DNA from: Escherichia phage Haito_Bas83
Strand: one strand, 5' to 3'
Sequence record: PQ850604.1
Length of the DNA stretch: 44,876 bases
A program made the position numbers and the translations under genes. Positions 1 to 44,876 of this stretch are shown here, in pieces. Every line of letters starts with the position of its first letter. Position 1 is the first letter of the stretch. Under the pieces are notes generated by a model, which was given only the letters and a program-made list of their open reading frames with translations, ran no database searches and was not told where the DNA came from.

Positions 1-552
1 ATGGCAGAAATCAAAGTTAAGGGCCGTCGCGCCAAACTGGACGGACGAGTAGCAGTTACCCCGCGCCGTAAACCAGGCGAGCAAACAGAACACACCAATC
101 TTGGACCTGAGATCGAATACGGCAAGCGTCGTAAAGGCGGCAAATGTGGACGCCCGACCGACTACCGCACCGTGTATTGTGACCAGCTTCGCCGCTATTT
201 TGCCGATGCCGTAGCCTGGCAGATCAACTACTCCGACAAGGGCGCTGCGCAAGTCATCCCTCACAACAAGATGCCGACCCTCGGTCGCTTTGCCGCGGAT
301 ATTGGCGTTGGCATCGCTTGCCTGTACCGCTGGGCGCGCGCACATGAGGAGTTCGCCGAGGCGATGGCTGACGCTATGGAGTTGCAGAAAACTTTCCTGA
401 TGGAAGCTGGCGGTGTGACCATCGCGGCGGGCTTCGCTACGTTCCTGCTTAAAGCCAACCACGGCATTCGGGACGATGCTCCGCTGGATGACGACGAAGA
501 TGATAACGGCGACGTCGTTGTCGAACCTACCGGCAAAGGCCAGGGCGAATAA
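1..552 (+). CDS. terminase small subunit (putative)
   Basis: 183-aa ORF whose stop overlaps the ATG of the large terminase; acidic C-terminal tail (DDDEDDNGD); position and size typical of TerS. ATG sits at window position 1, so the 5' end may be cut. Confidence 0.55.
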   Translation: MAEIKVKGRRAKLDGRVAVTPRRKPGEQTEHTNLGPEIEYGKRRKGGKCGRPTDYRTVYCDQLRRYFADAVAWQINYSDKGAAQVIPHNKMPTLGRFAADIGVGIACLYRWARAHEEFAEAMADAMELQKTFLMEAGGVTIAAGFATFLLKANHGIRDDAPLDDDEDDNGDVVVEPTGKGQGE

Positions 553-1937
553 TGCGTAACTATGCGGCAGAACACCGCGCACTCGAACGCTCGATCGCAA
601 AGCGCAACCGACCGCCACGCCCTACGCGCGTTGCGCAGGCCGTTCGCCTGTATCAGCCTGATTGCCTACCGCACCAGGTGGAATTACTGCGCGACACGAA
701 GACCAAAATACTCGGCCTTTGTTCCGGCTTCGGTGGCGGCAAGTCATGGGTAGCGGCGCGTAAGGTAATCCAGCTTCTCACACTTAACCCTGGTCATGAT
801 GGCATCGTGACAGAACCGACTATTCCACTCCTGGTTAAAATCATGTACCCGGAGCTTGAGAAGGCTTTCGACGAGGCTGGATTCCGGTGGAAGTTCAACA
901 AGCAAGATAAAATTTACAGCGTGCTGGTGAAAGGCAAATGGACGCGCGTTATTTGTGAGTCAATGGAGAACTACACCCGCCTGATCGGGGTTAACGCCGC
1001 GTGGATTGTTGCCGATGAGTTCGACACCACGAAGCAAGACGTCGCAATGGCGGCTTACCACAAATTGCTTGGTCGTCTGCGTGCGGGTCTGGTGCGCCAG
1101 TTCGTCATCGTGTCCACGCCTGAAGGCTTCCGGGCGATGTACCAGATTTTCGAAGTGGAGAAGGATAGCCAAAAACGTTTAATCAGGGCGAAGACTACCG
1201 ACAACCACCACTTACCGGCAGACTTTATAGACACGCTGCGAAGCCAGTACCCGGCAAACCTGATTGATGCATACCTTAACGGCCTGTTTGTCAACCTTAC
1301 GTCTGGCGCGGTCTACAAGATGTTTAATCGCGAGGAGAACGCCAGCACCGAGGAAGTGCAACCGGATGACACGCTGATTATCGGTATGGACTTTAACGTC
1401 ACGAAAATGGCGGCGGTTGTGTACGTCAGACGGCAGCGCACTACCGAGAGCAAGGAGTTCCGCGACGAGATTCACGCAGTGGATGAATTTGTGGACCTGT
1501 TTGATACCCCGGCTATGATTGAGGCGATCGAAGAGCGCTACCCGGAACATTGTGCTGCCGGTCGGGTAGTCGTTTACCCGGATAGCAGTGGCAAGTCGCG
1601 TAAGACTGTTAACGCGTCGTCGTCCGATATCGCGCAACTGGAAGACGCTGGCTTCGAGGTGGAATATGACAGCGTTAACCCGCCAGTAAAAGATAGATTG
1701 ATCGCGATGAATACGATGATGTGCAACTCGAAGGGCGTGCGCCAGTATTTTGTCAACCTGGATAAATGCCCTACACTAGCGAAATGTCTGGAACAGCAGG
1801 TTTATGACCTGAAGAAAGGCGAGCCGGATAAAACCGCCGGTGTGGACCACATGAACGATGCCGCGGGCTATCCGATTGCGCACCTGTTCCCAGTGATTCG
1901 TCCAATCGCCGTTGTTCCAACCGTAGACTTCTACTAA
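552..1937 (+). CDS. terminase large subunit
   Basis: Walker A GLCSGFGGGKS and Walker B-like WIVADEFD in the N-terminal ATPase half; 461 aa; directly upstream of portal. Confidence 0.85.
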   Translation: MRNYAAEHRALERSIAKRNRPPRPTRVAQAVRLYQPDCLPHQVELLRDTKTKILGLCSGFGGGKSWVAARKVIQLLTLNPGHDGIVTEPTIPLLVKIMYPELEKAFDEAGFRWKFNKQDKIYSVLVKGKWTRVICESMENYTRLIGVNAAWIVADEFDTTKQDVAMAAYHKLLGRLRAGLVRQFVIVSTPEGFRAMYQIFEVEKDSQKRLIRAKTTDNHHLPADFIDTLRSQYPANLIDAYLNGLFVNLTSGAVYKMFNREENASTEEVQPDDTLIIGMDFNVTKMAAVVYVRRQRTTESKEFRDEIHAVDEFVDLFDTPAMIEAIEERYPEHCAAGRVVVYPDSSGKSRKTVNASSSDIAQLEDAGFEVEYDSVNPPVKDRLIAMNTMMCNSKGVRQYFVNLDKCPTLAKCLEQQVYDLKKGEPDKTAGVDHMNDAAGYPIAHLFPVIRPIAVVPTVDFY

Positions 1938-1947
1938 GGAAACGACC

Positions 1948-3468
1948 ATGACCGTTAACGTTGACAACCAGCACCCACTCTATGCGCGCATCGCGCAGGA
2001 ATGGAAGATGATCCGGGATTGTGTAGCAGGGGAGCGCGCCGTGAAGGCGTGCGGCCCTTTGTACCTGCCACACCCCGCCAGCGGCGACAATACCGACCCG
2101 AAAGCACGGGCGCGATATAAGGCGTATAAGCAACGTGCTGTATTCCTGAACGCCACCGCACGTACACTTAACGCGCTGTTAGGCGTGGCCTTCGCTAAGC
2201 CGGTAAGTCTCGACCTTTCCGGGGCGATGGCTGACCTGATTGATGACGTTGACGGCAGCGGTATGCCACTGCCGCAACTACTGCGCGGTGCTATGTCGGA
2301 AGTGCTGCAATCGGGCCGCGCGGGCTTTATGGTGGACTACGACCGCCAGGCTAACTTTGATGAACTGGGTAACGTAGTGCCGCAGACCGCCGCCGAGATG
2401 GCGTCGCACCGCCCGCTTATCCGCCTGTATACGGCAGAACAGATCATCAACTGGCGGCAGACCCACGGCGTTGATACGCTAATCGTGCTGAAGGAAACGG
2501 ACGAAATCAGCACTGAAGACCCGGACGACTTTGCAAACCACGAAGTAACGATCTGGACCGAGCTTCGCATGGTCGAAGGCAAGGCGCACGCCCGCCGCTG
2601 GTTTTACAACGCGGACACGTCCGAGGTGCAAATGGACTTGCCGCGGGGATTCACCCGCACCGACCTTGTACCACTAGTGGATGCTGCCGGTAATGCGCTT
2701 ACCCAACTCCCGTTTTGCTGGTGTGGCGCGGTGGACAACAACGCAACGCCGGACGCCGCTCCGCTGGCGGATATCGCGTCCATCAACATTAAGCACTACA
2801 ACGCCGAAGCGGACGTCGCCGAGATCGCGCACATTGTGGGCCAGCCTACCCTGGTCGCCACGGGCTTGACTCAATCATGGGCGGACAAAAACCTGAAGGG
2901 CGGGATTGCTCTCGGCGCGACTAAGGGCGTTATCCTGGGCCAGAACATGGACGCTAAACTGATTCAGGCCGAGGAGCGCAACTTGTCTGTTGCACTTTGT
3001 GAGCGCCGCGAATTGCAAATGGCTAAACTGGGCGCGGCCCTGGTTGAGAAGGGGACCGCACCGAAGACGGCAACTGAAGCGGCCTACGATGCGCAGACTG
3101 ATAACAGTATCCTGTCACTTATTGCCGGTAACGTTGAGAAGGCTTTCAACCGTGCGCTGCAAATCGTCCAGCTATTCACGGGTGATACCGCGGACCAGCG
3201 CGTAACGTTGAACAAGTTCTACACCGAAATCACGGTTGATGCGCAGCTTATGACCGCAATGATGGCGGGTGTGCAGACCGGTACGGTCCGACTGGCTGAC
3301 TTTATCAAGTGGATGATGGCGCAGGGCGTTATCGACGACTCGCAAACCGTCGAGCAGGTGGAAGACGAATTGCGAAATCAGAATCCATTGCCTCAAATGT
3401 CCCCCGATGCGGTAGAATCTACCGAAGAAGACCCGGACAAGGTAACGGACAATGGCGAGAACAATTAA
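1948..3468 (+). CDS. portal protein
   Basis: 506-aa ORF after TerL with RBS AAGGAAACGACC-ATG; acidic C-terminus; canonical position. Confidence 0.7.
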   Translation: MTVNVDNQHPLYARIAQEWKMIRDCVAGERAVKACGPLYLPHPASGDNTDPKARARYKAYKQRAVFLNATARTLNALLGVAFAKPVSLDLSGAMADLIDDVDGSGMPLPQLLRGAMSEVLQSGRAGFMVDYDRQANFDELGNVVPQTAAEMASHRPLIRLYTAEQIINWRQTHGVDTLIVLKETDEISTEDPDDFANHEVTIWTELRMVEGKAHARRWFYNADTSEVQMDLPRGFTRTDLVPLVDAAGNALTQLPFCWCGAVDNNATPDAAPLADIASINIKHYNAEADVAEIAHIVGQPTLVATGLTQSWADKNLKGGIALGATKGVILGQNMDAKLIQAEERNLSVALCERRELQMAKLGAALVEKGTAPKTATEAAYDAQTDNSILSLIAGNVEKAFNRALQIVQLFTGDTADQRVTLNKFYTEITVDAQLMTAMMAGVQTGTVRLADFIKWMMAQGVIDDSQTVEQVEDELRNQNPLPQMSPDAVESTEEDPDKVTDNGENN

Positions 3469-4555
3469 TCAACATATGGCGGATCGCATGATTCGCCGTC
3501 ACATCTTCACCCAGCGCCTGAGCAATGACCAGGCGCGGCGGGTGTTGGCTATGTGGGAGAAGTTCCGGCCCACGTTACTTGGTAAGCTGACCGAGTTACT
3601 TGATGGCAAAAAGTCCATGAATAACAAGGCACTGACCACTCTGTTAACACAAATCGACAAGACCGTCAAAACGGAACTGCGCACCGAGTTTAAAGCGCTG
3701 GCTGAAAGCCTTCAGGAGTTCGCCGACACCGAGGCTGATTATCTTGCCGATACATTAACGGCAGCGATCCAGCCAGCGGTCGCCGTACCTGCGGTTGAGG
3801 TAGTTGGCGTTGTGACCGGCGCGCAGATCGCAGCGACGGCTATGAAAAACCCATTCCAGGGAAACACCATGATGCAATGGCCTGATTCACTTTCTGAGTG
3901 GACCAGGACGCAGATCGGTAATCAGGTGCGCGCTGGATTCATCCAGGGAAAGCCGACTATGGAAATTATCGCGGACGTAAGGCGCGCGCTCGGCGGTCGT
4001 AGTGCGCAGGCAATCTCAAGCGTTGTTAAGTCCGCAGTAAACCACTATGCGGCGACCGCCCGCGAATTAATGGTAAAAGCTAATGACGATATTCTCGAAG
4101 GTCGCCAATGGTTGGCTACATTGGATACACACACATCACCTATGTGCCAGCTACGCGATCGCCTGTTTTATCCAGTTGATGTTACTCCCGACACCAAAGG
4201 AAAGCGCGGCGGGAAAGTGGTGGCTGGGACACAATATGGCGCTGGTCCGGGCAAGCTGCATTATTGCTGCCGGTCTACGGAGACGTGGAAAGTCAAAGGC
4301 ATGGAAGATTGGCCCAGTGGTAAGCGTCCGGCACTGAAGGCTGACGCGGGTCGATTGCTGAGTGAGCAGGTCGACGCGCAGACTGATTTCTTCTCATGGG
4401 TACAGCGCCAGCCGCGCCATATTCTGGAGGAATTATATGGGGTGCAGCGCGCAGACCAGATTATGCGCGGCGTGAAAGTGCCGAAGATGTTCACCGATAC
4501 TGGCGAACTAATGACTATCGCACAGATTAAAAACCGGGGGTTATGGCGTGATTAA
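3452..4555 (+). CDS. head morphogenesis protein (Mu F / SPP1 gp7-like)
   Basis: 367 aa, overlaps portal end; motif RQWLATLDTHTSPMCQLRDRLF typical of the F-like minor head protein domain. Confidence 0.65.
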   Translation: MARTINQHMADRMIRRHIFTQRLSNDQARRVLAMWEKFRPTLLGKLTELLDGKKSMNNKALTTLLTQIDKTVKTELRTEFKALAESLQEFADTEADYLADTLTAAIQPAVAVPAVEVVGVVTGAQIAATAMKNPFQGNTMMQWPDSLSEWTRTQIGNQVRAGFIQGKPTMEIIADVRRALGGRSAQAISSVVKSAVNHYAATARELMVKANDDILEGRQWLATLDTHTSPMCQLRDRLFYPVDVTPDTKGKRGGKVVAGTQYGAGPGKLHYCCRSTETWKVKGMEDWPSGKRPALKADAGRLLSEQVDAQTDFFSWVQRQPRHILEELYGVQRADQIMRGVKVPKMFTDTGELMTIAQIKNRGLWRD

Positions 4556-4856
4556 ATATGCAGCGATTGGACTGGTTATCGGTCTGGCGGTTGGATTCTG
4601 GCAGGGTGATTCCTACCGCACTGGCGTTGTGGCGAAAGCGGCGCAAGAAGCGCAAGCCGAAGCCCAACGGCAGCAAACTAAGGTTGTAGAGGGGTCGGTG
4701 AAGGCTGAGCAAGCCCGCGACGTGGAATACCGGACTATCACGAAAGAGGTTGTAAAATATGTTACGCGTCCTAACCGTCCTGATTGTAGTTTTGATGCTG
4801 AGCGCGTGCGGATCAAGCAAAGCGCCATCGACGCCGCTAACCGAGTCGGTCTATAG
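4548..4856 (+). CDS. putative i-spanin (Rz-like)
   Basis: GTG start with GGGGG RBS; N-terminal TM helix YAAIGLVIGLAVGFW then charged, helix-prone periplasmic region; a lipoprotein ORF is embedded in the +1 frame. Confidence 0.45.
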   Translation: MIKYAAIGLVIGLAVGFWQGDSYRTGVVAKAAQEAQAEAQRQQTKVVEGSVKAEQARDVEYRTITKEVVKYVTRPNRPDCSFDAERVRIKQSAIDAANRVGL

Positions 4857-4989
4857 ACCGCCTTGCACCTTTGAGAATGCCTCGGCAGATCCAGACGAGG
4901 ACTTGCTTGTTGATGTTAAAAATATGGAATGCGGGGCTAAGCTGAGGGCGCAAGTGCTGGAGTTGCAGAAAATAATTCGGGGGCCGTAA
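4759..4989 (+). CDS. putative o-spanin lipoprotein (Rz1-like)
   Basis: RBS AAGAGG; signal peptide MLRVLTVLIVVLMLSAC with lipobox LSAC; short Cys-containing mature peptide; begins inside the preceding ORF in another frame. Confidence 0.45.
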   Translation: MLRVLTVLIVVLMLSACGSSKAPSTPLTESVYRPPCTFENASADPDEDLLVDVKNMECGAKLRAQVLELQKIIRGP

Positions 4990-5002
4990 TGGCCCCCTTT
5001 TT
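4979..5002. terminator. rho-independent terminator, probably bidirectional
   Basis: GGGGGCC-GTAAT-GGCCCCC followed by TTTTT on plus; the minus-strand gene stops at 5004 and also has a U-rich tract after the hairpin. Confidence 0.6.
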
Positions 5003-5003
5003 G

Positions 5004-5768
5004 TTAGCGCGGAATACCGCAAATCTCGTTTAACGTCTTCACGTCCAGCGCTACTGCCGTTGACTTCGGCTTGTCCGGGTATGGAATGAACTGTTCAACT
5101 TCAGGCCACGCCGCGATCAGCTTCTTGTCAGTATTGTGCATATCCAGCACGCCGGTAACAGTTAGTTTGAACGCGTCATACTTCGCACGCAATTCACGGC
5201 GGGCCTTGTCGTTGCGGTCCAGTCGCTTGCAGAAATCATGATCTGCCGGGTAGTCTGCGCGACCGCGCGGGAGATATATCGGCAGCGCTTTTCCATCTTC
5301 GTCCACTTCGCACACTGACGCGAGCATAATTTCCTCGTACCCCGGTACAATATCGCTGAGGTCCGGCGCGAGCTTATTCATATATTTATCTTCCCAGTAT
5401 CCGCGATGAACGCGGTATTTACGACCGTCGCCGCTCAATGACAAGGTGCGAACGTTACCGCCTGCGTTGATTTCGAAAGTGGCGTCATAAACGCTGCCGA
5501 TACCTTTCGGGCGGTCGGTGTTATAGCTATATGTCGCCTTGTTGGTATATACGCTGACGCCGTACATCTGCGACTGGTCATCGCGGATTGATACAATATA
5601 TGCGCGTAGCTCGGCGAACGTGTGAATGCCTTTTGGCATACAGTGCAACGTGATGTCGTACGCCAGGTCGCGAGAGTCCATCATGATTTTTTTGGCTTCA
5701 GTCGCGATTTCGTGGTCGCGCAGGATGTTAGCCAGAATCTGGTTTTTAATGTCTTTTGTCAGTCTCAT
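5004..5768 (-). CDS. hypothetical protein (moron gene, function unknown)
   Basis: 254-aa intact ORF on the opposite strand inside the head module, flanked by its own promoter and terminator; no motif I can assign. Confidence 0.55.
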   Translation of the reverse strand: MRLTKDIKNQILANILRDHEIATEAKKIMMDSRDLAYDITLHCMPKGIHTFAELRAYIVSIRDDQSQMYGVSVYTNKATYSYNTDRPKGIGSVYDATFEINAGGNVRTLSLSGDGRKYRVHRGYWEDKYMNKLAPDLSDIVPGYEEIMLASVCEVDEDGKALPIYLPRGRADYPADHDFCKRLDRNDKARRELRAKYDAFKLTVTGVLDMHNTDKKLIAAWPEVEQFIPYPDKPKSTAVALDVKTLNEICGIPR

Positions 5769-5807
5769 TTTTGTGTCCTCAAGGTTGGGGCTTCCGCCCC
5801 ATTTGGT

Positions 5808-6122
5808 TTAGTTAAACTTGATGTTTCCACCGGTGGAAGTTAAGCGAGCGCATACAGCTTCAACGGCATCGACGCACATTAAATCGTTAAAGGCTTCTAC
5901 CAGGGCGTTGATGAAAGATGCCGGAACCAGGCCACAAGCCGGATTTTCGAAGGTTGCGGAATTGATTGCAGCCTTTGCGGCTTCAGTAGCGTTCATGCTC
6001 TGGCACAGATTCAGCGCTTCCGCGTTACGCATTGCGTGAAAGGTAAAAGTATTGGCTACGGCAGCTTTATTGAAACGGGTCATTGCTGCGTCTACTGGAG
6101 TTGCTACGGTCATGTTATTCAT
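5808..6122 (-). CDS. hypothetical protein (moron gene)
   Basis: Start chosen at ATG 6122 (MNNMTVATP) with RBS GAAGGAAAAC; an alternative start is at 6137; co-oriented with 5004-5768. Confidence 0.45.
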   Translation of the reverse strand: MNNMTVATPVDAAMTRFNKAAVANTFTFHAMRNAEALNLCQSMNATEAAKAAINSATFENPACGLVPASFINALVEAFNDLMCVDAVEAVCARLTSTGGNIKFN

Positions 6123-6157
6123 TTTGTTTTCCTTCATATCTCTGTTGGTGTGCAACC

Positions 6158-6187
6158 AATATAATGCGACCAATACCCGGATTGCAA
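6158..6187 (-). promoter_or_regulatory. putative sigma70-type promoter for the minus-strand moron
   Basis: TTGCAA, 18-bp spacer containing ATTGGTCGCA, then TATATT on the minus strand; a second ATTGGTTGCA copy follows. Confidence 0.3.
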
Positions 6188-6194
6188 GCGAATT

Positions 6195-6222
6195 TTGCGA
6201 TTATTTTTATCGCTGATAATAT
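6195..6222 (+). promoter_or_regulatory. putative promoter for the scaffold/capsid genes
   Basis: TTGCGA-16 bp-TAATAT; a hairpin GAGCGGG-TGG-CCCGCTC (6238-6254) lies in the leader. Confidence 0.3.
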
Positions 6223-6277
6223 TAGAAGCGTGAAGTCGAGCGGGTGGCCCGCTCTGCCACAATCCCAGGGGGATAGC

Positions 6278-6982
6278 ATGAAACTTACTAAAGCAGAATA
6301 TGACGCGTTGCCGGAAAGCATGAAGGCGCTTTTTGTTGCCGACGGCGATGGGTATAAGTCAACATTTATGTCCGCTGACGAAGTACAGGCGGAAATCAAG
6401 GGTCTGAAAGACAACAACGCAAAGCTGGTGAGCGAGAAGAAAGCAGAAGCTGAACGCCGCGCCGAAGCCGAGCGCCTTGCGAAAGAGAAAGAGGACGCCG
6501 CCGCGCGCAAAAATGGCGACCTCGAAGCGATTGATAAGTCCTGGAAGGATAAGTTTGCAAAACACGAAGCAGACACATCGGGGAAAATCGAATCCTATCG
6601 CAAGCAGATCCACGACCTTACTATCGGCAGCGCGGCCAAAGACCTGGCCTCGAAGCTGTTCGGTAAGAATGCTGGCATCATGCAACGCCACGTAATGGAA
6701 CGCCTCGCGCTGGAAGACGGCGAAGACGGCAGCTTGAAAGTGCGCGTCTTGCAGGATGGCAAACCGTCCGCTCTGACTATGGACGAGCTTGAAAAAGAGT
6801 TCCGTAATAACGCCGATTTTGCATCCGTCCTAGCTGGCACGCCAGCCGGTGGCGCTCCGAGCAAACCGACACAGGTTATCGAAGATGCGAAGTCTAAAAT
6901 CACGATGGGCCATAGCTTCGGTATCACCGACCTGACGAAACAGGCAGGGGATATCATCGCTAAGATGGGCGACGACGAGTAA
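6278..6982 (+). CDS. putative scaffolding protein
   Basis: Start at MKLTKAEY with RBS GGGGGATAGC; charged, helix-rich protein immediately upstream of the major capsid gene. Confidence 0.5.
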   Translation: MKLTKAEYDALPESMKALFVADGDGYKSTFMSADEVQAEIKGLKDNNAKLVSEKKAEAERRAEAERLAKEKEDAAARKNGDLEAIDKSWKDKFAKHEADTSGKIESYRKQIHDLTIGSAAKDLASKLFGKNAGIMQRHVMERLALEDGEDGSLKVRVLQDGKPSALTMDELEKEFRNNADFASVLAGTPAGGAPSKPTQVIEDAKSKITMGHSFGITDLTKQAGDIIAKMGDDE

Positions 6983-7079
6983 GCAGATCGCCCGCGAAAG
7001 CGGGCGATTTTGCTAGCGCGTAAATCTAAGGTAACATTAACGTCACTGGGCGAATGCTCACAACTCAAAGGATTTCGAT

Positions 7080-8174
7080 ATGTCTTTAACAGTGTTCCAG
7101 CGTAAACTCGTTACCGCGGTTACGCAAATGATCCCCGACAACCTGAACGTGTTCAACGCTGCCGCTAACGGCGCTGTTGTTCTCGGTACAGGTGAAGTGC
7201 TGAAGGACGTTGTAGAAAAAATGTCCGTAGGCTTGATCGCCAACCTCGTTACTGACCGTAACGCCTACGCCCCTGTCGGTACTCCGGCAACCGCTAAAGT
7301 GCTGGCGCGTATGCTGACCAACTCGGTTAACCTCTCCGCGAAAGTGGGTCCGGTAGCTATCACCAAGGCCATGATGGCTAAGATCGAAACCAACGTTAAC
7401 AGCGTTGCGGCTGAGATTGCGGCACAGGCTACTCAAGCGATTATGCTGCATTACCTGAAGGCCGGTATTGGCGCAAGTAAAGCGGCGATCGAGAGCAACG
7501 CAGCGGCAGCATACACCCAACCGGCGCGCGTTGATGGCGTTGGCGGTCGTACCTTCCCGACCCTGGCAGACTTCCCGCTGGCGGCTTCTAAGTTCGGCGA
7601 TCAGGCGTCTTTGATTAAGTCCTGGTTTATGGACGGCGTTACCTGGGCTAACTTCATTGCGTACCAGGCGCTGCCTTCTGCGGAGCAGGTATTCGCTATC
7701 GGCGATCTGCAAGTAATGGGTGATGGCCTGGGCCGTCGTTTCATTATCTCCGATGCCGCTGCCGATGCTATGGGCGCTGGTAAGATGCTGGGTCTGGTCC
7801 CTGGCGCGGTTGCAGTTACCACCAACGGCCTCGATATGCTGGCGCAGGAAAAAGGCGGTAACGAGAACATCGAGCGCTGGTGGCAGGGTGAGTTCGACTT
7901 CAACGTGGCTGTTAAAGGCTACCGTCTGAAGGCGTCCGCTCGTACTCCGATCGAAGGCGTCCGCTCTTTTGCCCTGGGTGATATCACCACTAAGGACAAC
8001 TGGGAACTGGATCAGGGCCAGGTTGACAACGCTCCGGCAACCGTCCAGGACGTTGGCGGCGAAAGCGATACTAAAGGCCGTCGTAAGGCGCAGACCGCAC
8101 AGGCCGTGCCGACCCGTAACATCAAGGAAACGGCTGGCGTACTGGTTACGCTGACTGCAACCAGCGCGTCTTAA
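7080..8174 (+). CDS. major capsid protein
   Basis: 364-aa ORF after the scaffold; followed by a strong terminator; position and size. Confidence 0.65.
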   Translation: MSLTVFQRKLVTAVTQMIPDNLNVFNAAANGAVVLGTGEVLKDVVEKMSVGLIANLVTDRNAYAPVGTPATAKVLARMLTNSVNLSAKVGPVAITKAMMAKIETNVNSVAAEIAAQATQAIMLHYLKAGIGASKAAIESNAAAAYTQPARVDGVGGRTFPTLADFPLAASKFGDQASLIKSWFMDGVTWANFIAYQALPSAEQVFAIGDLQVMGDGLGRRFIISDAAADAMGAGKMLGLVPGAVAVTTNGLDMLAQEKGGNENIERWWQGEFDFNVAVKGYRLKASARTPIEGVRSFALGDITTKDNWELDQGQVDNAPATVQDVGGESDTKGRRKAQTAQAVPTRNIKETAGVLVTLTATSAS

Positions 8175-8191
8175 TCGGCGCACATCCCAAA

Positions 8192-8217
8192 GGGGCGGGC
8201 TTATGCCCGCCTTTTTT
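8192..8217 (+). terminator. rho-independent terminator after capsid gene
   Basis: GGGGCGGGC-TTAT-GCCCGCC plus TTTTTT. Confidence 0.65.
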
Positions 8218-8232
8218 ATAGGAGCGAATAAA

Positions 8233-8733
8233 ATGTATGGCGACCCGCAAACCTTTACTGATTATGCCGCTGCGCGAGGCGTTGAAATTACGCTGGGCGA
8301 TGCAACGCGACACCTTACCATCGTTAATGACTTCCTCAACGGCCTCAACTGGATCGGCGAACAAGCAGACCAGACCGGAATCGACGCATGGCCCCGCATT
8401 AATTACCCGTCAGACGGTAAGCCGGTGCGAGACACGCTCACTGAAGTTGTGGCGGTAGTGCCTGCCGGGCAAATCGTAGACTTCGCATCAATCCCCGTTG
8501 CCGTTGAGCAAGCCGTTTACCGGCTGGCGATGCTGGTGGCGGACGATATTGATATTTCGCCGATCGGCGGTGGCAAGGAGACTATCCGCGAAACGGTTGG
8601 CCCGATTACGATGGAATATGACCCCGCTACAATTGGCGGATACGTGGCGTTCCCGTGGTGGGATGGCTTGCTGGGCTACTGGGTGAACGTAGACGGCAAC
8701 GCTTCAGGTAACTTTGACGTATACAGGGGCTAA
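8233..8733 (+). CDS. head completion / head-tail connector protein (putative)
   Basis: Start at MYGDPQ with RBS GGAGCG; position between capsid and tail genes. Confidence 0.35.
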   Translation: MYGDPQTFTDYAAARGVEITLGDATRHLTIVNDFLNGLNWIGEQADQTGIDAWPRINYPSDGKPVRDTLTEVVAVVPAGQIVDFASIPVAVEQAVYRLAMLVADDIDISPIGGGKETIRETVGPITMEYDPATIGGYVAFPWWDGLLGYWVNVDGNASGNFDVYRG

Positions 8734-8735
8734 TA

Positions 8736-8849
8736 TGAATCCGGCTGTTATTGCAGCGTTGCTGGCAGCGCTGGCGACGAAAGAGAAAGAGGAAGAACCC
8801 GTACCGCCGGAAGCACCGGCGCAGGAGGAAGACGATGGCGGGCTTTGAC
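8736..8849 (+). CDS. small hypothetical protein (37 aa)
   Basis: Short ORF MNPAVIAALLAALATKEK... between connector genes; not in the track (<60 aa). Confidence 0.2.
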
Positions 8850-9188
8850 TACGCGGGCTTAAAGCGGAAAGTTAATCCGCTGATTAAAAAATTCGGCATG
8901 ACAGTTACCGTGACGCGTCCTGGATCTGTTGACCGCGTTAACGGCGACGAAGTGGTAATCCCGCCGACCTCGTTTGATATCATCGGACTGCGTGAGGAGT
9001 ACAAGCCGCGCGAGATCGACGGTACTCGGGTCATTGCCGGTGATGTTAAATTCTTATGCCAGGCGGTGGCGCAAGTGCAGGTAGGCGATCTGGTTAACCT
9101 GAATAACGCAGACTACCGGGTCGTTAATACTAACCCACTGCAACCGGCTGGCACTTCCATGCTGTTTCAATTACAGCTAAGGGGCTAA
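8835..9188 (+). CDS. head-tail joining protein (putative)
   Basis: Start MAGFDYAGL with RBS GGAGGAAGACG; 117 aa; connector region. Confidence 0.4.
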   Translation: MAGFDYAGLKRKVNPLIKKFGMTVTVTRPGSVDRVNGDEVVIPPTSFDIIGLREEYKPREIDGTRVIAGDVKFLCQAVAQVQVGDLVNLNNADYRVVNTNPLQPAGTSMLFQLQLRG

Positions 9189-9189
9189 C

Positions 9190-9783
9190 GTGGCTGAGGT
9201 CTACTCGTTCGCCGCTACCATTGCAACATGGGTAGATAAGACGAAGGAGAACAACGACAAGGCGGTGCGGGCGACCGGTATGCAAATACTCGGACGCCTG
9301 ATTGAGATCTCCCCGGTGGGCGACCCCCGCCGGTGGAAGATTAACAAGGCTTATGCGATGGCCCGCCAGCACGCGAACAAGGTGAACGCCGCACAGCGCC
9401 GCAAGAATGGCGGCAAACTGAAGCGCGGGCAGAAGAAGCACGCCAGTGTGCTAGTATCGTTCAAGACTAAAAACGGCAACGTCACGTTCCGCCAGCGTGG
9501 CTGGGCCGCGAAGAATTACACCGGCGGGCGCTTCCGGGGAAACTGGCAGGTGTCTTTCGACCGTCCGGCTGTTGGCGCTGTTGACCGGGTGGACAAGGCC
9601 GGAACGGCAACATTGGCGGCGGGGCGTGACGTGCTGGCGCATTACGATTCTGGCGAATACGGGTCGATCTGGTTTACTAACAATGTGCCATATGCGCAGC
9701 GGCTTGAGTATGGATGGAGTAAACAAGCGCCCGCGGGGATTGTTCGCGTCGTAGCGGCAGAAATCAATTCGAAGGTGAAATAA
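9190..9783 (+). CDS. HK97 gp10-like tail component protein (putative)
   Basis: GTG start after AAGGGG; C-terminal IWFTNNVPYAQRLEYG resembles the gp10-family motif. Confidence 0.45.
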   Translation: MAEVYSFAATIATWVDKTKENNDKAVRATGMQILGRLIEISPVGDPRRWKINKAYAMARQHANKVNAAQRRKNGGKLKRGQKKHASVLVSFKTKNGNVTFRQRGWAAKNYTGGRFRGNWQVSFDRPAVGAVDRVDKAGTATLAAGRDVLAHYDSGEYGSIWFTNNVPYAQRLEYGWSKQAPAGIVRVVAAEINSKVK

Positions 9784-10205
9784 TGAGCAATACTATAATC
9801 CGCAAGGCGCTTAACAGCGTAGTTGAAGAATTATCGGTAAGCCTGAGCACTAACCAGCGCCCGATCAAGGTTAACTGGGAGAACGTGAAGGGCGACCACG
9901 CTATCGGCAATGGCGTGTACCTGGAGCCGTACTTGCTTCCGGCACCGACCCAGTTTGTTGGCATTCAGCAGAAGGGCCGGATCTACGCAGGCGTGTATCA
10001 GGTTGCCGTAGTGTTCCCCGCGGGCACTGGCACACAGTATGCGAGCGAACTGGCGGACGCCATAGCGACGTCAGACAAATGGCAGGGCGTAAAGATTACC
10101 GGCGCTACCTTCCAGCTTCAGGACGCGCCCTACACCAGTTCGGTGATTGAAGATATCGACCGCGCCCGCATCGTGGTATCGGTCCTGTATAACTGTTGCG
10201 CCTGA
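9783..10205 (+). CDS. tail terminator / tail completion protein (putative)
   Basis: 140 aa; ATG overlaps upstream stop (TAATG); immediately upstream of the major tail gene. Confidence 0.4.
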   Translation: MSNTIIRKALNSVVEELSVSLSTNQRPIKVNWENVKGDHAIGNGVYLEPYLLPAPTQFVGIQQKGRIYAGVYQVAVVFPAGTGTQYASELADAIATSDKWQGVKITGATFQLQDAPYTSSVIEDIDRARIVVSVLYNCCA

Positions 10206-10266
10206 TTTGGCGCAATTCTGCGCGTGCTGTATCATTAATCCGTATATCTAAACAGGAGCTTTCATT

Positions 10267-10992
10267 ATGGGTTATCAACTTCCTAACGGGTCTAGCGTCC
10301 AGATTGGGTCCGTACTGGGCGACGGCATCGCTGTTACGGCAGCTACCAACGCCACCGCGTCGATCTCTGACCTCGCTACCGGTTGCGTTATTACCTGCGC
10401 GGAATCTCATGGTCTGGTTGTTGGTGATGTGGTTATGTTCACTAAAACCCCGTGGGTCCGTGCGCTAAACCGCGCGTTTATCGTTGGCGCAGTGTCTACC
10501 AACGATGTGACGCTGGCGCGCTTCGACTCCTCGGACGTCACCAAATATCCTACCGGTGCTTTTGCAGTAGGCACTCCGGGTGAAGTGGTGAAGGTGTCGA
10601 GCTTTATCGACTTCCCGTTTATCACCAACGTTGCCGTGTCGGGTGGCGACCAGCAGACGACTACCTTCCAGCCGTTGCAGGTTAACACCGCGATCAGCCT
10701 GAACACCACGAAAAACCCGTTGGTCCAGACTTACACCTTCACCCACGACGAAGAAGACCCGATCCGCCCAATCCTGGAAGACCTGGACGACACGCAGAAG
10801 ACCACCGTGATCAAGTTCACTAACCCAGCGGCAGCAAGCGGCAAAGGTGAAATTCGTATTTACCCGGCTAAGGTATCTTTCCAGAAGATTCCGTCCGCTG
10901 AAGTAAACAACGTTGAAACGGTACAATCCACTCTGACCATGCAGTCTGATATGGTTATCTACCGTAAGGATCTGGTCGAGGCATTGTCTTGA
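10267..10992 (+). CDS. major tail (tube) protein
   Basis: 241-aa ORF with RBS AGGAGC; directly upstream of the chaperone G/GT pair and tape measure; followed by a terminator. Confidence 0.6.
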   Translation: MGYQLPNGSSVQIGSVLGDGIAVTAATNATASISDLATGCVITCAESHGLVVGDVVMFTKTPWVRALNRAFIVGAVSTNDVTLARFDSSDVTKYPTGAFAVGTPGEVVKVSSFIDFPFITNVAVSGGDQQTTTFQPLQVNTAISLNTTKNPLVQTYTFTHDEEDPIRPILEDLDDTQKTTVIKFTNPAAASGKGEIRIYPAKVSFQKIPSAEVNNVETVQSTLTMQSDMVIYRKDLVEALS

Positions 10993-11022
10993 TTTGGTCG
11001 CTTAAATAGCGAGTGTTAATAT

Positions 11023-11046
11023 GGGGCCAGCACGGCCCCTTTTTTA
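11023..11046 (+). terminator. rho-independent terminator after major tail gene
   Basis: GGGGCC-AGCAC-GGCCCC plus TTTTTT. Confidence 0.6.
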
Positions 11047-11061
11047 TTGGAGAATATTACA

Positions 11062-11424
11062 ATGGCTAAAGCACCACTCTTCACACTTGACCCTAAGCCG
11101 ACCTTTAAGCTGCCGATTGAGATCCCGCGCCCTGGTGAGAACGAGCCGGGCAAGATGACCTTTACCGTCCGCCACCGCCCGATCGACGAGTTTTCGCAGA
11201 CCATGCAGGACACCGAGCGCAAGCTGTCGGAATATGACGACAATGACCCGGACGGCTTTAACGTTATGGTTGAGGCCATCATGCACGTCGCTGAAGGCTG
11301 GAATCTGCCAGACCAATTTAACGCTGAGAACGTCCGCCGCCTGGTAGTCAACTACCCGCGCGCGTTCGGCGTGTTCCACACCTCGTACTATCTCGAATTG
11401 ATGGGATTGCGTGAAAAAAACTAA
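11062..11424 (+). CDS. tail assembly chaperone (G-like)
   Basis: ATG at 11062 with RBS GGAGAA (the track ORF begins at a TTG at 11047); ends at slippery site A_AAA_AAC. Confidence 0.6.
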   Translation: MAKAPLFTLDPKPTFKLPIEIPRPGENEPGKMTFTVRHRPIDEFSQTMQDTERKLSEYDDNDPDGFNVMVEAIMHVAEGWNLPDQFNAENVRRLVVNYPRAFGVFHTSYYLELMGLREKN

Positions 11425-11738
11425 TTGAGGCGGCGCGACGCTTTTATGGCCCGCCGCCACCCTCCGAAGATGTAGCCGCAAGTTTATGGGGCGCGGCCCC
11501 CGAAGATGTTTGTCCGTCTGTTGCGCTATGGCCCGACAACGCGAAGATAGTCGCAGTCTTCACAGATTGCTCTACGCAATGGCGCACCGGATTCGGTGGG
11601 GCATACGGCATCGACTACGGCGTGCTGGAATGGCTATTTAAGATGCACGGCATCGAAAACGAGCAACGTGCATTTAAAGATATCAAGCTAATGGAGCGAA
11701 TCGCGCTTGATGAAATGGCGCAACAAAACCCCGCATAA
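11062..11738 (+). CDS. tail assembly chaperone GT-like fusion via programmed -1 frameshift
   Basis: A_AAA_AAC heptamer at 11415-11421 sits 1 nt before the G stop; the -1 frame stays open for 106 codons to TAA at 11736-11738 and encodes a T-like segment (WLFKMHGIENEQRAFKDIKLMERIAL); conserved lambda-like architecture. Confidence 0.55.
11415..11421 (+). promoter_or_regulatory. -1 ribosomal frameshift slippery heptamer
   Basis: A_AAA_AAC in X_XXY_YYZ form in the zero frame of G. Confidence 0.5.
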
Positions 11739-11740
11739 TG

Positions 11741-11925
11741 AAGCGGGACGGATCGGGACGTCCCGATTTGTCCCGTTTTGTCCCGCCACCTGCAAAACTG
11801 CATACCTACTCACTTTCATTGCATAAACTAAAAGCGGGACGAGCGGGACGTCCCGATCCGTCCCGCCCCTAAATGTGCATACCTATTCAGATTTCGTGCA
11901 TAAAACAAACGGGACAGAAAGCGGG
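11741..11925. repeat. tandem ~95-bp imperfect direct repeat with palindromic CGGGACGTCCCG core
   Basis: Copy 1 at 11741-11830 and copy 2 at 11834-11920 share GCGGGAC..CGGGACGTCCCGAT..GTCCCGCC..TGCATACCTA(C/T)TCA..TGCATAAA. Confidence 0.5.
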
Positions 11926-12065
11926 ACAAACATGGGGCGGGACAAAGCGGGACAGCACCCCGTCCCCGTCAGTGCTGCCGCGGGTTTTAGCCGATCGGGA
12001 CAAGCGGGACAAACCCCAGTCTTTCAGACTAGACGGGGGTCAATGGCCCCCCTCGTCTGAGACTG
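11910..12065. repeat. composite element copy A: GCGGGACA iteron array plus conserved long hairpin
   Basis: Direct CGGGACA/GCGGGACA repeats at 11910, 11921, 11937, 11947, 11995 and 12004, and a hairpin at 12017-12065; near-identical to 39629-39786. Confidence 0.6.
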
Positions 12066-12133
12066 AATAAGGTTTGTTTGAAATTCGCTGATACAATGTC
12101 AATCGGCAACTGCATAAAAAAGGGGACTGCATA

Positions 12134-14779
12134 ATGGCAGATCAAGCAGCAGGCATCACGCTAAAGGCGGATGTTGCACAAATCAGAACGGCGAATACGG
12201 TGCTGGACTCATTCGCGCAGAAGTCCGAGAACACCGAAAACAAGGTTAAGAAATTAAACGACACACTCGGCAACACGAAAAAGGTGACGGGTGACGCCGC
12301 GGGCGGAATGGGGAAGCTGGCAACTGAATCGCAGCGCGCCGCAGATGGCATGACGAAGCAGGAGCGACTTGCCAACCGCTTAGGCATGTCGACTAAAAAC
12401 CTGGGCTTTGCCTCACGTAACGCCGCATTTCAGTTACAGGATATTGCGGTCACGCTAGAGATGGGTATGCCGGTGCACCGCGTCATGATTCAGCAGTTAC
12501 CGCAGTTAACCGGGGCATTCGGAGGACTGGGTAATACGCTGCGTTATGTTGCTGGCTTTCTCGGTCCGGTAGGGATCGGCCTTGCTGCGGTAACGGCGAC
12601 GTTAGGTGTAGGCGTGGCGATTACGTCCCGCGCAGAAAACCAGGTAGCGGCGCTGAATAAGACGCTGGCGCTATCCGGTAATATCTCTGGCCTCACCGCT
12701 AACCAGATCCTGGTGCTGTCGGAGAACGCCGAACGCATGGGCGGGTCATTCAGCAAGACGCGTGACACAATTCAGGCACTGGCGGCAGCAGGTGTGAAAG
12801 CGGGTGCTGACTTCGGCGCACTGGCGAAAGTGGTGAACGACTTCGCGAAGGTGTCTAATCAGCCGATCGCGGACGTGGTGGAGTCCATCTCCAAATTGTC
12901 CAACGACCCGGTGGGCGGATTGCGCGCACTGGCGGACAAGTATCACGTCGTTACCGAGGCGCAGATCCAGCAGGTGCAATCCCTGGTGACGACGGGCCGC
13001 GAAACCGAAGCGGTGGCGTTGGCTAACAAAACAGCCGCGGCGTCGTTCACCAGCATGACCAACGAGATCAAGTCCAACATGGGTACGCTTGAGCGGTCAA
13101 TGAACGTCGTCACATCGGCAGCCAAATCTATGTGGGATGCCATCCTGGATGTGGGCCGCGCGCAGTCCTCGAATGAGTCCGAGATGAAAGCGCGTGAATC
13201 TTTGCAGCGCATGACAACGGCCTACTATGCCGAGATGAAAGCGGTAAACGCTGCCGGTGGGGTAATGACCGAGGCGCAGAAAGCACGAATTAACATGCTT
13301 TATAGCGAACTGGTCGCCCAGGAGAAAGTAGTAGCGTCACTCACCCTGCGCAACCGTGCTGAGCGTGACAACGCAAGCGCCGCGGACAAATCAGCGAAGG
13401 CGAACGAGGAGGCCAACCGCACCGCCCGCGACCGCGCCGCGTTCGAGAAGGAATTTGCCACCAACGCGCAGAAGCGCGCCGACGAGATCGCCCGCCTCAA
13501 TTTGCTGAATAAGCGCGGTGTGATTAACGAGAAAGAACTAGCCGAGGCGGTGAAGCAGGTCAACGAGCGCTACAAAGACCCCGCACCGAAGAAGGCGGCG
13601 GCTATTCGCGTGGATGCTGGTGTCAAAATGCTGGAGGTCGCACGGAGCGAACTGGCGCAGCTTAAGGAGTCCGGCAAGCAGATCGAGGCCAATGCGACAA
13701 CGCAGACCCGCACGCAGCGCGCACAGGCCGCGTTGAATAAGCTGGTGGCGGATAATGAGCAGATGGTCACAGCAAGCAAGGAGCGCACACTAACGGCAGC
13801 AGAAAAGCAGCAGATGGCGGAGTTCGAGGCGGTTAAAGCAGTACGCGAGCAGATCGTCGAAGAAGCCAAGTTGCTGGACGCGAAAGAGAAGCAGATCAAG
13901 GCACACGCCCAGGTCGAGGCATTCATCAAGAACCAGAACGCTGAGCTAAGGGCCACCGCTGCGGGCTATGCGCTTTCCACTCGCGAAGCGGCTAACCTGC
14001 GCGAAGAATTACAGCTAATTGACCGCCTTCAGCGTGTCGGCGCTAACGATACTGATATTGACAACGCGGTGTCTAAGCTGCGCGAAGTGCAGGAAGCACA
14101 GACCGGTGCTAACGCCTCGTTGTGGGATGGCTTCAGCCGCGGGCTTAAGGATAGCGTGGATGAAATGGGTAACGGCTACACGCAGATGACGTCACTCACA
14201 AAATTCACGTTCGGCGCTATGCAGGACACGATGAACAAGTTTTTCGAGACGGGCAAGCTGAGCGCGAAGGATATGGTTAAGTCCATCCTGAGCGAATTAA
14301 TCAAGCTGGCTACCTCGCAGGCGTTCAAATCCATCGTTAGCGCTTTCGGCGGTGACGGCGGCAAAAACGGATTGTTCGGCGCTATCTTCTCGGGCCTCAC
14401 TAAGAACGCAGACGGCGGAGCGTACGCAGGAGGCAATCTAGCGGCCTATTCCGGGCAAGTGGTAAGCCAGCCTACCTTTTTCAGTTATGGCGTTCAGGCG
14501 TTCGCTAAGGGCGCTGGATTGATGGGTGAGGCCGGACCCGAGGCCATCATGCCACTGAAGCGCGGGCCGGACGGGAAACTGGGCGTTGCCGCTGCCGGTG
14601 TTGGAGGGGGTGGGATGATTGTAACGACCAACGTGAACATGGGGACCGGTAAAACGGACACCAGTGTGAGCGGACCGGACCCACGCACCGCGCAGGCGTT
14701 CGGCAAGCAAATCACCGAGTCGGTCAAGGCTGAGATCGTGAAAGCGACGAAACCGGGTGGAGTACTTTACAAACGATGA
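12134..14779 (+). CDS. tail tape measure protein
   Basis: 881-aa helix-rich ORF downstream of G/GT with a Gly-rich C-terminal region; canonical position. Confidence 0.8.
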   Translation: MADQAAGITLKADVAQIRTANTVLDSFAQKSENTENKVKKLNDTLGNTKKVTGDAAGGMGKLATESQRAADGMTKQERLANRLGMSTKNLGFASRNAAFQLQDIAVTLEMGMPVHRVMIQQLPQLTGAFGGLGNTLRYVAGFLGPVGIGLAAVTATLGVGVAITSRAENQVAALNKTLALSGNISGLTANQILVLSENAERMGGSFSKTRDTIQALAAAGVKAGADFGALAKVVNDFAKVSNQPIADVVESISKLSNDPVGGLRALADKYHVVTEAQIQQVQSLVTTGRETEAVALANKTAAASFTSMTNEIKSNMGTLERSMNVVTSAAKSMWDAILDVGRAQSSNESEMKARESLQRMTTAYYAEMKAVNAAGGVMTEAQKARINMLYSELVAQEKVVASLTLRNRAERDNASAADKSAKANEEANRTARDRAAFEKEFATNAQKRADEIARLNLLNKRGVINEKELAEAVKQVNERYKDPAPKKAAAIRVDAGVKMLEVARSELAQLKESGKQIEANATTQTRTQRAQAALNKLVADNEQMVTASKERTLTAAEKQQMAEFEAVKAVREQIVEEAKLLDAKEKQIKAHAQVEAFIKNQNAELRATAAGYALSTREAANLREELQLIDRLQRVGANDTDIDNAVSKLREVQEAQTGANASLWDGFSRGLKDSVDEMGNGYTQMTSLTKFTFGAMQDTMNKFFETGKLSAKDMVKSILSELIKLATSQAFKSIVSAFGGDGGKNGLFGAIFSGLTKNADGGAYAGGNLAAYSGQVVSQPTFFSYGVQAFAKGAGLMGEAGPEAIMPLKRGPDGKLGVAAAGVGGGGMIVTTNVNMGTGKTDTSVSGPDPRTAQAFGKQITESVKAEIVKATKPGGVLYKR

Positions 14780-14786
14780 TAAAATG

Positions 14787-14815
14787 GCCCTCACATACAA
14801 CGTGGGGGCTTTTTT
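14787..14815 (+). terminator. terminator-like hairpin abutting the next start codon
   Basis: GCCCTCAC-ATACAAC-GTGGGGGC plus TTTTTT, immediately followed by ATG 14816; the 3' arm GGGGG doubles as the RBS. Confidence 0.45.
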
Positions 14816-15415
14816 ATGGCGCAAGGTACAATCACACTAACGAACGGAAGTAAGACCGTCACGGGCGCGGGGACGGCGTTCCTGAGCGAGATCGGGAAGG
14901 TCCGCGTATTTGCCCGCATCGACGGCAACGACTACACCGGTAAAATCGCTGCATTCAACTCTGACACCGTCATCACCCTGGTGGATAACTGGGCCGGTCC
15001 GACAAAAGCCGGTGCAGCCTACGAGCTAATCGAAGCGCACGACCCGCGATCAAACGAATGGCCCTATTACTGGCACATGCAATTGCAGGGCGGCGGCGAC
15101 GTGCAATTGGCTTTCCGGTCGGAGGAATTGCAATTCGGTAACGGCTATGGTCAGAACATCGCAGACGGCCCGAACGCCGAGACGAAACAGTTCCCCGTGC
15201 AATTCATCGGACTGACTACGGACAAGTGGTGTGACCCTAAACTGGTGTACAACTTCCTTCGCGGGCACTTCGTCAAGCCGTTTGTCGTCACCGCGCCGGA
15301 TGGCGAAACAGGTTTATTCGTGGTCGAGCGTTCGAGCTTGTCGTACACTGACAACGGACACTACACGGCAACTGTATCAGCCACCCTTAAGACTGCTATT
15401 GGATTCGTAAGATGA
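14816..15415 (+). CDS. minor tail protein (lambda M position; distal tail protein candidate)
   Basis: 199 aa, first gene after the tape measure; N-terminus MAQGTITLTNGSKTVTGAGTAF matches the N-terminus of the side fiber at 22292. Confidence 0.45.
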   Translation: MAQGTITLTNGSKTVTGAGTAFLSEIGKVRVFARIDGNDYTGKIAAFNSDTVITLVDNWAGPTKAGAAYELIEAHDPRSNEWPYYWHMQLQGGGDVQLAFRSEELQFGNGYGQNIADGPNAETKQFPVQFIGLTTDKWCDPKLVYNFLRGHFVKPFVVTAPDGETGLFVVERSSLSYTDNGHYTATVSATLKTAIGFVR

Positions 15416-16200
15416 ATAAACTATATCGCGAGGCGACGCGCTTTGACCCATCGGGCCGCGTTCGCCTGATTCACATTGACGCGCAGGACGTGGAGCCGGG
15501 CGACGGCGCGATCGGCGCGGGCCACCACTATTTTCATTACTGCTTTATTCCGCATACTGCCGAAGATATTGCTGCCGCTGGTGGAGACGAGGACAAGCTG
15601 AAGCCAAAATCTATCTTCTTTGGCGGGCAGGAGTTCGAATTTTGGCCCTTCGATTTGTCCGGCCTCAACTTCTCCACATCAACGGCAGCAGAACCGCAGC
15701 TAACTATCGTCGATATTGGCGGGATTATTACCCGGCTATCGCTGAATCACGACCAGCTACTTGGCGCGAAGGTTGAAATCATAGACACGTTTGCTAAGTT
15801 CCTGGACAACGGGCCAGATCCAGACCCAACGCAAAAACGTGTACAGGAGTTTTACATCGACTCCCAGGTGGGCCGAAATCCGGGCAAACAAATCACCTTC
15901 GCATTATCCTCGCCCGCGGATATGGAGGGGCAAGTAGTCCCGCGCCGCCAAATCATGAACATGTGCGAATGGGCGCTCAATGGGAAGTACGCCAGCGGGG
16001 ACGGGTGCACGTGGAACCTTGCACAGCCAGGCATCAAGTATTATGACGAGCGCGGTAATGAAGTCATCGCGATGGATATGGACCGGTGCGGCGGCTGTTT
16101 GTCCGACTGTTATCTTCGATTTGGACAAGGGCTTGCAGATCCGAAAGCGGCGGTACTGGACTACGGCGGCTTTCCGGGGTCCAGATTAATTAAGGGGTAG
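15412..16200 (+). CDS. minor tail protein L-like
   Basis: 262 aa; C-terminal cysteine cluster CGGCLSDC consistent with the Fe-S site of lambda gpL-family proteins; gene order M-L-K-I-J. Confidence 0.6.
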   Translation: MNKLYREATRFDPSGRVRLIHIDAQDVEPGDGAIGAGHHYFHYCFIPHTAEDIAAAGGDEDKLKPKSIFFGGQEFEFWPFDLSGLNFSTSTAAEPQLTIVDIGGIITRLSLNHDQLLGAKVEIIDTFAKFLDNGPDPDPTQKRVQEFYIDSQVGRNPGKQITFALSSPADMEGQVVPRRQIMNMCEWALNGKYASGDGCTWNLAQPGIKYYDERGNEVIAMDMDRCGGCLSDCYLRFGQGLADPKAAVLDYGGFPGSRLIKG

Positions 16201-16202
16201 TC

Positions 16203-16943
16203 ATGTTAACGAAAAAGGTTAAGAGCGATATCGCCGCACACGTTGCGGCATGTCTGCCTGAAGAAGCGTGCGGCCTGGTCGTCATGGTGGGCCGTAAGCA
16301 AGTATTTATCCCGTGCCTGAACGTGTTCGAAGACCCGACCGGCGCGCGATCGCGTAAGGACGCGTTTACAATTAGTGATATGGCATGGATGGGCGCCGAG
16401 GATATTGGCGACGTCGTGCGCGTAGTCCACTCACATCCAGGTCAGCGGGAGTTAACCCCATCATTGGGCGACGTTAACGGATGCAACGGCAGCGGCATAG
16501 TGTGGACCATTACTAACGAGTACGGCGACTTTATCGAGATCGACCCTGAAGACCCACCACTGGTAGGTCGCCGATTTGTTCTCGGAATTACGGATTGCTA
16601 TGGCCTCGTCATGGACTGGCACAAAAAGCAGGGCGTGAATCTGCCTGACTTCCGCGTGCCGTACAACTGGTGGGAGATGGGCGAAAGCCTGTACATGGAT
16701 AACTGGTATGATGCGGGATTCAGGGAGTGCGCGGAGAATACGCCGGGGGCAATGGTCATCATGCAGATTAGCGCACCAGTGCCAAACCATGCTGGGATCT
16801 TCCTTCCGGGCAACCAACTACTACACCATATCTACGGCAGCCTGTCGAGCGTGGTCCCCTTCCGGGCAGGATTTTTCCGCGACAATGTGGTTAAATGGGT
16901 ACGTCATAAAGACTTACCTGGGGAAATCACAGAATGGCAATGA
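16203..16943 (+). CDS. tail assembly protein K-like (MPN/JAMM + NlpC/P60)
   Basis: HSHPGQRELTPSLGD JAMM-like motif and a downstream Cys/His region (DCYGLV, HAGIF); position before I and J. Confidence 0.65.
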   Translation: MLTKKVKSDIAAHVAACLPEEACGLVVMVGRKQVFIPCLNVFEDPTGARSRKDAFTISDMAWMGAEDIGDVVRVVHSHPGQRELTPSLGDVNGCNGSGIVWTITNEYGDFIEIDPEDPPLVGRRFVLGITDCYGLVMDWHKKQGVNLPDFRVPYNWWEMGESLYMDNWYDAGFRECAENTPGAMVIMQISAPVPNHAGIFLPGNQLLHHIYGSLSSVVPFRAGFFRDNVVKWVRHKDLPGEITEWQ

Positions 16944-17551
16944 CCACATTTAAATTGTACGGCGTCTTAGGACGTCGTTTTGGTAAAGTGCATAAGCTGG
17001 ACTGCTTCACACCTGGCGAGGGTATCACCGGCCTATGCGTGAAGTTGCCAGGCTTACAGGACTTTCTAATGTCGGCCCACCTGGAAAACATGATGTTCAA
17101 GGTGCGCAAGGGTAATCACACAATGACCGGCTACGACGAGTTGGGTGAGTTCCACGGCGACCGCGTAGTTACCATCGCGCCGGTTATGACTGGTGCTAAA
17201 AGCGGACTTGGACAATTGCTGGCTGGCGTAGCTATCGTGGTGGCGTCGTTCTACACTGGCGGGCTTGCCGCTGCCGCTTTCGGGGCTTCCGCTGCGACCG
17301 CCGCCGCTATCGGAACGGCGACGTTTTCGTTCGGTATGTCGCTTGCGCTGGGCGGCGCTATGCAATTGCTGTCACCGCAACCGAAAGGATTGCAGACACG
17401 GCAGGACGTGGATAACAAGGCGTCGTATGCGTTCGGCGGGCCGGTAAACACGACCGCGCAAGGCACAGCACTTGGTGTATTATGGGGAGAGCGTGAGATC
17501 GGCGGCGCTATTATTTCAGCCGGAATTGTAACCGAGGATTTGAACGAATGA
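16934..17551 (+). CDS. tail assembly protein I-like
   Basis: 205 aa with a Gly/Ala-rich hydrophobic segment; overlaps K and J as in lambda. Confidence 0.55.
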   Translation: MAMTTFKLYGVLGRRFGKVHKLDCFTPGEGITGLCVKLPGLQDFLMSAHLENMMFKVRKGNHTMTGYDELGEFHGDRVVTIAPVMTGAKSGLGQLLAGVAIVVASFYTGGLAAAAFGASAATAAAIGTATFSFGMSLALGGAMQLLSPQPKGLQTRQDVDNKASYAFGGPVNTTAQGTALGVLWGEREIGGAIISAGIVTEDLNE

Positions 17552-20500
17552 CGATTATCTACGACGTCACGGGCCATAAAGGCGGCGGTGGCAAACAGCA
17601 CACCCCACAGGAGACGCCTGATAGCCTGCATTCGCTGGCTAAAATCCGCATCTTGCTCGCACTGGGCGAGGGCGAATTTGAAGGCATTCCCGACCCTAAC
17701 GAATTACGGCAGCGTGTATACCTGGACGGCACACCGATCCAGAACGCCGACCTGTCGGATAACTTCCCCGGCGCGCGCGTGGAGTTCCGCCCCGGCACGC
17801 AGCACCAGGATGTGATTCACGGTTTTTCAGCGGTGGAAAGCGAGCAAACAGTAGGCGTAAAACTGGAACAGGGACAGCCGTGGGTCCGCCAGATTTCGGA
17901 CACCAGTCTGGACGCGGTGCGTATTCGAATCGGTATTCCGGCCCTGTACACTAACGAAGATAATGGCGACCTGGTGGGCGGGCGCATCGACTATAAAATC
18001 GTTGTGTATACCGATAACGCCGATCCGCGCGAGTTTACATTCGCTGCCGTTGGTAAAACAATGTCGCTGTACGAGCGGGACCACCGCATCGAATTACCGC
18101 CGAACGTTAACACCGGCTGGCGCGTGGAGGTGCACCGCACAACGGCAGACTCCACATCGGCGAAAGTGGTCAACGATATCCAGGTACAATCCATTACTGA
18201 GATTATCGACGCCCGCCTGCGTTACCCGCTAACCGCGCTGTTGTTCGTGGAGTTCGATGCTAAGGCGTTCCAGAACATCCCGCGTGTGTCCATCAAGTGC
18301 AAAGGCCGCAAAGTGCTAGTACCGAACAACTATGACCCCGTGAATCATACCTATTCTGGTAACTGGGACGGCACATTTAAACGCGCCTGGACGGATAACC
18401 CGGCATGGCACTGGTACGATATTTGTATTACTGAGCGCTTCGGCCTCGGTCGTCGTGTCAAGCCACAAATGCTAAACCGTTACGCGCTCTACCAGATTGC
18501 GCAGCGCTGCGATCAGATGGTCAGTGACGGCAACGGCGGACAAGAAATCCGCTTTAAGAATGATATGTACATTCAGTCGCAGACCGACGCCTGGACCGTG
18601 CTGAAGGATTTAGCGGCAATCTTTGCCGGTATGACCTGGTGGGGCAACCAGATGTTGAATATCGTCAGTGACCAGCCGGTCGCCGCGGTATCGCATACTA
18701 TCACCAACGCCTCGGTTATTGATGGTCGATTCGACTACGCATCGGGGAGCCAGAAAACTCGGTATTCCACGTTCTCGGTAGCCTACGGCAACCCGAAAAA
18801 CCATTACGAGGACGCCATCGCAACGGGCCAGCGTGTCGAACTGGTGCGCCGCCATAAGATTAACCGCCTTGATATCACGGCGATCGGCTGTACGCGTGAA
18901 TCTGAAGCGCAACGCCGCGGGCACTGGGCGCTAATCTCCAACCAGCTTGACCAACAAGTTAGCTTCAAGGTTGGCATGGAGGGGTTATTCTTTATTCCGG
19001 GGAGCGTAGTTGCGATCGCAGATACTAACATTTCTGGCGGCTTCGAGACACGCGGCGGACGTCTGTTGTCTGACCCGGGCACGCGCACCGTGCTGAACAC
19101 AGACAGCGAAATCACGTTCCGCCCTGGTGATAAATTCCTGGTGCGCACCAATAGCGGTAATGTGGAGACTCGCGAGATTGCCAGCGTCAACGGCAACCAG
19201 GTCACACTAAAAACCGCACTGGACGCCGACCCTATTCCAGACCAGCCGTTTTGCGTGGATGGCGATGATATCCAGTTGCAGAAGTTCCGCATCACCGACC
19301 TGGAATATGACGACGCTACCAGCACTTTTTCGGTGCGCGGGATTGAGTACAACGATAGCAAATATGATGCCGTTGATAATGGCGCGCGTCTTGATCCGGG
19401 TATATTCACGCAAGTGCCAGACGGCGTAATGAAGGGACCGGAATCCGTGACCATCACCCCGTCGCAGATTTCATCACAAGGCCAGCTAATCACTAACGTG
19501 GATATTGTATTCCCACCGGTGAAGGATGCCGTTGTGTACGAAATCCAGTGGCGACGTACCAGCTTGCAGAATCTGGAAGTACAGTGGGGCAACGACTGGG
19601 TGAACATCCCCCGCACGGCGTCGAACGGCGCGCACATCCCGAACGTGTTTTCGGGTAACTACCAGGCACGCGTCCGCGCTATCGGTATGGGCGAGATTTC
19701 ATCCCCGTGGGTGTCATCCGCCATCACGCCGGTGGAGGGTCGTCTTGGTGGGCTTAACGCGCCTATCATCACCAACGCGATTTCGGGCCTTCACCAAATT
19801 TTGTGGAAGTGGAACCACAACAACGCCGCGACGGATATTTCGTATACCGAGCTTGAAGTGCGCAAGCTGGGAGAAACGGAATGGAAATTCCTAACCAACG
19901 TCCCATATCCTGGGTCGGACTATGCACAAACGTCGCTGGAGTTCGGGATCTATCAGCAGTTGCGCGCGCGTGTAGCGGATAAAATCGGCAACCTGTCAGA
20001 CTGGTCCGATCCGTTCGACGGGCAGGTGAGTGACAAAGTTGACGAGTACATGCAGGGGCTTGATGACGAGTTCTTGACTTCCGAGGACGGTAAACACTTC
20101 CAGGAAGCAATCGACACCATTCCGCAAGGCATCTATGAGTCAATGCTTACGGACGCCCAGCAGTTATTCAACGCCCGCGCCGAGTATAAAGGGATTTATG
20201 CGGAAATTACGGTGGCGTATAACGTGGCGGCGGATGCTCACGAAGCCGTAGCGCAACTGGAGACGTTGATCGGCACGCGCCTTGACGATGCGGAAGCGTC
20301 AATCCACACGTTGCAGACAGCGCAAAGCACGCATGAGCAAGCATTCGCCCAGTACCAACAAACTGTTGCCGCTAAGTTCGGGGAGCAGGAAGCTGCCATC
20401 CAGCAGGTACAAACGGCAACGGCAGACGTAGCTGGCGCGCTGGCGGAGTATAAGACCCAGGTCGCGGCACAGTTCGGACAGCAGTCCGCAGCTATCGAGC

Positions 20501-20994
20501 AGAAGATGACGTCTTCGTTTAACCATGCTGGCGGTAGCGCCACCTACAGCCTAAAAGCTGGCGTGACGTATAACGGGACTTACTATGATGCCGGTATGCA
20601 GCTTTCAGTTGTGGCGGAAGGTGGCGCGGTTAAATCCCGCATCGCGTTCAAGGCGGACCAGTTCTACATCATGCACCCGTCAAATGGGTCGCTTTCGTCC
20701 GCGTTCATCGTTGACGGCGGGCAGGTGTATATCGACACGGCACGCATCAAGAACGCGTCCATTAACTTCGCGCAGATCACGGACACGCTGCAATCCAATA
20801 ACTGGAATCCGGGTAACAGCGGCTGGCGTATCGCGAAGGATGGCGGGGCAGAGTTCAACAACGTTACGGTACGCGGCAACCTGTACGCAAATACGGGTAA
20901 CTTCGGATTCTCCGGCGGGTCAGTGACTATTGACGCAACGGGCGTCAACGTGCCATTACCTGGAGGGGGCAGGGTGAAAGTCGGAACGTGGTAA
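17548..20994 (+). CDS. central tail fiber / host specificity protein J-like
   Basis: 1148-aa ORF at the end of the M-L-K-I-J series; size and position match lambda J. Confidence 0.8.
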   Translation: MTIIYDVTGHKGGGGKQHTPQETPDSLHSLAKIRILLALGEGEFEGIPDPNELRQRVYLDGTPIQNADLSDNFPGARVEFRPGTQHQDVIHGFSAVESEQTVGVKLEQGQPWVRQISDTSLDAVRIRIGIPALYTNEDNGDLVGGRIDYKIVVYTDNADPREFTFAAVGKTMSLYERDHRIELPPNVNTGWRVEVHRTTADSTSAKVVNDIQVQSITEIIDARLRYPLTALLFVEFDAKAFQNIPRVSIKCKGRKVLVPNNYDPVNHTYSGNWDGTFKRAWTDNPAWHWYDICITERFGLGRRVKPQMLNRYALYQIAQRCDQMVSDGNGGQEIRFKNDMYIQSQTDAWTVLKDLAAIFAGMTWWGNQMLNIVSDQPVAAVSHTITNASVIDGRFDYASGSQKTRYSTFSVAYGNPKNHYEDAIATGQRVELVRRHKINRLDITAIGCTRESEAQRRGHWALISNQLDQQVSFKVGMEGLFFIPGSVVAIADTNISGGFETRGGRLLSDPGTRTVLNTDSEITFRPGDKFLVRTNSGNVETREIASVNGNQVTLKTALDADPIPDQPFCVDGDDIQLQKFRITDLEYDDATSTFSVRGIEYNDSKYDAVDNGARLDPGIFTQVPDGVMKGPESVTITPSQISSQGQLITNVDIVFPPVKDAVVYEIQWRRTSLQNLEVQWGNDWVNIPRTASNGAHIPNVFSGNYQARVRAIGMGEISSPWVSSAITPVEGRLGGLNAPIITNAISGLHQILWKWNHNNAATDISYTELEVRKLGETEWKFLTNVPYPGSDYAQTSLEFGIYQQLRARVADKIGNLSDWSDPFDGQVSDKVDEYMQGLDDEFLTSEDGKHFQEAIDTIPQGIYESMLTDAQQLFNARAEYKGIYAEITVAYNVAADAHEAVAQLETLIGTRLDDAEASIHTLQTAQSTHEQAFAQYQQTVAAKFGEQEAAIQQVQTATADVAGALAEYKTQVAAQFGQQSAAIEQKMTSSFNHAGGSATYSLKAGVTYNGTYYDAGMQLSVVAEGGAVKSRIAFKADQFYIMHPSNGSLSSAFIVDGGQVYIDTARIKNASINFAQITDTLQSNNWNPGNSGWRIAKDGGAEFNNVTVRGNLYANTGNFGFSGGSVTIDATGVNVPLPGGGRVKVGTW

Positions 20995-21002
20995 ATGCGA
21001 AG

Positions 21003-21024
21003 GGGCCAGATGGCCCCTTTTTTA
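21003..21024. terminator. rho-independent terminator after J
   Basis: GGGGCC-AGAT-GGCCCC plus TTTTTT; the convergent minus-strand gene ends at 21022. Confidence 0.6.
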
Positions 21025-21987
21025 ATAGATGTTAGGGATGACTAATAGCGGGGTGGGTACGGCAATATTTTTGCCCGGCATTTGGAATTGCTGCCGTGAG
21101 TAGTTGCCAATAACGCGGTTTTTAGCGATGCGCACATTATTACCCGCCATTCGTATCCCGTTCATGCGCACATGGTTATAGCCTCCGTTGTTCTCAATGA
21201 GCGCACCGGTATATGAAAGCTGGATCAGACTATTACCGATGTGCTGGTCGCCGCCACCGATATTAATCGTTCGGTCGTAGACAAACGGCTTGTTTACCGT
21301 CGAGAACGTGACCTGCCCCTGGTTGTTAGTCATGGTGATACCGGTCCCCGGTGAGGGCGGCGTATTGTTGAATATGACCAGGTCCATATCAACGGCAGCG
21401 CCTACGTCGTCAATCCCGCCATAGGACGCATTACGGACAATGATACTTCCGCCATCGAAGCCAACCGATACGTTGCCGTCGTCCCAGCGCGCGAACGGGA
21501 CACCGCCGACTGGTAGCGGCATACTTCCGTTTACATGCACGCGCTGCGCATATCGGCACGTCATTAGCCGTGATACGTTGGATATGGCGGTGAAGTCCGT
21601 TGAGTTAGCCACCAGTAAGCCCGCATTGCGTGACCCCACCGGCAGCACTTCCATAATCACCCCGCCCCATGTTGGAAGCCCGCTGTATGCGTTATAGGCG
21701 TCCTCACCGCGCAAGGTGATTCCGCCATCCCCGTTACGTTGTATCGACGTCACATAAAACGGGTCTGGCAAGACCAGGGTCTGGTCGAATACCTCAATCA
21801 CTTCAACCGGATTAGTTAGGGCAACGACCAGTTCGGACCCTGGTGTCAGCGGTGTGTTAATGGACAGCGTCTTGTCAGACTGACAGCGCTGATTAAAGGT
21901 AGTGCAAAACGACGGAGCGCGAAGGCCCGCGGTTATCTCCATGACAGGTCTACCGTCGTTGTAGTCGATTAATATTCCGGCACCCAT
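21022..21987 (-). CDS. putative receptor-binding protein (opposite strand, downstream of J)
   Basis: 321 aa from ATG 21987 (RBS GGGAGTGG); Gly/Asn-rich with repetitive strand-like segments; translationally coupled to the upstream lipoprotein gene; location matches separately encoded RBP loci of siphoviruses. Confidence 0.35.
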   Translation of the reverse strand: MGAGILIDYNDGRPVMEITAGLRAPSFCTTFNQRCQSDKTLSINTPLTPGSELVVALTNPVEVIEVFDQTLVLPDPFYVTSIQRNGDGGITLRGEDAYNAYSGLPTWGGVIMEVLPVGSRNAGLLVANSTDFTAISNVSRLMTCRYAQRVHVNGSMPLPVGGVPFARWDDGNVSVGFDGGSIIVRNASYGGIDDVGAAVDMDLVIFNNTPPSPGTGITMTNNQGQVTFSTVNKPFVYDRTINIGGGDQHIGNSLIQLSYTGALIENNGGYNHVRMNGIRMAGNNVRIAKNRVIGNYSRQQFQMPGKNIAVPTPLLVIPNIY

Positions 21988-21989
21988 TA

Positions 21990-22211
21990 TTACCACTCCC
22001 GTGATTTAACTGATACAGTACCGGAAAAATTGCCGTCGCTATCGGCAGACAGGCCAGTGAAGCGCATGTCAACATCTCCGGCAGGGACTTTTTGCCCGTC
22101 AACGTAACGCAACATGCAGCTTCCGTAAGCCACCGTAATGCAATCACCGTTGTTGCGTTCTACAGCACAACCGGACAAAAGGACCGCACAAATCATAATT
22201 AAAGTTTTCAT
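21990..22211 (-). CDS. small lipoprotein, superinfection-exclusion candidate (Cor/Llp-like)
   Basis: Start at 22211 with RBS AGGAG; signal peptide MKTLIMICAVLLSGC with lipobox LSGC; 73 aa; adjacent to receptor-binding genes. Confidence 0.5.
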   Translation of the reverse strand: MKTLIMICAVLLSGCAVERNNGDCITVAYGSCMLRYVDGQKVPAGDVDMRFTGLSADSDGNFSGTVSVKSREW

Positions 22212-22291
22212 GTTATCATCTCCTATATTTGGTTGAGTTTTAGTATTACACCGCTCAACCAAGAATGCAACCAATTTATGAGGATTCAGCT

Positions 22292-24070
22292 ATGGCAGCG
22301 GGTACACTATCCGTAACGAATAACAGCAAGGCGGTTGTGGGCGTCGGCACAACGCTTACCGCGCTGAAGGCTGGCGACTTCCTGTCGCTGGTAGTGGGGC
22401 AAGTCCCTTACACTGTCGCTATTGCATCCGTAGAAAGCGACACCGCGCTTACGCTGGTGCTGCCGTTCGATGGCCCAACGGCAACCGGCCTCGCATGGGA
22501 TAGCGTGGCGCGCGATACCATGTCCCTTGCAACGATGGGTGTAACCGTCCAGGCGCAGAAAGCGCTCCGTATGCTTATCGCGGACGAAAACAACTGGCGT
22601 GCAATCTTCGGCGACGCTGAGGAGATCACTGTCACGCTCCCGAACGGGCAAGTAATGCAGGGTATGTCATGGGGCTATCTGTCGCAATTGCTCAAGCAAG
22701 TTGACCCCGTAGAGATGCGCAACCTGCAACAACAAGCCGCCGCATCGGAAGCCGCCGCGCAGGGATACCGGAACGAGGCAGAAGGCTTCAAGACTGATAC
22801 GCAGGCGATCCACGACGCCACCGATCAGATTAAGACTGATACGCAGGCGATCCACGACGCCACCAACACCATCAAGACGCAGACCAACCAGATTAAGACT
22901 GATACGCAGGCCATCAAGGACGAGACTGACCAGATTAAGACGGATACTGGCGCTATTCGCGATCAGGCCAATACAGCGAAGACGGACGCGCAAGCCGCCC
23001 GTGATGCCGCGCGGGGATACCGGAACGAGGCCGAACAATTCAAGAATGAGATCGACCCGTCGAAATTGCTGGCAAAGGCCAGCAACCTTAGCGACGTTGC
23101 AGACGTTGCAGAAGCGCGCGACAACTTAGGTATCGGGCCGACGGATACACTTAATATTGGTGGCCTGGTAACGTCCGGCGGTATCTCCGCGGGTCGAAAC
23201 ACGTGGGACGGGTCAAACTGGGGTGGCCAGGCGATTAACATCTCGCTAGCCATCCTATCACCAGACGGAAACTCAACACCCGGCTTATATGTGCGCAAAA
23301 GCAACGGCGAAAACGGATATGCGACTGAATGGCTGTATTATGAGAACACGAACGCCTGGGCGACGAACGCGCGAGTTGTCAGCTATCAATTCCGTTCCCC
23401 GAAGGGGCCTATGGGTTATAGTCAGTTGTGGTCTGAAGCTGCGGTACGAGTGGACCCGTACAACGGGCAGCTTAACGCGGAAAACTATCAGTCGTTAGTC
23501 GCGGGGGCGGCTGCGACGCAAGGCCACGGATTTGCGGGCGGTGTTTCGTTCGGGCTTATGACCACCGGCAGCAACAACTGGCCCCGGGCGCAGATCTCGA
23601 TCGGCACACAGGACCGTGACGCCGCGGGGAATATGGGGCAGCAGATGCATTTTCGCTTTGATGACCAGGGGCGGATCTCTTACAACGGGCCGCAAGGCAC
23701 GGGGTCATTCCAGCAAGTGCCCGCATCGGACCGCAACCTGAAGCATGATATTGCCGATGATGCCAGCAGCACCGCCTACGACAACATCAAGGCGATGCGA
23801 TTCCGCACGTTCATATTCAACAACGACGAACAAGAACGGCAGCGCCGCGGGATTATTGCGCAGGAAGTGGAAGAAATCGACCCGCTGTATGTGAAGCACC
23901 GAGAGTATAACAACCATGAGTTAAACGGGCCATTGATGCACCAGCTTGAACTGGACACAACGCCGCTGCTACTCGACACTATGCGCGCGTTGCAGGATAC
24001 GATTAAGCAGGTGGAGGAGTTGAAGGCCGAGATCGCAGCTATGAAACAAGTGGAGGAGTTGAAGAAATAA
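22292..24070 (+). CDS. side tail fiber with C-terminal intramolecular chaperone (peptidase S74-like) domain
   Basis: Start MAAGTLSVTN with RBS GAGGA (track ORF starts 27 nt earlier); tandem 14-aa repeats (TDTQAIHDATDQIK); C-terminal ...SDRNLKHDIAD...MRFRTFIFNNDEQERQRRGIIAQEVEEIDPLYV... resembles the autocleaving chaperone domain of endosialidase and T5 L-shaped fibers. Confidence 0.7.
   Translation: MAAGTLSVTNNSKAVVGVGTTLTALKAGDFLSLVVGQVPYTVAIASVESDTALTLVLPFDGPTATGLAWDSVARDTMSLATMGVTVQAQKALRMLIADENNWRAIFGDAEEITVTLPNGQVMQGMSWGYLSQLLKQVDPVEMRNLQQQAAASEAAAQGYRNEAEGFKTDTQAIHDATDQIKTDTQAIHDATNTIKTQTNQIKTDTQAIKDETDQIKTDTGAIRDQANTAKTDAQAARDAARGYRNEAEQFKNEIDPSKLLAKASNLSDVADVAEARDNLGIGPTDTLNIGGLVTSGGISAGRNTWDGSNWGGQAINISLAILSPDGNSTPGLYVRKSNGENGYATEWLYYENTNAWATNARVVSYQFRSPKGPMGYSQLWSEAAVRVDPYNGQLNAENYQSLVAGAAATQGHGFAGGVSFGLMTTGSNNWPRAQISIGTQDRDAAGNMGQQMHFRFDDQGRISYNGPQGTGSFQQVPASDRNLKHDIADDASSTAYDNIKAMRFRTFIFNNDEQERQRRGIIAQEVEEIDPLYVKHREYNNHELNGPLMHQLELDTTPLLLDTMRALQDTIKQVEELKAEIAAMKQVEELKK
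22791..22979 (+). repeat. in-frame tandem ~42-bp repeats within the fiber gene
   Basis: AAGACTGATACGCAGGCGATCCACGACGCCACC... repeated about four times with variation. Confidence 0.6.
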
Positions 24071-24074
24071 GAGA

Positions 24075-24096
24075 GGGGCCATACGGCCCCTTTTTT
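24075..24096. terminator. rho-independent terminator after fiber gene
   Basis: GGGGCC-ATAC-GGCCCC plus TTTTTT. Confidence 0.6.
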
Positions 24097-24670
24097 AGTT
24101 TGAGTTTTCCCAGTCCATTTTACGCCGCACTAGCGGGCTTTCGTAATATTCCTTACCTTCTACTTCCACCAGGGGCCAATCGTTAACAATTACGTATGGC
24201 TCCGCAATATCCTCAATCACGCCGTGCGCGCTATGTTGCCCGAACGATACGCCCACCAGGATGACACCGGCAACTCGACGGGTTAGATACTCGCGAGCGC
24301 AACGGGCCTCGACCAGTCCTCGACGGATGCCGCTGGTGGCTTTGACCTCGTAGGTCCAGACGGCATCAATCATGTGCTCACGGAAGTCGGGGCCGGACTT
24401 AACCTTGCGTTTACCAACCATGATAATATCGCCGCGGTCGATAGTATTGGCGCTAAACAGGCCGGTACGCATAAGTAAGCCTTGCGGGATACAACTACGC
24501 CCGCCTGCCTGCCCTTCAAGGTACATGCCTGCAAACATCTCGCCCAGCACACCGACAAGTCGGCTTTGCTTGCACGCGTCAGACTTTAAGCGCCACTGGT
24601 CAAACTCGACGCTTGCTAACATTGCCGCGATGTGGAATTGTTTACCGGTTATTTCATATTCGCCATACAT
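24095..24670 (-). CDS. hypothetical protein, possible PD-(D/E)xK-type nuclease fold
   Basis: 191 aa; RBS GAGGAC; weak motif GDIIMVG...TYEVKAT only. Confidence 0.4.
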   Translation of the reverse strand: MYGEYEITGKQFHIAAMLASVEFDQWRLKSDACKQSRLVGVLGEMFAGMYLEGQAGGRSCIPQGLLMRTGLFSANTIDRGDIIMVGKRKVKSGPDFREHMIDAVWTYEVKATSGIRRGLVEARCAREYLTRRVAGVILVGVSFGQHSAHGVIEDIAEPYVIVNDWPLVEVEGKEYYESPLVRRKMDWENSN

Positions 24671-24712
24671 TGTGAAGTCCTCATTGCTGCGGGCCGAAGC
24701 CCGCTATTAGAA

Positions 24713-25234
24713 TTATTTAAGTGCGCTAGTCACCAGTGTTTTTTCCATGTTGCGGAAGTCTTCCGGCGTCATGAGAATTTTGGACCCATCCTCGCCAGTG
24801 AGCACGACCTTAGGCTGGACTTCTTGATCTACCACACCGAAATTGGCGGCGTTAACCATCTTGCCAGCAGATGACGAAGGATGCCACGCACCGGCAATGT
24901 CAAGGGGCCAACCCTTGAGGCTGTCGAATTGCGCTGCCGTTGTATCGATCTGAATCTCATCATGCACGGTCATGTGCGACTCACCCAGTAGTGCGGCATA
25001 CGCAACCAGGTCAACAATATTGTCTTCCTGGTGCTTACGGTGCTGGCGCACCAGCTTCAGGCAGATCAGGAAGGTCCAGGCTTCTTGCTCTGTAAGGTCG
25101 CGACCGGTAAGCGCGTTAAACACGGCAGCGATTTGCTTCGCGCTGCGTTCTTCTTTCGCGTTATCATAGCCGTTCTCTTTCCCGCGCTGTTCCATAGTGG
25201 TGGCGGCGTTCTTGCAGTATTCAAATGCTTTCAT
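24713..25234 (-). CDS. hypothetical protein
   Basis: Start MKAFEY with RBS AAGGAAAAC (track ORF extends further upstream); 173 aa. Confidence 0.45.
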   Translation of the reverse strand: MKAFEYCKNAATTMEQRGKENGYDNAKEERSAKQIAAVFNALTGRDLTEQEAWTFLICLKLVRQHRKHQEDNIVDLVAYAALLGESHMTVHDEIQIDTTAAQFDSLKGWPLDIAGAWHPSSSAGKMVNAANFGVVDQEVQPKVVLTGEDGSKILMTPEDFRNMEKTLVTSALK

Positions 25235-25279
25235 GATGTTTTCCTTTTTAGTGGGGGCCGGATTGCCCCCGACGAGATA

Positions 25280-25309
25280 ACTATAGTGCAACCAACCTAT
25301 TGGTTGCAA
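25280..25309 (-). promoter_or_regulatory. putative promoter containing palindromic TGCAACCAA..TTGGTTGCA
   Basis: Minus strand reads TTGCAA, 18-bp spacer, TATAGT; the palindrome at 25288-25308 occupies the spacer. Confidence 0.3.
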
Positions 25310-25767
25310 GTAAATTTTGCTACGTTTATAGAATAAATTTTAGGGACCAGATCGCTGCACGCCCGACGGATGGCGTCAATATTCTTAGCGCAGTCTTCAA
25401 TGATGACCAGTTCGGACACGTTCGCATAGCATACAAGGTTGAATACGGCGCTCGCCTTAAACACCGGCGGCGGGGTGTCGTCCAACATTTCGCGCAAGAA
25501 CAGCCGACCAGACGGGAATATTTTCAACTGTTCGGCGGTAGTCTCCCAGCACGCATAATGCCGGTTAGACAGATACGCGATCTCGAAGCCTTGCTCTTTG
25601 TACATGCGCAGCAACGGCAGCATGTCCATGTTAAGGTCTTCGCGTACGTGTGCTTTGTGCCACTTCGCCCAAAAGGTTGATTTGGTTTTTATGCCAGGCA
25701 CCAGGTCAGCACGCGCATCACTTGAACCATTAATAACGCCATCCAGATCACAAATCAGTAGTTTCAT
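25297..25767 (-). CDS. HAD-superfamily phosphatase-like protein (putative)
   Basis: N-terminal MKLLICDLDGV matches HAD motif I (DxDxV); 156 aa. Confidence 0.4.
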   Translation of the reverse strand: MKLLICDLDGVINGSSDARADLVPGIKTKSTFWAKWHKAHVREDLNMDMLPLLRMYKEQGFEIAYLSNRHYACWETTAEQLKIFPSGRLFLREMLDDTPPPVFKASAVFNLVCYANVSELVIIEDCAKNIDAIRRACSDLVPKIYSINVAKFTCNQ

Positions 25768-25988
25768 TTTAAGCTCTCAATAAGGGTGTAACGGGCGCTT
25801 CGCGCAGTAAAGGAGTTGCACACGAAATGGCAACGCTGAGTCATGACAAGCCAACCGGTGAGGTCAAGGCCCAGGATGTATTCGGGGCGAGACGCGCGCA
25901 CCACACGATTGCGTCGCGGATCAATACCGTAGTCTTTTTGCATTTGGTCTACTACCGCGGGGTCGCGGTCAACGATTAAGATATTCAA
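25764..25988 (-). CDS. hypothetical protein
   Basis: 74-aa ORF whose start and stop overlap the neighbouring genes. Confidence 0.35.
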   Translation of the reverse strand: MNILIVDRDPAVVDQMQKDYGIDPRRNRVVRASRPEYILGLDLTGWLVMTQRCHFVCNSFTARSARYTLIESLK

Positions 25989-26454
25989 GGAGTTCTCCTT
26001 CGCTCATTATTTCAATTTGTGCGCTGCCGATGGGTGGCGCTTCGTCAAATATTATCAATTGCTGGCACTTGTTATTGCTCGGCCCAACTTCGCCGGTCAC
26101 AGCATGGATGAATCGCACACGCCAGTCCAGAAGAATTATCATGTTGGCAGTCTTCCGGGCCAGCCTCGCCCACTTCGTCGACGTGTCCTGATTCAGTAGC
26201 ATGACCGTATGGCGACCGTGCGCAGCGCACTCGACCCACGGCAGCGGATCGGAATACGGCGGATTGCACCACTTCCACCCTTTCAACTCTGACCAGTCCG
26301 CCTCAAGCGCGCTATGCTCTGCCGTGAAGTAGCGCGGTAACAGGTGATTGGTGTCGCTTGCCGCCATATCGTAACGAAATCGGTACTTACGGCGCAGCGG
26401 TTTAAATAATGCTGGCGGCGTGCGCCAGCTATCCTTTTGCTCACTCTTCTGCAT
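25969..26454 (-). CDS. DNA N6-adenine methyltransferase (phage Dam-like)
   Basis: SWRTPP near the N-terminus and the catalytic WCNPPYS motif; 161 aa, the small phage Dam type. Confidence 0.65.
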   Translation of the reverse strand: MQKSEQKDSWRTPPALFKPLRRKYRFRYDMAASDTNHLLPRYFTAEHSALEADWSELKGWKWCNPPYSDPLPWVECAAHGRHTVMLLNQDTSTKWARLARKTANMIILLDWRVRFIHAVTGEVGPSNNKCQQLIIFDEAPPIGSAQIEIMSEGELLEYLNR

Positions 26455-26905
26455 GGTCGGTGTCTATCGCGTAAAGGGCAATCTTGTCCCCTTTCTTTAG
26501 GATTCGCTGCAATCGCTGCGTCTCCGACACCCCCAAAGGGCGCGCGTCCGGGTAGAAGTTGCCGTTTGTTGGGTGTCTCCACGCGACCAGCACCAGGTCT
26601 TTACGGGCGACCGCAGACTGGCGGCCCTTCGGACGCACGTACGCCTCGGCACGTTTGCAATGCTCACGCAGACCTTCAGCCGTCATGCGATTAAGCACCG
26701 CGGTGGTTTTGTATCCGGTGCGCTGCATAATCCCCATCAGTTCGAACAGCAGTTCGAAGCGCTCCTCTAACTCCTTGCGCACCTTCTCCTCACCTTCATA
26801 GCTCGCAAGGTAGGTGTCTGCCAGCGCGTTCGCGCGTTCGGCCTGTTCGCGGGCTTCGAGGCACTGCGCGGCCCAGTAATTTTTCTCTTCTTGTAAAATT
26901 TTCAT
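26441..26905 (-). CDS. hypothetical protein
   Basis: 154 aa; charged, helix-rich N-terminal half. Confidence 0.4.
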   Translation of the reverse strand: MKILQEEKNYWAAQCLEAREQAERANALADTYLASYEGEEKVRKELEERFELLFELMGIMQRTGYKTTAVLNRMTAEGLREHCKRAEAYVRPKGRQSAVARKDLVLVAWRHPTNGNFYPDARPLGVSETQRLQRILKKGDKIALYAIDTDHAEE

Positions 26906-27148
26906 TTATTTAAGCTCCGTAGTGCGGATTTCATCGCGTGGGATAAATTTGCCGTCCATCTCTACCCAGCAAACACCGTAGCGCCATTGGGTATTACGGC
27001 CTGTTTGCTCGGCGTACACGGTCTGGCATTCGTAGCGGTCGACGTAGTAAATAGCCGTAGAAGGGATACCAATACAACCGGCAAACATGAGGGTTAGTAT
27101 TACCCAAAATCGAAGGTCGCCATCGTAGTCGAAAAACAATGATTTCAT
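26906..27148 (-). CDS. small membrane protein (putative)
   Basis: Start MKSLFF with RBS GGAGAC; hydrophobic segment WVILTLMFAGCIGIP. Confidence 0.35.
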   Translation of the reverse strand: MKSLFFDYDGDLRFWVILTLMFAGCIGIPSTAIYYVDRYECQTVYAEQTGRNTQWRYGVCWVEMDGKFIPRDEIRTTELK

Positions 27149-27228
27149 CGTAATGTCTCCAGGTATTAAAAAGGGCGTCCAACCGGACACCCTTAAGATA
27201 ATGCAACCAATCTAATTACGCAACCAAT

Positions 27229-27552
27229 TTATTCATAAAAATTTGGGTCGCGCGCTACGTCTACCAGATACAAGTTGCTCATGCGGTTGCCGTAGTGCCC
27301 TGGCGTGCGCTGGCGGCACACAACGGCGAAGCCTGGAGGGATTGTATTGCCAGTCTCGATAATCCACGCCACGCGCGCGCCAGACAGCGTCTTGCCGTTG
27401 CATTCGATACGAGTACCGCCATCAGCGGTGTTAAGGTTGCCAATCTTGCAGCCGGTGGACTTCAGACGGATGACGCCGGTTTTGCTGTCGTAGGTGAATA
27501 ACTGGTTAGTCATTGCAACCGAGAAGTCGATGGCTTCGAATGTAGTATTCAT
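27229..27552 (-). CDS. hypothetical protein, possibly a degenerate HNH-like endonuclease
   Basis: 107 aa; NGKTLSGARVAWIIETGN...GHYGNRMSNLYLVD loosely resembles phage HNH_3-type domains, but the canonical His is not evident. Confidence 0.3.
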   Translation of the reverse strand: MNTTFEAIDFSVAMTNQLFTYDSKTGVIRLKSTGCKIGNLNTADGGTRIECNGKTLSGARVAWIIETGNTIPPGFAVVCRQRTPGHYGNRMSNLYLVDVARDPNFYE

Positions 27553-28244
27553 TTTAAATTTTCCTCATTGACTGCTATTGCGAAGCCGCGCGGAGTGAGC
27601 GACCGGATTAATTTGGTGCGGGCAGATTTGCCACCGAGGCGACTATACTGCTTCGAGTACCCTTTTTCAACGAATACCGGCTTTTTCTCCGGCATACGAA
27701 AGCCATTGCCGGTCCATAAACAGGTCAGCTTTGGATATGAATCGCGGTCGTTGATGTATTCCGGGAACAACGGATGTACGTCATCCTCCGGCAGATAGCC
27801 GCCATACTCCCACGGATCAAACGAGTGGTCTGGCTTGCGCCACTGGGTGGATAGCACACTGCGCGGATTCTCAATCATATATGGCACTTCAAAGAAGTCA
27901 CCCAGGTAAGCGGCAATCTTCGCGGTGCGCACTGCCTTAAGCTGAAAGGCGGGGTCTTTCGCACGCTTGCACGGGAAAGCTGTCGCACCGCTCACCGCCA
28001 GATCCGTACACGGCGGAAACGCGTAGATAATATCCGGCGTGCCGAAATCGCCATTCATCGCGCGGTCCACGAAGTCCAGATCGATAAACTCGTTACGATA
28101 GCGGATACCGCGACCATAAATACGGTAGTCAAGGTAAGACCCGTGATCGGCTTCCGAGTAGTTGAAACAGTAGCATTTATGCCCCATCTCGGCAGCGCGC
28201 TCTATCATCAAGCCGCTGCCGTCAAATAATGACCAGATAATCAC
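27549..28244 (-). CDS. compact C5-cytosine methyltransferase-like protein
   Basis: Motif I-like LFDGSG, PC motif FPPCTD and ENV-like ENPRS in the right order; only 231 aa, so target-recognition regions are short or absent. Confidence 0.45.
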   Translation of the reverse strand: MIIWSLFDGSGLMIERAAEMGHKCYCFNYSEADHGSYLDYRIYGRGIRYRNEFIDLDFVDRAMNGDFGTPDIIYAFPPCTDLAVSGATAFPCKRAKDPAFQLKAVRTAKIAAYLGDFFEVPYMIENPRSVLSTQWRKPDHSFDPWEYGGYLPEDDVHPLFPEYINDRDSYPKLTCLWTGNGFRMPEKKPVFVEKGYSKQYSRLGGKSARTKLIRSLTPRGFAIAVNEENLK

Positions 28245-29665
28245 TTGCGCACCTTCTTAGCTTTCATGTATTCCATCAAGTCGTCCTGGATGTCGCGCTT
28301 ACCATCGCGGCGGTCCGCCACCAGTTCGTCCAGTGTCCCGCGTGCCTGGATAATATAGACGAATACCGGTCGAGGGTGCCCGGCTTGCATCTGGCGAACT
28401 GGCCCGATACGCTCCACGATCTGCGCAAAGTGCTCATAGTTCCACGTATCCGAGAAGATAGCCAGGTGATGACCGCCGTCCTGCAAGTTGAGGCCATGAC
28501 CAGCCGATGCCGGGTGTGCGAACATGATGGGAATCTCGCCCCTGTTCCACGCTTCCATATCCTTATTGCCCTGCTTACCCTTACCCATCGCAACGCCGTG
28601 GGGAAACTTCTTCTTCAGACGTGCCAGGTCGTGCTTATACTGGTACGCAACGAGCAACGGCGCACCGTTCAACTCCTCTACGATACTTTCCAGCGCGTCC
28701 AGCTTGGCGTCGTGAATCTTCTCCCACTCGTCGGTCCGTTCGCCATCCTCGTCCACCTTATACACGGCCCCTGAAGCAAGCTGGAGGCACTTGATGGTCT
28801 TCGCCGCAGCGTTCGCCGCCTCAACTGTTCCGCTTTCCAGTTCGGCAAATAGCTCACTCTCAAACTGGTCATAAATCTTGCGGGCTTTCTTCGGCAGGTC
28901 CACGACAACCGGCGTGTAGATTGGCTTGTCACATCCGAAGTATTCAGCCGCGTCCACGGTAAGGGATACATCGGACAGGCGCTGTTGGATCTCCTTCTCG
29001 GAGTTCTTTAGCGGGGCGTGCTGCATAGTGAAGCTGCCTGGCTTAACAGGCTTGCTAATAAACCAGCGATCGGTGAATGCCTTATAGCTACTGCCGAGGC
29101 GTTCGCCACCGTCGACAAACCACGTCTGACCCCATAAGTCTTTTAGCCCGTTTGGCGCTGGTGTGCCGGTAAGGTTAATCCAGCGCTTGACGTGTTTATG
29201 TGCAATCGCTGCCAGTGCGCGGGCGCGCTTGCTCCCCTGCTTGCTACGATAGCCTTTCAGCTTAGTCGATTCATCGGCAACAACGACCGTAAAAGGCCAC
29301 TCGTCGCCGCAATACTCGACAAGCCACTCAACAACATCGTAGTTGACACAAACCACGTTAGCGTTGCTCTCAAGCGCCGCAATGCGGTCCTTCTCTGGCC
29401 CGGTGCCGTCTACTACAAGCAGGGCGGGGAATCTCCATTTTTCTTGTTCCGGGGGCCACGTGCCGGACGCAACGCGCAGCGGGGCCAGCACCAGTACGCG
29501 GTCCTCCTGGTTGGACAGGATGCCAGTCTGGAACATTTTGTTTAGCGCCCACATAGTCGCGCCAGTTTTACCGGACCCCATTGTCGCCCAAATATTGCAG
29601 CGCTCATGCTTGAGAATAAACGCGGTTATCAATTTCTGATATTCGCGACGTCGGAATCGTGCCAT
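28241..29665 (-). CDS. superfamily-2 ATP-dependent helicase (SNF2/DEAD-like)
   Basis: Start at MARFRRREYQ; Walker A ATMGSGKTG and DExx box VVVADESTK. Confidence 0.7.
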   Translation of the reverse strand: MARFRRREYQKLITAFILKHERCNIWATMGSGKTGATMWALNKMFQTGILSNQEDRVLVLAPLRVASGTWPPEQEKWRFPALLVVDGTGPEKDRIAALESNANVVCVNYDVVEWLVEYCGDEWPFTVVVADESTKLKGYRSKQGSKRARALAAIAHKHVKRWINLTGTPAPNGLKDLWGQTWFVDGGERLGSSYKAFTDRWFISKPVKPGSFTMQHAPLKNSEKEIQQRLSDVSLTVDAAEYFGCDKPIYTPVVVDLPKKARKIYDQFESELFAELESGTVEAANAAAKTIKCLQLASGAVYKVDEDGERTDEWEKIHDAKLDALESIVEELNGAPLLVAYQYKHDLARLKKKFPHGVAMGKGKQGNKDMEAWNRGEIPIMFAHPASAGHGLNLQDGGHHLAIFSDTWNYEHFAQIVERIGPVRQMQAGHPRPVFVYIIQARGTLDELVADRRDGKRDIQDDLMEYMKAKKVRK

Positions 29666-29669
29666 ATCT

Positions 29670-29888
29670 TTATTCCGCCTTTTTCCAGACTTCGGTTTCA
29701 CTGTTCCAATTCCTCTTTGTGGCGTCGTAGTTGGTGGCGTGTCCAATGTGCACACCGGTCGCGCGGAAGCTCTTAAACTTCTGCCAGCACACTGTCAACG
29801 GCAGCGGGTAATTCATGCCTGCGATAAACCATACGCGATCGCCAGGTTTGCACTCGCCCAGCTTGGTGAGTCGGTAATGTTCTTTCAT
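29670..29888 (-). CDS. hypothetical protein
   Basis: 72 aa from MKEHYRL, 7 nt after a GGAGG RBS. Confidence 0.35.
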   Translation of the reverse strand: MKEHYRLTKLGECKPGDRVWFIAGMNYPLPLTVCWQKFKSFRATGVHIGHATNYDATKRNWNSETEVWKKAE

Positions 29889-29930
29889 CGTCATGCCTCC
29901 AAAAATGGCGGGACAAGCCCGCCGTATTGA

Positions 29931-30104
29931 TTATTCTTGTTCTGCGCGATAGCGGCGCTGCCGATCACGTTCTTTCTTATTGCGGCACGATTTGCACTCG
30001 GCCCGATGCCCGTCTGGACTGCGCGCAGTCTTTCCGGTGTATTTGTGGAACTGGGATAGCGGCTTGATGCAGCCGCAGTTACTGCAACGTTTTTCTTCAA
30101 TCAT
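29931..30104 (-). CDS. small zinc-ribbon protein (putative)
   Basis: Start MIEEKRC with GAGGA RBS; CSNCGC...CKSC cysteine pairs; basic C-terminus. Confidence 0.4.
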   Translation of the reverse strand: MIEEKRCSNCGCIKPLSQFHKYTGKTARSPDGHRAECKSCRNKKERDRQRRYRAEQE

Positions 30105-30144
30105 TTCTAAAATCCTCGATAGGGCTAACCGGCACACTATACCG

Positions 30145-30423
30145 CTACGCGACCAATTCAGCAACCAATAAATCGCAGTCGGCTATGTTGTCAATAACGC
30201 GAACGTCAGCACCGCGGCGGGCCATTCGCTCATGTTCTCGCACCTGGTGCGGCTTCGGTTTTCCGCCGGGGCGCTTCACTTCGACGAATACTATGATGCC
30301 GTTGATGATAATAATCAGGTCGGGCGCACCTGCGCGCCCCTCCCATGCCAGTTTACGGCAGAATCCGCCGACCTCTTTCACCCGTCGCATCAGGTGGCTT
30401 TGTATCTTGCCTTCGGGTGTCAT
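30145..30423 (-). CDS. VRR-NUC domain nuclease
   Basis: 92 aa; GAPDLIIII...VFVEVKRPGGKPKPHQ matches the PD-(D/E)xK pattern of VRR-NUC. Confidence 0.6.
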   Translation of the reverse strand: MTPEGKIQSHLMRRVKEVGGFCRKLAWEGRAGAPDLIIIINGIIVFVEVKRPGGKPKPHQVREHERMARRGADVRVIDNIADCDLLVAELVA

Positions 30424-30611
30424 TTGGTTTGCAACTCCACGTTACGCAGACGGAGGTCTACCGGTATGTCCGATCGACCGGTTAGCGCCAGCGCCAGGTT
30501 TTCAGGCGTGACAAGTGCCGTAATGGTCTTGCCACGTTCCAGTCTAATGACGATTCGAATCTCGTCATCGTCCGTCGCGCCAGCGCGCATTATGCTTAAT
30601 TCTGCTTTCAT
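30420..30611 (-). CDS. hypothetical protein
   Basis: 63 aa from MKAELSIM; stop overlaps the VRR-NUC start; starts 4 nt after the polymerase stop. Confidence 0.35.
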   Translation of the reverse strand: MKAELSIMRAGATDDDEIRIVIRLERGKTITALVTPENLALALTGRSDIPVDLRLRNVELQTK

Positions 30612-30615
30612 AATC

Positions 30616-32907
30616 TTACTTCCTGTACCGATACATGATGTCGCCTTCGGCGGCAAGTGGGAAACCTTTCGCCCATATAGGCAGGTCACACATCAGCGCG
30701 CAAAGCTCCTCGGTCGTGTAATCGTCGGTGTCCGGCACTTCGGTGATCAATTCATCGTGCACTGACAGGACGATTTCATAGCCCGCAGCTTCAACACCAG
30801 GCATGGACCATGCGAGAATATCGCGGCACAACGCCTGTACTATGTTCTCCGTAAGTTTGCCGCCGTAGGTGTACTGGAATCCCCACTGGCGCGTCGTCTG
30901 ATTCTCGCCCTGGTATTTGATGCGAGTGCTGGTGCGCTTCTTGCCGGTGTCTTCGTCAATCTCGGTAGTGACAGACAGCGCGATGCCCGGATAGCTCATG
31001 ATGCGCCCCGACGGCAACTCAACCTTCAGCCACCAGCCCGCCGCGTTCGGGTCGTCGCGCTCCTCGTCGAATGTTGGGTCGTGCTTCGCCTTCGTGCGCA
31101 CAATCTTGAGCGCTTTCTTGCCATCCGGGCGAACGTTCGCGCCAGCCCAGTATGCCTTACCCGGATTGCGTATTGCACATAACACCGCTTCCTCAAGCTC
31201 GGCCCAAAAGGCTACGGTCTTCGGGTGAGACTCGCGCCACATCCTTTTGATCGCGTCGCAGGTCAACCACACGTTTTTAGGCAGTATGTAAGTCGGGCGC
31301 TCGTCTTTCTTGCCGGGCTTCGGCGGGCGCTTCGCTTCGTTGATGCGGGCAAACTCATAACCGCGTTTAGCCGCCGCCCAAATATGATCGGGGAATGTTC
31401 CCTTCATGACGTCAGCCATTGCGTACAGGTCGAGGCCCAGGTTTTTAGCAAACTGCAAGAACGCCGCGACGCCGCCACCATAGCCCAGTCCCAATTCACA
31501 CGCCTTACCAATCTGGCGTAGGTCTTTGCGGTTGGCTTTGATGTAGTCCGGGTCAAGGCCAAACATCTTACCGGCAGTTTCACAATAGATATCGCGTCCG
31601 GCCTTAAACACCATAAGCGCGGTTTTCTCGCCAGCGATCCAGGCAAGGCCACGCCCTTCCACGTTGGAGTAGTCCGCTACAACAAACTTCTTGCCCTTAG
31701 CCGGGATAATGCACCCGCGAACGGTCGAGGCGGTTAGCTTCGATATGTCATACGCCCAGTGCGCGGTCCCGCGTAACAGGGAGTTGATGCCGTTGGTGAG
31801 CATGTGCGACCGTACCCAAAACGAGACGTCGCTCTCACCTTCGCGGCGCTTAATCTTCCCTTCGTGGTCATCACTGTACTCGCCACGTGCCAGGTTTTGA
31901 GGCTGAAAGCCTTTACCGGCCCAGCGTAGTGTGCGCTTTGCCCCACCATACTGAAGACAACCACGGCGGCGACCATCGGCAGAAAGACCATTGACGAGCG
32001 GATTGTATTTAGTCGATGCCGTTGATGACGCGCCGAGGCGCATTTCAATAAGCACTTTGCCCTCGTCGGGGAAGTCTGGATCTTCCAGTAGGTCATTCAG
32101 CGTGGATTTCTGCGCGTTGTGAATGGTGAACGCCGGGGCGATATCGCGCAGGATTGGCAGGAAGTCATTGCCGGTCAGCTTACCGCCGAACAGTTCCCAG
32201 GCTTCTTCCTTCAATTCCTCTTTATGCACCTGCACCGCCTTGATCGCGGCGTTCGCTAGGTCAACATCCACATAGAAACCGCGGTCGTTAATCAACTGGT
32301 CGATAAGCAGGATTTCGTCTTCCTTCGGGGAGTTGCCCCAGTCCGGTATTCGCCAGTAGACTTCACGCATTGCGATAATATCCAGCGCGGCATAGCGCAG
32401 GAATTTAGCCCATTCTTCAGGGTGAGTCTCGCGCGTGTAGCGGCGGATTTTGTAGGTCTTAGGGGTCGGCTTACAAAATCGCTTAATCAGCGCCTTGCCT
32501 GCCTTATCCTTCGCGTGCTCTGCGTCAACGCCCAGCACCTGGCATTGCATATCGAGGCCACCCGGCAGCGCGTGACGAAAGGCCATAATCATCGTATCTT
32601 CGATCTGGCTTACCGGCAGGTCGATGCCCCACTTTTCACGGATAACCAGGCGGTCAAACAGGAGGCCGTTAGCCATCACTATTTTTGCTTTCTTGCGGGT
32701 TACCTGGCGTAGCGCCTTGCGCAGTTCACGCGGCATCGTGGGGGATTCAGTGGCGTCCCATGTCTGCACGCGGCCCTCGTCGATGGCGTAGGTGCAAATC
32801 ATAATCTCGGTGGATGGGTGTTCTGCATAGGCATACGCACCTGCTTTCTTCAGGTCCACCCCGCTATATGTCTCGGTGTCAAGAAACAGGCGTTCGAAGT
32901 CTTTCAT
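30616..32907 (-). CDS. DNA polymerase, family A, with 3'-5' exonuclease domain
   Basis: Exo I FLDTETYS; Pol motif A DYSNVEGR; motif B RQIGKACELGLGYGGG; motif C VLSVHDELI; 763 aa. Confidence 0.85.
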   Translation of the reverse strand: MKDFERLFLDTETYSGVDLKKAGAYAYAEHPSTEIMICTYAIDEGRVQTWDATESPTMPRELRKALRQVTRKKAKIVMANGLLFDRLVIREKWGIDLPVSQIEDTMIMAFRHALPGGLDMQCQVLGVDAEHAKDKAGKALIKRFCKPTPKTYKIRRYTRETHPEEWAKFLRYAALDIIAMREVYWRIPDWGNSPKEDEILLIDQLINDRGFYVDVDLANAAIKAVQVHKEELKEEAWELFGGKLTGNDFLPILRDIAPAFTIHNAQKSTLNDLLEDPDFPDEGKVLIEMRLGASSTASTKYNPLVNGLSADGRRRGCLQYGGAKRTLRWAGKGFQPQNLARGEYSDDHEGKIKRREGESDVSFWVRSHMLTNGINSLLRGTAHWAYDISKLTASTVRGCIIPAKGKKFVVADYSNVEGRGLAWIAGEKTALMVFKAGRDIYCETAGKMFGLDPDYIKANRKDLRQIGKACELGLGYGGGVAAFLQFAKNLGLDLYAMADVMKGTFPDHIWAAAKRGYEFARINEAKRPPKPGKKDERPTYILPKNVWLTCDAIKRMWRESHPKTVAFWAELEEAVLCAIRNPGKAYWAGANVRPDGKKALKIVRTKAKHDPTFDEERDDPNAAGWWLKVELPSGRIMSYPGIALSVTTEIDEDTGKKRTSTRIKYQGENQTTRQWGFQYTYGGKLTENIVQALCRDILAWSMPGVEAAGYEIVLSVHDELITEVPDTDDYTTEELCALMCDLPIWAKGFPLAAEGDIMYRYRK

Positions 32908-33074
32908 TGCTTTATCCTCACTACTGCGTCAGCGCTGCCGATCATGGAGAAGATACCATCCGACAAGGCAATCTCTTCGCCGTTGTTGCGAATCTCGGCA
33001 ACGGTAAAATACTCGCCCAGCAATTTGGACCATACACGCATTCCGACTTTTACTTCACTGGCTTTAATACGCAT
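32904..33074 (-). CDS. small hypothetical protein (56 aa)
   Basis: ORF MRIKASEVKVGMRVW... whose TGA overlaps the polymerase ATG (ATGA); not in the track. Confidence 0.35.
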   Translation of the reverse strand: MRIKASEVKVGMRVWSKLLGEYFTVAEIRNNGEEIALSDGIFSMIGSADAVVRIKQ

Positions 33075-33085
33075 TTTTCATTGTC

Positions 33086-33113
33086 CTAATAAAAAGCCCG
33101 CAATAAGCGGGCT
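33086..33113 (-). terminator. rho-independent terminator (minus strand) after the SSB-like gene
   Basis: Minus strand reads AAGCCCGC-TTATT-GCGGGCTT followed by TTTTT. Confidence 0.5.
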
Positions 33114-33132
33114 TGAATAGTGGGCTTTGCCC

Positions 33133-33924
33133 TTAACGGCGGCGACGTTTACGTGGTGCTTCGTCTTCGTCGTCGTCGTCGTCCTCATCTTCGTCATCGC
33201 GGGACTTGCGACGCTTGCGAGGTTTTTCGTCTTCCTCGTCTTCGTCATCGTCATCACGACGCTTGGATTTCTTGGACTTGCGCGGCTTATCATCTTCGTC
33301 ATCGTCATCACGACGTTTGGACTTCTTAGCCTTGCGCGGTGCTTCATCTTCGTCATCGTCGTCCAGGTCGTCATCGGAACAAGAAGACCCGCCGCCACCG
33401 AAGGAGTCACCATCGTCACGGAAGCGAAGACCCATCAAACCCGCACCTAGACCTTTGCCGTTGGTGTTGTTCCACGCCCAAATATCCAGGGACACGTTGC
33501 AATAACAACCGGAATAGATTTCCTGGCCTTCGATCTCGTCGCCGTTGATGGTAAGGCCCTGTTCGGTCTGCTTCTCGCCCAGTGACGTTTGGATGTTAGG
33601 CTGTTTGAACGATTTGGCGTTGATGTACAACATGCCTTCAAATTCTTCGGTTACTTCGTCGCGCTCGTCACCGTCACGAACTGCGCATTCCTTAGAATCC
33701 TGGGCGTAGTGGCGGTCCATCCACTTATCGGCGTTCTTCTCGGATTTCAGCTTGTCGGTAAGCACTGCGCGCGCTGCCGCTTCCACTTTGTCCACCTGCG
33801 GATCTTCTTTATCAAGAAGAATCACGGCACGGTATGCCGGTTTTTGTCCATCCTGTTTAGGGGTATCACGTTCCCAAATTTTCAGGAAGCATACACGTAC
33901 ATTTTTCAGGTTGACTTTAGCCAT
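33133..33924 (-). CDS. ssDNA-binding / annealing protein-like (DUF2815-like, tentative) with repetitive charged C-terminal tail
   Basis: Start MAKVNLKNVRVCF with GAGGA RBS; C-terminal ~100 aa are alternating acidic/basic repeats (DDDDEDEAPRKAKKSKRR x3); adjacent to a Cas4-like nuclease. Confidence 0.4.
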   Translation of the reverse strand: MAKVNLKNVRVCFLKIWERDTPKQDGQKPAYRAVILLDKEDPQVDKVEAAARAVLTDKLKSEKNADKWMDRHYAQDSKECAVRDGDERDEVTEEFEGMLYINAKSFKQPNIQTSLGEKQTEQGLTINGDEIEGQEIYSGCYCNVSLDIWAWNNTNGKGLGAGLMGLRFRDDGDSFGGGGSSCSDDDLDDDDEDEAPRKAKKSKRRDDDDEDDKPRKSKKSKRRDDDDEDEEDEKPRKRRKSRDDEDEDDDDDEDEAPRKRRRR

Positions 33925-34014
33925 TTTCCAATTCCTCATTTTCACATTTATCGGGGTTATTGTGAGCCACCCCGTTCGGCTTGGTTGCTAATTTACTTGG
34001 TTGCGCCTAAGCGG

Positions 34015-34257
34015 TCAAGCACTTTTATTAAAAAGATTTCGTGTCACGTAGTTGGTGGCGTTCTCGATCCAGCTTAACGGCGGGCGGTCGATGTGCTTCT
34101 CAACCCAGTCGACGGCGACGTCGCTATATCCGTCGTCCAGCCAGCGGGACGGATGGCGAATCATCCAGGCCACCATTAACACGCCTTGCACGCAATGCAG
34201 GATAAATCCCAGCGCGCCGAGCATAATCATCAATACGAATGCGAATACCTTATTCAT
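34015..34257 (-). CDS. small membrane protein (putative)
   Basis: 80 aa; N-terminal hydrophobic helix FAFVLMIMLGALGFIL. Confidence 0.4.
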   Translation of the reverse strand: MNKVFAFVLMIMLGALGFILHCVQGVLMVAWMIRHPSRWLDDGYSDVAVDWVEKHIDRPPLSWIENATNYVTRNLFNKSA

Positions 34258-35650
34258 TGCTTAAGTCCTCGTCAGTAGCTTCAGACCACGCGGGGCGCGG
34301 GTCGTCGATTGGTGCTAACACCGGTTTAGCTGGTGCGCGCGTGATTTTATCACACAATTTCGCCCACACTTTCGGTTTCTCGTCCTTCAATACCTTCTCG
34401 GCATCAGTAGGACTGAGCAATGTTTCTTTATACATCACGTCGCGCTTGATCCGGGCCTTAGTGAAGACTTCAATCACTTCGCTCTCGTCCGCCCACTTGC
34501 GATTACCTTCCTTACCGGCAACCATCTTGAGGCCCAGCGATTCGCCATCGCCCGCCATTACGGCCTTGAATACCGCGGACTCGATAGCCTTGATGTGCTG
34601 GCGCATTGCGTCAAGACCTTCATATGCCTTGCGCAGCTCCGCCGCGCTCATAGCGCCTGGTGCTTCTTCTTCTTTCTTGCCACGCTTCGCACGTCGTGCC
34701 GCTTTCCGGGCTTCGCGATCGGTAGCCTTCGGTGCTTCGTCCGCCAGGTCGTCGTCTGTTGCCGTTGGTGGGGTCATCGTGTCGATGGCGGCCTTAGCGC
34801 GGGCACTACACTGATCCGCAAATCTACACCACTGACAGGCATCAACGCTCGGTCGGAAGTCGGCACGGGTAAGTCCCTTCTTGCCGCGGGAATACGCGTC
34901 CAGTGCGTCAATAGCACGCTTGGATGCAAACTTCGCGAATATCTCCAGCGCTTCCACGGTAATATCCCACTCCGACGCCCCGCCGCAATACGGCTGGAAG
35001 ATTACCAGGCGAACGGTTGTAATGTCGTACATGGTTTGCAGCTTGCGCAGCAGGCCCAGCGCGTACAACATAAGCTGTTTGTTTTCTTTCGCCTCGACCT
35101 TATGTCGCCCGGTCTTCAGGTCGCCAACAATCAGCATGTACGTGCCGTCGGTCTTCTTCATGACCATTACCATATCGGCAGTTCCGAACGTCTTCACCTT
35201 GTTGCCGTCTATCTCGAAGCCCGGATGCAAGATGCGGGTGAGATCGGCGCGCATTTCAAGCTGTACAAACTCCGCCACTTCAAGGAGCGGTCGCCAGTGG
35301 TCGATGTACGCGTCGCACTGTTTCACCATGTCGTCGTTAACCAGCACGCCGCCTTTCGGTGCTTTCGGGTGCGCCTTTACCGGCCCCTTACCTTCGTTCT
35401 CAACGTAACACCCTTTGTACGTCTTCGCGGATAGCTTCTTCTCTCCGGCAATGATGCGGTTTAGCACGACTTCTGATACGGTGTGCATACTCGTACCGTT
35501 AATCGCAGCTTGCCCGGATTCGTTCGGGATACCTTTTTCGACTACCATGGCGGCGGGGCACCCCATCCATTTTTTAGATCCCGATGGCCCGAGTAATGAG
35601 TGTTCGGTATTACTGCCAGATTGTGTTTTGCGCTTTGGTTTAATAGCCAT
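34250..35650 (-). CDS. PD-(D/E)xK exonuclease with Cas4-like cysteine cluster (DUF2800-like)
   Basis: IVGDLKTGRHKVEAKENKQLMLYALGL core and C-terminal CQWCRFADQC; 466 aa. Confidence 0.5.
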   Translation of the reverse strand: MAIKPKRKTQSGSNTEHSLLGPSGSKKWMGCPAAMVVEKGIPNESGQAAINGTSMHTVSEVVLNRIIAGEKKLSAKTYKGCYVENEGKGPVKAHPKAPKGGVLVNDDMVKQCDAYIDHWRPLLEVAEFVQLEMRADLTRILHPGFEIDGNKVKTFGTADMVMVMKKTDGTYMLIVGDLKTGRHKVEAKENKQLMLYALGLLRKLQTMYDITTVRLVIFQPYCGGASEWDITVEALEIFAKFASKRAIDALDAYSRGKKGLTRADFRPSVDACQWCRFADQCSARAKAAIDTMTPPTATDDDLADEAPKATDREARKAARRAKRGKKEEEAPGAMSAAELRKAYEGLDAMRQHIKAIESAVFKAVMAGDGESLGLKMVAGKEGNRKWADESEVIEVFTKARIKRDVMYKETLLSPTDAEKVLKDEKPKVWAKLCDKITRAPAKPVLAPIDDPRPAWSEATDEDLSNE

Positions 35651-35829
35651 TATTCAACCCTTGTAAACTGGACAATTACATATTTCACATTAGCCAGACC
35701 TGCTTTTTCTACGCGGCGCTTAACTTCATTTTGTGCGTCCACGAAGCAATTGCTCGCGTTAGTGTTTTCCACAATAAAAGAAGTGTGGTCGTCTAAGTCG
35801 TGGCATGTTGCCAGCACGAAGAATTTCAT
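35650..35829 (-). CDS. small hypothetical protein
   Basis: 59 aa from MKFFVLATCHD with RBS GGGAGA; start overlaps the upstream stop (TAATG). Confidence 0.3.
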   Translation of the reverse strand: MKFFVLATCHDLDDHTSFIVENTNASNCFVDAQNEVKRRVEKAGLANVKYVIVQFTRVE

Positions 35830-36080
35830 TATTTCGTCTCCCAACGGTCAATTACTTTTTCCTCCGACGATACTGCAAAGCGAACATATTCTAGATTGGA
35901 GTCCGCCCAAATATAAAAGTCGGGATTAGTAAAGGTGGTGCGCTTAATTTGCGCGGGGTTATCGCGGCGTTTATCTATCACGGCAACGCGTGATTTAAAG
36001 TTGCCGATACGTTCGAATAGCCAATAATAAGGGCGCTGGTCGCGTGAATCCACCGCCTCGATTAGCGTGAAACGTGCCAT
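35829..36080 (-). CDS. hypothetical protein
   Basis: 83-aa ORF in the early operon. Confidence 0.4.
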   Translation of the reverse strand: MARFTLIEAVDSRDQRPYYWLFERIGNFKSRVAVIDKRRDNPAQIKRTTFTNPDFYIWADSNLEYVRFAVSSEEKVIDRWETK

Positions 36081-36128
36081 TGTCTCGTCCTCTAAAAATA
36101 GGCCCGCAGATTAGCGGGCCGGATAATA

Positions 36129-36650
36129 TTAATCTTCTAATTCGAAATACGTTTCTACGATTTCTTTTAAATCTTTATGGAAGTCTTCGACGTCGTCATC
36201 TTCCAGCTTGGCGACGGATTTAATTTCGAACGCTTCCAGCAGATCATCAAATTCGTCGTTTGCGTCGTCGTCATCGCCGCCTGCGATAATCGCGGCATAC
36301 TGCTTGATTTCGTCGCGCATCTCTTTCAGAGGATCGGCTTCTTTCTTGCCTTTACCTTTCGCCGGTGCTTTTTTAGACTTCGCAGGTGCTTCTTCCTCGT
36401 CCGCGTCGTCGTCTTCTTCTTCTACGGCTTCTTTCTTAGCCTTGCCCTTTGCAGGCGCTTTTTTGGACTTCGCCGGTGCTTCATCTTCAGCGTCGTCATC
36501 TTCGACTACTTCTTCTTTTGCCTTGCTCTTAGCCGGGGCTTTCTTCGCTTCCTGTTTACCAACGGCAGCGCCAGCAGTTTCGTAATGCTTAGCGATGGTT
36601 TCCAGTGCTACTACGCCGCGAGTGATCAGGTTTACGATTTGCTCAAACAT
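36129..36650 (-). CDS. lysine-rich repeat protein with acidic C-terminus (first gene of leftward early operon)
   Basis: RBS GGAGAT; three copies of (D/E)EAPAKSKKAPAKGK(A/G)KKE repeats; C-terminal DDDDANDEFDDLLEAF. Confidence 0.5.
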   Translation of the reverse strand: MFEQIVNLITRGVVALETIAKHYETAGAAVGKQEAKKAPAKSKAKEEVVEDDDAEDEAPAKSKKAPAKGKAKKEAVEEEDDDADEEEAPAKSKKAPAKGKGKKEADPLKEMRDEIKQYAAIIAGGDDDDANDEFDDLLEAFEIKSVAKLEDDDVEDFHKDLKEIVETYFELED

Positions 36651-36710
36651 GGTATATCTCCGATTGGTTAATTTAAGTGTTCGGTGCGGTATGCCCCGTC
36701 AACGAGGTGA

Positions 36711-36740
36711 ATAATAGGTTGGTTGCAGGTGGGGTGTCAA
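36711..36740 (-). promoter_or_regulatory. putative leftward early promoter
   Basis: Minus strand reads GTTGACACCCC (-35 TTGACA), 18-bp spacer containing TGCAACCAAC, then TATTAT. Confidence 0.4.
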
Positions 36741-36751
36741 CAACTAATTTC

Positions 36752-36810
36752 AAAAAAAAAGCGCCGAAGCAAAATGCGACGGCGCTAACCAATAAGAGAC
36801 AATGAGACGG
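36752..36810 (-). ncRNA. candidate small RNA or attenuator (promoter-like TTGAAA-N17-AATAAT plus terminator)
   Basis: Minus strand: TTGAAA (36844-36839), -10-like at 36817-36822, then ~55 nt ending in hairpin GCGCCG-13 nt loop-CGGCGC plus nine T. Confidence 0.25.
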
Positions 36811-36857
36811 GGATTATTATTACACGCGTGCGCGCCCGTTTCAATATACAAAAGGAG

Positions 36858-36886
36858 TTGACACCCCGCAATTTTAGGTGTAGTTT
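36858..36886 (+). promoter_or_regulatory. putative rightward early promoter
   Basis: GTTGACACCCC (-35 TTGACA), 17-bp spacer, TAGTTT; an inverted copy of the same 11-mer lies at 36731-36741. Confidence 0.4.
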
Positions 36887-36917
36887 CGTTGGTCATTAAC
36901 CAATAGGAGACAGAACA

Positions 36918-37247
36918 ATGCATATCAACGACGCAATCGAAATGTTAACTAAGACCGTTAGTTGTGAGACAAGCCGGTCCTGGGCTTATACCGATGCCGT
37001 TGGTGCGGCGTTATTTGAAATCGAACGCCTGCGCAGTGTCGAAAAAGAATTGCGCGCCAAGCTGGAATTACTCAACGGTACGGCAGCAAGCAAGCTGCAA
37101 AAACACAATGAAGAAATGGAAGAATACAAAAAGCAGGTTATCCGTTTACGCGACGAGGGCAAGTCCTGGGCGATGATTGCCGAGTTGACCGGAATTAATC
37201 AGAGCACCGTGCGCTCCTGGGTACGCAATAATAAAACTTCTAAGTAA
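36918..37247 (+). CDS. HTH DNA-binding protein (putative transcriptional regulator)
   Basis: 109 aa; helix-rich with C-terminal HTH-like KSWAMIAELTGINQSTVRSW; first gene of the rightward operon. Confidence 0.5.
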   Translation: MHINDAIEMLTKTVSCETSRSWAYTDAVGAALFEIERLRSVEKELRAKLELLNGTAASKLQKHNEEMEEYKKQVIRLRDEGKSWAMIAELTGINQSTVRSWVRNNKTSK

Positions 37248-37257
37248 GGCAACGGCA

Positions 37258-39522
37258 ATGAGCTTAATTAAATTCGCAGTAACAAGACCCGCTAAAAAAG
37301 GCGAAAAAGCCAGGGCGGAAAACTTCGAGATGACCACTGATGAGTTTTTCGAATTTATCAATGATGCGAAAGAAATCTCCTCGGTGCACATCAACAAGAC
37401 TGAAGATAAAGCCGAGTATGCGCGCCGCAAGCGTAAGGCCGATGGCATCGTGGCCTATACCAATGATGGGTTACGCCGCAAGACCAGTGCGGTCGACCGC
37501 TCGATCCTGTTCTTCGATATTGACCGCACCGACACCCGCACATTACGCCGCTGCCGTAAAGCGTTCACCGACGCTGGTCTGGAGCATGTATTCCACACCA
37601 CGACCGGCGACCGTCACCCACTGAAAGGCGGCACACGTTGCGCCCGTTTCCTGGTGCTCACTGACAAGCCTGTACCGGCTGAAGACCTGGGCCGCGTCCA
37701 GTATGCGCTATTAGACCAACTGGGCCTGTCAGATGTGGACTTCGACGATTGTACAAAAGACACCAACCGCCTTATGTACCTGCCTCACCAGCAGTCTGTC
37801 ATAAAGTGCCATTACGGCAAGCGCGCCCGTGTCCGTCGTCTGCTTCGCCTGGCTGACAAGCTGGGAGTTGAGAAAGAGGAAGTGCGCCGCGAACTGACCC
37901 AGGGTGATGACGGCGTGGCGGACGGCATTCTGGATTGGTGCTTCCAGGCTGGCTTTGAACCGCTGTCATCCGGTCGCGGTTATGAAGTGCCTTGCCCGAA
38001 CGAGCACCTGCATAGTGGCGAAGGGTCGACGGCTATCATGGTTAAGGATGGCGAGATCCGTTTCAAGTGTATGCACACCGGCAACGAGTGCTGTTCCGAA
38101 CTGAACAAACACCAGCACCTGGCGCTGCGTCTGATCGGCATTCCGGACCACCTGAACGTCGAACCTCACAACATGTCACGCAAGCAAATCGCCGCCATCC
38201 TTCCGGGACTGGACGACGAGGAAGTGGAATCGTGCTATGAGCATATTGTTGATGCGGTCGGAGACGGCGACGAGTACGGCGAATGCACCGACGCTGACCT
38301 GGACAACGAGCCGGTCGCACTATTCAGTAAGCACGACCCGATCATCGAAGGCCTGGTCAACTTCAAATCGACCTGGTATATGGCTGGTGAGTCGAACATT
38401 GGTAAGTCGTTCTACGTGCTGGGCCAGATGGGTGCTGTTGCCGCAGGTATTCCGTTCGGCGGTGCGAAGGTTGTCCAGTCGCATTGCTTCTATTTCGATG
38501 CGGAAGGCGGCGAAGCCTCAAACCAGCGTAAGGAAGCATTGCAGATTAAATATGAGCACGACCTCGACAAGCTGCACATTATCGATCTGCAATCACGCGG
38601 CTGGGATATCACCAGCAAGTCCGGCTTGCGCGAAGTTATCAGCTTTATCAACCGCACCGCTAACGGGGAGCCGGTTGGCCTGGTGGCCTTCGACTCACTA
38701 AACCAGACTGTAGCGCTGCGGTCCGCTGATGCCAAACCATTCGACGAGAACAACGCCAGCGATATGGGCGAAGTTGTCAAAGCGCTGAAGTCCATTGCGG
38801 AAAATACAGGCGGCAGTGCGGGCGTCATCCATCACCCGGCTAAGGGTGCAAACGGCAGCAGATCCCCACGCGGGTCCGGCGCGCTTCATGGTGCTGTCGA
38901 TTCTGCGTTCTTCCTGGAACAGCCGGACGACAACCAGCCAGGCCAGCTTAACCTGTATCACGAAAAATCACGTAACGGCATCAAGCAAGCTCCGCGCGGC
39001 TTCGTCCTGCTCAAGTGCAAGGTCAAGGTGGATCTCCGCAAGTCTGATGCGTTCGAAGCACACCAGTCCACCAGCACCGGACCAGACTTTGGTGATGTTG
39101 TTGCCGGTTGGGACGTCAAGCCGATCGCATCCACGCCACGTGACGAGACTCTCTACCTCGTACCGGTCGCCCTGGCACCGTTCGCTATCGAACAGGCGAA
39201 GGCAGCAGGCAAGGCAGCAGTTAAGGAAGAGAACACCGCCGGACCGCGCAACGAAAAAGAGAAGGTGCTTTATGCGGCACTGGAAAAACTGATGGAAGAT
39301 AACCCGGACCATACTGGATTCAGTAAATCGGCAATTGTCCGCCAGGCTGGACTTGCGAAAGGTGGCACATCGACGAAGGCAATCGACGATATGGTGGAGC
39401 GCGGAGTGCTCGGATTTTATACAGATCCACACACTGGGGCCATCTACGGGTCGTCGAATCTGGTCATCAAATCGGATATACCCATCACGCTTTCGGCGAC
39501 CGATGACGACCTGAAAGATTAA
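37258..39522 (+). CDS. DNA primase / RecA-fold replicative helicase (primase-helicase) with C-terminal winged-helix-like region
   Basis: Walker A GESNIGKS and Walker B-like GLVAFDSL; Cys/His cluster CPNEHLHSGEGS...CMHTGNEC; 754 aa; iteron region immediately downstream. Confidence 0.6.
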   Translation: MSLIKFAVTRPAKKGEKARAENFEMTTDEFFEFINDAKEISSVHINKTEDKAEYARRKRKADGIVAYTNDGLRRKTSAVDRSILFFDIDRTDTRTLRRCRKAFTDAGLEHVFHTTTGDRHPLKGGTRCARFLVLTDKPVPAEDLGRVQYALLDQLGLSDVDFDDCTKDTNRLMYLPHQQSVIKCHYGKRARVRRLLRLADKLGVEKEEVRRELTQGDDGVADGILDWCFQAGFEPLSSGRGYEVPCPNEHLHSGEGSTAIMVKDGEIRFKCMHTGNECCSELNKHQHLALRLIGIPDHLNVEPHNMSRKQIAAILPGLDDEEVESCYEHIVDAVGDGDEYGECTDADLDNEPVALFSKHDPIIEGLVNFKSTWYMAGESNIGKSFYVLGQMGAVAAGIPFGGAKVVQSHCFYFDAEGGEASNQRKEALQIKYEHDLDKLHIIDLQSRGWDITSKSGLREVISFINRTANGEPVGLVAFDSLNQTVALRSADAKPFDENNASDMGEVVKALKSIAENTGGSAGVIHHPAKGANGSRSPRGSGALHGAVDSAFFLEQPDDNQPGQLNLYHEKSRNGIKQAPRGFVLLKCKVKVDLRKSDAFEAHQSTSTGPDFGDVVAGWDVKPIASTPRDETLYLVPVALAPFAIEQAKAAGKAAVKEENTAGPRNEKEKVLYAALEKLMEDNPDHTGFSKSAIVRQAGLAKGGTSTKAIDDMVERGVLGFYTDPHTGAIYGSSNLVIKSDIPITLSATDDDLKD

Positions 39523-39628
39523 ATTTTGCGCGCATTGGTTGCCAAATTGAGTGTTTTTAGCTGGTCGCATTGGTTGCCGTGTAGTGTAAATATAGTGAAT
39601 AGTTATGCAGTTTTATTGCATAAAATAA

Positions 39629-39786
39629 GCGGGACAAAAAGCGGGACAGACAGGGGGCGGGACAAAGCGGGACAGCACCCCTTGTCCCGCCCGGATGGCG
39701 CGGCTTTCAGAGGAGCGGGACAGGCGGGACAAACCCCAGTCTTTCAGACTAGACGGGGGTCAGTTGGCCCCCCTCGTCTGAGACTG
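39629..39786. repeat. composite element copy B: GCGGGACA iteron array plus conserved long hairpin
   Basis: GCGGGACA at 39629, 39641, 39657, 39667, 39715 and 39724, inverted TGTCCCGC at 39683, hairpin at 39737-39786; near-identical to 11910-12065. Confidence 0.6.
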
Positions 39787-39945
39787 CATAAAATCCGGGA
39801 TTGCATAATGTACGGCAGCATGACGTGAATTGCGGTCGTCGACGAACTAGGCAACCAATGCGAGTTGTATTATGGGTGGTGAAAAATGCAGTTTGCAGTT
39901 ACAGCAGATAGCGATCAACTTTTTCATACGCATGATTAATATTGG

Positions 39946-39974
39946 TTGCATTCAGCCTGGCACCCTGCTAGATT
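39946..39974 (+). promoter_or_regulatory. putative promoter upstream of the 40005 gene block
   Basis: TTGCAT (inside ATTGGTTGCA), 17-bp spacer, TAGATT, followed by a second ATTGGTTGCA. Confidence 0.35.
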
Positions 39975-40004
39975 GGTTGCACCCCAACGAGAGGACCAAA
40001 CAAA

Positions 40005-40175
40005 ATGAAATTTCCAGTAACCATCAAAGACGGTAAATCAACTATCACCTTCACAAGCAACGACCAGGGCACCTATGAAAGCGGGGCGACTTGCATGTCT
40101 ACCCTGGACGATGTGATGATTCGTGTTAATTCCGGTAAAGCCTCGATTGTTGACGACAACACTAAGAAGGACTGA
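40005..40175 (+). CDS. small hypothetical protein (56 aa)
   Basis: RBS GAGGA; MKFPVTIKDGKSTITF...; not in the track (<60 aa). Confidence 0.35.
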   Translation: MKFPVTIKDGKSTITFTSNDQGTYESGATCMSTLDDVMIRVNSGKASIVDDNTKKD

Positions 40176-40178
40176 ACA

Positions 40179-40484
40179 ATGAGAGCATTAATCTGGAAAT
40201 ACTCACGGGCCATAGCGAAGCTGGACGAAGCGAAAAACACAAACGGCAACGTAGACTATGCGCGCCAGTTTGCGGCACGGGCACACCAACACATCATGAG
40301 TGCGCTCGACGATATGGACGCCAGCATGGATGACCTGGGTCCGCTGCGTAAGGCTATCCATGAATACGCGCTGGCATTCTCCCGTGAGCGCCTGGCCTAT
40401 CGCTTCGGTATCGGGGATAAGGCAGTGTCAAACGTCGCCCGGATTAAAGCACAGCGCGAACTATTCGCCCAGCTTGCGAAATAA
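40179..40484 (+). CDS. hypothetical protein
   Basis: 101-aa ORF closely following the previous gene. Confidence 0.45.
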   Translation: MRALIWKYSRAIAKLDEAKNTNGNVDYARQFAARAHQHIMSALDDMDASMDDLGPLRKAIHEYALAFSRERLAYRFGIGDKAVSNVARIKAQRELFAQLAK

Positions 40485-40493
40485 GGGGCCAAA

Positions 40494-40763
40494 ATGGGCC
40501 GTAGCCGAGCTAAACAGCTTTCTTGGCATATTCCCCTGCATTGCATACGAATATGGGCTAAGAACGCGATTGAGGGCGATTCCGTGTACTGGTGCTATCG
40601 CGATGACGTGAAGCCACTTACGCAGACCCGCTACTTGCACCAGTTCGCAGCACAACACGATTTCAGGGTGCGGACTTCCTTGCAACCAATGGGGATACGT
40701 ATTACATTACGCCGGAAGCCCGCCGTTGAGCGGGTAGGCAAACACTGGAGACTGAGCAAATGA
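40494..40763 (+). CDS. hypothetical protein
   Basis: 89-aa basic protein; RBS AAGGGG. Confidence 0.4.
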   Translation: MGRSRAKQLSWHIPLHCIRIWAKNAIEGDSVYWCYRDDVKPLTQTRYLHQFAAQHDFRVRTSLQPMGIRITLRRKPAVERVGKHWRLSK

Positions 40764-40893
40764 TGATAGGCGGATTCTCGCAGGAGTTTATCTACCTGCA
40801 TATGTGCGTACTTGACTACGAACAACACGGCATCGCTACGGTATGCGATGGCGACTATAAGACTGTTGACGAGATTGAGGAGACTGAGCAATG
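40759..40893 (+). CDS. small hypothetical protein (44 aa)
   Basis: ATG overlaps the upstream stop and its own stop overlaps the next ATG (ATGA). Confidence 0.25.
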
Positions 40894-41418
40894 AAATTAC
40901 TATTCCGCCGTAAGCGCGATGGATACATCATGAAGCCGATCCAGACCATGGCTAAATACGTGCGATTGCGCCACGTTCACAGCGGCATTGAGTGTATGAC
41001 GACTAAGGCAAATCTGCCGGAGGGGTACGACGTACTCACACATGATATTGAGCGCGGCGATGTGCTGCGTGATATTCGCCACGGCACTTGCTGGGTCGTC
41101 GAGTATGTCGGTCGGCACGGCTTGCGTATGCAATCCCGCGCGGATGGCGTAGTCGGGATGACTTACTTCGGGCTAATCCACTATGAGCGCGTGGGGCGCA
41201 AGTACAGCCTCCTCAAGTCGCAGCCGCATGAGCGCGCTACTTACGACGCGACCCAGGTGCAATCTAAAATACGCCGTGCTGCGCACGAAATCGTCAATCG
41301 CTTCGATGCCGTGGCGAATGCACAGCGCCATGCGCAGGAATTCGGTGTGGGATTTATCCGTGTCGAACCAGACGGCAGCATGAAGGCCATCGACCCGCGC
41401 TCGGTGATTCTGAAATGA
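40891..41418 (+). CDS. hypothetical protein
   Basis: 175 aa; RBS GAGGAG; no motif I recognise. Confidence 0.45.
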   Translation: MKLLFRRKRDGYIMKPIQTMAKYVRLRHVHSGIECMTTKANLPEGYDVLTHDIERGDVLRDIRHGTCWVVEYVGRHGLRMQSRADGVVGMTYFGLIHYERVGRKYSLLKSQPHERATYDATQVQSKIRRAAHEIVNRFDAVANAQRHAQEFGVGFIRVEPDGSMKAIDPRSVILK

Positions 41419-41561
41419 GCGCGACTATCCGTGATATGCTCATGCATAACCGCTTTGAGATAGGCGGGCGAGTGTTCTGCAATTACTTCGTGGCGCGTGC
41501 TTGGGCGCGCCATATTGGACAACCAGAGGGGGCAATACAATGCTATACATCCTCGCGATAA
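41415..41561 (+). CDS. small hypothetical protein (48 aa)
   Basis: ATG overlaps the upstream TGA; coding status uncertain. Confidence 0.2.
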   Translation: MSATIRDMLMHNRFEIGGRVFCNYFVARAWARHIGQPEGAIQCYTSSR

Positions 41562-41641
41562 TGTGCGGCGGCAGTCTTGCGGCCCTGGTCTTGTTGGCTG
41601 GGATTATCGGCCTGATTAAATACTTATGGTGCAAATTATGA
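41540..41641 (+). CDS. small membrane peptide (33 aa)
   Basis: RBS GAGGGGG; hydrophobic MLYILAIMCGGSLAALVLLAGIIGLIKYLW. Confidence 0.3.
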   Translation: MLYILAIMCGGSLAALVLLAGIIGLIKYLWCKL

Positions 41642-41925
41642 TACACGATCTGATATTTTGGTTTGGTTTGGGGTGTGCGTCGCTCTTTGCTATGGTGCTG
41701 GCGCTGCTGATTTGGATATTCCTGGTATGGCCCGCGGTGGAAGCAGCCAGCATTACCCGCATGACGTTCAAGATATACAAGCGCCGCGGCATATCGGAAC
41801 ACCCGACCAGGTTGCGCATGTGGTGGCTTTGGTATCTGGATATGATTGGCGGTCGAAGGTTTGAGGCCATCCGGTCATCCGGGTGGGAATGGAAAGGCGT
41901 CGGCAAGTGGTCCATTTTCGATTAA
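41638..41925 (+). CDS. membrane protein (putative)
   Basis: ATG overlaps the upstream stop (ATGA); one or two TM helices; Trp-rich. Confidence 0.4.
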   Translation: MIHDLIFWFGLGCASLFAMVLALLIWIFLVWPAVEAASITRMTFKIYKRRGISEHPTRLRMWWLWYLDMIGGRRFEAIRSSGWEWKGVGKWSIFD

Positions 41926-41942
41926 ATATGCAGTCGTGATAT

Positions 41943-41977
41943 AGTCCCAGTGAGCTAAAACTTACTGGGACTTTTTT
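41943..41977 (+). terminator. terminator hairpin immediately upstream of the lysis genes
   Basis: AGTCCCAGT-12 nt loop-ACTGGGACT plus TTTTTT, directly followed by ATG 41978. Confidence 0.5.
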
Positions 41978-42268
41978 ATGGATAAGCTAAACGAGTGGTT
42001 ATTCGCCCTCGCGTGTCTTGCAGGTGGCTTCGTTGGCGCTCGCATTCACGGTGAGGCAACGAAAGGGCCGCTAAATTTTGTGTTGTTTATCGTGGTCGGC
42101 TTCTTGTGCGCCGTGTTTGGGGCACCAGCTATTGCCGAGTGGTTTAATCTAACCGGACCGAGAACTGTCGCCGGTCTTGGCTTCGTAACGGCAATCTTCT
42201 GGATGCCGGTCGCCGCCAGAATCCGTGAAGCAATCTCCTCGTTCCGTCTGCCGGGGAATGCAAAATGA
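41978..42268 (+). CDS. holin (putative, three TM segments)
   Basis: 96 aa with three hydrophobic segments and a charged C-terminus; immediately upstream of the endolysin. Confidence 0.5.
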   Translation: MDKLNEWLFALACLAGGFVGARIHGEATKGPLNFVLFIVVGFLCAVFGAPAIAEWFNLTGPRTVAGLGFVTAIFWMPVAARIREAISSFRLPGNAK

Positions 42269-42504
42269 TTATCGCCATCCTGTTATTAGTGATCGGGGCT
42301 TCGTCGCTGTATAACGTATACGCGCCATCCGTCCAGGATGGCATTTGCGGACGGGTGCTCTACCTGCTTACAGCAATGACCTGTATTATTGGCCTGATGC
42401 AAACGGGGGACGTATCGAATACAGTCTGGTCCGTGCTAATCTGGCTATTCGCATTACGCACACTGCGTAATGCTGTTTTAAATGGGGTAAAACATGCGAT
42501 TTAG
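42265..42504 (+). CDS. second small membrane protein of lysis cassette (holin/antiholin-like)
   Basis: 79 aa, two hydrophobic helices; overlaps both neighbours. Confidence 0.4.
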   Translation: MIIAILLLVIGASSLYNVYAPSVQDGICGRVLYLLTAMTCIIGLMQTGDVSNTVWSVLIWLFALRTLRNAVLNGVKHAI

Positions 42505-42985
42505 CGACAACGGTCTAAGATTTACGGCAGCGTGGGAGTCGTTCAGCCCAGTGCCGTATTTCGCGACTAAGAAGGAGCAGGCCCGCGGCTTGTACACCTG
42601 GGGCTACGGTCATACTGGCACTAATCCGCCACAGAGCATTACCCGCGTGGAAGCGCTGGAGCTACTCAAGCGTGATGTGGCGTATGCCGAGAACTGGGTG
42701 AACAAGTACGCACACCCGAGCATCAATCAGGCGCAATTCGACGCGCTGGTGGATCTGGTAATCAATGCCGGTCAAGGTCCGATCGTACCGGATAACATTG
42801 CCAATGACTTCGATGACGCGGTGCGCATGGGTGATTGGGCCAAAGTCCGTGCTACGCTGCCGCAGTTCCGCAAGCAAGGCGGTGAAGTGCTCAAGGGCCT
42901 GGTACGTCGTGCAATCGGCAGACAGGCGCTATTCGATGGTAAGCAGTGGGACGTTGCCGAGAAAATCGGTCGTAACGCGGCATAA
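42494..42985 (+). CDS. endolysin (phage lysozyme family)
   Basis: 163 aa; N-terminal region FTAAWESFSPVPY...GLYTWGYGHTG resembles lysozyme-like endolysins. Confidence 0.7.
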   Translation: MRFSDNGLRFTAAWESFSPVPYFATKKEQARGLYTWGYGHTGTNPPQSITRVEALELLKRDVAYAENWVNKYAHPSINQAQFDALVDLVINAGQGPIVPDNIANDFDDAVRMGDWAKVRATLPQFRKQGGEVLKGLVRRAIGRQALFDGKQWDVAEKIGRNAA

Positions 42986-43001
42986 TAAGAGGAAACACAG
43001 T

Positions 43002-43169
43002 ATGTTAAAAAGTATTCTTGATCATAACGCGGACGCGCTTGCCGCACTGGCTAAAACGGAAGACCCAGGCGCGCGCGCCATTATCGCGGACACTATCAGT
43101 CATGCGGGTGTCTTTGACGCGAAGCTGCCAAGCCCGCCACCGCCGGAAGAACCAGACCCAGCGGCATAA
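43002..43169 (+). CDS. small hypothetical protein (55 aa)
   Basis: RBS AAGAGGAAACACAGT-ATG; Pro-rich acidic C-terminus; the longer track ORF 42765-43169 overlaps the endolysin and is rejected. Confidence 0.35.
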   Translation: MLKSILDHNADALAALAKTEDPGARAIIADTISHAGVFDAKLPSPPPPEEPDPAA

Positions 43170-43175
43170 ACACGA

Positions 43176-43201
43176 AGCCCGGTTAATTCCGGGCTTTTTA
43201 T
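43176..43201 (+). terminator. rho-independent terminator
   Basis: AAGCCCGG-TTAATT-CCGGGCTT plus TTTTT. Confidence 0.6.
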
Positions 43202-43205
43202 TGCT

Positions 43206-43235
43206 TGACTTGCAACCAACATAAGGGCCATACTG
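43206..43235 (+). promoter_or_regulatory. putative promoter with two TGCAACCAA motifs
   Basis: TTGACT, 18-bp spacer containing TGCAACCAAC, CATACT, followed by TGCAACCAAT. Confidence 0.3.
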
Positions 43236-43407
43236 CAACCAATCAACGAGAAGGAGTAACACACTATGACACGCAATGATATTTATGTACTGGCAATCTG
43301 GTCCGCCGCCGCATTCATCGGTATGGTTATTTGCGAATTGCTATAGCCCGCCGCCATAGGGACCGTGGTATATTGTCCACGGACCCATAATCAGGAAGTA
43401 AATTAAT

Positions 43408-44550
43408 ATGCACCCTCAAACTAAAATTACCGACGAGCAATTGATCGCTGAATTGCAATCTGGCACTACCTCGAAAGATATTGCGAAGAAATACGGCATT
43501 GCCCTACGCAATGTCTATATGCGCAAAGCCCGCCTGTCGAAGAAAGGCATTGGTCACGGTAACGATGCCGTAATCCGTAAGCGCGTTGCCGATGGCTTCG
43601 GCGTTAAGCGCGTATCCGCCCTGGTGCGTGGCAATGGCGAAGAGGTCATGTCCTGGGTCATCACCGAGCAAGACAAGGAGCGCCAGCTTGAAGCAATGCG
43701 CGCCGTTGTCGAGGGCATGAATAGCGAAATCACACCGGCAGCACCAGTGAGCGCTCCGCCAGTCCCGATCCAGGCGCTTGACCTGCTTAACCTGTATACC
43801 GTGTCGGACTTCCACCTGGGAATGTTGGCGTGGGGCGAGGAGACTGGCGAGGACTGGGATATGGCAATCGCTGAAGACCTGTTCTACCGCTGGTTTGTCG
43901 AAGCCTTCGCCCGCGCACCGGACGCTGGCACTGCCGTAATCAATATTCTCGGTGATATGGCGCATTTTGACAGCCTCGACGCCGTCACGCCAGCCAGCGG
44001 TCACGTACTGGACGCAGATACCCGCTACCAGAAACTGGTCCGCTACATGATTCGCATGGTGCGCAACGTGGTTGAACTGGCGCTGCAAAAACACCATAAG
44101 GTCAAACTGTTAATCGTCCAGGGTAATCATGATGAGTCCGGTATGATTTGGCTGGCTGAGATGTTCAATACCCTGTACGAGAACGAGCCACGCGTTGATG
44201 TGGACACGTCCCCGGACGTTTACAAAATGGTGCAGCACGGTAAAACAACGCTGTTCTTCCACCACGGACACAAAGCACGCTTTGACGCCATCGAACCGGT
44301 CATGATTTCTAAATTCAGACAGGCTTTCGGGTCCAGTGAGTACAGCTACGCGCACGTGGGCCACTTGCACCACCAGAAGATTGTTGAATCCCGCAACATG
44401 ATTGTTGAACAGCACCGGACCCTTGCCGCGAAAGACGCATATGCGAGCCGCGGCGGTTGGATGTCTGGTCGCAGTGCTAACGTCATCACCTATAGCGCCA
44501 ACTACGGCGAAGTAGCGCGCTTAACCATTAGCCCGGAAATGTTGAAATGA
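43408..44550 (+). CDS. calcineurin-like metallophosphoesterase with N-terminal HTH domain
   Basis: Phosphoesterase motifs in order: SDFHLG, ILGDMAHFD, VQGNHDE, FFHHGH, AHVGHLHH; N-terminal TSKDIAKKYGIALRNVYMRKARL is HTH-like. Confidence 0.6.
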   Translation: MHPQTKITDEQLIAELQSGTTSKDIAKKYGIALRNVYMRKARLSKKGIGHGNDAVIRKRVADGFGVKRVSALVRGNGEEVMSWVITEQDKERQLEAMRAVVEGMNSEITPAAPVSAPPVPIQALDLLNLYTVSDFHLGMLAWGEETGEDWDMAIAEDLFYRWFVEAFARAPDAGTAVINILGDMAHFDSLDAVTPASGHVLDADTRYQKLVRYMIRMVRNVVELALQKHHKVKLLIVQGNHDESGMIWLAEMFNTLYENEPRVDVDTSPDVYKMVQHGKTTLFFHHGHKARFDAIEPVMISKFRQAFGSSEYSYAHVGHLHHQKIVESRNMIVEQHRTLAAKDAYASRGGWMSGRSANVITYSANYGEVARLTISPEMLK

Positions 44551-44759
44551 TTAGACAAGTATTCATGAGCACGCAGGCCACCCGCCTGAAAGAGCTACGC
44601 AAGCAACTCGAAGGATTGCGCCGATTCGAACGAACGGCAGCGGCAATAGGCATGTCTATCAGTGAGCGGATCGAGATACTATCGCAAATACGCTACACAG
44701 AAGGCGCTATAAGCGAAGTAGAAAGCATGTTGACCAGATACTACGGTCGCGCCGTTTAA
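44547..44759 (+). CDS. hypothetical protein
   Basis: 70 aa, helical; ATG overlaps the upstream stop; followed by a terminator. Confidence 0.4.
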   Translation: MIRQVFMSTQATRLKELRKQLEGLRRFERTAAAIGMSISERIEILSQIRYTEGAISEVESMLTRYYGRAV

Positions 44760-44766
44760 CCCTCCC

Positions 44767-44792
44767 AGCCCGCCGATTTGGTGGGCTTTTTT
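44767..44792 (+). terminator. rho-independent terminator
   Basis: AGCCCGCC-GATTT-GGTGGGCT (one G-U pair) plus TTTTTT. Confidence 0.55.
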
Positions 44793-44801
44793 GTGCCTGT
44801 T

Positions 44802-44810
44802 ATAATCCCC
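44802..44810 (+). promoter_or_regulatory. extended -10 element (TGTTATAAT)
   Basis: TGnTATAAT match just after the terminator at the window end; could drive the terminase genes if the genome continues into position 1. Confidence 0.3.
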
Positions 44811-44876
44811 CTTAGATGGCTGGGCCGTCTCCTATGTTGCCGATGGTCGGCGCATATGCATAAAAGGGCTTATATC

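Follow-up and report, generated by a model that had tools for sequence, protein, structure and literature searches.

A helix-turn-helix metallophosphoesterase gene of a Dhillonvirus and its candidate role as a stand-alone DNA nuclease

The gene and its local unit

The window, i.e. the whole stretch of DNA that was analysed, comprises 44,876 nucleotides of Escherichia phage Haito_Bas83 (PQ850604.1). It represents a Dhillonvirus with approximately 99.7% identity to Escherichia phage RuthEpting_Bas85, in which 71 genes are annotated. An open reading frame (ORF) with an ATG start was found at 43408..44550 (+), exactly where the initial annotation had placed a 380-aa protein. The encoded protein is identical to Bas85_0070, annotated as "DNA repair exonuclease" in Bas85, and the gene is an ordinary Dhillonvirus copy with no unusual features. 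Identity with Ksap1, the known Dhillonvirus trigger of Avs2, was considered and rejected; Ksap1 is a different protein of 74 aa, encoded elsewhere in the window.

The gene order is holin-holin-endolysin, phosphoesterase gene, 70-aa ORF and small terminase. The proposed position after the lysis cassette and before the terminase was borne out by the circular Bas85 record and by the contiguous record of phage 'rolling'. Within this order, the gene sits in its own small unit bounded by predicted terminators (Table 1). The upstream terminator-like hairpin, invariant in four dhillonviruses, would end the lysis cassette and set the upstream edge of the unit, and the downstream one would close it ahead of the terminase genes. 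The promoter candidate is conserved in the four-phage alignment. The 26-aa ORF was found in three of the four aligned dhillonviruses, is truncated in SO-1 and had no match in PHROG; it may belong to the same transcription unit. The 70-aa ORF corresponds to phrog_20931 (E 9e-48), a PHROG of unknown function, is Dhillonvirus-specific and had no match in Pfam or NCBIfam.

The inverted repeat lies 22-49 nt upstream of the start codon, and its loop contains TGgTATATT, which resembles an extended -10 element. It occurs once in the window, where its half-sites are not enriched, and is conserved in the four dhillonviruses with uncompensated changes in the right arm. Folded as RNA, it scored no better than shuffled sequences (z -1.6). 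It was not found upstream of the homologues in T1, G29-2, K1ind2 and wksl3. From its sequence, the repeat is a candidate operator/promoter or, alternatively, an RNA stem.

The replication block of the window, approximately 8 kb away, encodes a PD-(D/E)XK exonuclease (DUF2800), a VRR-NUC nuclease and a ssDNA-binding protein. The window further encodes a phosphatase of the PNK family (phrog_415, 5e-31) and a protein annotated as a small ligase, and its large terminase matches phrog_2, phrog_10250 and TIGR01547.

Table 1. Features of the phosphoesterase gene and its flanks, in window coordinates.
Feature	Position	Strand	Basis and remarks
Intrinsic-terminator-like hairpin, upstream	43174..43197	+	terminator scan; 9 pairs, 6 GC, then T-run
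Sigma-70-like promoter candidate TTGACT-N18-CATACT	43205..43234	+	promoter scan; 9/12 matches, consensus match only
26-aa hydrophobic ORF MTRNDIYVLAIWSAAAFIGMVICELL	43266..43346	+	sequence reading; GAAGGAG ribosome-binding site in front
Inverted repeat GGGACCGTGG-N8-CCACGGACCC	43359..43386	.	arms 10 nt, 90% complementary
Basic tri-helical HTH, residues 1-60	43408..43587	+	helices 9-17, 22-29, 33-45; resolvase/LuxR/sigma-region-4 type
Family-specific segment, residues 61-124	43588..43779	+	AF2 model
Binuclear metallophosphoesterase domain, residues 125-380 and stop codon	43780..44550	+	
Motif I, D134/H136	43807-43815	+	
Motif II, G182-D183 plus H186/D188	43951-43974	+	
Motif III, G239-D242	44122-44133	+	
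Motif IV, H286	44263-44265	+	
Motif V, G318-H321	44359-44370	+	
70-aa ORF	44547..44759	+	ORF list; start overlaps phosphoesterase stop by 4 nt (ATGA)
Intrinsic-terminator-like hairpin, downstream	44767..44787	+	terminator scan; 9 pairs, 6 GC, then TTTTTTG

Two modules and a large family

The N-terminus, initially described as HTH-like, folds as a basic helix-turn-helix: the tri-helical fold with recognition helix of the LuxR/GerE, sigma-70 region 4 and resolvase type is present. Against Pfam GerE the window protein reached 15.4-19.8 bits, under the cutoff of 23.5, and other family members reached 5e-9 for GerE and 2e-10 for Sigma70_r4_2. Within the protein, conservation is lowest in the HTH. 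Such a true basic HTH at the N-terminus argues for a DNA-associated enzyme. In the AF2 model, the following segment forms a beta-hairpin (64-73/79-88), a helix (90-106) and a Pro/Ala-rich linker; G77 and W83 in the hairpin are at least 90% conserved. When the N-terminal module was used for structure comparison, only its HTH portion found structural matches.

In the C-terminal domain, the ordered motifs listed by the initial annotation (G182-D183, G239-N240-H241-D242-E243 and G318-H319-L320-H321) are all present, together with two beyond that list, D134-x-H136 (motif I) and H286 (motif IV). The motif order DxH / GD / GNH[DE] / H / GHxH of the two-metal site in the calcineurin-like superfamily is satisfied, and the core fold of its solved members was matched. 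Conservation was assessed in an alignment of 83 relatives with 32-46% identity. The motif residues, on whose conservation the initial reading depended, held up: the metal-ligand columns are invariant (D134, H136, G182, D183, N240, H241, H286, G318 and H321), H319 and D242 are at least 90% conserved, and H186 is approximately 96% conserved. GDxxHxD was found in 138 of 150 representatives. The Pfam gathering cut-offs were missed by Metallophos (PF00149; 20.0 vs 21.5 bits) and Metallophos_2 (PF12850; 22.1 vs 27), and a precomputed PF12850 match exists for one cluster of close relatives. The family is a divergent one, overlooked by the generic Pfam models.

PHROG 704 was matched end to end (E 5.9e-161), with residues 5-380 corresponding to profile positions 2-390 of 390. 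A HMMER scan of 1.84 billion representatives gave 4638 matches at E<=1e-3; at 50% identity the relatives form over 4600 clusters, and they were found in 2074 phage records. Given the full-length PHROG 704 match and the 4638 HMMER matches, the motif set is far beyond chance. Invariance of five motifs at 32-46% identity argues for selection to keep the enzyme catalytically active. The phosphoesterase domain is intact and probably a catalytically competent, binuclear (Mn2+/Fe-type) enzyme.

The family includes T1 gp16 (ST16), with 45% identity to the window protein over 377 aa. The window protein is a plain member, structurally no different from the others; its gene lies after the lysis cassette, whereas that of T1 gp16 lies before it. 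Nearly all of the 150 representatives have the same layout of an N-terminal module (roughly 120-160 aa) and a phosphoesterase domain; this two-module layout, HTH plus phosphoesterase, is kept family-wide, and some distant homologues align only from about residue 80-125 onward. In the published Drexlerviridae pangenome the gene is persistent (508/522 genomes), and genes for PNK and dNMP kinase often come after it (PMC13164509). The gene family is already catalogued and very large, and is neither packaging-specific nor a novel invention.

Annotations of the protein vary between oxidoreductase, DNA polymerase II subunit, phosphatase and transcriptional regulator. The family labels 'DNA repair exonuclease' and 'calcineurin-like phosphoesterase' are predictions of annotation pipelines, and the literature searched for a functional study contained neither a biochemical assay nor a genetic experiment on any member. 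The family is ordinary but understudied. It persists in the groups to which most collected phages and therapy candidates for E. coli, Salmonella and Klebsiella belong. Knowledge of the substrate would help to explain how the DNA of phage and host is processed by small virulent siphoviruses without a Mre11-Rad50 complex, would define a minimal stand-alone Mre11-like nuclease and would set right thousands of inconsistent annotations.

Gene neighbourhoods and possible functions

The neighbourhoods of the gene differ between lineages. In T1, gp16 is far from TerS, and in Jersey- and Kagunaviruses the gene is located in an island within the tail genes. In LIMEzero, it lies in the replication block, with DNA polymerase, 5'-3' exonuclease and the flanking endonuclease VII upstream and, one small ORF (ORF29) downstream, a PNKP-type phosphatase (HAD_PNKP, 2.1e-18). 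A HAD_PNKP phosphatase (Pfam 6.7e-20) directly adjoins the gene in K1ind2, where a P-loop kinase is also nearby. Vibrio phage K121 has SSB and an endonuclease as neighbours, and neighbours at metagenomic loci include SSB, YqaJ, NinB, NinG, dNMP kinase, thymidylate synthase and dGTP diphosphohydrolase. In some prophages the gene is near terminases. Lysis genes are the most frequent neighbours, and recombination and nucleotide-metabolism genes also recur. BLAST clustering of 1041 neighbour ORFs revealed no conserved partner in more than 13 of 65 metagenomic loci. Small downstream ORFs with a 4-nt overlap were found at 18 of 62 loci; they are unrelated to one another, and those of other lineages are not homologous to the 70-aa ORF of the window. 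A Rad50/SbcC partner was absent from the 71 Bas85 genes, the 65 metagenomic and about 36 genomic loci, and the annotated phages.

For the structure comparison with Mre11/SbcD that had been proposed initially, two methods were used, and both returned PolD DP1, Mre11 and SbcD as closest structural neighbours. Among PDB sequences, the only phosphoesterases matched by the family profile were Mre11/SbcD and the P. putida 'nuclease MPE'. With the single protein as query, the PDB sequence search gave only repeat-protein matches, which were discarded as spurious. We consider it about an even bet that the protein acts in phage DNA metabolism as a stand-alone DNA nuclease tethered by its HTH, from the Mre11/SbcD/PolD-DP1 branch. 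Of the earlier reading as a DNA-binding phosphoesterase, the fusion is supported, and cleavage of DNA as a nuclease is the activity with the best support; a packaging role and a host-signalling phosphatase are not supported. The basic HTH would hold the enzyme on double-stranded DNA and a flexible linker would connect it to the phosphoesterase, which may act on DNA as a Rad50-independent exo- or endonuclease. Trimming or opening of DNA ends and secondary structures could then serve recombination-dependent replication and concatemer formation; alternatively, breakdown of host DNA could supply nucleotide salvage. DNA and nucleotide enzymes near the gene in other lineages count in favour of a role in DNA metabolism. 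Lysis genes, as the commonest neighbours, say nothing of DNA processing, which runs counter to the nuclease reading. Since the phage already has a PD-(D/E)XK exonuclease, a VRR-NUC nuclease and a ssDNA-binding protein, the need for another nuclease is unexplained.

A more specific proposal is that an HTH-guided, Rad50-independent Mre11-type nuclease degrades the host chromosome and salvages its nucleotides in small virulent siphoviruses; we hold this to be unlikely, with a modest chance of being right. The siphoviruses meant are T1-like phages, Dhillon-, Jersey-, Kaguna- and Weberviruses. For T1, a function in host-chromosome degradation was reportedly defined by classical genetics, without assignment to a sequenced gene, and a literature search for this T1 function found nothing. 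If the proposal is true, the enzyme would be the upstream source of degradation products, e.g. m6dAMP, detected by recently described sensors of the host like Metis. The 'metallophosphatase' of the Metis paper was rejected as a homologue; it is a host defence protein and not phage-borne. As a compatible second idea, the nuclease could be toxic and keep its own expression in check through HTH binding to the inverted repeat; conceivably, this single repeat, which overlies a -10-like element just upstream of the gene, could serve such autoregulation.

Other activities were weighed against DNA cleavage. Hydrolysis of small molecules, i.e. nucleotides or second messengers (cNMPs, cyclic oligonucleotides, NAD+-like dinucleotides), would serve nucleotide metabolism or blunt signalling-based immunity, with the HTH merely localising or regulating the enzyme. 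The structure comparison placed the class III cNMP phosphodiesterase Rv0805, GpdQ, YfcE and MJ0936 close to the protein, the generic motif set cannot tell nucleases from phosphodiesterases, and dNMP kinase, thymidylate synthase and dGTP diphosphohydrolase recur nearby. We nevertheless assign a rather small probability to such a function: an HTH fusion is of no obvious use to such an enzyme, nucleases were the best matches by three methods, the Mre11-style DxHLG and GDxxH are kept, PADLOC defence models gave zero matches, and an anti-signalling enzyme of the metallophosphoesterase type was not reported in the literature searched. End healing, with the protein as 2',3'-cyclic phosphodiesterase/3'-phosphatase comparable to the calcineurin-type domain of Clostridium thermocellum Pnkp, would involve joint action with the phage's PNKP-type phosphatase, kinase and ligase on broken tRNA or DNA ends. 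The HAD_PNKP phosphatases close to the gene in K1ind2 and LIMEzero, a comparable arrangement in some Drexlerviridae (PMC13164509) and the phosphatase and ligase encoded in the window are consistent with it. The phosphatase is far from the gene in T1 and in the window, however, and the adjacent P-loop protein was read as a dNMP kinase, not a polynucleotide kinase. With a HAD 3'-phosphatase already encoded, a second healing phosphatase would be redundant. The C. thermocellum Pnkp phosphoesterase belongs to the lambda-phosphatase-like folds, and these scored low in the structure comparison. Overall, end healing appears improbable.

A primarily regulatory protein, in which the HTH represses its own promoter or governs the late lysis and packaging genes and the phosphoesterase is a sensor or accessory, would agree with the LuxR/sigma-4 type of the HTH, the annotation 'putative transcriptional regulator' in Sodalis phage SO-1, the unique inverted repeat over the -10-like element, the position beside the lysis cassette in Drexlerviridae (508/522, PMC13164509) and Dhillonvirus, and the terminases nearby in several prophages. 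The catalytic residues are invariant and the HTH is least conserved, and a protein with regulation at its core should show the opposite pattern; moreover, the inverted repeat is absent from other lineages, and the distant homologues noted above match only downstream of the HTH. The chance of this is slim. The proposed packaging nuclease would use its HTH to recognise pac sites or concatemer junctions, and its phosphoesterase to process DNA for the terminase by cutting or trimming. The gene is directly upstream of the terminase genes in Dhillonvirus, and some metagenomic and prophage loci have a terminase within a few genes. This adjacency is not conserved across lineages, being absent from T1, Jersey- and Kagunaviruses and LIMEzero, and neighbour conservation was nil at the 65 metagenomic loci. 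Furthermore, the terminator-like hairpin separates the gene from terS, the large terminase of the phage is complete with its own nuclease domain, and the metagenomic terminase cluster TerL_6 (representative L039) carries Terminase_6C. A packaging role is therefore very unlikely. Least probable is a lambda-type Ser/Thr/Tyr protein phosphatase directed at host signalling, as had also been suggested. The superfamily is common to both, and the lambda metallophosphatase NinI lies between the lambda replication and lysis genes; the PPP signatures GDxHG, GDxVDRG and GNHE are not satisfied by the window protein.

Comparison with known phosphoesterases

The lambda Ser/Thr phosphatase (PPP) shares with the window protein its superfamily, its phage origin and a gene position between replication and lysis genes. 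The likeness to Mre11 lies in the motifs. In the HMMER alignment, SDWHLGV, GDLLH, GNHD and GHIH of T. maritima Mre11 (2q8u) are collinear with tDyHLGm, GDflH, GNHD and GHlH of the family, and the Mre11-type variants DxHLG and GDxxH thus also occur here. In Mre11's GDLFH, the His is required for exonuclease activity. Overall sequence similarity to Mre11/SbcD is not significant (profile vs PDB, E 0.31), and hhalign of the family profile with E. coli SbcD gave a probability of 2.8%, with only GNHD aligned. Unlike Mre11/SbcD, which have a capping domain, the window protein stops at residue 380, where the last core strands and one short helix have just been completed (judged by length and AF2 model), so that residues for such a domain appear to be lacking. 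Mre11/SbcD, which are double-strand-break nucleases with Mn2+-dependent 3'-5' exonuclease and ssDNA endonuclease activity, also work alongside the Rad50/SbcC ATPase, in place of which the window family has its N-terminal HTH and hairpin module.

PolD DP1, the small subunit of archaeal PolD and its 3'-5' proofreading exonuclease, carries an OB fold and acts bound to the DP2 polymerase. In contrast, the window protein has an N-terminus of HTH, beta-hairpin and helix, a DP2-like gene is absent from Bas85, and relatives are also found in phages such as T1, for which no DNA polymerase is annotated. Weak profile matches around GNHD were obtained with PDB 6nvo (E 0.98) and PdeM (TIGR04123, E 0.059), the latter, sub-threshold, being the only match in the NCBIfam scan. 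P. putida nuclease MPE and PdeM, endonucleases of the DNA-damage response associated with ligase and Lhr, are stand-alone metallophosphoesterase nucleases that lack Rad50, as the members of the window family would be.

Gene, catalytic motifs and family

The open reading frame at 43408..44550 (+) was confirmed in the sequence (ATG start, 380 aa). The initial annotation had described a fusion of an N-terminal helix-turn-helix (HTH) segment with a metallophosphoesterase domain, and all three motifs it listed were recovered (G182-D183, G239-N240-H241-D242-E243 and G318-H319-L320-H321). Two further, unlisted motifs are D134-x-H136 and H286. Since generic Pfam models fall below their curated cut-offs on this protein (Metallophos_2, 22.1 bits vs 27; Metallophos, 20.0 vs 21.5; the HTH model GerE, 15.4 vs 23.5), motif spotting was a reasonable path to the right answer.

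The protein gave a full-length match to PHROG 704 ('DNA repair exonuclease'; E 5.9e-161) and is 45% identical to coliphage T1 gp16 over 377 residues. It is a plain member of this family. Relatives were detected by tblastn in 2074 of 50,697 phage records, including Dhillonvirus, Drexlerviridae (T1 group, Webervirus), Guernseyvirinae (Jersey- and Kagunavirus), Vibrio siphoviruses, Pantoea podovirus LIMEzero, roseophages, Campylobacter CP8 and cyanophage Pam1. When HMMER was run exhaustively over 1.84 billion cluster representatives, 4638 matched with E<=1e-3, of which 1130 reached E<=1e-30. The family is rare in cellular genomes (42 loci in 185,579 species genomes, a count bounded by the search patterns used); lysozyme or terminase genes lie near several of these loci, which suggests that they are prophages.

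The motif residues proved conserved on alignment of 83 representatives (32-46% identity): D134, H136, G182, D183, T194, N240, H241, H286, G318 and H321 are invariant, and H186, D188, D202, R206, D242, H285, H288 and H319 are conserved in at least 90%. Loss of these residues on alignment, named in the initial annotation as grounds for rejection, is thereby clearly contradicted. The enzyme thus appears to be kept as an active catalyst across the family. GDxxHxD was present in 138 of 150 representatives, nearly all of which carry an extension of ~120-160 residues before motif I. Pfam searches of 44 family N-termini identified HTH_1 in 12 and HTH_23, HTH_28 and HTH_8 in 8 each, with best E values of 2e-10 (Sigma70_r4_2) and 5e-9 (GerE). 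The N-terminal segment is strongly basic (pI 10.35) and the catalytic domain mildly acidic (pI 5.99).

Database names for this protein include 'DNA repair exonuclease', 'metallophosphoesterase', 'oxidoreductase', 'DNA polymerase II small subunit', 'phosphatase', 'winged HTH protein' and 'transcriptional regulator'. The searchable literature yielded no experimental work on any PHROG 704/T1 gp16 member. The HTH-phosphoesterase is real and was correctly described, but was already catalogued; its value lies in a large, persistent, experimentally uncharacterized family and in nothing special to this window.

Position and local anatomy

The gene region is 99.7% identical in DNA to Escherichia phage RuthEpting_Bas85 (PQ850624.1), a Dhillonvirus of the extended BASEL collection, whose Bas85_0070 ('DNA repair exonuclease') encodes a 100% identical protein. 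In the circular Bas85 record this is gene 70 of 71, preceded by two holins and the endolysin and followed by one 70-aa ORF and then, from position 1, by the two terminase genes, small and large. The anticipated order, after the lysis cassette and before the terminase, was thereby borne out; the related phage 'rolling' has a matching order without the circular junction.

Features around the phosphoesterase gene and its predicted protein layout
Feature	Position	Strand	Remarks
Small terminase, 183 aa	1..552		phrog_3064
Large terminase	552..1937	+	'hypothetical protein' in Bas85; TIGR01547 (E 8e-11); phrog_10250, phrog_2
Terminator-like hairpin	43174-43197		upstream boundary of phosphoesterase unit
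Promoter-like site TTGACT-N18-CATACT	43205-43234		conserved
26-aa hydrophobic ORF MTRNDIYVLAIWSAAAFIGMVICELL	43266-43346	+	unannotated; strong GAAGGAG ribosome-binding site; between lysis-cassette terminator and phosphoesterase gene
Inverted repeat GGGACCGTGG-N8-CCACGGACCC	43359-43386		10-nt arms; loop TGgTATATT (extended -10-like); just upstream of phosphoesterase gene
70-aa ORF	44547..44759	+	overlaps phosphoesterase stop codon by 4 nt; Dhillonvirus-only PHROG, no assigned function
Terminator-like hairpin	44767-44787		downstream boundary of phosphoesterase unit
Predicted N-terminal part	residues 9-17, 22-29, 33-45; 64-73/79-88; 90-106		AlphaFold2: three short helices, less confident connector, beta-hairpin, long helix, then Pro/Ala-rich linker
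Predicted compact phosphoesterase core	residue ~121 to C-terminus		AlphaFold2

A comparable terminator-bounded unit in T1 holds gp18, gp17 and gp16. The 26-aa ORF is kept in three of four dhillonviruses, is truncated in Sodalis phage SO-1 and had no PHROG match. A single copy of the inverted repeat is present in the window, with no enrichment of half-sites. It is kept in the four dhillonviruses without compensatory changes, its RNA folding is not unusually stable, and no counterpart was found upstream of homologues in other lineages, making it dhillonvirus-specific. It is a possible, weakly supported candidate for an autoregulatory operator or promoter. Directly after the endolysin, the ORF actually conserved is one of 55 aa at 43002..43169 (+) (SO-1 gp57; phrog_11068, E 2e-38); the annotated 40-aa CDS Bas85_0069 (window 43102..43224 (+)) spans the terminator hairpin and is probably a mis-annotation.

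Three other loci were recorded. A 74-aa ORF with TTG start (25764..25988 (-)), flanked by genes for a DNA methyltransferase and a HAD/PNK-type phosphatase, matched phrog_10685 (E 5e-44). It agrees in position, length, L39, L47, T50 and F60 with Ksap1, a Dhillonvirus protein activating the Klebsiella Avs2 immune sensor (PMC11564622); because it carries V30, as in SECphi6, it may be an Avs2-evading variant. A 254-aa protein encoded on the opposite strand within the head-gene block (5004..5768 (-) in L001 numbering, window ~4991..5755) matched nucleotide-modification-associated domain 5 (Nmad5, E 7e-56), a hint of a DNA-modification function in the phage. The 154-aa product of 26441..26905 (-), 'DNA ligase' in Bas85, is very short for a ligase and had no Pfam match.

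Genomic context in other lineages

In T1 and Hanrivervirus G29-2 the gene comes after the Dam methylase and small ORFs and ahead of holin-endolysin-spanin. Its counterpart in Jerseyvirus wksl3 and Kagunavirus K1ind2 is part of an opposite-strand island within the tail genes, accompanied by an HNH endonuclease and a DNA-binding protein (wksl3) or by a HAD_PNKP 3'-phosphatase (Pfam 6.7e-20) and a P-loop kinase (K1ind2). In LIMEzero, genes for DNA polymerase, 5'-3' exonuclease and endonuclease VII come first, with the small ORF29 and a HAD_PNKP phosphatase (2.1e-18) downstream of the homologue; in Vibrio phage K121 the genes ahead of it encode SSB and an endonuclease.

In addition, 1041 ORFs neighbouring 65 IMG/VR loci (45-55% identity) were clustered. 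No neighbour family occurred in more than 13 of the 65. Those seen most often were phage lysozyme (13), SSB (7), 3-TM holin (7), large terminases (6 and 5), YqaJ exonuclease (6), GH108 endolysin (5), small terminases (4 and 4) and NinB (4). Among 150 neighbours taken from 50 non-redundant loci, Pfam models further identified NinG, DNA methylases, Pol A, dNMP kinase, thymidylate synthase, dATP/dGTP diphosphohydrolase and an annealing protein. No SbcC/Rad50-like ATPase was found in any context examined. The usual location of the gene is the junction of a replication/nucleotide block with a lysis/packaging block, of which the Dhillonvirus order is one variant.

Two annotation matters emerged. The LIMEzero homologue (4998..6121) is divided between two annotated CDS (ORF27, ORF28), which could mean that the copy is decaying or carries a frameshift, or that the sequence is in error. 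The label 'polynucleotide kinase' is misleading for genes of K1ind2 (5122..6161), LIMEzero (6308..6811) and T1 (4948..5478), because they carry only a stand-alone HAD_PNKP 3'-phosphatase (~160 aa) without kinase domain; K1ind2 encodes a separate P-loop protein downstream of it.

Predicted structure and probable function

An AlphaFold2 model, computed from the 83-sequence alignment, was confident (mean pLDDT 93.8, pTM 0.81). Best Foldseek matches were DP1, the archaeal PolD small subunit, and TmMre11 (E 4e-8), with Rv0805 next (8e-8). Searched against all PDB sequences, the family profile gave only insignificant matches, all phosphoesterases among them being nucleases (TmMre11/SbcD, E 0.31; P. 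putida 'nuclease MPE', E 0.98). The TmMre11 alignment is collinear ('tDyHLGm'/'SDWHLGV', 'GDflH'/'GDLLH', 'GNHD'/'GNHD', 'GHlH'/'GHIH'). Because three partly independent lines agree, the nuclease branch is favoured, by a modest margin. For the hairpin and helix at 61-108 (conserved G77, W83) no structural counterpart was detected.

An intact two-metal site and a DNA-binding-type HTH share one chain, the nearest structural and sequence neighbours lie in the nuclease branch, and no partner protein was found. We give about an even chance to a DNA nuclease acting in phage DNA metabolism. Tethered to duplex DNA by its HTH, such an enzyme would cut DNA with its catalytic domain as a Rad50-independent exo/endonuclease. 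It would not be the phage's sole nuclease, since the replication block also encodes a DUF2800 PD-(D/E)XK exonuclease and a VRR-NUC nuclease, besides an Enc34-type ssDNA-binding protein and Pol A. The initial annotation had proposed a nuclease for processing or packaging, or a signalling phosphatase. Its nuclease option is the favoured one; its packaging link is not supported, as a packaging enzyme should keep its place beside the terminase and this adjacency is not conserved across other lineages. A packaging nuclease is accordingly very improbable, and a lambda-type protein phosphatase is hardly to be expected.

A small-molecule phosphodiesterase is unlikely, though it ranks ahead of the other alternatives. 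A regulator driven by its HTH is more doubtful still: no other part of the protein is as weakly conserved as the HTH (mean column identity 32% vs 39% overall), and for some distant homologues the alignment starts only at residue 80-125. Equally doubtful is an end-healing enzyme cooperating with PNKP, although a HAD_PNKP phosphatase gene lies close by in K1ind2 and LIMEzero.

The favoured DNA nuclease may serve the processing of ends or secondary structures for recombination-dependent replication, the role of T4 gp46/47 and T5 D12/D13, or host-DNA breakdown feeding neighbouring dNMP kinase and phosphatase functions. It is not to be filed under Mre11/SbcD or DP1, because tests revealed neither significant sequence similarity (hhalign vs E. 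coli SbcD, probability 2.8%) nor an ATPase or polymerase partner, and the length of the protein appears to leave no room for the Mre11/SbcD capping domain; yet it is with these two enzymes that its working is predicted to be most alike.
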